A DNA stretch of 63,916 bases, the filler included, from Octopus bimaculoides (Eukaryota), in assembly GCF_001194135.2 (NCBI RefSeq). It is 6 parts of 5 records of this genome, joined end to end, with 100 filler letters (N's around TTAATTAATTAA, not from the genome) between each part and the next. Parts side by side here need not be neighbours in the genome. Positions count along the whole stretch, not along the records: positions 39,820 to 46,095 come from NC_068991.1; 5 more parts are not named here. The stretch is one strand, 5' to 3'. How positions within the stretch are numbered: the first letter of the stretch is position 1; the number at the start of each line of letters is the position of its first letter. Below are positions 1 to 63,916 of this stretch, piece by piece. The notes beneath the pieces were generated by a model that saw only the letters and a program-made list of their open reading frames with translations, did no database searches and was not told the origin of the DNA. A program made the translations under genes and the position numbers.

Positions 1-12952: not shown

Positions 12953-13432
12953 GTGAGAGAGCAGCGTATGCCATCAAAGTGACACTGGGGTAAAATATAC
13001 CCATCATGACTACCCGTCTGATAAGGGTACACCAGGCACATGCATCACAACCATATGTGCGCGACATGGTGATCTCATATCAAGATTAACAGCGCATGAC
13101 CTTGCAGGTGGGGCCCAGTTAGAATTTTCTTCAGGTCGAGTAGCCCATTCCGCTCAAGAGGTCCCTGAATAAGGTTTATTTAAGGATGTTGAACAAAACA
13201 CCCATGTTTCCAAAGGTGAATTATCCAAACTCCAAAGAATTCCTCTCAACACATGGCTATGATGCTCCCCCCACTACTTCTGCTCATAATCAGAGATAAA
13301 CATATCGTCAGCCACCAAGGGACATGCTCAACTGATTAAGGTCAAACAACTGATAAGTAAATCTGTGGTATGGAACAGAATATTTGACGTAGAGCCCATC
13401 TTTTATACCAAGACAAAACAATGTACATGATA
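12952..13432. mobile_element. Dispersed non-coding repeat F (copy 1), flanked by (ATT)n
   Basis: High identity to 39316-39643 over about 330 bp; abuts a (TTA)n tract. Confidence 0.75.
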
Positions 13433-14230
13433 NNNNNNNNNNNNNNNNNNNNNNNNNNNNNNNNNNNNNNNNNNNNNNNNNNNNNNNNNNNNNNNNNNNN
13501 NNNNNNNNNNNNNNNNNNNNNNNNNNNNNNNNNNNNNNNNNNNNNNNNNNNNNNNNNNNNNNNNNNNNNNNNNNNNNNNNNNNNNNNNNNNNNNNNNNNN
13601 NNNNNNNNNNNNNNNNNNNNNNNNNNNNNNNNNNNNNNNNNNNNNNNNNNNNNNNNNNNNNNNNNNNNNNNNNNNNNNNNNNNNNNNNNNNNNNNNNNNN
13701 NNNNNNNNNNNNNNNNNNNNNNNNNNNNNNNNNNNNNNNNNNNNNNNNNNNNNNNNNNNNNNNNNNNNNNNNNNNNNNNNNNNNNNNNNNNNNNNNNNNN
13801 NNNNNNNNNNNNNNNNNNNNNNNNNNNNNNNNNNNNNNNNNNNNNNNNNNNNNNNNNNNNNNNNNNNNNNNNNNNNNNNNNNNNNNNNNNNNNNNNNNNN
13901 NNNNNNNNNNNNNNNNNNNNNNNNNNNNNNNNNNNNNNNNNNNNNNNNNNNNNNNGTAATGGCTGCCTCTTCCTTACAGAGCTTAATCTTTTATTGTACC
14001 TAAAAGGGCTCTTTCCTAGCCTAAGATCTTAAACGACTTTGGGGCCCTGAAAGGCATTTGAAGAGCTGATCACAAATATTGTGTGCATAGGAAGAGGAGG
14101 GGGAGGAGACCCCCCTTCGGTCATGACTGACCCTGGGATTGCACCTAGGAAGTTACCCTCCCAGGCACAAGTCCAGGCAAGGTTGTTTATGGAAGAGCAG
14201 CAGTCGCCCATGCATACCGGTCTCCTCTCT

Positions 14231-14307
14231 CCAAGCCACCAGTGTTATCCAAGCCACCAGTGTTATCCAAGCCACCAGTGTTATCCAAGCCACCAGTGTT
14301 ATCCAAG
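14231..14307. repeat. 18-bp tandem repeat x4 inside a SINE C copy
   Basis: (ccaagccaccagtgttat)x4. Confidence 0.95.
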
Positions 14308-16055
14308 GGAAAGGCAAAGGCCGATACAGCTTGGCACCAGTGATGTTGCAACTCATTTCTACAGCTGAGTGAATGGGAACAATGTGAAATAAAGTGTCTT
14401 GCTCAAGAACACAACATAGCCCCAGTCTGGGAATCGAACTCACTACCTCGTGATTGTGGGCAGGATACTGAAGCCACTGAGCTATACACCTTCGCAAATA
14501 ATTACATTTTGTTAAATAATAGGTGTGGCCATGTGAATTTCTGTTTGATCTTCAAATATTGCATAGTCAGTTGCAGGTAACGTCAATCTAGTCTTCCAAC
14601 ATTAAAAAAAAGACACTCCTACATCTGCTCCAGATTATTTTAGTCTCATAAGTTTGCTTTCCAATCACATGGTTTTGGGTTCAGTCCCACTGCATGGCAC
14701 CTTAGGCAAGTGTCTTCTACAATAGCTCTGAGCCAAGCAAAGCCTTATGGGTTGATTTAGTGGAGATTTTTTAAGCCATCTTGGGGTAAAAAAAAAAGGT
14801 GTCTTATAGGCCAACAAATACGGTATGTGTATATATATATTTATGTGTGTGTGTTTGTCCCTCCCCTACCATCGCTTGGCAACCTATGTTGGTGTGTTTA
14901 CATCTCCATAACTTGGCAGAAAAGACCGATAGAATAAGCACCAGGATTACAAAGACTAAGTCCAGGAATCAATCTCTTTGACTAAAAGGTGGTGCTCCAG
15001 CAAGGCCACAGTCAAATGACTGAAACAAGTTAAAAAGTAAAAGAGATATGTCAAGTTTTATTGAGACAACAGGACTTGCAGAAAATACCAATTCTATTTT
15101 TTTGGTAGACATTTAACATCATTCTTGGAATAACCTTGAAATTTAATTTCGCAGTAGAAGGGTTAAATAAAATTGTCTGTGTTGTGTACTTGATTATTGA
15201 ATGACTCTGCATATGTGTGTGTTTTGTGTGTTTGTGTCTGTGTAGTATGATGTAGAGAGCAAAATAGAAGGAGTAAGAGAGAGCAAGTGAGGGAGAGAGA
15301 GAGAGTCAGAGTGTGTGTTTCCTTTTGAATCCTGTTCAGATGTGTTTGAAAATAGTTCAGAGCTGAGACAAGGTTGGCATGTTTCCTAAAGACACCTTAC
15401 ATGCTGTTTGTACTGGCTTCTTTCCTAATGACAACTGATGCACTGCTTGTACAAACCGGTCACCAAGAGCCTCTAAGACGGGGTCGTTCAACCTGTAAGA
15501 AGCAGCAGTTTACTTTCCTCATGCTTGCATCAGTCAGACGGGATTTCTTCGGGCGAGTTTTTCTACAGCAAGATGCCCTTTCTCTTTCCAAGCAAAGGTC
15601 ATTTCTCGCTCTGTGGCCCAGACATGTTCTTCACAGAAGACTGGAAGTGAACAGCATGGCTTGCATAACAGTAATGTTCGTTTACAGCCATCATGTGACA
15701 TCAAGACAAAGATACACACACACACATACCAAAATAATAAGCAGCAAAACAGGTGTGGTATTCACACATGCATATATATATATATATTCACACACGCATA
15801 TATATATATGCATACAAGATGGATGTGAACACCGATGTTGAATTTGGCAGGCTTGATAATTGATAAGGGATTTCTCTCTCCGCATGAAACCAATGGTAGC
15901 CTTAACCCATTAATTGCGAATTTTTATTCACCAATGCACTGTTGAGCTCCCTTTCTGATTGTTCAATATTAATGTATACACACACGCACCCATACAAATA
16001 TGTATACACACACATATGGATGTGTATGTATATATATATATATATATATATGCAT

Positions 16056-16086
<31 letters not shown>

Positions 16087-16494
16087 CCTACACACATATA
16101 CACACACATATATACACACACACATATATATGTATGTATATGTTGAGACTATATTATACTCCCTGGAATGTAAGTGTGATAGCCTTGTGGATTATGTATT
16201 GGAGTAATTGGTCCCAAGTTCAAACCAGCTCCCAGTATTTGTATTACATACAGTAACATAAGCCAAACAATGAAAACACACACACACACACACATACACA
16301 TGCAATAATATCACTTTCCTAGATAATTTATGTATTCCTCGTTCTTGTAAACAGCCATGACATAAAAACATTGCCTGGAAAAGGTCAGCCATGGATTATA
16401 TTGACACCATTCTGGTGGTGTTTGAAAGAAATCAAATATGAAAACAAAAACTTGAAACAAAAACGGTTTCTTTCAAAAGGGTTTGAAGATCTTT

Positions 16495-16690
16495 TATTCT
16501 TTTACTTGTTTCAGTCATTTGTCTGCGGCCATGCTGGAGCACCGCCTTTTACTCGAGCAAATCGACCCCAGGACTTATTCTTTGGAAGCCTAGTACTTGT
16601 TCTATCGGTCTCTTTTGCCGAACCGCTAAGTTACGAGAATGTAAACATACTACCATCGGTTTTCAAGCGATGCTGGGGGGACAAACACAG

Positions 16691-16733
<43 letters not shown>

Positions 16734-16898
16734 TACGACAGGCTTCTTTCAGTTTCCGTCTACCAAATCCACTCACAAGGCTTTGGTCAGCCCAAGGCTA
16801 TAGTAGAAGACACTTCCCCAAGGTGCCAGGCAGTGGGAATGAACCCGGGACCATGTGGTTGGTAGGCAAACTACTTACCACACAGCTACTCCTGCGCC
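16495..16898 (-). mobile_element. SINE family A (tRNA head + CORE-like block + internal TA/TG microsatellite), full length
   Basis: Head ggcgcaggagtagctgtgtggtaag with A/B-box-like motifs, ccttgggcaagtgtcttct CORE-like block, and tail gactgaaacaagtaaaag. Confidence 0.85.
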
Positions 16899-17399
16899 TA
16901 TGAAAATTTTTCAGGTTAAACAAGTTTGGAAAATGGGACCTGTATACTTCATGTTCGTCAGTCAAAGTGATAAGGAGTGTTTAGTCATCTGATGGTGAGT
17001 AAAGACTGATGACTTGTGGCGGTGACTTTGTTTAAAGTGAAGAGGAGTTATGCACCATCAACTTCACTTTCTTGTCCATGATCTGCTGAGGTCGACTTTG
17101 CGTTTCATCCTTTCAGGGGTCGATAAATTAAGTATCAGTTGCATACTGGTTTGATCTAATTGACTGGCTCCCTCCCCAAAAATTTTGGGCCTTGTGCCTA
17201 GAGTAGAAAATAATAGTAACTGAGAAGTGGTCCCATATTCCTCAAAAAAAAAAAAAAAAAGAAAAAGCTGGAATTCCTGAACTAGGGCCCCTTCTACTGG
17301 ATACAGTTTAAAGTTGTATTTAGGATGATGGTGATTATGGCTAGAATGTCGTTTGAGGAATGTTGAACCTACTAACATAAAAGAAGCATGGCCATCAAA

Positions 17400-17700
17400 A
17401 CCAGGAAATAATTATTAAACTGTTATTTATGGTGAATTCTATGGAACAGAATCATAGACACAAACAAAAGTAGAATGAAATGGAAGCCGTGCCAACATGG
17501 AAGCTGGGCATTAAATGAGAGTGATTATGTTGATGATGATCATTAATAGTCTTTGAGATGTAGGCATAAAGAAAACTTCTGAGAATATCATGGACGGAAC
17601 ACAAAACTAAGAATGGCAAAACAAAGAATATTTTATCAGACACCATTAAAGAGAGAAAATTCAAATATTTTGGACATTTAATCAGAAAGAATAAAAAGAT
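17400..17700 (+). mobile_element. RTE/BovB-like LINE fragment
   Basis: FEM*A*RKLLRISWTEHKT...TIKERKFKYFGHLIRK. Confidence 0.75.
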
Positions 17701-17707
17701 GAATTAT

Positions 17708-18006
17708 GGCGCAGGAGTGGCTGTGTGGTAAGTAGCTTGCTTACCAACCACATGGTTCCAGGTTCAGTCCCACTGCGTGGCATCTTGGGCAAGTGTCTTC
17801 TACTATAGCCTCGGGCCGACCAAAGCCTTGTGAGTGGATTTGATAGACGGAAACTGAAAGAAGCCCGTCATATATATGCATATATATATATGTGTGTCTG
17901 TGTTTGTCCCCCTAGAATTGCTTGACAACCGATGCTGGTGTGTTTATGTCCCTGTCACTTAGAGGTTCAGCAAAAGAGACCGATAGAATAAGTACTAGAC
18001 TTACAA
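17708..18006 (+). mobile_element. SINE family A, 3'-truncated; other copies or fragments at 2592-3185, 7050-7260, 10761-11035, 14655-15045, 22893-23270, 25525-25670 (+) and 42905-43230, 49320-49520, 59120-59700 (-)
   Basis: Shared gtgagtggatttggtagacggaaactgaaagaagcccgtcg and ggtgctccagcatggccgcagtc blocks. Confidence 0.85.
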
Positions 18007-18592
18007 AGTCTATCTGTTGTCCTATGTGCTCGTTCCGTTGTCTGTAGTTCATTGTTCTAATGTCCTGTACCCTGATATGCATCTATATACACATGTAGAT
18101 GTAAGTATGTACATATATGTGTGTATACATGCATATATATTCTTTGTATTATATATATATATATATANNNNNNNNNNNNNNNNNNNNNNNNNNNNNNNNN
18201 NNNNNNNNNNNTTAATTAATTAANNNNNNNNNNNNNNNNNNNNNNNNNNNNNNNNNNNNNNNNNNNNATATATATATATATATATACTATATACTATATA
18301 CTATAGACAAGTTCTGCAATTCAGCTCTGCAGATGCGAACGCTATTTCTTGAGCTCGAACGAGGTTAACCAAAACTTGATATAAAATGACAATTGAAAAG
18401 AATATGAAGAGAAGATGACAAATTATCTTAAGATTCCAAGTTGAAAATGTACAAATATAGTATATATTGAAATACAGAAGGGTTGTCACAGCTAAGGTTA
18501 TTCTATACCAGCCCACTAAACAAAAGATCAATATCATTTCTATGATTTCATGCCATCGAAAAATTACCTTGAATTTTTTAGTGGCGTAGCTC

Positions 18593-18710
18593 GTCTGATG
18601 AGCTATGTTTCATGAGGCCCGCCTGGTGAGCTATGTTTCATGAGGTTCGCCTGATAATGAGCCGTATCTCATGCGGTCCACCTAATGATGGGCTATGTCG
18701 CATGCAGCCC
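18593..18710. repeat. 28-31-bp degenerate minisatellite x4
   Basis: gtctgatgagctatgtttcatgaggccc / gcctggtgagctatgtttcatgaggttc and two more diverged units. Confidence 0.8.
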
Positions 18711-20616
18711 TCTTTTCGGGAAAATTTACCTGTGACCCTTTTCTTTCGGAGACACAGGAAGTTTAAGCAAGACCTCTTCTTAACTGCATTTAATTTCAAG
18801 AAATTTAGAATAGTTGATATTAATGGAGTTATCTGCCCTACTTGCTTTCAGATTTCAAATATTCTTAGGAGGTGTTTTAGTTTTCTAATTACAAAATTGA
18901 TCTCAAGAAATCGAAGTTTTTCAATTCATATTATATTTTAATGACTCCATCACACACAAAGCATAGCATTGCTAACTAGCTAATAGATAGAGAGATAGAG
19001 AGAGGGGAGAGAGAGAGAGATACAGACAGNNNNNNNNNNNNNNNNNNNNNNNNNNNNNNNNNNNNNNNNNNNNNNNNNNNNNNNNNNNNNNNNNNNNNNN
19101 NNNNNNNNNNNNNNNNNNNNNNNNNNNNNNNNNNNNNNNNNNNNNNNNNNNNNNNNNNNNNNNNNNNNNNNNNNNNNNNNNNNNNNNNNNNNNNNNNNNN
19201 NNNNNNNNNNNNNNNNNNNNNNNNNNNNNNNNNNNNNNNNNNNNNNNNNNNNNNNNNNNNNNNNNNNNNNNNNNNNNNNNNNNNNNNNNNNNNNNNNNNN
19301 NNNNNNNNNNNNNNNNNNNNNNNNNNNNNNNNNNNNNNNNNNNNNNNNNNNNNNNNNNNNNNNNNNNNNNNNNNNNNNNNNNNNNNNNNNNNNNNNNNNN
19401 NNNNNNNNNNNNNNNNNNNNNNNNNNNNNNNNNNNNNNNNNNNNNNNNNNNNNNNNNNNNNNNNNNNNNNNNNNNNNNNNNNNNNNNNNNNNNNNNNNNN
19501 NNNNNNNNNNNNNNNNNNNNNNNNNNNNNNNNNNNNNNNNNNNNNNNNNNNNNNNNNNNNNNNNNNNNNNNNNNNNNNNNNNNNNNNNNNNNNNNNNNNN
19601 NNNNNNNNNNNNNNNNNNNNNNNNNNNNNNNNNNNNNNNNNNNNNNNNNNNNNNNNNNNNNNNNNNNNNNNNNNNNNNNNNNNNNNNNNNNNNNNNNNNN
19701 NNNNNNNNNNNNNNNNNNNNNNNNNNNNNNNNNNNNNNNNNNNNNNNNNNNNNNNNNNNNNNNNNNNNNNNNNNNNNNNNNNNNNNNNNNNNNNNNNNNN
19801 NNNNNNNNNNNNNNNNNNNNNNNNNNNNNNNNNNNNNNNNNNNNNNNNNNNNNNNNNNNNNNNNNNNNNNNNNNCCTTTGAAAACAAAAGGCATTGATTT
19901 TTAGAATAGATTACTTTGATTTGGGGCAGAACAGCGAAGAAAAGATAAGTAAATCAAGAACTTTAGCGTGGATGCACATGAATGAATAACTTTTTGCATT
20001 AATTTATGCATTAATTTATGGATGAGAAATACATAAATATCTATTTAAAATACACCTCTTCCTCTTCTCTTTCTTCCTCTTTTCTCTCTCTCTCTCTCTC
20101 TCTCTCCATATTTCTCATGTTTTCCTTTATCAATATATCTTTATTATACATAGCTGCAAAAACATTAGATATGCATACACTGAGCTATATATATATAGTA
20201 TGTGTAAACACACCAGTGCACATACACTTTCAAATATTGTAATAAACATGCGCGCGCGCGCGCACACACACATACACACACGCACGCACGCACACACGCA
20301 CATACACACACAAATGCTTGTGCGTGTAAGGTAAAGTACTGACAGAAGCAGAAGGCCAGGAATTTGGGGAGAGGTCACAGTTGATGGTATCGACTCCACT
20401 ATTCAAATGGTACTTTATTTTCAATAAATTTAATTTTTATAAATGGCAAGGATGATTGTGCTGAGATTTGAACTCAGAACGTAAAGTACTGTAACTGAAT
20501 ACCACAAGGTAGATTGGCCATCACTCTGCCCTGATTCGAGTTATCAAAAAGCAATTAAAACATATTTCACTGTAATTACTCCCGATTTTTGCGGTGTCGA
20601 TTTTCGACCTCTCCCC

Positions 20617-20691
<75 letters not shown>

Positions 20692-21040
20692 TCTCTCTCT
20701 ATCTATCTATCTCTGACCCTCTCTCTCTCTCTCCCTCTCTCTCTGTTATTAAGTATTACTCTGGACCGCTTCATGAGACAAGTCAAACACGTACGTACAT
20801 ACACACATACATACATACATACATACATACATACATACATACATACATACATAGATAAGTAGATGCATAGGTAAGTACGTACATACATGTATACACAAAT
20901 AAATATGTTGAAATAGATACAAATACACGTATACACATGTATGTAAAGGTATACGGACTCATACAAATATACCGACAGACGTTCGTACATCTGAATGTCC
21001 ATATATGTATATGTACACATACATACGCTCACAAAAACTA

Positions 21041-21086
<46 letters not shown>

Positions 21087-21335
21087 ATACACATACCCGC
21101 GCGCACATACATACATATACGTACACACGCACACAGATACGCATACGCTCATGCTGTTGCATGCCAAAAGTTGTTTGGTCGTTATGTAACATAACCTCAG
21201 CGAAAGATAAGATAAAGAACGACTGGTTGTTTGTACGACACGTGTCTCTTGCCCTCGGACCTTTCCTTCTGGGCTGAGTCTGATACGAAGAAAAACCATT
21301 CAGATGTCTTTTAGATTACTTGTGCTTCCTTTATA

Positions 21336-21430
<95 letters not shown>

Positions 21431-22074
21431 CATACGCACGCATATATTTATACACAAACGCATTTATACATCCAAGCATTCACACATATATTTACGTTTG
21501 AAAACTAAATATATGAAGTTTGAAGACTAAATATATACAGATTAAAGGAACCAGCTGTCTATGTTACTAAATAGAGTCAAACAACAACAACAACAACAAC
21601 AGTAGCAGCAGCAGCAGCACCAACAACAACAAATCATACACAAAATGGTTTCAGTTAAAAAAAACTCACAGAATACACACGCCACATCAGGCCTTTTCAT
21701 ACTTTTTAATCGTCCCACACATTACACAGGTTTCTTTTAAAGAAATTTGTCACAACACCTCCACCACCATACAGACAAACGCACACATTTGGTTGGTCTT
21801 CTCTGTTTGAAGGAAATTCCACATCATTTTCAGTAAATTTAAGGCGACAGACAGGTAAAATTGTTACGATGCCGAATAAATTGCTTAACGGTATTAATCC
21901 TGGTTTTCACATTGTAAGTTTGACTGCCTTTCATCCTCCATTTGGGGTAGATAAATTGAATAACAATTGAGCACTGTAGTCGATGTAATTGTCTCCTCAT
22001 TCCCTCAAAATTATTGGCCTTATACGCAAGTTAGAAAGGATTATTTTCGGTAAAATTAAACATTGGCGATTTTC

Positions 22075-22750
22075 TCTGTGAAAGACTAGATAGACACTTG
22101 ATTCTTGTCCAGGGAGCCTTCACACTCCTGCTCTCAATAGAATTTTGATGAACTTAGATTCCATTTGCGAATAGAGAATTATTAAATAATAAAGTGGACG
22201 GATGTTAATAAAATTAATCATTTTAATTGCATCTTCTAACACCTTCAGAACTGCAGACATTTCTTTAAACACTAAAATCTCTTGATGAATCATACAATGA
22301 GTGAAAGCATTAGGATTTTTGTTTACAGATTTGATTTTAACTTGAAATGCAATTATCCTTCCTGTCATAGCTGTTGTACCATCAGTACATGTTCTAGTAC
22401 AGTTATTCCGCATTCAAATCTCTGAAGAAATCGTTTACACTTTGAAAAATATTTCCACATACCATACGTTCATCTAAAGATCAACAGAACTACAAGTCCT
22501 CTTGAACTAAGTTTGAAATGTCGGCCATTTCATCCAATAGACTTGCAAATTTAGTGGGTTTAAAATTTTTTTTACTTCTTCCAATAAATTTCTCCAATTG
22601 ATCCTCGTTAATTTCTGAACTACGACCACCAACAGTATTACTTGACAAAGGAACTCTTCTCAATTCATTTGCATATTTTCTCCTTGAACAATTACAGCTA
22701 TCGTAATCACTTCAGGTAACACAGGTTCTTCACCGATACAGCATGTTCTT
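22075..22750 (-). mobile_element. hAT (Buster/Charlie-type) transposase relic
   Basis: CTDGTTAMTG...THCMIHQE...KVLEDAIKMINFI (DG catalytic and CxxH motifs); upstream fragments GEEPVLP and KFASLLDEMADIS; frameshifted. Confidence 0.85.
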
Positions 22751-24649
22751 GTTTTTTTGGTTTTTTTTTAGTTTTTGCAATTAAATAAACAGCTTCGAAA
22801 TATGCCCTTAAGTATTTCACTATATCTAAAGTGGGAATATATGTTCCGCAGGAGATTCTGTTAGCTTTTCAAAAAATTATATATATATTTAGGTGCAGGC
22901 GTGACTGCGTAGTACGAAGCTTGCTTCCCAAGCACATGGTTCCGGGTTCAGTTCACTGCGTGACACCTTGAGCAGGTGTCTACTCTTATAGCCTGGGACA
23001 GACCAAAACTTTTCCAGTGGATTTAGTGGACGGAAACTGAAATGTGGTGGGGGTGAAAGAGAGAGAGATAGAGAGAGAGTTTTCCCCCACCACCAATGAC
23101 AACCGGTGTGGGTGTGTTTTCGTCCCCGTAACTTCGTGGTTCGGCAAAGCACACCGACAGAAAAGTATCAGGATTTAAAAAGTAAGTACTGGGATCGACT
23201 CCTTTGACTGAAAATTCTTGAAGGCGATCCCTCAGCTTGGCTGCAGTCTGATGACTGAAGTAAGAAAAAGATAACGTGACACTCCGTCACTTCCGATCAA
23301 CGGAACAGCCTGCTGGTGAAATTAACGCGTAAATGGCCGAGTACTCCACAGACTCGCGTACCCTTAACGTAGTTCTCGGGGGAGATTCAGCGTGACACTG
23401 AGTGTGACAAGGCTGGCCCTTTGAAATACAGGTGCAACAGGAACAAGGAGTGAGAGAAAGTGGTGGTGAAACAATACAGCAGGGTTCGCCACCACCCTCT
23501 ACCGGAGCCTTGTGGAGATTTAGGTGCTTTCGCTCAATAAACACTCACAACGCCCGGTCTGGGAATCGAAACCGCGATCCTACGACCGCGAGTCCGCTGC
23601 CCTAACCACTGGGTCATTGCGCCTCCATGTAAAAGATACTGTTACTACTATCACCACTACTGTTACTACTATCACACTACTGTTACTACTACCACACTAC
23701 TGTTACTACTACCACCACCACCACCATCATCACCACAGCTACTACTACCACTACCACTACCTCCACCACCACTGCCACTACAGCTACAGCTGCTCCCACC
23801 ACTACCACCACTATTACTATAACTACTACTACCACCACCACGATAACTATCACAACGAAAACCACTACCACCGCCACTTATTTCTCAACCAAAACAACTA
23901 CCCAACACAACAACATAAGACTACTATCACTACTACTACTGCTACAACTAATAATATTACCACAACGCTGTCACAACCATTAACACTACCCTCACCTTCG
24001 CGGCCATCACCACTGAAACCACTCCAACCACAACCTCCTCCATAACCGAAACCACGACAACAGCAACAAACACCACCACCACCACCACCACTACCACCCA
24101 CCACCACCATCATCATCATCATCATCCCCACCACCACCGCCATCACCATTAACCATTAGCAAAGCTTATTTCCAGATTAATGTTCCTGAAAGAAACACNN
24201 NNNNNNNNNNNNNNNNNNNNNNNNNNNNNNNNNNNNNNNNNNNNNNNNNNNNNNNNNNNNNNNNNNNNNNNNNNNNNNNNNNNNNNNNNNNNNNNNNNNN
24301 NNNNNNNNNNNNNNNNNNNNNNNNNNNNNNNNNNNNNNNNNNNNNNNNNNNNNNNNNNNNNNNNNNNNNNNNNNNNNNNNNNNNNNNNNNNNNNNNNNNN
24401 NNNNNNNNNNNNNNNNNNNNNNNNGGATGTAGGAGGGAGAATGGGGAGTTATTTGAGTTTGAGGTGTTAGGGATAAGGGTGGCGAGGACCTTGTTTCCCT
24501 TTTTGTACTTTTCAGTTGAATACCTCTCTCTAATGTGTCGTCTGATAGGGCCCTTTAAAACAGTGTGGGTGTGCCAGGCTCTGTGTGTGTGTGTGTGTGT
24601 GTGTTTGTGCGTGATTGTCATTATACACCATCACGACTAGCTGAGATAT

Positions 24650-24709
<60 letters not shown>

Positions 24710-25934
24710 TTACATACAGGGTTGCCCAAAAATCATGAATGGGTTTCAATTTTTTGGTAACTCCTTAAAGCTTTTGGACTCATAATCGTAAGATAGTGGT
24801 TTCGATTCCTGGACCGGGCGATGCGCTGTGTTCTTGAACAAATCATTTCATTTCATTTCACGTTGTTCCAGTCCGTTCAGCCGGCAAAATGAATAATTCT
24901 GCGACGAATCGGCGTCCCGTTCAAGTGGAGAATACATATTCCACGAAAACCGGGAAACCGGCCCTTATGAGTCTATATGACTCAAGAAAGATCTCTATCC
25001 TATCTAAATTGGTATATAGTCGTGTTTTCAATATACCAGAGGCCGTTCCTCATTTATACAAATACACGCACAGTCACACAAACACATACATGTATGTAGG
25101 TGTACATGCATGCGTTTGTGCATATAAATATAAGTACGCATGTATGCATATGTGTATATTTTTAAACGCATGTGATAATGGTGCCAGTGTGTGTTTTCAT
25201 GTATGTGTGTGCGCGTGTATTCTACAAAATACAAACTATAATTTCATACAAAACAGACCACAGTTGACCTTCCTGTGAGATGACGATCCGGCTATTTTTC
25301 ACTAAAACATTTGTTAACCAAAACAAAAGCTAACTTTTAGCTATTTTCATACCTCAGAGAACCTCTTTATTGCAAATTCCATTCCCAAATGGTATTCTTC
25401 AGACATTAGTTCTCCAAGATGTATTCTTCATTCATAAATTCAGCACATGTTCAAATGAATATTTCTGTATGAATCGCCTTTCCCAAAAATGTTATTCATA
25501 GACATCTGGAAAGATCCTAAAACTACGTCCCTGTAACTTAGCGATTCGACAAAAGAGAACGACAGAACACGTACTAGACCTTAAAAAAAGTACTGGAGTC
25601 GATTCGCTTGACTAAAACCTTTCAAGGCAGTGTTCCAGCCTGGCCGCAGTCTAATGACTAAAACAAGTAGATGACAAAAGATATACCCAATATACACTTT
25701 GAAATTCGAACTAATGAGGGAAGATGCCTGTAAGTAGTCCCTTGCTCTTCTAGAAATAGAAATTTACCACAAATTACAATGTAGTCCCTGATATATAGAA
25801 AGAAGGGATGATCACGCCTAAAACGTTTTTGATCACAGGTCTGATTAGTAAGGGTTGACATAGACAGTGGAGTAACTAGAATGTATGTTGCCAAGAGCCG
25901 CCCTTAAATTTGCCTGGCGTATGAGCCTATACAG

Positions 25935-26007
25935 CAGACATAAACAACCTTTTTCGAGAAGCGGGCCGCATAAGACATGGATCATGATCAGGTAAGCCCC
26001 ACTACAA

Positions 26008-26045
<38 letters not shown>

Positions 26046-26106
26046 TAATTTTTTCGTTAGGCATGCCATTCAGAATTTCCCGAGGGCCGCAGTTTGTCCA
26101 TGACTG
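25935..26106. mobile_element. hAT-type MITE with 8-bp target site duplication
   Basis: Perfect TSD CTATACAG (25927-25934 and 26107-26114); imperfect TIRs CAGACATAAACAAC / CAGTCATGGACAAAC; subterminal GGGCCGCA motifs. Confidence 0.75.
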
Positions 26107-26663
26107 CTATACAGGCTTCTACAACAAATCCGTAAGTGCTGCCCCCATAAAAGTGTCATCCGAGTCGGAACACTCTCTTGCTCAAAAAACACTCTCCAAG
26201 CTAAGTAACTGGACTTAGAGTTAAACAATATCACCAAAAACTACAAAACTGCATATATAACATTTCCCACAGCCATCAATATCTATAAAATCATTACGAC
26301 CGTACAACACTACATATATAAGCAATTCCTCTGAAACCAAACTAACAATTTGTCATATTTATATTTACGCAACGTTATCAATACACTTCCTCTCACCCTT
26401 ATCTTATAAACTCCTCCAACACTTAGAGACACACTAATACTTTCACAGACACCACAACTTCGCATTCCTCTACTAATAGCAAAAACTGTCCCAATCGTTA
26501 TGCATTACATCACAAACGTCTGTCTGGTGTATATTGTGATTTGTTACTTGAAGTATTTACCATACAATAAATAAATAAAAAATAAACTCAGTAGGGCTTT
26601 TTCTTCTACAGTTTTTCTATTTACTTATTAGTCGGCCTATCCATTTGTTTGCCCGTCTGTCTG

Positions 26664-26758
<95 letters not shown>

Positions 26759-27300
26759 NNNNNNNNNNNNNNNNNNNNNNNNNNNNNNNNNNNNNNNNNN
26801 NNNNNNNNNNNNNNNNNNNNNNNNNNNNNNNNNNNNNNNNNNNNNNNNNNNNNNNNNNNNNNNNNNNNNNNNNNNNNNNNNNNNNNNNNNNNNNNNNNNN
26901 NNNNNNNNNNNNNNNNNNNNNNNNNNNNNNNNNNNNNNNNNNNNNNNNNNNNNNNNNNNNNNNNNNNNNNNNNNNNNNNNNNNNNNNNNNNNNNNNNNNN
27001 NNNNNNNNNNNNNNNNNNNNNNNNNNNNNNNNNNNNNNNNNNNNNNNNNNNNNNNNNNNNNNNNNNNNNNNNNNNNNNNNNNNNNNNNNNNNNNNNNNNN
27101 NNNNNNNNNNNNNNNNNNNNNNNNNNNNNNNNNNNNNNNNNNNNNNNNNNNNNNNNNNNNNNNNNNNNNNNNNNNNNNNNNNNNNNNNNNNNNNNNNNNN
27201 NNNNNNNNNNNNNNNNNNNNNNNNNNNNNNNNNNNNNNCAGTGAATTCCCGATGTGTTTTAACTTGATTTTGTGGAATTCTCTTACGCTCCTTGGACTTC

Positions 27301-27347
<47 letters not shown>

Positions 27348-27589
27348 TGTATGTATGTATATACATGCGATCTGATCAACAAGTATCCGGATTGTTGCTA
27401 TAGTAATGAAGCTAAAGCACATAGCGTGAAGCGGCTTGACAAAGACTGACCTTGAACTCTGCTGTGCACGCGCACTAAGCTTTGACTAGCTTAATTCCGC
27501 TGTTTACAGCAGTGCTTAGAAGGAACGTGTGTAGCGTGTGATCATCGCATTGACCGTGACAGAGAAAGTTGTCATGGCGATATCTGATT

Positions 27590-27950
27590 AGAGGCCTATG
27601 CGAAGTTGCAAAAAGTGTACAGAGAAGAGCGTACGAGACGAGACGTACACGAGTAGTTCAGACGTTTCCAAGATGGCCGAAAACATGTCGATAGTGACGA
27701 ACGTTCTGGGAAACCCGCAACCAACAGAACTGAGAAAAACATCTCAGATATGCGTGAAGCTGTGAGGGGAAATCGTCAAATTACCACCCGTGAGTTATCA
27801 GAGAATGTACAGATTAGTTACGGTTCAGTTCAATCCATTATCACTGAATATTTGGGTATGAGACGCGTGTCTGCCAAGTTTCTGCCAAAACTGCTTTCAG
27901 CTGATCAAAAAGACACTCAGATTTCAGTTGCACAAGATCTCCTTGATTGT
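27590..27950 (+). mobile_element. mariner transposase N-terminal relic
   Basis: FRRFQDGRKHVDSDERSGKP...NRQITTRELSENVQISYGSVQSIITEYLGMRRVSAKFLPKLLS (paired HTH region and WVP-like linker). Truncated by a SINE D fragment. Confidence 0.85.
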
Positions 27951-28164
27951 GTCGTGGGGTCAGCCTTATCACACTGTGTCACGCTGAATATCCCCGAGAA
28001 CTACGTTAAGAGTACACGTGTCTGTGGAGTGCTCAGCCATTTGCACGTTAATTTCACGAGCAGGCTGTTCCGTTGATCGGATCAACTGGAACCCTCGACG
28101 TCTTAAGCGACAGAGTGCCAACAACAACAATCTATCTATCTATCTATATATATAGTGTGCTGGG

Positions 28165-28600
28165 TTTTTTTCTTTTACACCTCTTTTGTGTAACCTCACG
28201 GGTTAAAATCACATGGAGTGAGATCTGGACTTCTTGGAGGTCATTCCATACTCCATACTTCAGGTTTTAGCTCCTGCACATAATAGGGTTTCCACGGATG
28301 AAAATTCAATTCTTTATGCAACACCGTACGTATTGTGTGTCTTATTAGTCCGCTTTCACGAGCTGCTTGACGTATTGATTTTACCTGCACTATTGCCACG
28401 TTCTCCGCTGATCGGGATGTGGTTATACGGCCACTTTTTGCATCGTTCATCAGCTTCGCATGACAAATTTTTTATTGTCTCCGGACGTAGTGTTGCATGC
28501 TTAACTTTCCATCTCTGAACCAAAACAATGGAATTCCACACTTCATAGCGTGCTGCTATCTTAGCTCGTTCCCGAACAGTCAAGCGACCGGCCATCTGGA
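28165..28600 (-). mobile_element. Internally deleted Tc1/mariner-superfamily transposase relic
   Basis: N-terminal MAGRLTVRERAKIAARYEVWNS...KSIRQAARESGL...WKPYYVQELKPE is joined directly to the C-terminal motif E*PPRSPDLTPCDF. Confidence 0.75.
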
Positions 28601-29549
28601 AAATAAGAAATAAGAAATAAGAGAATGAGAAATAAGAAGTCCCATTAAAAAATGTTTTCGTCATGACTTCAGTGATACTAAAAATTCTATTAGCAATTTC
28701 TAATGCCTAGTTACTTTCCCATACCGAGGTTACGAACAGGTCTTTTACGAAATATTTAGCGTATTTTTAAAGTCATTTTCACTTTAAAATATTTTTAAAA
28801 TATGCCAAAAAATTTTTGTCATGGCATTCACTTGAAAATGATTTTAGTGCATTGTTATACCATTTTAAACTTTTTATTCTTTACACACAATACACAATGC
28901 TTCAAGCGAACTACAATACTCTCCTATTAAAATATTATCTGTTTAAAGAAAGCTAAAATATAAATACTTACCGTAGAGATAACTTACATTTTGAAATCAC
29001 ATTCACTTAAAAATATTTCTTCTAAATGATTAAAATATAGTGTTTAAACAAAAGCGAAAATAGAAACATTTACTGTAAAAAAACAAAGATAGATAAGGAA
29101 CAAGGAAACCATATCTGGAGGAAGTAGCAGAACCGATGAGCTTCTAGGCCCTCCGAGACTGGTGAGATTGATGCCATTAATGTTCTGTCTAATGGCTGCA
29201 GTTCAACGCCTGCAGGAAAGACGTGAGGAGGGAGGAAATTCATTGAATCGATGTTCTGTGGAAGAAGGATTGGGCGTCGTGGTTGTTGTATTCCTCTCGG
29301 GGGACTTGCAGAGAAAAGACAACGAATTGTACAACTTAGTTATTACATTTATTTATTAATTATAAACAAGAACGCACTCACCGAATGTTCGTTATTAAGA
29401 AACAAGAATCATGTCCTCGCCATATATATCAATAACATTTAACTTCCAAAGTCACACAAAACAACAACGAAACAGGGAACTCAGACGAACTATATTGAAA
29501 CACAGGACCTCAGACGAACAACGAACAAATCCAACAGTCCATATAACAG

Positions 29550-30300
29550 TGGTTACTGAGGAGAAATAGTGGTTGGGTGCAAGAGGTGGAGAGACAAATG
29601 AGTCGGAGGCGCCGGAATGTTGGAGATACGAGACCAACATATTTCCGAAGAGAACAATCATTATTATGATAACTGTAGAAAAATGCAATGAGAGGAGATA
29701 ACACGCCACTGGTCAAGATGCTAAAATGTGTCCATTAGCCATGAGATTGCTAATCAGCCGAGTGGTTCGTGTCTGAAAGCTGTCCAGGATGTCAGAGCGT
29801 GTAGTCGCCACCACGGTCCTAGTTGTGGGAGCAATTTTCTATTGTATGTCGCATTTGAACCTCGTTGATGTTCAACAACTTTTGGGGACTAAATATCTTC
29901 TAGCCCCTAAATTGGAGGGCTTGCCTTTGTGATGCGGTCCTGGCTATACTAAGAATATGTTTTCCCCAGGAGAGAACCTCGTTCGTAGTGAGATCCATAT
30001 TTTAGAGCGACAGTGAGTGCTGCTCATGTTTAGACGCGGATGAGATACGGTTGTGTTTTCTTGATTCGGGTTGTGCTTCTTGAGTTTTGTTACTGTTAAC
30101 AGACTAGATTGGGATGGCCCCACTGGAGGATGTTCGCAACGTTTCCGTTTATGAAATCAATGCAGGTTTGTCATGTGTGAATGTTAGGTCGTGTCATTTG
30201 CATATAGCGGATTGAAGGGTCATCTCATCTACATAAGAGTAAGCGCTGTTGGGTTTGGTGGTGAGTAAGTCATTGATATAGAAAAGGAAGAGTTTCTGAT
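29550..30300 (-). mobile_element. CR1/Jockey-group LINE relic (RT C-terminal half)
   Basis: LFLFYINDLL...SYVDEMTL (degenerate YADD), NILQWG..NLV, KHILSIARTAS, KIFSPQ, AFFYSYHNNDCS. Confidence 0.7.
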
Positions 30301-30606
30301 AAGAAGGAACTTCATTCAACACATGCGACAACAGCGCAATCAGATAGGAAGCTACTGATCCAAGAGATGAAAGAGGAGTGACTCTTGTAGGCAGGTAAGT
30401 TTGATAGAAGATTTGCATGCAAGCCGTACTCGAAAGTTTTGATGATATCTAGCGTAACAAATTGCTTTCACCGAACCTATATAAAGCTAGTGTCATTCGA
30501 TATGGCTCTGAGGAAATCGCACTGGTCGCCACTGAGGAGAGGGAGAGGGTTAACTGCGCTCAAAAATGTAAATGTGTGTGTGTGTACACACACACACAAA
30601 CATACT

Positions 30607-30661
<55 letters not shown>

Positions 30662-31006
30662 TCCCACGCTTTTGTGACAGTCGCAATTCATAAAAAAATA
30701 TTAACATTAAAAGTTATCAACCTTTGTAGAATAATGTTGCCGCCATCAGCAACCGTCAAATTTCGACAGTAAGAAGCTTCCAGAACAATCTCGTCAAATG
30801 GAAGTCACAGATAAATTATCGTCTGCTTGTGTGAGAAGTAAAATCTAACGGAAATCAACACAGCTGAACGGAAGGCATATGTTTTTCAAGTAATGCACAT
30901 ACGCACATACACATCCACACATGCACACACTCAGATACATACATACATACATACATGCAAACATATAAACACATATATGTGTGTGCGTATATGTTAGTAT
31001 ATATAG

Positions 31007-31040
<34 letters not shown>

Positions 31041-33396
31041 ATGTGTCTGCGTGCATTTATATACGCATATATATATATGTCTATATGTATGCATGTATGT
31101 ATGTTTGTATGCATGTATGTATGTGTAGACGTGTGTAGGCATGCATATATGTGTGTGTGAGAAGGGCGTGTGTTGAAGAAGAAGAAGAAATTTGAACTCG
31201 GAATGGAAAGACGGGCAAAATACCTCTGAGCGTTTTGCCCGGCATGCTAACCATTCCGCCAGCTCGCCGCCTAGAAATAATATTCGATTTAAATCANNNN
31301 NNNNNNNNNNNNNNNNNNNNNNNNNNNNNNNNNNNNNNNNTTAATTAATTAANNNNNNNNNNNNNNNNNNNNNNNNNNNNNNNNNNNNNNNNNNNNATAT
31401 ATATATATATATATATATATACGTATATATATAAAGAGAGAGAGAGAGAGAGAGATAGACATAAATATAGATATATATATATGCATACGTATGTGTATAT
31501 GTATATATGTATTTGTGCATGTATGAGTATATGTATGTACAAATATACATATACAGATATATATATACACGCATATATATATTCATATATATATATATAT
31601 GTGCATATATATGTACACAGACATATAAATGTGTGTACATACATTGATGTATGCACGTGTCTGCGTGAGAACATTTATAACTCATGTTCTACATTTTACA
31701 TTTAAATCGATAAAAAAAAATGTACAATTTAGATGTGTGTGAAGTGATTAAGTCTTCGATTTACCGTTAATGATAGATAAAAAGAAATAAGGAACATGAA
31801 AAAAATATAGATAAAGTAAACATATTGTAAATTTTATGCATGAGAAATTTTGAACCTGTTTTGTTCCTAATCTAATCTTTTCAAAGATTTATTATAAAAT
31901 ATTACAAAATTGCTTATGCTGGTGTGTCTCTACGCACAAAAAATATTAATAATAATAATAAATAAATAAATAGATAAAAACCAAAACGAAAATAAAAAGA
32001 GGCAGTTAACAAAAAAAACGGGGGATGGGGGAAAGTTTCTAAAATAAGAGAAGGGAATGTATGAATGGAAAGTTGTAGCTAACGCAAGGCTGAAAGAATA
32101 ATGATGGCGGCCGATGCACTGAATGAGCTTAAGTTGAAAACGGCCGACATTTTGCATTTACTTTGAACAGACTGTCCTAATAAATAAACAGCAGGATAAG
32201 AGAAAAGAACATTTTAAACCATATTTTATTATGTTTGAAAAAAAAAAAATAATTGTGGGAAAATACCCTTGGCCGCCTTAGGCATGAAAATAAATAGTAA
32301 AGTATAAGTTAGAATTGTTAATGTCGTGAACCGAGAGAGGTTAAGCGATTAAATTTGCAGCCGCAAGGAAAATGTAAAATAAAACTATTATCATATCGAT
32401 TAATACTGGTCAAGTAAGTTATAGGAAACAACTCTGGAACAGAATTGGTATACACTGCATTGAAATATAATATTAATTTAATTCAAACTCCATATTTATC
32501 TTCCATGCTTCGCGTAGCCAGAATTTTTCTATAAATAATGATTAATTTTTGGTAACTGTTTTAGTATATTGAATGTGTTAATACCAGCTTTATTATTTAT
32601 CATGTTTAAAGTTGGAACTGGCACAATCGTCACCAAATCAGACAAAATGCTAAGCGGCATTTCTTCCAGGTTCTAGGTTCAAATTCTATCGTGTTCGGTT
32701 TTTCATTTCATTCCAGGTTCGATGAATGAAGTACCAGTTGAGCACTGGTGTCATTGTTATCGGCTTATCCACTTACTTAAAATTGGTGGCCGTGTTCCCG
32801 AACTTGAAACTTTTATTTGTCATGTTTATCTACTTGTTTTGGGGGGGGGGGGGTTCTTGAGATTTTATGTTCGTGGCACTAATTATAGTAATTTAAGATT
32901 CATTTTGTTACTTAATCAATGTCAGCTCTGACTGAGAAACTCAATGATCAGCATTCATTTATCATAGCCCATCACTATCCTTATGTTTTTTGGAGAAATT
33001 TATAACTAGGTGAAAAACTTTCTTCGTACCATTCAAATTTGTGACATGTACTTTCACATGGTTCACAAATAGACTGTATCCCAGATAGATTTTTCTATCC
33101 AGTCCATCCAGCGAACAAATCACATGCCCTGCGTAACAACCGAATGCGAATCACATATTCTTGTCCCAGTTTTTTTTAATATATCCAATATTGAGTCCTT
33201 CCTTCTTCATAATATTAGGGTGCTATTTGAGAGAAACTGATTAATACACTCACACATATACACATTTATACAAATATATTTGTATTTTATCAATATATGT
33301 CTATTACTTAGTCACCTGCTCACTTGCCTAATATTTCACCTACCTCTCCGTTTTCTTTCTTCTTTCTGTCACTCTCTCTCTCTCTCTGTCGTTCTC

Positions 33397-33450
<54 letters not shown>

Positions 33451-33482
33451 TATATGCCTATTATATGTAGATATATACATAC

Positions 33483-33518
<36 letters not shown>

Positions 33519-33865
33519 ATGTTTGTGTGTGTGTGTGTGTGTGTGAGTGTGTGTGTATGTATATATACAGATATATATATATATAGACATTGGCATATAT
33601 ATATATCTTTATATCTATAAATATGTGCGTATGCATACGTATATGTCTGTATATATGTGTGTGTGTGTGTGTTTGTGTGTATATATGCCTACATATATAT
33701 GTAGGTATATATACAGTGTATTCATATATGTGTGTGCGTGTATTACATACATCAGCATGTATATAAGTTTGCCCGTGTGCATATATATATATAGAGAGAG
33801 AGGGGGGAGGGAGAGAGAGTGAGAGAGAGATTGATTGATAGACAGACAGACAGACAGACAGACAG

Positions 33866-33925
<60 letters not shown>

Positions 33926-34041
33926 GACACCCCTGAGCTTTTCTTTGTATATTTCTACCATTTGGCTGTCTTTCTTTCTATCTGTCTATCTATCTATTTT
34001 TAGTATTTTTATGTAACACTATTTTGTTCTTTCTTTCTCCC

Positions 34042-34086
<45 letters not shown>

Positions 34087-35116
34087 CTCTCTTTTCGTTT
34101 CTCCCTCCTCTCTCTCCTCCTCTAAATCTCTCTCTATATTCAAGGAGATGAAGCTGGATACCTGACGTTACTCACTACCACCTCAGGCCACGCCCTCTTT
34201 ATTTTCCTTGTAGTACAGAACTTCTGTTTATCAAATTATTTTATCTGTTACATACTTTAATATCTTTAAGAAATATGAAGGTAATCATATAAATTTCAGT
34301 ACAGGCTTTAGAAAAACAGTAAATTAGATATAAAAATGTGTGAAGTCGAAAATGTAATTAAAGACATAATCAAGGTAGAGAAAATACCTGATTACATGAA
34401 AACCATAACTTAAACAACAAATTAAGTGTTTGGAACAATGCGAAGAAACTATATATAACAAAATTATACATTTTATGACAGAAATTAGATAACTTATGAC
34501 GAATATAAGGTGAAGAATGGCGAGAGCAATTGAAGATTAAAGATGGCAATGGATAGAGTTTTCGAGAATGAGAAATGAAAAGGAGAGTTTGGTGAAGAAT
34601 GTCTGAGAGAAATCACAGTTGAGGCATATGTTTCGTTGTATATTCGTATCACGTATCTACTTTGTATTCTGGTCACTATCGAACATGACACCAAGTAGAA
34701 AATGGTAGCCAGCAATGGCGTCTTGCTGTGATATATATTGTGTTGTTTGCAATTACTCGCGTTCATTCTCTCTCTCTCACTCTCTTTCCCTCTCTCTCTC
34801 TCCCATGTCTGTGTTTCTCTTCAATCCATCTCTCTCTCTCTCTCCCTCTCTCTCTCGCTCGCTCACTCTCTCTCTCTCTCTCTCTCTCTCCCTTTCTCGT
34901 CCTCTGTCTTTGTCCATTTTGGTAACGGGTAAAACAACAACATAAACACACCTCTTTGTTCATATATATACACATATGTATTAAGATTGATATGTAGATT
35001 GATAAATAGACAGCTACATACATATATATATACGTACACACACATACATACCTATATACATACATATAGACAGACATACATACGTACGTACGTACGTACG
35101 TACATACATACATACA

Positions 35117-35148
<32 letters not shown>

Positions 35149-36100
35149 ATTACGTATTCATCCAACATCCACGCGTAGTCGTATCGAAAGAAACTACACC
35201 AGAAGGAATATAGAATGATAGACTGACGCTTGTTTTATTAGTTCAGTATCTATTTACATGTCTATAGTTAGTTATATCAACTTTAATCTAAGAGAAAGAA
35301 TGCACACAAATATTTCACAATTTTGTTAGACTTCCGATTCAAGTGACATATTGCAATTATTTGAGCTGGAGTATGTTTCACGAATCCTAAAAAGCAATCA
35401 ATACGGAGTTACTTAGGGCCTTACTTCCGGCTTTAGATGATCTTTAATACTGCCAATGTTACTACAATATTATCGAGGCAGGCAGTCAATGGAAATTAAA
35501 AGATCCTGCTTGTTCACTCCAAAGAGTTGCGTTAATTTTCTGACGTTTTGGTTTTATTTAATCTTTAAGCTACAGGCTGACAGGATAAACAGTATCACAC
35601 AGTGATGCTTTCTAGTACACATGTACACATGCAGAAGCATACGTACACGCAGCTGCTGCATATATACATACATACATACATATATATANNNNNNNNNNNN
35701 NNNNNNNNNNNNNNNNNNNNNNNNNNNNNNNNNNNNNNNNNNNNNNNNNNNNNNNNNNNNNNNNNNNNNNNNNNNNNNNNNNNNNNNNNNNNNNNNNNNN
35801 NNNNNNNNNNNNNNNNNNNNNNNNNNNNNNNNNNNNNNNNNNNNNNNNNNNNNNNNNNNNNNNNNNNNNNNNNNNNNNNNNNNNNNNNNNNNNNNNNNNN
35901 NNNNNNNNNNNNNNNNNNNNNNNNNNNNNNNATATATATATATATATACATACGTATATACGTCACTACATACATAGTTACATACATACGGTGTGGGTGA
36001 GAGAGGGAACATAAAAACTGACAACCGTTCTGATTATGAAAAATCTAAATGCCTGTTTTTCATATATGTATGCATATATATATATATATATAGATAGATG

Positions 36101-36196
<96 letters not shown>

Positions 36197-36683
36197 TGTA
36201 TGTGTGTGTGTGTGTGTACACATAGATACGTATTTAGTTATACACGCATATGTATGCATTTATATATGTATGCATGTATGTGTAAGAAATGTTTTTTAAA
36301 GTTCGCATGCCGTCGGGAGAGGAATTTCCGTTATTTCGGACTATGTCCTTCTTGGGAGAGAGAAAGAAGAGTTATTCTTTGTCCTTAGTTGACGAGATTG
36401 AACATAGTAAAGAATTACATCCTAGGAATTGTAAAGAAATGGTTGCTACAATCGAGTGGGATTGAAGTGGTAAAGAGGGAAAGAAGAATTAAGAAAGAAA
36501 AAAAAGGAAACGTTTGAAGTGGAGAGAGAATAGGAACAAGAGAAGACGATTTACAGGAGACGCAGTTGGGTGAATAAAGCGAATTGCTACATTCGTTCGG
36601 TCTCTATGTGCTTTGTGTTCAAATCCTACCAAGGCCAACTTTGCCATTCATTCGATATCCTATATGGGATCGATATTTTCTCC

Positions 36684-36776
<93 letters not shown>

Positions 36777-37327
36777 TCTCTCTCTCTTTCGCATTCATTC
36801 ATTTATCTTGGTATTTTCACTGCATCACTGGTGTACCTTCAGTCGCCCCGAGACCTGAATCAGAGACGAGAAACAAAGGGCAGCATGTTTTATCTATAAA
36901 TCAAGTTCATTTGCGAAGTGCAATCAGTGAACCTGCAGATGAGACAGCACCCAAGATGCACCTAAAATTTTACAAATATCTTGATGACACCTTAGGTTCG
37001 ATCTCCACTCGATCGAAACAGCTGTGAAATCCAGCAACTCTTGAATTACTAAACGGTAACTAACAACAGCTTTCTGTCTCTCTCTGCGCATGGTTTGTCC
37101 GTCAACAGCACCATGTTCCACTTACAAGACGTCATGCACGCACACAAACTCTGTACACAAGAATCTGCTTTGCTACATGAGGGATAAGGTGAGATTTATG
37201 CAAGACGTGAGAATAACGGGGTCTATGTGCATCACCGACTGCTGAACAGATCATTCGCTAATCTCCTTAAAAATTAACCGATTCATCCAGTCTAACGACA
37301 TATGGAGTAAAGACCTCATTTAGTTGT

Positions 37328-37580
37328 GGATTGCCATGGGATTGTACCAAGAAGGTTCTCCTCTGTGGCACAAATCATGGTATGGTTGTCTGTGGAAGAC
37401 CAGTGGTAGCCCACGCATACCAGTCTCCCCTCTCCATGCCGAATGGTAAAGACCCCATTCAGTCGCGGATTGCCATGGGATTGCACCCAGAAGGTTCCCC
37501 TCCGTGGCACAAATCCTGGTAAGGTTGTGTGTGGAAGACCAGTTGTAGCCCACGCATACCAGTCTTCTCTCTCCATGCCG
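37328..37580. repeat. 139-bp-period tandem duplication in a SINE C copy
   Basis: ggattgccatgggatt... starts at 37328 and 37467. Confidence 0.9.
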
Positions 37581-39315
37581 CCGATGTTGTCCAAGGGAAA
37601 GGCAAAGGCTGATACAGATTGGCACCAGTGACGTCGCAACTCATTTCTGCAGCTGAGTGAACTGGGGCAGCATAAAATGAAGTGCCTTGCTCAAGAACAC
37701 AACACACAACCCGGTCAGGGAATTGAACTCACTACCTCATGATTGTAAGCCCGATGCTCTAACACAGACTCGTAAGAATTCGAGTTTTAAAGAATTCACT
37801 ATGAAGATATATATTACGTTACATGTATTTTAAGGGGAAATGGTGAAATTACAAACGCCATTTGGTTCATGTGTGGTGTATAGGCATCAACATAATCCTA
37901 GTGCAACTCTTCTCTTTTTATCTATGTGCACGCCCGTGTGTNNNNNNNNNNNNNNNNNNNNNNNNNNNNNNNNNNNNNNNNNNNNNNNNNNNNNNNNNNN
38001 NNNNNNNNNNNNNNNNNNNNNNNNNNNNNNNNNNNNNNNNNNNNNNNNNNNNNNNNNNNNNNNNNNNNNNNNNNNNNNNNNNNNNNNNNNNNNNNNNNNN
38101 NNNNNNNNNNNNNNNNNNNNNNNNNNNNNNNNNNNNNNNNNNNNNNNNNNNNNNNNNNNNNNNNNNNNNNNNNNNNNNNNNNNNNNNNNNNNNNNNNNNN
38201 NNNNNNNNNNNNNNNNNNNNNNNNNNNNNNNNNNNNNNNNNNNNNNNNNNNNNNNNNNNNNNNNNNNNNNNNNNNNNNNNNNNNNNNNNNNNNNNNNNNN
38301 NNNNNNNNNNNNNNNNNNNNNNNNNNNNNNNNNNNNNNNNNNNNNNNNNNNNNNNNNNNNNNNNNNNNNNNNNNNNNNNNNNNNNNNNNNNNNNNNNNNN
38401 NNNNNNNNNNNNNNNNNNNNNNNNNNNNNNNNNNNNNNNNNNNNNNNNNNNNNNNNNNNNNNNNNNNNNNNNNNNNNNNNNNNNNNNNNNNNNNNNNNNN
38501 NNNNNNNNNNNNNNNNNNNNNNNNNNNNNNNNNNNNNNNNNNNNNNNNNNNNNNNNNNNNNNNNNNNNNNNNNNNNNNNNNNNNNNNNNNNNNNNNNNNN
38601 AGTAATTTTAACTGAAGTGTTTTATACTTTCCTCTAATTAACTCGTTCATTTGAAGATTTATCTAGAAAATAACAAAGTTGTCACTTAGGACGAATTACT
38701 GATCAAAGTAATTCACATATGGTGTTATGGAGGTGATGGTGGTGGTGGTGGTGGTCGTCGTGGTGGTGGTGTTGGGGTTGCTGTTGTCGCTGTTGATGTT
38801 CTTGTTGCTACTACTGTTGTTGTTGCTGCTGCTGTTAGTGGTGGTGGTGGTGGTGATTAAAGAGGTGGTAGTAGAATTAAGTAGTGACGGTACCAGTGTA
38901 ATGGTATATGGTTGTAGTGGTAGAGGTGGTGGTGTAGTAATGCTGCTGTCGCTGCTTCTGCTGCTGCTGCTGCTACCGCTGCTACCGCTGGTGTAGTAAT
39001 GACGGTTATGTTATGGTGACGGTTGTAGTGTTTGCGTTATAGGAGTGGTGTCATTATCAGCAGTGGTGGTTGTATTTTATGTTGATGATAGTAATGATTG
39101 TAGAGGTAGTGTGGTTATGGTACTTGTGTTATGGCGGTGTTGAGGTTCTTGCTGTTGTCTTGAATATGTAATGGCTGCCATGATGATATGTTGTCAGTGG
39201 TATTAGCGATGTCTTTCGTTATTACTTCCGGTGACAGTAACTGAGATCTTATTTCTTTATGTTTCGTCATATTAATATCTCTCAATGCAAAGATTATAAT
39301 AATAATAATAATAAT

Positions 39316-39643
39316 ATGGTGATATCATATCAAGATAAACAGCGCATGATCTTGCTGGTGGGGCCCAGTTAGAATTTTCTTCAGGTCAAGTAGCCCATCC
39401 CGCTCAAAGGATCCCTGAATAAGGTTTGTTTAAGGATGTTGAGCAAAACACCTATGTTTCCAAAGGTGAATTATTCAAACCCCAAAGAACTCCTCTCAAC
39501 ACATAGCTATGATGCTCCCCCACTACTTCTGCTCATGATCAGAGATGCACATATCGTCAGCCACCAAGGGACATGCTCAACTGGTTAAGGTCAAACAACT
39601 GACAAGCAAATCTGTGGTATTAAGCAGAATATTTGCTGTAGCC
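39316..39643. mobile_element. Dispersed non-coding repeat F (copy 2)
   Basis: Matches 13066-13400; (AAT)n on the left and (ATT)n on the right. Confidence 0.75.
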
Positions 39644-39719
39644 CATTATTATTATTATTATTATTCAGTAGTTTTATTTTTATAACGTACTTTCACTTCA
39701 CTACCGAGCGCAGCTCTGT

Positions 39720-39819
39720 NNNNNNNNNNNNNNNNNNNNNNNNNNNNNNNNNNNNNNNNNNNNTTAATTAATTAANNNNNNNNNNNNNNNNNNNNNNNNN
39801 NNNNNNNNNNNNNNNNNNN
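39720..39819. other. Artificial 100-bp scaffold gap spacer (44 N + TTAATTAATTAA + 44 N); same at 18168-18267 and around 31341, 46140, 60112
   Basis: The same 12-mer, a stop in all six frames, recurs centred in N-runs five times. Confidence 0.95.
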
Positions 39820-40965
39820 CACCCATTTGCCTCCCTTGGTCATCTGCTCGTAAACCTGTGGCTTTGCAGTGGCTCTTCTTACAGATTGAGAAGGCTTATA
39901 CCCACATACTTGGTATTGTGTTTCAGGTTCACCTGTCGGCTCTGTTTCAGGTTCACCTGTCGGTTCTGTTTCAGGTTTACTTGTCGGTTCTGTTTCAGGG
40001 TTTGATTTTGAAACACAGCAACACTTGTCGTGGCTGAAAATATATCCATTTTGACAAGCTATCAGCTTCCATGAACTGCCTCTCAGTTCGTAATAATAAC
40101 GTTCATCTCTAAATGTTCTTCGTTGTATATATGAAGGTACATGCCGACAAAATTTTTGAGGGAGTTCAGGTTCGACCTTTGGTGTAACCTCCGATTCGCT
40201 TGTTGGTTTCACATAAGTACAATCACAGATAGCACTGCTGAATGTGCCGCCGGCTGCGCAAGTTTTCTTCTCCCATGCGTTATTGCTATTGATCTGAAAA
40301 TAATACTGTGGATTCGAGTCGCTTTTACGGAAATATCCATACTTGGGGTGTTTACATATTTTGGTATTTTCAGGTTCAGGCGTTGTAACAATGACACCGA
40401 TAGTGCAATAACATTTAGTTAGACTGAAGGTAGCACCATTATAGCACTTTATTCTTTCCCATGTGTTGCTGTTTGTTAGCTGTTGAAAATAATTCACATC
40501 AGTATCTCGTTTACGTGTTCTGGTATTAGCGCCTGGATATTGACATGTTTCATGGCTATTTTCAATGCAACGGCAGTGTGTCGGACTGAAAACTAATCCA
40601 CTTTTACAAGTATTCGTTCCCCATTTTCTCGTTTTTACACGTTCTTGATAATAGCTATCTTTTGGATCAGCTCTTCTGATGTAAGTCTTTGAGCCTCGAA
40701 ATATGCAAGTATTTGGTGTATTTTGACGCGTGTGTATCATGAGTAGTGTTGGAATACATGCACAATAGCGGTCACTGAAAACTCTGCCAAACATGCAACT
40801 ACGTCGAATCCAAATATAGTCCCAAATTGGTTCATAATAGATCGATTTACTTCGTCCAGGCACTAGAGCACAAGTTAAATTCGAGCTTGTTTGAATTTGT
40901 TTGCCATCAATCTCTTCAAGCAAAAAAATAACAGCAACAGTGACTAAATATACTACAGATTTCAT
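39820..40965 (-). CDS. Secreted protein with tandem Cys-rich, CBM14/peritrophin-A-like (putative chitin-binding) modules; 3' end lost in assembly gap
   Basis: 382 uninterrupted codons from ATG at 40965 to the N-gap. Signal peptide MKSVVYLVTVAVIFLLEEIDG. Five complete modules (C32-C70, C87-C133, C141-C187, C204-C249, C273-C317) share W-x4-C-x2-G-x2-F-S-x3-C-x-C, and a sixth starts at C354. Pro/Thr/Glu-rich linkers; one sequon (N29-L-T). The gene call is strong, the function is inferred. Confidence 0.85.
39919..39999 (-). repeat. 24-nt in-frame coding minisatellite (PETEPTSK/PETEPTGE x3.4)
   Basis: Near-identical tgtttcaggttcacctgtcggttc units on the + strand. Confidence 0.9.
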
Positions 40966-41072
40966 ATTGGATGTGTTGTTTTGCTATGCATAGAGAGACA
41001 AATTGAAATACAAGAGCAGTCGTCAACTCGGTAAGCAATCCGGTAAGTATTAAGCGGCGCACATGACGTAAG

Positions 41073-41080
41073 TTTATATA
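41073..41080 (-). promoter_or_regulatory. Candidate TATA box (TATATAAA) of the Cys-rich gene
   Basis: TATATAAA on the minus strand about 110 nt upstream of the ATG, implying a TSS near 41045-41050 and a 5' UTR of about 80 nt. A CRE-like TGACGTAA lies adjacent at 41064-41071. Confidence 0.5.
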
Positions 41081-41904
41081 GTACTCATACGTCTTGAATT
41101 CACACTACGACACAAAAATAAAATGGGTGGGGGATACTAGAAGCAGAATGCGGTGAAATAAAAAATATTCTTAATTATTCATTGTATATGTGTGGGAAAC
41201 AGGAAGCCTATTCAGACGGTCTTCACTGAATCCATGAATATATAATAGGCTTCACTTTTTAGTTAAGAATACTATCAAAACTTCACAATGAATTAATAAT
41301 AGTGAATAGAAATGTCTTCCTATCTTTACTCCATATAAAAAGCATTTTGTAACAATAAAGCCTTTTTTATGGGAGTAAATATAACTGATAGATGAGGAAA
41401 ACGAAGTGGGTGGGAAAAAAGTATTTCTTAGTTTGATTGTTTGTTTTGTTTTTTTACATTTTGATAATACATGGATGATTTATTTTCTTTTTTTACTGTA
41501 ACTCGCAGAATGTCGAACAAATATATACTTTTTTAATGTAAAATAAAAGTCATATTTTCAGAAATATTTATTGCTCCTGGTGCAAATTTTTCTTGTGCTT
41601 GCGTAACCACACTGAAACTCACACAAATATTTTTAAATATACGCACACACACACACACGCGTGTACATACGCACACACTCAAAACCATGCGCACACACAT
41701 ATACACATTCATACATACGAAAGAATACATTTGTGAAGAAACAAAATGTGTGCCCTTTATTACATACACACAGAATCAAAAGGAAATTGTCAAAGTAGAA
41801 ATACAACCCTTTCTTTGGGTTGTTTCCTCTTTTTTTCTTAAAAAAGATGTTATCATCTGTAATATTACTTTGACATATCAGAGACATTAATATTTTTTCA
41901 CTGT

Positions 41905-42770
41905 ACGGTGGCGAGCTGGCAGAAACGTTAGCACGTTAGCGGTATTTCGTCTGTCTTTACATTGTGAGTTCAAATTCCACCGAGGTCGACTTTGCCTTTC
42001 ATCCGTATCGGAGTCGATAAATTAAGTACCAGTTACGTACTGGGGGCGATCTAATTGACTGGCTCCCTCCCCAATAACTTCAGGCCTTGTGCCTAGAGTA
42101 GAAACGAATATATTTTCATTGTAAGGTGGCGAGCTGGCAGAAACGTTAGCACGTCTGTCATTACGTTCAAATTCCGCCGAGGTCGACTTTGCCTTTCATC
42201 CTTTCGGGGTCGATAAATTAAGTACCAATTGCATATTTGGGTCGATCTAATCGCCTGGGACCCTCCCCCAAAATTTCGGGCCTTGTGCCTAGAGTAGAAA
42301 AGAATATTTTTTCACTGTATTAAGCGAAACGCCAGGAAAAATGCTTAACGGCATTTCGTTCGTCTTTACGTTACGCGTTCAAACTCCGCCGAAGTCATCT
42401 TTGCCTTCCAACTTTTCGGGGTCGATAAAATAAATACCGGTTGAGCACTGGGGTCGAAGTTGCTGACCTTAGACCAAAATCTGAAATCAATAGTTTTTCA
42501 ATAAACCATGGTCTCATGACAAGTTGTTACTGTTAATGATACAGCTATAAAAGCCATCTTGTTGCAACATGCATATAAAGATGTCTAGTTAACAAGGTGT
42601 GCAACTTAGGCGTTGGGCTGACAGAATGGTTAGTGTGTCGAACCAAGATGCCTTCAGAATTTCGTTACGGCTTTTTACAACTTGGGTTTAAACCCCCATC
42701 GGAGTCAACTTTTGTTTCATCCTTCTTGGGTTCATAAATTAAGTAGCTGTCAAGTGCTGGGTCGATTTAA
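41905..42770 (+). mobile_element. Cluster of four head-to-tail SINE B copies
   Basis: Heads or cores at about 41905, 42122, 42320 and 42610. Confidence 0.8.
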
Positions 42771-43402
42771 TATTTCTATAAAACACTCTAGCTGTGATGG
42801 AGTTGTAAAAGTAAACAAATATCCGCTATATTATGGCATTTTCAATTTAGCATAATGCACAATAAAGATAGAGCTTATGGAAATCCACTTAAAAGCATTT
42901 TTTTAATCATTTACTTGTTTCAGTCATTGGACTGCAACCATGCTAGGGTACCATCTAGTAGGGTTTTAGTCGAACAAATTGCTCCCAGTACTTTTTGTTT
43001 TTTAAAGTCCAGTATTTATTCTATCGTTCTCTTCTGCCGAACCGGAGCATAAACAAACCAACACCGGTTATCAAGCGGTGTAGTGGGAATAAACACTGAC
43101 GAGACACGCACACACATATGTATAAACGAGGACTCCCTCACAGTTTCCGTATAATTCACTTACAAGGCATTGATCACCCCTGGGCTATCGTAACTCAAAA
43201 TCACCTGGTTGCAAAGCTAGCTTCTCAACCACAGTGCCCCTATATATATATATATATATATATTTTACGGAGATGTACTTGCATAGCAAGTGACCTGATC
43301 TGAGATTGTGTGCTGAAACATAAACAATTGCAGCGTGGAAGGTGTTTATAAGTCATTTAAAAACACAAAAACAGTTAGATTCACTTCAGCATTTAATTTT
43401 AA

Positions 43403-43453
43403 TTTGTCAAAATATTTTTGTCACTTTGAGACCGCGACCTGTTCACTGAAAAA
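43403..43453 (-). ncRNA. Decayed minimal hammerhead ribozyme with G3-C8 core variant
   Basis: UUUUUCA-GUGAACA-G-GUCGC-GGUCUCAAA-GUGAC-AAAA-A-UA-UUU-UGACAAA. Stem I pairs 6 of 7, stem II 5 of 5, stem III is palindromic AAUAUU. G12 is replaced by A. Confidence 0.5.
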
Positions 43454-44022
43454 ATTCTGTACTGCATCTGAGAAAGTAATAGTTAGTTCATGATATGCAT
43501 GCATGCATACATACATACATNNNNNNNNNNNNNNNNNNNNNNNNNNNNNNNNNNNNNNNNNNNNNNNNNNNNNNNNNNNNNNNNNNNNNNNNNNNNNNNN
43601 NNNNNNNNNNNNNNNNNNNNCGGGAGAGTTCCAACCAGGGGTGGATAACACCTTATAGGAAAGCCCTATAGTATAGCTATAACAATGAAAAACAATTCTA
43701 TACTTCTGTTTTGAGGTTTCTGTGTGTCAAATTTGCTTGAATCTTTTTTCCATGGCCCCAGCCTCACATCTAAGACTATACTGGTCGAAACATTTTATCG
43801 TGATATTACGTAGTAAAGTCATTCACATAAGGGACACACAGAAGGAATAGGCACATTAAAAAAAAAAGGCACATTGAATAGAGTATTTGTGAATACAATA
43901 AAGCTGAATAAAAGATGAGATTGTCAAGCCTTACTTGAATATCTTTCATCATAAGTCTACTTGATTAAGATCATAATAGGTTGTATTAAAGAACTGTATG
44001 TGTTTATATTTGCCCCGCCGGT

Positions 44023-44404
44023 GGAGGCGCAATGGCCCAGTGGTTAGGACAGCGGACTCGCGATCATAGGATCGCGGTTTCGATTCCCAGACCGGGCGTT
44101 GTCAGTGTTTATTGAGCGAAAACACCTAAAGCTCCACGAGGCTCCGGCAGGGGATGGTGGCGAACCCTGCTGTACTCTTTCACCACAACTTTCTCTCACT
44201 CTTACTTCCTGTTTCTGTTGTGCCTGTAATTCAAAGGGTCAGCCTTGTCACACTGTGTCACGCTGAATATCCCTGAGAACTACGTTAAGGGTACACGTGT
44301 CTGCGGAGTGCTCAGCCACTTGCACGTTAATTTCACGAGCAGGCTGTTCCGTTGATCGGATCAACTGGAACCCTCGGCGTCGTAAGCGACGGAGTGCCAA
44401 CAAT
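44023..44404 (+). mobile_element. SINE family D, full length; other copies at 23278-23626 (-) and 27955-28127 (+, 3' part)
   Basis: ggaggcgcaatggcccagtggttagg head, gtttcgattcccagacc B box, tail cgacggagtgccaacaa. Confidence 0.85.
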
Positions 44405-46195
44405 GTTGCCCCACCATACTTTAAAAAAAAACAAGTCCTAGAGTCGATTTGTTTGACTAAACCCTTCAAGGTGGTGACCCATATGAAACAATTAAAGGAT
44501 AAACTCTAAAGCATTGCATAATGTAGTCCCTGCTACGCAAAAACAAGGATGGTTATAAATGGAATATCATTGATCATAAATTGATGCGATCAGAGATGAG
44601 CTGGCAATAAAAACAGCTACAAAACCAGCAGGAACGTCCACAAAACAACCTAAATTCCTATATTATAATCACGATAAATTAGAACCAGTTTCTTCGCCCC
44701 CCACTAAATCTAGAATAAATGTAGAATAAATATCAGCCATAACTAGTGCAGGTACGTGGCCAAGTGTTACACTAACGATCGCGAGATAGGGGTTTCGATT
44801 CCCAGACTAGTGGTGTGTTCTGTTCTTGACCAAAAACACTTCATTTCACGTTGCTCCAGTCCACTTAGCTGTAAATGAGTAACACGTATATTCCATGAAA
44901 ACTTGGTAACCGCCCCTATGAGTCCTAAAACTCGAGACGGTACTTACTTGCTTATAGAATATCTACTTACCATTGCAATAATTCTGGAACAAGATTTCTG
45001 ATCTTTCAAGGAGACATGAAAAAAAAAATACTTGGAATGTCTGCATAATATTCTTTCAACATTATACCTTCCACCCATCTGCTAAATCCAGTTAGGCGGC
45101 CTCTAAAAAAGGATTGAAAATTCTCACGATTATTTTGATCATGAAGGACAACCATGTCATGTTCCATTCAGAATCACAGCCAACTACATGCATTGGTTCC
45201 ATTTGTCAACCCACCTTTTGTTTTAACCGAGTAGTCAAAGATTTCTCTCTGCGTAGTCGCTCTACATGCTGGAAACAGCAGCCAAATATCCATCCATCAG
45301 ATCACACCTATCATCTTAAAAAAAAAAAGAAGATACCATATAATGTAAGCTATGTTATACGATGCTAAACAAAAAATTGGATGGATGGATGGTCATCGTC
45401 TGAATAGTTTTGACCACAAGTCTAACGTGGGGGGATAAACGATGGGCCTGGGTAGGGAGAGGATATCATTGATAAAAGTCGTGAATGGTGACGAAAAAAA
45501 ATTGACGAAACTAGCTACTTGATTGATTGACTGAACGCTTAATTAAACGATCGATTAGTTGATTGGTCGACTAATAATAATGTTTTGTAATTTTGACACA
45601 AGGGAAGCTATTTTGTGGGAAGAAGAGTAAAGTTGTTTATATTGACTCCAGTATTTGACTGGTACTTATTTTATCGATCCCGATAAGACGAAAAGAATTC
45701 CATCTCAGAATGTGAAGATCAGTAAGAAATACTGCTAAGCAACTTTTCCGATGTGCTAATGATTTTAGCACGTCACCGCTAATAATGGTTTCAAATTTTG
45801 ACACAAGACCAGCAATTTCGGTGTAAGTCGATTACATTAACCCTTGTCCTCAACTGGTACTTATTTTATCGACCCCGAAAGGATGAGATACAAAGTAGTC
45901 CTCGGTGGAATTTGAACTCAGAACGGACGAAATGCCGTTAAGCATTTTGCCCAGCGTGCTAACAATTCTGCCAACTCTCTGCCTTTCATTACCGCTAATA
46001 ATAACATTTTCTTCTATAGACTCAGGGTCTGAAATTTTGGGTGTGGGGGTAAGTCGATTAGATCGACTCCAGTGCTTGACTAATACTTATTGTATNNNNN
46101 NNNNNNNNNNNNNNNNNNNNNNNNNNNNNNNNNNNNNNNTTAATTAATTAANNNNNNNNNNNNNNNNNNNNNNNNNNNNNNNNNNNNNNNNNNNN

Positions 46196-46576
46196 CAGGG
46201 TAATTCAAAAGTCGCCATACATAGGAACAATTTATGTTTTTATTAGAAACAGTTTATTAGAACAGTTTTTTTTTTTTAATTTAACAGGTTCAATATGGTT
46301 ACCATTGTTTTGAATATACATTGCAATACGTTTACCCCACTCACTGTGAACTCGTAATAGTACAACTGGTGATACCTGTGCAAATGAGTTGGTGATGCGT
46401 TCCTTCAAATGATTTATGTCTTTTATCTTTCCGTGATACACCATGCCTTTCAAATACCCCCAAAGATAGAAATCAAGAGGGGTCAGATCAGGGGATCAAG
46501 GGGATCTTATAAACTGTTTCTTATAAAAAAAAAAAAAAAAATTTTTCCTATGTATGGAGACTTTTGAATCACCCTG
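46196..46576 (-). mobile_element. Non-autonomous Tc1/mariner element with both TIRs
   Basis: 32-bp TIRs CAGGGT(A/G)ATTCAAAAGTC(G/T)CCATACATAGGAA with 2 mismatches, and TA at the right end. The interior encodes RSPDLTPLDFYLWGYLKGMVY...NHLKERIT...NGNHIE. Confidence 0.9.
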
Positions 46577-46588
46577 TATGTATGTGTG

Positions 46589-46621
<33 letters not shown>

Positions 46622-46784
46622 GACATCGAAATTCTGATGATTTTTTATCGCTAACTGTCGAATGTTGAGAGTGTCCACTTCGTTTTTTGTTTCTTCTTGT
46701 TTTCTGTATGTTTCTCCGTCATCATCCTATGCCACGTTTTACTGTGTGTGTTTGTGTGTGTGTACACGTATTTATATTCTTTAA

Positions 46785-47004
46785 CTCTTTTACTTGTTTC
46801 AGTCATTTGACTGCGGCCATGCTAGGGCACCGCCTTTTAGTCGAGCAAATCAACCCCAGGACTTATTCTTTGTAAGCCTAGTACTTATTCTATCGGTCTC
46901 TTTTTGCCGAAGCGCTAAGTTACGGGGACGTAAACACACCAGCCTCGGTTGCCAAGCGAAGTTGGGGGGACAAACACAGACACACAAACATATACACACA
47001 TACT

Positions 47005-47046
<42 letters not shown>

Positions 47047-47209
47047 CGACGGGCTTCTATCAGTTTCTGTCAACCAAATCCACTCACAGGTCTTTGGTCG
47101 GCCTGAGGCTATAGTAGAAGACACTTGCACAACGTGCCACGCAGTGGGAATGAACCCAGAACCATATGGTTGGTAAGCAAGCTTCTCACCATACAGCCAC
47201 TCCTGCACC
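46785..47209 (-). mobile_element. SINE family A, full length
   Basis: Colinear with 16495-16898. Confidence 0.85.
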
Positions 47210-48119
47210 TATATGTATAATGAGTATTAATGAGCTCGTGTACCATTAAAAATACATTTATTTCAGTAGAGCTTATTACAGGCTTATACAGGAGACCCAA
47301 AACTGCCGTCATCTGGTGTGGACTGCCCACCCCCAGCCACTCAACAGTTGTTGTTCCAACCATAACCATCCTGTTTTTTTTGTGGAGGAGGGGATATGAC
47401 TACATTATCTAATACGCTCTTCCTCTTGTTGTTGTTGACTATAGATTTAGCTGTGTTGATAGCTTTTGAGGATTTCTATAGCACAAGGTAAGCAGCCTTG
47501 ATTGATTAGACTAATAATAATGTTGGCTGTTCCTTAGTGAAATGACCAGGTGCGATTCACGTAATCCAAATATACCATGCCTGCATCGCTCTGGCATTGT
47601 TATGGTTATTGTTTATGGGGTATGAAATGTTTTGGCACAGCCATTTTGGTGCTGTCCATTTGGCATTGCTGATTTGATGCTGACTGATTTGACATCAGAT
47701 GTTTCAATGTTGCTCATTCTCTCCCTCTGTCCCTGATCCACTACTCCTTATCTCTTCATGTGTGTGATCATATTTCCCTTTATGTGTATGAGAAGGAAAA
47801 GTGTTTATGTCAACCGTGTTCAATTAATAAATTGTTATGCTTCTCTCCCCCTCTCTCTGTATGTCTCTGCATCTACACATGTGTGTTTGCCTCCAGTTCT
47901 AAAACGTAGTGTCACCTAAACAGACTGAATATCAAAGTCAGCCATGCCAAATCGTCAGCATCCAAACAGTTGTGTCCAAGTTGTCTCATTCTGTGTTGTA
48001 TAAACTCAGGTCAGCTCTAGAACAATGAGGTGAGACCCTGAAACTCATCATTCCTTGTGATATCATAGATCCACTTAACTGAGGACTATACTGAGGACAT
48101 GCAGTGTTGAATCACGGTG

Positions 48120-48360
48120 TGTAGTAAGCAGCAGTCTGGACACAGTGTAAGGTCTTTCTATGGTCCAGTCTACTGCTGTATGCCTGTAAATTTTTGTGGT
48201 GGCTACAACGGAGGAGAAAAATATATTTATGGTGAGCATCTCTATATGATGTTTGGGGGCCAGTTAGACTTTACTGAATTTGCATCTGTGCTTAAGATGA
48301 ATATAGGATGTTGGAGTAATAGCTCTTGTGTGTTTGGAGGTGTGTTTATGAAGTGACAAA
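48120..48360 (-). mobile_element. Possible highly decayed LINE APE-endonuclease relic
   Basis: HPIFILSTDANSVKSNW (GDFNA..W-like) and KDLTLC (IDLT-like). Weak. Confidence 0.3.
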
Positions 48361-48544
48361 GACCAGTTGGCGAAGTGAGAAGGTCAAAGCTTACTGTGGC
48401 AACAAACTGTGCCCCTCACACATCCAGGTGGTCCTTCTTCTATGCATTTTTGATTAGTTCAGCCTGTGTACAACATGTTATGTTACTTCATTTACTGTTT
48501 TGTATTGTTTGTAGTTTATTGTGGTTTGCCAAGGAGGGATTGGT

Positions 48545-48710
48545 GGCCCAGGCAGGACTGGTAGAGTCTATAATGGAGAGACTAAGAGCCTAGGTAGGAC
48601 TGGTAGATTATATAATAGAGAGATTGCGGGAAGGGTCCAGGTTAAACTGGTAGAGTCCATAGTGGAAAGATTGGAGGCCCAGGTTGGCCTAGTAGAGTCC
48701 ATAGATAAAT
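48545..48710. repeat. About 42-bp degenerate minisatellite x4
   Basis: gccca/taggt/caggactggtagagtc...atagtggagagatt units. Confidence 0.75.
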
Positions 48711-51629
48711 TAATTGATACACAATTATAACAGTGATTGATATTGATAGTCAAAGGTACTGAATTAGCAGTGTTATTAGAACAGCGGATAGAATGTTCCT
48801 TGAATTCAAATTTTTCTGGGGTCAACATTACCTTTCATCTTGCCAAGGTTAATGAATAAAGTGCCAAGTTGTTGGAATTGTTGAAGTGTTGGATGAGCTG
48901 AGTTGAAGTGAGATATCCATTCCAGCTCTTCATGTTCTGATAGTAATACCTGTGATGTCACTGGTGCCTAAATACATAGGTCCTTGCCATTCCAGTGGAC
49001 AACATCAGTGACCATATGAGAGGGGAAGTTCACCTGCATGAACTATTTGTGGTCTATCCTCATCATTGTTTTAATGTCTGCTTTTCCATGCTTGCATGGG
49101 TCGGATGGAACCTGTTGAGGCACATTTTCTACAGCTGGAACACTTCCTGTCACTAACCCTCACCTGTTTCCAAGTAAGGTGATATTTCCTTAAGGCCGAA
49201 CATGTTTTCACAGATGACTGGAAACGATGATCATTGCTTGTATGACAGTGAGGTTCATTTACATCTATCTAAAGTCAAGACAAGGACACACACACACACA
49301 CACACACCTCTTTTTGAATTATCTTTTACTTGTTTCACTCTCTGGACTGCAGCCATACTAGGTCAGGCTTCTTTTAGTTTCCATCTACTAAATGCACTCA
49401 CAAAGCTTTGTTCCCTCTTGATCTATAGAAGAAGATAACTTGCCAAAGGTTCCATGCATTCAGACTTGAGCCACAACCATGTGGATGGGAAGCAAACTCC
49501 TTAACCATATAGCCACACTTGCACATATAAAATATAAACTTTATCTGGGCTTGTGCCATGAGGGAAACAAAACTTTCCAGGTACAGATTCATAGGGTCAC
49601 AAAACATACAGAGAACCCAGACTGATATGTTGGTTAGTGCATATGGAGATAAGGGTTTTGCAGTCCCTACTTCTTATTTATTTCTCTTTCTCAAGTCTTA
49701 GGTCTCATTATTTGGCTTTCATGACACATAAGTGATCAAGATCACAGCTAATCCACACCTCTACTTCTGGTTTGTTGCCAGGTTCAAGGCTAGCAATTCT
49801 GAGGGAAGTGAGGAAAGTTGATTACATCAATTGCAATACTTGACTGATACTTTATTTTATCAACCATGAAGGGATCAGAAAGCAAAGTTGACCTTGGTAA
49901 GATTTGAACTCAGAAAGTAAAGTAAAGAGCTGGAAGTGGTGCCACTAAGTATGAAATGCTATGCTAACAATTCTTCCAACTTACTGCTTTCTGCTTTTCA
50001 TTGGGTGTCAAGAAACGAGAAATAGATATTAAACTGACAAGATGCTTCATGATTTCAGACTGGAAAATAACTTCCAGCAGAAGAGACTTCTTGTAATGAT
50101 GGTGGTAGTGCTGGTTGTCACCATAGAGTCCAGTTTGAGCAGACTTATAATATGTAAGGTAAGGAAGGGGACAGTGGGGTGCTGAGCATCTGGTGAAACC
50201 TACAAGCTCAGGATTGTGGATATTCCAGGTTTTTGTTGTGGTTTAGTCCCAGGTCTGCTTGTGATCAAATAAACTTATGGTCAAAAGTGCTTTAGCCATG
50301 ACCATCCTGTCTCATATACAGACAAAATAATGATTTCAAAATTTTAACGCAAGGCCAACAATTTTTTGGAAGCGGGTAAGTTGAACATATCAGCCAGTAT
50401 GCAACTGGTACTTATTTTACTGACACTGAAAGAATGAAAGGTGAAGTCAACTTCTATGAAATTTGAACTCAGAATATAAAAACAGATGAATTGCCACTGA
50501 GCATTTTGCTCAAGTTCAATGAGCTAATGATTCTGTCAGCTCACCACCTTATATACAGATATAATAATCCTTTCTACTATAAGCACAAGGCCCGAAATTT
50601 ATGGGGAAGGGGATAGCCGATCACGTTGATTCCAGTATTTGACTGGTACTTAATTTATTGATCCTGAAAGGATGAAAGGTAAAGTTGACCTCGGCAGAAT
50701 TTGAACTTAGAAAATAAAGACAGATGAAATGCTGTTAAGCATTTTGCCTGGCATGCTAACAATTCAGCCAGCTCACCACCTTATATACAGACATTACAAT
50801 GCATTCATGACTATATTAATAAGGATGTCCTTCCTCCTTTTTTTTAAAATGACAGTGTGTGATTAGGAGATTTGGTTGCCATTTCTAGCAGATAAAGCAA
50901 CCACATTGAGGCTCTCACATTGTCTCAAAGCTAGGGGGAAAAAAGGCGATAGAAACAGTCAAATACCAGACTAAATAGCAAACATATTTTCTTTCTTTTT
51001 TTTTTTCCCCACCAGCTTTGTCTGATTTTCAATTCTGCTGAGGTCAACTTTCTCGGGGTCGATATGGTAAGTGACGCAATGGAATTAGTTTAATCGACTC
51101 CGTCTCTCCTTCCATACATTCGTGGCTTCATGCCAAACTAAGGAATCATTGTTTTGGTGTTAATATGGTGGTGTCAGGCAGCTCTGTACAAAGTTGTTAG
51201 TAAGACTAGACCAAATGTGTATTGTAGGCCCTGTTTCAGTTAGTAACAGCTTCGGGTCAGATGTGTAAAGAAAACACCCCCACATATACATTTTTAAACT
51301 GCTTATTAACTATTTTGGTAACCAGTGCTAAATATGTTTGCTATTATACATGGGTTGCACCATGGAAAATTATATATATATGTATATGTGCGTGTGTATG
51401 TATGTATGTATGTATATGTTTAATATAATTCAGAAAACAGGTATGGTGTTCAATGCTTTTGTTATTAATTCTGTAGCTTGGCTTCTGTTCTGCACACTTG
51501 TTTATCCTGAAGTTTGATGCCTGCTTCATACTGCACTGGATATAGGAATGGAGAGTGGAACCCTCTACTGAGTCTGATCTTTCATTGTGTTGTGCTTCAC
51601 AGTGCATATCTAGCTCTTTCTCAATCTAC

Positions 51630-51747
51630 GAGCATGTGTGTATATATGTATGCATGTATATGTATAATGTGTACATATATATGTATGTATGTATGTATGT
51701 GTACATATGTATGTCTATATGTGCATATGTATGTATGTATGTATGTA

Positions 51748-51821
<74 letters not shown>
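51630..51821. repeat. Compound (TA)n/(TATG)n microsatellite; similar TA/CA/GA/GATA/TACA tracts throughout (e.g. 1-43, 6147-6400, 12306-12397, 20610-21140, 21345-21425, 33370-33930, 36080-36200, 54050-54440)
   Basis: Direct inspection. Confidence 0.95.
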
Positions 51822-51824
<3 letters not shown>

Positions 51825-52290
51825 AGAAAATTCAGAGAATGTTTACCTCTGCTGGCAACCAAAGGTTTCCCTCTCCGTGTGAAAGGAAGATTGTATGATG
51901 CATGTATACAAACAGTGATTTTTACATGATAGTGAGACATGAGACCCAAATGCAGAGGATATACAGAGGCTAGAGAGGAATGAGGCTAGCATGCTCTTCT
52001 GGATGTGTAATGACAGTGTGTTAGTGTATTGAGAAGTTAGGCATAAGAGGAATTAGATGCAGTGCACAAGAGAAAAGACTGCACTTGTTTGGTCATATGA
52101 TGTGGTTGGATACCAACATCTCCATAAAAAGTGCTTATCTCCCAAGGTGGATGAAACTAATTGAAGACAGAGACCCAAGAAGACAGAGACCATAGAAGAC
52201 AGAGACCATAGAAGACAGAGACCCAAGAAGACATGGGACAAGGTACTGAAGGCCTACCTCAGGACATTGAGCCTTATGCTGAAGATGACA
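51822..52290 (+). mobile_element. RTE-clade LINE fragment (post-RT region)
   Basis: [28 protein letters not shown]...[10 protein letters not shown]...EKLGIRGIRCS...RLHLFGHM. Confidence 0.85.
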
Positions 52291-52519
52291 TGTTATTTTG
52301 ATGGAAAAAATGACACTGTGACCTAAGTTATGGCAATTAGAATATTAATTCTGATTCTTTCATTCAAGAAATTTGGAATTGTGTAAATGTATGAATTTTC
52401 AACATACACACACACACACACACACACACAGAGAAAAATCTGCCTTTTATAGATAAGATAAAATATATACCATACATATGTCCATTCTCATACGATATAC
52501 AATAATCGTTTATTCTACA

Positions 52520-53220
52520 TATCCTGCAGGAAAGACATGAACATGGGATGGGCGTAGTTACAAAAGGTGGATGTACCAGGGAGGAATGTATTAAATGTAG
52601 TGGCTATTGTTTGGCCTGGTAGTTGGACACAACAACATGGGTGATGATAGGTGGAGGAGAGATGAGTGGATTGAAAATACCTGAGTGGGAGTACCATGAA
52701 CATGTCAGCTCTGAAGAGCAGGGGCCATTATAGTTGCAGTAAAAACAAGCACAAAGAAGACACAACAGGCATATGGATGAGAAGCTGGACCTTATCAGTC
52801 AAATGACCATTTTTTTTGGATATGGTCAAGGATAATTGAATACAGCAGCAGCAATGTGTCAAATGTAGGAGCAATACTCCATTGTGAGCCTTCCCATGAG
52901 GGTTTTGTAGAATATCAATAATTGTTGGGAAAAGGAAGTATCTTTGGTTCTTGAGAAGAAGGGCCAGTCATTGAGAAGTGATCCTAGTTATGTTAAAGAT
53001 GTGATTTCTTCAGGAGAGCGAATAGGACTCCAGCTGTGTGCTGCTCATGCTAAGGAAAGTTTGAGAAGATGGGTTTTTTTTTTATATATGAGTTATATTT
53101 GTGGCTTCTTGTTGTTGAAAGAAGTAAGAATTGTGTATGCCCACTCAGAAGACAGGACTGTGTCAAGCTCCAGTGCCTACTTTGGCAGGGTTTCTATGAA
53201 AATATGCCCTTCTTAACACC
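52520..53220 (-). mobile_element. CR1/Jockey-group LINE relic (C-terminus)
   Basis: QQLLIFYKTLMGRLTMEYCSYI, CNYNGPCSSEL, VLPLRYFQSTHLSS...HP...FLPGTSTF. Confidence 0.7.
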
Positions 53221-53506
53221 AGCTTTTATTTAGAGAGAGTACTGAGTGCTTTATTTGTGGCACCAATACTAGTGAAGATCCCCTCCCACCATAACTTGCA
53301 AGGCTAAAGGACTAAATTGGCTCCTATAAATGAGGTACAATGAAAGAGAGATGCTTGGTGGGGGATGAGGTAAGGAAAATAAGTAGTTCTGGATTTGGTG
53401 CAATTAGGATAGATATAGATCTGTAATGTGAATGGTGTATGGGATGTATGGGGGCTAGTGGTATTAATTGAAACGTTAGTAGTGTTCTGTATTATGTTAT
53501 GTGTTC

Positions 53507-53540
<34 letters not shown>

Positions 53541-54443
53541 TAATCATCATTTAACATTCATCCAACCCATGTTGGCATGTATTGGAAGGGTTGAGAGGAG
53601 TTTGTCAGCCGGGGACATATCCAGACTCCAGTTGTTTGTTTTGGCATTTTTTCTACAGTAGGATGCCTTTCTTAATGCTAACCACTCAACAGAGTGTACT
53701 AGGTGCTTTCTATGTGCCACTGGTACAGGTACATTTAGACAGCACCAGCACGAGTGCATGTTCCATGGCACCAGCAAAGGACACGCAATGCGAACCAAAT
53801 TATTCAGAAGCGAAAGTTAGAAATAGATATTAAGGAAGTTTGTTGTCTCACCTGAGAAATCCAAAACTGCCAAGAGAAGAGACAGGATCAACATTTTGAT
53901 GAAGATTCTAGAACAATTCAATGACATCTTCAGACATCGCTTATTTGGCCCCAAAAAACCAAAATGTTAAAATCCAAATGTGCGTTGAGGGGTGTCAAGT
54001 GCAAGAGTCTGGAAAAACAGGAAATACATTTTATATAGAAATATTAGTGATTGTGTATATACACATATATATATATACACATACACACACATATATAACT
54101 AATATGTACAAACATACACACACACACATATAACATATACATATATATACACATAGATACACATGCCATGCACATACATATATACACATACATACATATA
54201 CATACCATACACATGCATACATATACACATATACATACACACACACACATATATATACACACACACACATATATATACATACATACACATACATATTTAT
54301 ACATCCATACATACACATATATAAATACATACACATATATACATATATTTACATACATATACATACATGTATACACATACGTGCATACACATATACATAT
54401 ATACACATAGATGCATATACGTACACATATATGCACATACATG

Positions 54444-54586
54444 CATCATCATCATCATCGTTTAACATCCGCTTTCCATGCTAGCATGGGTTGGACAGAA
54501 TATACATACATAAATAACCCATGCTAGTAGTCCAACCCATGCTAGCATGGAAAGCGGACGTTAAATGACGATGATGATGATGATGA
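54444..54586. repeat. Inverted pair of RTE 3' tails (about 53-bp arms)
   Basis: 54444-54496 is the reverse complement of 54530-54586. Confidence 0.9.
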
Positions 54587-56246
54587 TATATACATATATA
54601 CACATACATATATATACATACATAAATATATAGACAAACAGACACCTTAAACAGGAAATTTATTTTATAGAGAAATGTTTACATATAACAGGAAATATAT
54701 CTTATATAGAAATGTTTGTATATATAATCAGTTTAAACAATTGTGAATGCATGCACACATACACACACACACACCCACAAGTACTAGCATTGTGTGTGTG
54801 TGTGTGTGTGTGTGTGCATGCGTGTGTGTGTGTGCATGCATGTGTGTGTGTGCATGCATGTGTGTGTGTATAGGTATTTATGAACTGAATATGTAGAAAC
54901 ACAGAGGCTCCATAATCTCTTTAGTGCAAAGACAAAATAATAAACTAAATAAAAAAGGCATAAACATACAACAGAGACATGTATGTATCATACATACACA
55001 TGCATCTGCCCACACACACACACACACCAATATACACACACATTATATACACATTGTAGTTTTCTAATGCATTTCCTATAATTCTCTTGGAGGATTTGAA
55101 TGGCAACAATTAGAGCTGTTTATCTGTGTGTGTATATGTGCATATGTGTGTGTAGCTGAATGTGTGTATGTAGGTGTCATTGTGTGTGTATGTGTATCTG
55201 TGTGTGAAACTGCTTTTGAGTAACTGAGTAACTGTGTGTATAAGTGTATTTGCGTAATTGTGCATATATGTATCTGTAATATATGTGATTCTGTAACTAT
55301 GCGTATATCTATCTAAGAGTGTAACTGTGTATTTGTTGTGATTCTGAGAAACTGTGGATATCAGTGAAACAACTGTGTGTGTGTGTGTGTGTGTGTATTT
55401 GTGTAACAGTGTGTATCTATGGGCATGACTGTGTATGCTTAACTGCATGTATATGTATATCTGTGTATATATTTACACATAAAAATTCATGCGCACATAT
55501 ACATACATACATAGGCACATACATACACACATGCAAATATTCATTCACTTATGTATGTATTTATACACACACACACACACACACACACATGCAAATATTC
55601 TTTTATATATTTGCACACACAAATACACATATATATTCCTTCATTTATGCTTGCATTTGCATATACAGACAGACACATATACACATGCAAATATTATTTT
55701 GTTTATGCTTGTTTATGTTTGTATTTTCTTATGCATAATTTTTTTTCACCAGTGCACACAATCTTCTCGACAAAAAAAAGAAGAGACAATAAAGAAAATG
55801 AACCAAATATTGAAGAATATTTTGGAAAAATAAATCAATAAATTTAATCTGATTTATAATTCTTCTTCAAAATAATAAGAATATATAATCAACGGAATTC
55901 ATTTTTGGTTTTTCTATGAAATAAATTCAAGCTTTTGATTTGACATATTCTCTAAAAGTTCTTCACAATTTAAAGAACCACAAAACACAGGCAATATAAA
56001 CCTCTTTGAAAAACAAAATATATATTAGAAGATGAATAAGGCCTTCAAGCAGACTTATTACAATTTAATATGGAATAGATTGTGCAAGTTTTTAAGTCAA
56101 ACGTTAATGTTTTGGTATGAAGGAAGGAANNNNNNNNNNAATATCAATGAAATAGGAGACATTTGATATTCTGAAGAACATTTAATGAACCATATTCACC
56201 TCGTTATTGAAGTTCGACCATTAAATATACTTCTTATGACCAGCTC

Positions 56247-56288
<42 letters not shown>

Positions 56289-56289
56289 A

Positions 56290-56473
56290 TAAGGCGTTTG
56301 GCTAGCAGAATTGTTAGCATGCTGGACAAAATGCTTAGCAGTATTTCGTCCATCTTTACATTCTGAGTTCAAATTTCGGGGTCGATAAAATAAGTACCAG
56401 TTGAGTACTGGGTTGATGTAATTGACTGCTCCCTTACCCCAAAATTTCAGGCCTTGTGCCTTTAGTAGAAAGG

Positions 56474-56517
<44 letters not shown>

Positions 56518-57090
56518 ACCTTGGGAGAGGCATTATGCCGGTAATAAACACACGCACTGGTTCGGTCCCTTATTTATTACCGGTATAATGCCTCTCCCAA
56601 GGTTTAATAGTATTTCTTATTAAGGCAGTGGTCTGGCAGAATTGTTAGCACACTGGGCAAAATGCTTTGTGGCATTTTGTCTGTCCTTACGTTCTGAGTT
56701 CAAATTCTGCTGAAATCGATTTAGCCCTTTCTCGCTTTGGGGTCAGTAAAATAAGTACCAGTTGTGTACTGGGGATCGAAGTAATTGGCTATCTCCCTCC
56801 CCCAAATTTCAGGCCTTCTGCCTATAGTAGAAAGGATCATCATTATTATTATTACTATTATTATTATTATTATTAAGGTAGCGAGCTGGCAGAATCATTA
56901 GGACGTCAAGAGAAGTGCTTAGTGGCATTTTTGTCAGTCTTTACACTGAGTTCAAATACCACCAAGGTCAACTTTACCTTTCATCCTTTCGGGGTTCGAT
57001 AAAAAAGGTACCAGTTGAACACTGGGGTCGATGTAATCGATTCATCCCCTCCCCCAAAATTACTACCCTTGTAGCAAAACTTGAAACCAT
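56290..57090 (+). mobile_element. Three SINE B copies separated by (ATT)n tracts
   Basis: Copies at about 56290, 56620 and 56875, each ending in aaaggattattatt or similar. Confidence 0.8.
56512..56609. repeat. Near-perfect inverted repeat (37-bp arms, 24-nt spacer)
   Basis: tattaaaccttgggagaggcattatgccggtaataaa versus tttattaccggtataatgcctctcccaaggtttaata; one G-U pair. Confidence 0.95.
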
Positions 57091-57099
57091 TACTATTAT

Positions 57100-57520
57100 T
57101 ATTATAGACATCACACAGTATACAATACCATGAGGTTGTTGATTGAAGATTTTGTGCCTACCAGGGGTTTGTACTGTTTGTCAGGTCACAACAAGGACCC
57201 CAGACAGATAGTACTTTACACAATATGCGTGCAATTCCAAGTAATGCCAACTTTTGCAGTACACCTAGATTGTAGGATATTTCTAAAGTTTTCAGATGTT
57301 TCTTCAGATTGGGTGGTATTGAACTCAATGCTCTGATGACAGCAGGGATAACCTTTATGATGGACTCTCATAGCGGCCACATCTTAGCAATCTCAATTCT
57401 CAGGTCTCCATATTTATCAATCCTTTCTCTTTCTTTCATGATGATATGTTGATCTCCTGGCACTGCCACATCAATTATGAGGCACTCTTGTTTGTCCCTC
57501 CTAACGGTTACTATATCCAG
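57100..57520 (-). mobile_element. R4/Dong-like non-LTR retrotransposon 3' fragment (REL endonuclease)
   Basis: RRLDIVTVRRDKQECLIIDVAVPGD...IDKYGDLRIEIAKMW...KVIPAVIRALSSIP...LQKLALLGIARIL, ending at a (TAA)n tract. Confidence 0.8.
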
Positions 57521-57914
57521 CCTTCGACAGCTGGATGTCCTTCCTAATGCCAAACGCTTTACGGTGTGTGTTGAATGCTTTCTTTCATGTCATCACCACT
57601 AGAGAGGTTACCAAGCCGCTTGTGAGACTACAAAACCCAGTTAGGAGGCAGGGTATAATATTTATGTTGAGAATGACATTGTAGAATAAGTGTGAGAGGC
57701 TGGATCTGGCTAATTCAAACATAAAACAAATAGAATATTTGAACCAGACATAGCTGGTTTAAATGCTAAAGGGTTAAAATAATCCCCTCTTTCCCTCATT
57801 TCCACTGAGCCTTTATCTTTCACTCTCTCACTTCCTTCTCTGCCTACTGCACTCTCAATTAATTATTATTAATTATTAATGATAATAATAATAATAATAA
57901 TAATAAGAAGAAGA

Positions 57915-57954
<40 letters not shown>

Positions 57955-58544
57955 ATTATCATTCTTATATTATGATTATTATTAAGGTGGTAAGCTAGTA
58001 GACTTGCTGGACAAAATGTTCAGCAGCAATTCTTCTGGTTTCATGTTCTGAGTTCAAATTCCAATGAGATTTTTTCTTCATTATTTTTTGTTAATTAATT
58101 AAAGCCATACAAATATTAAATATAGTGAGGATCTCCTCCCTTAGTTTTTATCCTTATATGGCTGTTGCTTCCTCAGTTTGATGTTGTTCAATTCATAGCA
58201 TCAATATTTAGAGTATCATCATCATCATTTAATGTTTGCATTCCATGCTGCCATCAGTTGGATGATTTGACAAGATTCAGTGGGTCCAAGGACCTCATCA
58301 TGTTCCAGTGTGTTTTGGCATGGTCTCTACAGCTGGATGACCTTCCTAATGCCAAACACTTTATGGTGTGTGTTGGATGCTTTTTTCAAGCCATCACCTC
58401 TAGTGAGGTTACAAAACAACTTGTGAGACTACAAAACCTAGTTAGGGGTTAGGGCGTAACATTTATGAGAGGAGGTGGGGCATTGGCATTAGCATTTTAG
58501 CATGGAGGGAAGGAAGGAGGGACAAGCAGGTTCCTGCGAAGGAA

Positions 58545-58750
58545 CTAATAATACAAAGAATATATATGCATGTATACACACATATATGTACATACTTACA
58601 TCTACATGTGTATATAGATGCATATCAGAGTACAGGACGTTAGAAAAATGAACTACAGACAACGGAACGAACACATAGGAAAACAGATAGCCACTTGGAA
58701 TTAATCCTTCATCAGCTGCCTCTATTCTAACTAGGCGTTTCGAACTACAT
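58545..58750 (-). mobile_element. Dispersed repeat with hammerhead-like remnant; homologous to 18006-18150 (+)
   Basis: About 140 bp of near identity between the two copies (tcctatgtg..cgttccgttgtctgtagttc...gatatgcatctatatacacatgtagatg). Confidence 0.75.
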
Positions 58751-59346
58751 GGTTACTCACCTTTAGGAGAAAGAGAGAAAGAATGAGTGAGGATGCTTAA
58801 ATAGGAGCTGTGAGTCCAAGTATCTCCTCAAGATAAAAGGTGAGTAGTGGGTGTGCCTCAAGTGGAACTATGGGTATAGGTAGGTTGGTGGTGGGGAAGA
58901 AGATGGGATGGGAAGTAGACAACTTTAAAGATTGAGCAGGATTGAAGGGTTGACAGAGAGAGTGATAGATGACCAATGATGCATGAGATGGGGGAGGGAG
59001 GAGGGGTGTGAAAATGAGTGGGGGCGAATGGCAGGATTCTTTTCTTTTTTTTTTTTACATGTTTCAACCCTAAGGCTGTGGCCAGGGGTAAGTAATAAAT
59101 AAACAACTGCAGTATGACTCATGTTTTACTTGTTTCAGTCATTGGACTGTGGCCATGCTGGGGCACCGCCTTGAAGGGTTTAAGTCGAACAAACAACCCC
59201 AATACTAATATTTTTTTAAAGCCTGGTACGTATTCTATTGGTCTTTTTCTGCTGAACTGTTAAGTTACTGAGACATAAACAACCAACACTAGTTATTAAG
59301 CAGTGGTGGGGGACAAATACACAGACACATAGAAACATACATGTAA

Positions 59347-59581
59347 GTAAGGCGGCGAGCTGGCAGAATCGTTAGCACGCTGGGCGAAATGCTTAGTGGT
59401 ATTTCATCTGCCGTTACGTTCTGAGTTCAAATTCCGCCGAGGTTGACTTTGCCTTTCATCCTTTCGGAGTCGATAAATTAAGTACCAGTTACGCACTGGG
59501 GTCGATGTAATCGACTTAATCCCTTTGTCTGTCCTTGTTTGTCCCCTCTATGTTTAGCCTCTTGTGGGCAATAAAGAAATA
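59347..59581 (+). mobile_element. SINE family B, intact copy nested in a family A copy, 16-bp TSD
   Basis: aaggcggcgagctggcagaatcg head, gagttcaaattcc B box, ctttcatcctttcggagtcgataaattaagtaccag core; TSD agaaacatacatgtaa at 59331-59346 and 59582-59597. Confidence 0.9.
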
Positions 59582-60843
59582 AGAAACATACATGTAAATG
59601 TACGACCGGCTTCTTTCAGTTTCCATCTACCTAATCCACTTACAATGCTTTGGTGGGCTCAAGGCTATAGTAGAAAACACTTTCCCAAATTACCATGCAT
59701 TGGGACTGGGGCTCGCACAAAACCGATAATTCCCAAAACCGAGTTTAAGTACAAGTAATTCTCAAAACTGGTTAAAAACCGGTTTTCGTGGATTTAGAGC
59801 GGTGTCCCTGTAACGAAGAAGTTTGTCATATATTGTATTTTGTTAATATACATACACAGAGAAAGAGAGAAAGTAACAGGTTGACTGATATCCACAAATA
59901 TGTTGGTGGTGCCTGTATCTGTATCTATGTACAAATAACAACAAAAAATAATAGTATATTTATTTAATCAGGAATGCAACGTTTTTCCAAGTCGTTGTAT
60001 TTTTAAGAATCAATCAAGTTTCTTGACTTGCTTGATGATTCACTTTCCTTCGAAAATAATCTTTTAANNNNNNNNNNNNNNNNNNNNNNNNNNNNNNNNN
60101 NNNNNNNNNNNTTAATTAATTAANNNNNNNNNNNNNNNNNNNNNNNNNNNNNNNNNNNNNNNNNNNNTATATATATGCATATGTGGGCACAGGACGTCAC
60201 GAAACGTGTACAACAAAAAATACGAAGTACGAGTACACACAGAGACACAGACACAGACACAGACACACAGAGATACACACACACACCCACACACACGAAC
60301 CTTAAGCTAGTGAAAATGTGTTTGTGACATATTTCAACTTCTCAGGGGAAATTCACTGCTGTTACCGCGGAAAGCCCGCGTCTGCGCATTTGGTCTTGGA
60401 TCCACATATATATCGTGGTCTACTACTAGGGTAACTTATATAGGTCACGCAATGGTAGGGTTAATTATGTATACATACATACTTACATATATGCATACTG
60501 ACAAGTACTCATACATGCACACACACACACACACACACACGTACAGGGTGTTCAGTCGAAAAGTCAGTGTTGCATGTATTTATAATGATATAGTAATGTT
60601 AAAGTGACTGACTATACACAACAGAAGCTGAACGGATGACATGTATTTACGTAACGCATAAACTACGTATGCACATGCGCAAACGCACACACATATGTAG
60701 AGAGAGCGGAAGAGAAGCATGTACATACAAACACATATATATTGTATACATACATATATGTAGATACACACATATAATTTACATACACACGAACTTATAT
60801 ATACATACACATGTATGTGTATGTGAGTGTGTGTATGTACTTA

Positions 60844-60879
<36 letters not shown>

Positions 60880-62524
60880 TATACATACATACACACATAC
60901 ACACAGATATGTATAATACATGCCTACAGATACAAAACACACATATATGTGTGTATGCATTTGTATACACAGTGATACATATATACACACACATGCAGGT
61001 ATAGAAGGTGGGAGAGAGAGAGAGAGACAGAGGGAGAGCGAGATACATACATATATACACATGCTTGCATACCTAGATATGCACAAAGACATGTAAACAC
61101 ACGTCTAGATATCTATGAAGACAAACACACACATACTGACACACCTACACACATACATACAGACATATACACACATTTACATGCAGACATACACATACAC
61201 ACATAGAAATAGCCCTCAAGGTCTGTAGGTAATGTAAGACTTGAGAACAACAACCGTGTGAGCTTAGTAAATTTGTGTATTTATCCACCGGGAGCCTGTG
61301 AATGATAGGAGGGTTTTTTTCCTTAGTTACATAAATAAACAATCGCGAATATAGCTGCAATAACAACACCATTTTCAGCATTGGCACCAACATCGGCAGC
61401 AAAAGAAACTATAGTAACAACAACATTTAAAAACAGTATTTTAGCAGTAAAAATGTAAAGGCAACACACGAAGAATGTTAAAATGATAGGCCTGGCATTT
61501 TTGTGTTTAAGTGCTTCCATATAATATTTACTCGCGGGGATTTTTAAGACGTTATCGGCGATCATTCAACAATTTAGCTGTTCAACGAAACACCTCGTAG
61601 GCCTCCTTACCGGGTAGCCACCCACAAACACTGTGACCTTTGCCACCGCTATCAGCATTAGTACCGACACCATCGTCGTATAAACTACTAATACTACCAC
61701 TACAACTAGTTACAATAGGAGCAGTGGCGGCGACGGTGGCGGTTGTGGCGGCGGTGGCGACGGCACGTTATCGCCACCACCGTCATATCACCCACCATGA
61801 GGATTTCTCTCATCATCAGTCAGTTTTATGATCGATACCACCATCATCATTAATTACCACTAGCAAATCCACCCTTATTACCACCACCATTCCCACACTA
61901 ATCAGCCTTTATTCTCGACAACACTACACTAAAACTGATAGCCATTATCGCAATCAACTCCGTCCTCCCTCATCACCACCACTACCACAACCATCATGAA
62001 TATTACTGTCAACGTCACTATCACATTACCGACACCCACATTCGCTACGACCAGTTGAAGCAGCAGATATAAAATCAACCAACACCACCACTGCCGCTGC
62101 CTCCGCTGCCTCCGCTGCCACCTCTACACCTGTCGCTGCCGCCNNNNNNNNNNNNNNNNNNNNNNNNNNNNNNNNNNNNNNNNNNNNNNNNNNNNNNNNN
62201 NNNNNNNNNNNNNNNNNNNNNNNNNNNNNNNNNNNNNNNNNNNNNNNNNNNNNNNNNNNNNNNNNNNNNNNNNNNNNNNNNNNNNNNNNNNNNNNNNNNN
62301 NNNNNNNNNNNNNNNNNNNNNNNNNNNNNNNNNNNNNNNNNNNNNNNNNNNNNNNNNNNNNNNNNNNNNNNNNNNNNNNNNNNNNNNNNNNNNNNNNNNN
62401 NNNNNNNNNNNNNNNNNNNNNNNNNNNNNNNNNNNNNNNNNNNNNNNNNNNNNNNNNNNNNNNNNNNNGCCACCTCCGTCGCCACCTCCGTCGCCACCTC
62501 CGTCGCCACCTCCATCGCCGCCTC

Positions 62525-63250
62525 TTCACTACAGGTTGCAGCGTCCCTGAATTCATAGAGGGGAAAAATTCTGAAGCTGGGTTGTTTGTTATTGGCGCAA
62601 ATGTTGATGTGTTCGCTGAATGCTATTTTTCTATATTTCCGAATTTTGATCTGAGATCTATGCAGAGCCATCCTTTGACGTAGACTGTTTTTGGTTTGGC
62701 CTATGTATTGTTCTCGACACTCAGAATAAGTTAATACATATATCAGGTTCTCGGAAGCACATGTTAAGTTACTTTTCACAATAAAACTTTGACCATGTTT
62801 GAAAGAGAACTCTTATCCTTCAATTAGGTTGACGCATATATCACAGTTAGGTTTTAGCATTTTTTTTTACTGATGGCTTCAGTGTTTTCTTGGATTTGGA
62901 CTGCCTTTTGCTCTTTATGATGGTGTACAGTTTGAGGATTAAATTCATTCTGTGGTCCCTTTTTAGTAGGGACCACAGAATGTTTTGGAGGATGGCTTCG
63001 AAGGCTTCATTGTTAAGAGAGTTGTGTGTGGAGATGTATGGCTTTTGGTTGTAAATCCTTCTTTAATTTTGAATGCCTGTATTCATGTATGTTGAGTTGT
63101 AGGGCACGTTGGAAGCATATATCAATTAGTGATGCTGGGTAGTTCATATATATGTTATATATATGTTTTCATTCTGCTATACAAAGAGCTCACAGTTAAC
63201 GTATGTATAGCGCTGTAAAGACTGAGAATTCAGGGGTCGTCTAAGAAAAG
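62525..63250 (-). mobile_element. Penelope-like retroelement fragment (GIY-YIG endonuclease)
   Basis: KSNLTCASENLIYVLTYSECREQYIGQTKNSLRQRMALHRSQI matches the GIY-YIG pattern IY-x-L-x-C...YIGQT...R. A Cys-containing linker (PNCDICVNLIEG) precedes it. Stops lie upstream. Confidence 0.85.
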
Positions 63251-63392
63251 ATCTTATATAACTTGCAAAAACCTTTGATTCATTACTTGAAAACTGAATC
63301 CATTACGCCTGACATATTTCTGTCAATTTCGTAATAGCTTTTAACTACCCTTAAAAATGTAGCTGCGTTCTTTTATGTACACACACACACAC

Positions 63393-63428
<36 letters not shown>

Positions 63429-63761
63429 CCACGCGCGCATACGCGCACACACACACACACACACACACAAATAAATCGAAACAAATGAATAATGTTTCAG
63501 TTCACTACAGCTGTTTATAAGGAATTTTTAGTTGATTAATGGACACATTACATCATTAGAAAAAACCGTCCTCATCGGACGAATACATGATACATGAACC
63601 ACAACATTCAAAAACATTCAAAAGCCAACGGTATGTGCACCTTCATGATTTTATGACCCTGACTGATCTATTCCTCTATTTTTGTTTTGTTCTGCACTCA
63701 TTTTACTTTTCGATCTGCACACATTTTACTTTTAATTGCTTGCTTCACATCAATCCCGTTC

Positions 63762-63802
<41 letters not shown>

Positions 63803-63916
63803 TTGCAAGATTTTTTATGTGAAATCGTGTGTTGAAACAGATGTTGTTGTACTTGGGGATGGTCATATTGCCAGTTTAGCCAATAAAAACACACGCACTG
63901 TATATTTGGTGTTAAT

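Follow-up and report, generated by a model that had tools for sequence, protein, structure and literature searches.

Is the protein encoded at this octopus locus a new kind of molecule, or a divergent member of a known family, and does its architecture imply binding to chitin? To our knowledge, cephalopod proteins that organise chitin are poorly catalogued. We analysed a window of 63,916 nucleotides joined from parts of the Octopus bimaculoides assembly GCF_001194135.2, and concentrated on positions 39820-40965, which derive from NC_068991.1. A previous sequence-only reading had proposed that this piece encodes a secreted, lineage-specific protein made of CBM14-like modules with fewer cysteines than usual.

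Identification of the gene

The minus strand of 39820-40965 is a single open reading frame (ORF) of 382 codons without a stop, which begins with an ATG at 40965 and is still open at the piece edge at 39820. Residues 1-337 match RefSeq XP_014780495.1 at 100%, and by this identity the ORF is the predicted intron-free, promoter-proximal 5′ part of LOC106876448, whose full-length RefSeq protein has 641 aa and nine modules. Beyond aa 337, in the repeat region, the ORF protein diverges from RefSeq isoform X5. The mismatch is limited to the tandem-repeat linker and to recently duplicated modules, a kind of sequence in which collapse or allelic length variation can be expected; the module count itself differs among species, isoforms and assemblies, from 9 to 20 or more. 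Upstream of the ATG, by 115 nt, lie a TATA box, TATATAAA (41073-41080), and a CRE-like element, TTACGTCA (41064-41071), both read on the minus strand, which together constitute a putative core promoter (41064..41080). The flank contained neither a tRNA nor any Rfam family scoring above threshold.

RefSeq labels the LOC106876448 protein 'uncharacterized', and the automatic UniProt name of one orthologue is 'Titin'. A literature search on LOC106876448, XP_01478049* and LOC115217256 found no mention of them, and another on octopus chitin-binding, sucker and beak proteins gave nothing specific; the DgCBP beak proteins were set aside because that literature match concerns the Rebers-Riddiford chitin-binding consensus, not CBM14. 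When the ORF protein was used as a query for homologues, only its RefSeq self-match was returned.

Signal-peptide-like start, modules and linkers

The protein starts with MKSVVYLVTVAVIFLLEEIDG (aa 1-21; 40903..40965, minus strand), a signal-peptide-like N-terminus with a 14-residue hydrophobic core of mean Kyte-Doolittle hydropathy 2.8, this being a call made by hydropathy heuristic only. There is no second hydrophobic stretch in the rest of the ORF protein, and a single residue of this N-terminus is changed with respect to the O. sinensis orthologue (V8 to L). Such a start suggests that the protein is secreted.

Five complete modules of 39-47 aa follow, and then a sixth, partial one, all on the minus strand. 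Module 1 (aa 32-70; 40756..40872; CALVPGRSKSIYYEPIWDYIWIRRSCMFGRVFSDRYCAC) has 39 aa and a short N-terminal half. Module 2 (aa 87-133; 40567..40707) is the most CBM14-like by partial Pfam match, AlphaFold (AF2), Foldseek and BLASTP, and is the one that we modelled. Module alignment and motif delimited module 3 (aa 141-187; 40405..40545), module 4 (aa 204-249; 40219..40356) and module 5 (aa 273-317; 40015..40149), the last of which ends in C-C-C and has five cysteines, while module 6 (aa 354-382; 39820..39906), read from the ORF translation, ends at the piece edge just past the invariant Trp. All five complete modules contain W-x4-C-x2-G-x2-F-S-x3-C-x-C, a motif of which not even one occurrence was found in any of 20,000 composition-preserving shuffles, and the strings WGTNTCKSGLVFSPTHCRC and WEKKTCAAGGTFSSAICDC, quoted in the sequence-only reading, are present in the ORF protein. 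When all nine modules of the full-length RefSeq protein are aligned, six columns never vary: C, W, C, F, C and C. Every cysteine of the ORF protein falls inside a module, four per module or five when the module ends in C-C-C, and the final cysteine is followed by I/T/V and a variable residue, with no conserved Trp. The modules are basic (pI 8.8-10) and only 21-33% identical to module 1, in agreement with the earlier description of highly diverged, Lys/Arg-rich units.

The linkers between modules are mostly acidic and rich in P/T/E/S. In the linker at 39907..40014 (minus strand), of the form (PETEPTG[EK])n, Tandem Repeats Finder detected a repeat at 39919-39999 with a period of 24 bp, 3.4 copies and 94% matches; this linker has a pI of 4.1 and 17 S/T/P among its 36 residues, and its copy number and sequence are unlike those of isoform X5. 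The Pfam matches to Trypan_PARP, NESP55 and PT were discarded, as they arise from the low-complexity PETEPTG sequence and not from homology. The P/T/E-rich linkers would probably be O-glycosylated, making the protein mucin-like. The proposed layout of signal peptide, tandem modules and P/T/E-rich linkers, with a shared Cys/Trp core of fixed spacing, was thus borne out.

Sequence relationship to CBM14

Canonical CBM14 domains carry six cysteines paired C1-C3, C2-C6 and C4-C5 (PMC10619976; PMC4844120), and by their predicted sequence the octopus modules fall short of that number. Direct membership in Pfam CBM_14 (PF01607), the check suggested beforehand, failed: the ORF protein scored 9.4 bits (E 1.5) against a gathering cut-off of 22.1, through three partial stretches covering profile positions 26-53, one of them at aa 115-141 in the module 2 region. 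Pfam did not list CBM_14 at all for full-length P0001 or for O. vulgaris P0002, and when modules were run singly one of the nine matched it, at E 0.11. The sub-threshold matches include CBM_14 and, for the full-length protein, also Baculo_VP91_N. By BLASTP, module 2 and the chitin-binding domain (ChBD) of CHIT1 share 8 of 15 residues.

The connection is stronger through intermediates. Direct hhalign of the octopus modules to canonical CBM14 gave a probability of 35% (E 4e-4), compared with 98% (E 2.7e-13) to four-cysteine modules of other molluscs, which in turn aligned with canonical six-cysteine CBM14 at 81-83% (E about 1e-5; alignments A3 and A5). Seven relatives with four-cysteine modules (P0005, P0006, P0009, P0012, P0019, P0028 and P0032) reach the CBM_14 gathering score, and they do so via the same C-terminal half of the Pfam model. 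The register was the same in three hhalign runs, with Y-x-E placed over the canonical Y-x-C strand, C-x2-G-x2-F aligned to C4, canonical C2 and C3 opposite non-cysteine residues, and C6 without a counterpart. Taken as a chain, these alignments indicate that the octopus modules are probably homologous to CBM14 through mollusc four-cysteine intermediates, the direct comparison being weak.

Profile searches of PDB sequences returned noise, headed by WW domains and a spike fragment, with two CBM14-containing proteins at E about 0.9. The WW matches had E-values of only 2-6 and covered the YY...W segment. A WW domain needs two conserved Trp separated by 20-22 residues, folds as a three-stranded sheet and lacks disulfides, while the module contains a single conserved Trp and four cysteines; we rejected this reading because of the cysteine pattern and because the fold search returned no WW domains.

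A module family shared by molluscs

The O. sinensis and O. vulgaris orthologues have 11-20 modules, and the Octopus orthologues show 84% identity across their first 320 aa and conserve 21 of 21 cysteines. The profile search proposed for molluscs proved productive: hmmsearch with the octopus module profile against 1.84 billion representatives retrieved mollusc four-cysteine proteins at E 1e-60 to 1e-4, from cuttlefish, bivalves and gastropods (Sepia pharaonis, Mytilus, Ostrea, Crassostrea, Pinctada, Haliotis and Bradybaena), some of them Pif/BMSP-like. Regular expression and alignments outlined a common framework, C-x(18-36)-C-x2-G-x2-[FY]-x4-C-x-C, for a family that has no curated model. Nine further matches (P0010, P0014, P0016, P0018, P0020, P0023, P0024, P0030 and P0031) were set aside as lacking full modules, since they cover only the C-x2-G-x2-[FW]-x4-C-x-C tail or low-complexity sequence.

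Like the octopus protein, the mollusc proteins are secreted tandem arrays with low-complexity linkers. The octopus modules differ in having an N-terminal half 4-8 residues longer and in being basic and often ending in C-C-C, whereas the other mollusc modules are neutral or acidic; their linkers are PETEPTG repeats, and those of the cuttlefish proteins are rich in Ser/Asp/Glu. The octopus proteins are also devoid of VWA, TSP1, canonical CBM14 and laminin-G parts: Pfam detected neither VWA nor canonical CBM14 nor LamG in the ORF protein, P0001 or O. vulgaris P0002. This predicted domain content leaves the octopus protein outside the Pif/BMSP family, which combines VWA, canonical CBM14 and laminin-G.

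Pif/BMSP proteins have previously been described as containing a 'CB-like' domain, or CBM_14L1/L2 (CBM_14-like) (PMC11291548). The four-cysteine module adjoins a canonical CBM14 in Pif/BMSP-like proteins of Haliotis and Bradybaena, and in P0022 and P0029 it is flanked by a canonical CBM14 on one side and, on the other, by a laminin-G-like tail with GL[KR]IPRFS ... F.G.IDE. From this position, and because the tail motifs match those described (PMC11291548), we infer that the mollusc four-cysteine module would correspond to the 'CB-like domain' of Pinctada Pif97 (CBM_14L1/L2). The idea of a lineage-specific module was not sustained, as judged by its occurrence in cuttlefish, bivalves and gastropods and by the earlier report of the CB-like domain; at the level of sequence the module type is mollusc-wide, while the octopus subfamily, with its basic modules and invariant Trp, seems confined to Octopus.

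Predicted fold of the module

A model of the full 641-aa protein built without an alignment had a pLDDT of 32.8 and was unusable, and a single-module model was used instead. Module 2, modelled by AlphaFold from a 92-sequence module alignment assembled by regular expression, reached a pLDDT of 88.9 and showed five main strands. In the PDB, CBM14 structures accounted for 8 of the 12 best Foldseek matches, including ranks 1-3, among them CHIT1 5hbf, Der p 23, the CHIT1 CBM14 NMR structure, EHEP, Avr4 and Blo t 12; the best of them had TM-scores of 0.55-0.71 normalised to the query, and CHIT1 5hbf came first (prob 1.00, TM 0.71, 26% identity). Most of the 50 matches listed from the viral set (BFVD) were proteins named ChtBD2, peritrophin-A, VP91 or Ac150, baculovirus ChtBD2 proteins among them. 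At the top of both lists TM was about 0.6-0.76, with an rmsd of 1-3 Å over 40-47 of 50 residues. The E-values were weak (0.05-2, none below 0.001), as expected for a domain of 50 residues, and for that reason we base the fold call on how uniform the matches are, almost all of them being CBM14 structures. The model thus predicts a CBM14-type distorted β-sandwich of three- and two-stranded antiparallel sheets. Model and profile chain together support the earlier view of the modules as divergent CBM14/ChtBD2-like domains with fewer cysteines.

Comparison with characterised proteins

The chitin-binding domain of CHIT1 (5hbf) resembles the module in length and strand order, both contain C-x2-G-L-V-F-S ... 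C-x-C, and the basic character of the octopus modules parallels the positively charged surface of the CHIT1 domain (PMC4844120). The CHIT1 C-terminus had been quoted as CPTGLVFSNSCKCC, which is correct when compared with PDB 6so0/5hbf. CHIT1 has six cysteines (C420-C440, C450-C463, C460-C462); in the octopus module there are four or five, and C440 has no equivalent. Trp465, a conserved, exposed aromatic residue which follows the last cysteine of CHIT1 and is needed for chitin binding (PMC4844120), has no counterpart in the octopus modules; unlike CHIT1, these carry an R-[RK] patch and, four residues ahead of the second cysteine, an invariant Trp, and they are not attached to a GH18 catalytic domain as the CHIT1 domain is.

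Der p 23 (PDB 4ZCE), a peritrophin-like mite allergen with a CBM14-like fold and two disulfides instead of three, was matched over its full length (TM 0.71 to query, 0.74 to target, rmsd 1.8 Å). Unlike the octopus protein it is a single domain, the identity is 12%, and its two disulfides are canonical ones, whereas the octopus module lacks the partner of the first cysteine. EHEP of Aplysia kurodai (PDB 8IN3/8IN6) is likewise a secreted mollusc protein with CBM14-fold domains only and superimposes on the module 2 model (prob 0.97, rmsd 1.4 Å over 39 columns), but it consists of three canonical six-cysteine domains packed as a triangle, compared with the 4-5 cysteines of the octopus modules. Despite their CBM14 fold, neither Der p 23 nor EHEP binds chitin, and EHEP binds phlorotannin (PMC10619976).

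In architecture the closest parallel is with insect peritrophins and intestinal mucins. AeIMUC1-type peritrophic matrix proteins combine a signal peptide with peritrophin-A domains in tandem and linkers that resemble mucins (PMC10619976), the same layout that is predicted for the octopus protein. The insect domains are canonical six-cysteine CBM14, in contrast to the cysteine-reduced modules of this mollusc protein. By its sequence features we assign it a peritrophin/intestinal-mucin-type architecture.

Proposed function and alternative readings

The account that we lean towards, as somewhat probable, is a secreted tandem-module protein whose cysteine-reduced CBM14 modules bind chitin or a related polymer at many points. 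Each module would be a CBM14 (peritrophin-A/ChtBD2) derivative of five β-strands in two small sheets that keeps the canonical first cysteine and the C4-x2-G-x2-F...C5 hairpin, has lost C2, C3 and C6, and has gained the C-terminal C-x-C. Two disulfides would replace the canonical three, the first and the second cysteine each pairing with one cysteine of C-x-C. Joined in a chain by acidic P/T/E-rich linkers, the basic modules (pI about 9-10) may then engage chitin or a related GlcNAc-rich polymer at multiple points, as in insect peritrophins and intestinal mucins, and would thereby cross-link or coat the fibrils of some chitinous extracellular structure of the octopus; the odd cysteine of the C-C-C modules could supply extra covalent cross-links. 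Chitin binding is suggested by analogy and is not implied by the fold, given that EHEP and Der p 23 do not show it; the binding residues are not conserved across CBM14 members (PMC10619976). Placing expression in beak, radula, sucker, gut or any other site is conjecture.

This account presupposes a functional gene and a true CBM14 relationship. The departure from isoform X5 past aa 337, and a short piece that contains a 100-N gap and has SINE-like repeats around it, would suit a pseudogene, a repeat expansion resembling coding sequence, or an error of assembly; we consider this extremely improbable in view of 382 stop-free codons with an ATG, a signal-peptide-like start and an upstream TATA box, the conservation of every cysteine and of module order in two other Octopus species, and the confinement of the RefSeq mismatch to the repeat linker and recently duplicated modules. 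It is likewise improbable, if less so, that the module is an unrelated small disulfide-rich β domain that resembles the CBM14 C-terminal hairpin by convergence, in which case the AlphaFold/Foldseek match would be spurious, a product of the very small domain and of an alignment made by hand. Both Foldseek lists are headed by dozens of independent CBM14/ChtBD2 structures, intermediate sequences pass the CBM_14 gathering score, the sub-threshold Pfam matches of the modules include CBM_14 and Baculo_VP91_N, and the alignment register is identical in three separate hhalign runs; convergence would in turn accommodate the sub-threshold Pfam score, the low direct hhalign value, Foldseek E-values that all exceed 0.001, and the noise (WW domains, spike protein, two marginal CBM14-containing proteins) among PDB sequence matches.

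The ligand is the more serious question. The modules may have retained a CBM14-like fold and lost chitin binding, their basic surface now recognising acidic or sulfated polysaccharides, polyphenols/quinones, further matrix proteins or the surfaces of microbes; the octopus protein would in that event be an adhesive, a mucus or egg-coat component, or a precipitating or antimicrobial protein. We judge this the less probable course, with a good deal to recommend it: the phlorotannin binder EHEP and the two-disulfide Der p 23 bind no chitin, the counterpart of CHIT1 Trp465 is absent, unusually basic modules are paired with acidic linkers, and the invariant Trp and R-[RK] patch are foreign to canonical CBM14. 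Chitin binding, for its part, is favoured by the best-conserved segment, C-x2-G-x2-F-S, which is common to chitin-binding members including CHIT1, by the module relatives embedded in Pif/BMSP-like proteins, and by the several chitinous structures of octopuses that need such proteins. A bolder version, which we find rather doubtful, is a private octopod subfamily with a disulfide-rewired CBM14 module, forming a self-associating, covalently cross-linking polyampholyte of non-classical ligand specificity. Here a pair of disulfides in which the first cysteine has acquired another partner, the invariant Trp, the basic patch and many unpaired cysteines (C-C-C) would act together, with basic modules alternating with acidic PETEPTG spacers; if true, the octopus protein would represent a new class of matrix protein or adhesive, for instance in the gut lining, in the egg coat or in sucker cuticle that is shed.

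Significance

Octopuses and other cephalopods have several chitin-based structures. The octopus protein belongs, as a divergent representative, to a well-known type of matrix protein and is not fundamentally new, and with the architecture of peritrophins and mucins it opens no new mechanism. Current domain models miss the LOC106876448 gene family entirely, and its four-cysteine module, which stays below the Pfam threshold, can now be recognised as a probable derivative of the CBM14 fold tied to the CB-like modules of molluscs. This gives a handle for annotating putative chitin-matrix proteins across the molluscs, and offers what would be a case from nature in which disulfides have been lost and replaced within a very small fold.

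A conserved octopus gene encodes tandem four-cysteine modules

We examined the piece spanning 39820-46095, in which a stop-free frame on the minus strand runs from an ATG at 40965 to the left piece edge at 39820, and a single exon holds at least the first 382 codons of the gene. The N-terminus of the encoded protein, MKSVVYLVTVAVIFLLEEIDG, contains a 14-residue hydrophobic core with a mean hydropathy of 2.8. It is the sole hydrophobic stretch of the protein, and by this hydropathy heuristic it looks like a putative cleavable signal peptide. On the same strand follow five complete modules, at aa 32-70, 87-133, 141-187, 204-249 and 273-317, and a sixth that starts at aa 354 and is truncated by the piece edge immediately behind its Trp. 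All the Cys residues of the protein lie inside modules, and every complete module (5/5) carries the motif W-x4-C-x2-G-x2-F-S-x3-C-x-C; none of 20,000 shuffles contained it even once, compared with five copies in the protein. The modules are basic (pI 8.8-10.0) and share 21-33% identity with module 1, while the linkers are mostly acidic and P/T/S/E-rich. The last linker, (PETEPTG[EK])n, is encoded by a 24-bp tandem repeat at 39919-39999. The signal peptide, at least six modules, shared Cys/Trp motif and P/T/E linkers described in the sequence-only reading were thus confirmed in every particular. A stretch at aa 96-116 (R-x-D-x3-YY-x6-W) and its equivalents match the WW domain weakly (E 2-6), which we judged to be chance.

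In a search of 5.8 billion clustered proteins the sole match was XP_014780495.1 of Octopus bimaculoides, 'uncharacterized protein LOC106876448 isoform X5' (641 aa), which is identical over residues 1-337. From aa 338 (39820-40014) the window departs from this isoform in the linker repeat and the recently duplicated modules: there are fewer PETEPTG units, E stands in place of the RefSeq K, and the sixth module, CGYKPSQSVRRATAKPQVYEQMTKGGKWV, is identical to no RefSeq module. We put the mismatch down to a collapsed repeat, length variation between alleles or differences between isoforms, and the differences in the repeat array suggest allelic or assembly variation. RefSeq holds at least five isoforms for O. 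bimaculoides and at least 13 for O. sinensis. The full-length protein has nine modules, with invariant columns C, W, C, F, C and C.

Orthologues from two species emerged in an exhaustive hmmsearch profile search of 1.84 billion representatives. That of O. vulgaris has 20 modules in 1,445-1,521 aa and bears the automatic UniProt name 'Titin'; that of O. sinensis (LOC115217256 isoform X13) has 11 modules in 869 aa. The O. bimaculoides and O. sinensis proteins share 84% identity in their first 320 aa, with every Cys kept (21/21). LOC106876448 is a real, conserved gene, and no mention of it was found in the literature searched. On the minus strand at 41064-41080, 115 nt 5' of the ATG, a TATATAAA box and, directly behind it, a CRE-like TTACGTCA make a plausible core promoter without a 5' intron.

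The 5-kb upstream region is rich in repeats and gave no convincing second gene. It holds SINE-like units of ~200 bp in both orientations, which probably belong to the abundant octopus SINE. Three units follow one another directly at 41880-42470, 42600-42760 holds part of a further copy, and 45575-46095 holds three inverted copies that are 75-90% alike. Several microsatellites are also present, among them a CA-rich one at 41634-41704, an (AT)12 run at 43243-43266 and a (CATA)n alongside the 100-N assembly gap at 43522-43620. A mir-297 match at the CA-rich microsatellite was below threshold (37.7 vs 90 bits) and was taken as chance. Stretches resembling tRNA genes, GGCCCAGTGGTTAGGA...GGTTTCGATTCCCAGAC, occur at 44018-44100 and 44745-44810; ARAGORN called no tRNA in the flank and Rfam gave no match at E ≤ 0.01, and they are probably the heads of tRNA-derived SINEs.

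The module is very probably a derivative of the CBM14 fold

The sequence-only reading had named Pfam CBM_14 as the family to compare. Against this model the window protein scored 9.4 bits (E 1.5; cut-off 22.1), matching the C-terminal half only, and therefore it falls outside formal CBM14 membership. Nor is CBM_14 listed by Pfam for the full-length octopus proteins. When the nine modules were searched singly, one reached CBM_14 at E 0.11 and another reached Baculo_VP91_N at E 0.009. Seven proteins made solely of the related 4-Cys modules (numbered relatives P0005, P0006, P0009, P0012, P0019, P0028 and P0032) passed the CBM_14 gathering score, and 6 of 69 single modules matched CBM_14 at E ≤ 0.01. 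With hhalign against eight canonical CBM14 domains, the mollusc modules, or all 92 modules together, reached 81-83% (E ~1e-5) and the octopus modules alone 35% (E 4e-4). The register was constant in the three runs: the conserved Y-x-E aligned with the Y-x-C3 strand of canonical domains, and C-x2-G-x2-F with C4-P-x-G-L-x-F.

We then modelled module 2 (aa 86-135) in AlphaFold2 with the 92-sequence alignment. The model (pLDDT 88.9) has five main strands and a two-residue N-terminal bridge, and its top Foldseek matches in the PDB were human CHIT1 (5hbf; prob 1.00, TM 0.71, 26% identity), Der p 23 (4zce; TM 0.71/0.74, rmsd 1.8 Å), the NMR structure of the CHIT1 CBM14 (6so0), Aplysia EHEP (8in6), Avr4 (4z4a) and Blo t 12 (2mfk). 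In a search of viral structure predictions, 50 matches were listed, and the majority bore the names of ChtBD2, peritrophin-A, Ac150 or VP91 proteins from baculoviruses or entomopoxviruses. For a domain this small (50 residues) the individual E-values were weak (0.05-2), and the argument for the fold draws on the uniformity of the matches instead. This indirect sequence and predicted-structure evidence makes it very probable that the octopus module derives from the CBM14 fold, and the proposal of a divergent CBM14-like module with fewer Cys held up both in the structural matches and in the intermediates that pass the CBM_14 score.

The cysteine framework is probably rewired

Canonical CBM14 has six Cys paired C1-C3, C2-C6 and C4-C5 (PMC10619976), and the disulfides of CHIT1 are C420-C440, C450-C463 and C460-C462 (PMC4844120); the CHIT1 ChBD sequence agreed with the PDB entry on checking. 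Alignment and spacing indicate that C1, C4 and the C5 position are retained in the octopus module, that C2, C3 and C6 are gone, and that a single new Cys stands two residues ahead of the final one. Twelve residues separate C450 from C463 in CHIT1, the same gap as between the second and last octopus Cys. C1 is left without its canonical partner and so would pair with one Cys of the C-x-C; the most likely disulfides are C1 with one of these Cys and the second Cys with the other. Many modules of the full-length O. bimaculoides protein (P0001) and its O. vulgaris orthologue (P0002), including most of the latter, end in C-C-C, as does module 5 (40015-40023, minus strand, aa 315-317), and others end in C-x-C. 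The C-C-C ending brings the count to five, and the odd Cys would be either an unpaired thiol or part of a vicinal disulfide; the corresponding residues of CHIT1 are C-K-C-C, with C460 and C462 bonded. CHIT1 also has a Trp after its last Cys, without which chitin binding is lost (PMC4844120), but the octopus module has no counterpart. Its own invariant Trp lies four residues ahead of the second Cys, and an Arg and a Tyr are nearly invariant.

Related modules occur across molluscs

The octopus profile also retrieved a shorter module, C-x(18-36)-C-P-x-G-T-x-[FY]-x4-C-x-C, mostly with Y-x-[QE]-[FL]...G-W ahead of the second Cys. Counting only relatives with a named source, it occurs in Acanthosepion (Sepia) pharaonis, Mytilus trossulus (named 'mucin-5AC-like'), Ostrea edulis, Crassostrea/Magallana, Pinctada imbricata (UniProt 'Chitin-binding type-2 domain-containing protein'), Haliotis species and Bradybaena similaris. 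Profile-profile comparison of the octopus (n=23) and related (n=69) modules gave 98% probability (E 2.7e-13). From these relatives in cuttlefish, bivalves and gastropods, the module type is therefore mollusc-wide, and the suggestion that it was lineage-specific did not survive. Among the 1.84 billion representatives, the subfamily whose modules are long, basic and invariant in Trp, with PETEPTG linkers between them, came from Octopus alone.

S. pharaonis has two genes with 4-Cys modules (384 and 274 aa) arranged in tandem ~1 kb apart at 10001-13386 of locus L001, and a third (729 aa) is on the same 270-kb contig, CAHIKZ030002386.1. Their linkers are Ser/Asp/Glu-rich (SSSSEEDS) and resemble acidic shell-matrix proteins, so these proteins may possibly be cuttlebone matrix components. 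In Haliotis and Bradybaena the 4-Cys module lies directly C-terminal to a canonical 6-Cys CBM14; P0011 and P0022 (Haliotis) and P0029 (Bradybaena) have two to three between it and a laminin-G-like tail, and a Haliotis cracherodii protein has VWA and TSP1 domains too. In all three, motifs of the C-terminal region correspond to partial laminin-G motifs given for Pif/BMSP proteins (PMC11291548). The TSP1 repeats of P0011 and P0022 fall outside the usual Pif/BMSP description. A 'CB-like domain' and sub-threshold 'CBM_14L1/L2' domains have already been described in Pif/BMSPs (PMC11291548), and we infer that they are the same 4-Cys module.

Possible function and significance

Our results outline a conserved secreted-type protein with tandem modules of predicted CBM14 fold, P/T/E-rich spacers and a variable module number. 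The architecture is like that of AeIMUC1, which has a signal peptide, peritrophin-A domains and a mucin-like spacer (PMC10619976), and by analogy with peritrophins and intestinal mucins the protein could bind chitin or a related glycan multivalently. This chitin-binding reading is weakened because two proteins with the CBM14 fold, EHEP and Der p 23, do not bind chitin and because binding residues are not conserved, varying within CBM14 itself (PMC10619976). The same facts leave room for another ligand (for example an acidic polysaccharide, polyphenol, protein or microbe), which we consider less likely; on the architectural analogy we lean slightly towards a role in a chitin matrix. Beak, radula, sucker, gut, egg coat and saliva are conjectural candidate sites.

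Secreted proteins that carry ChtBD2-like domains in tandem, joined by mucin-like linkers, are well known, and a Cys-reduced 'CB-like' module is already on record from mollusc Pif/BMSP work. What is new is the assignment of an unannotated Octopus gene family to this module, the support from predicted structure for placing a 4-Cys module in the CBM14 fold, and the description of a likely disulfide rewiring and of odd-Cys variants.
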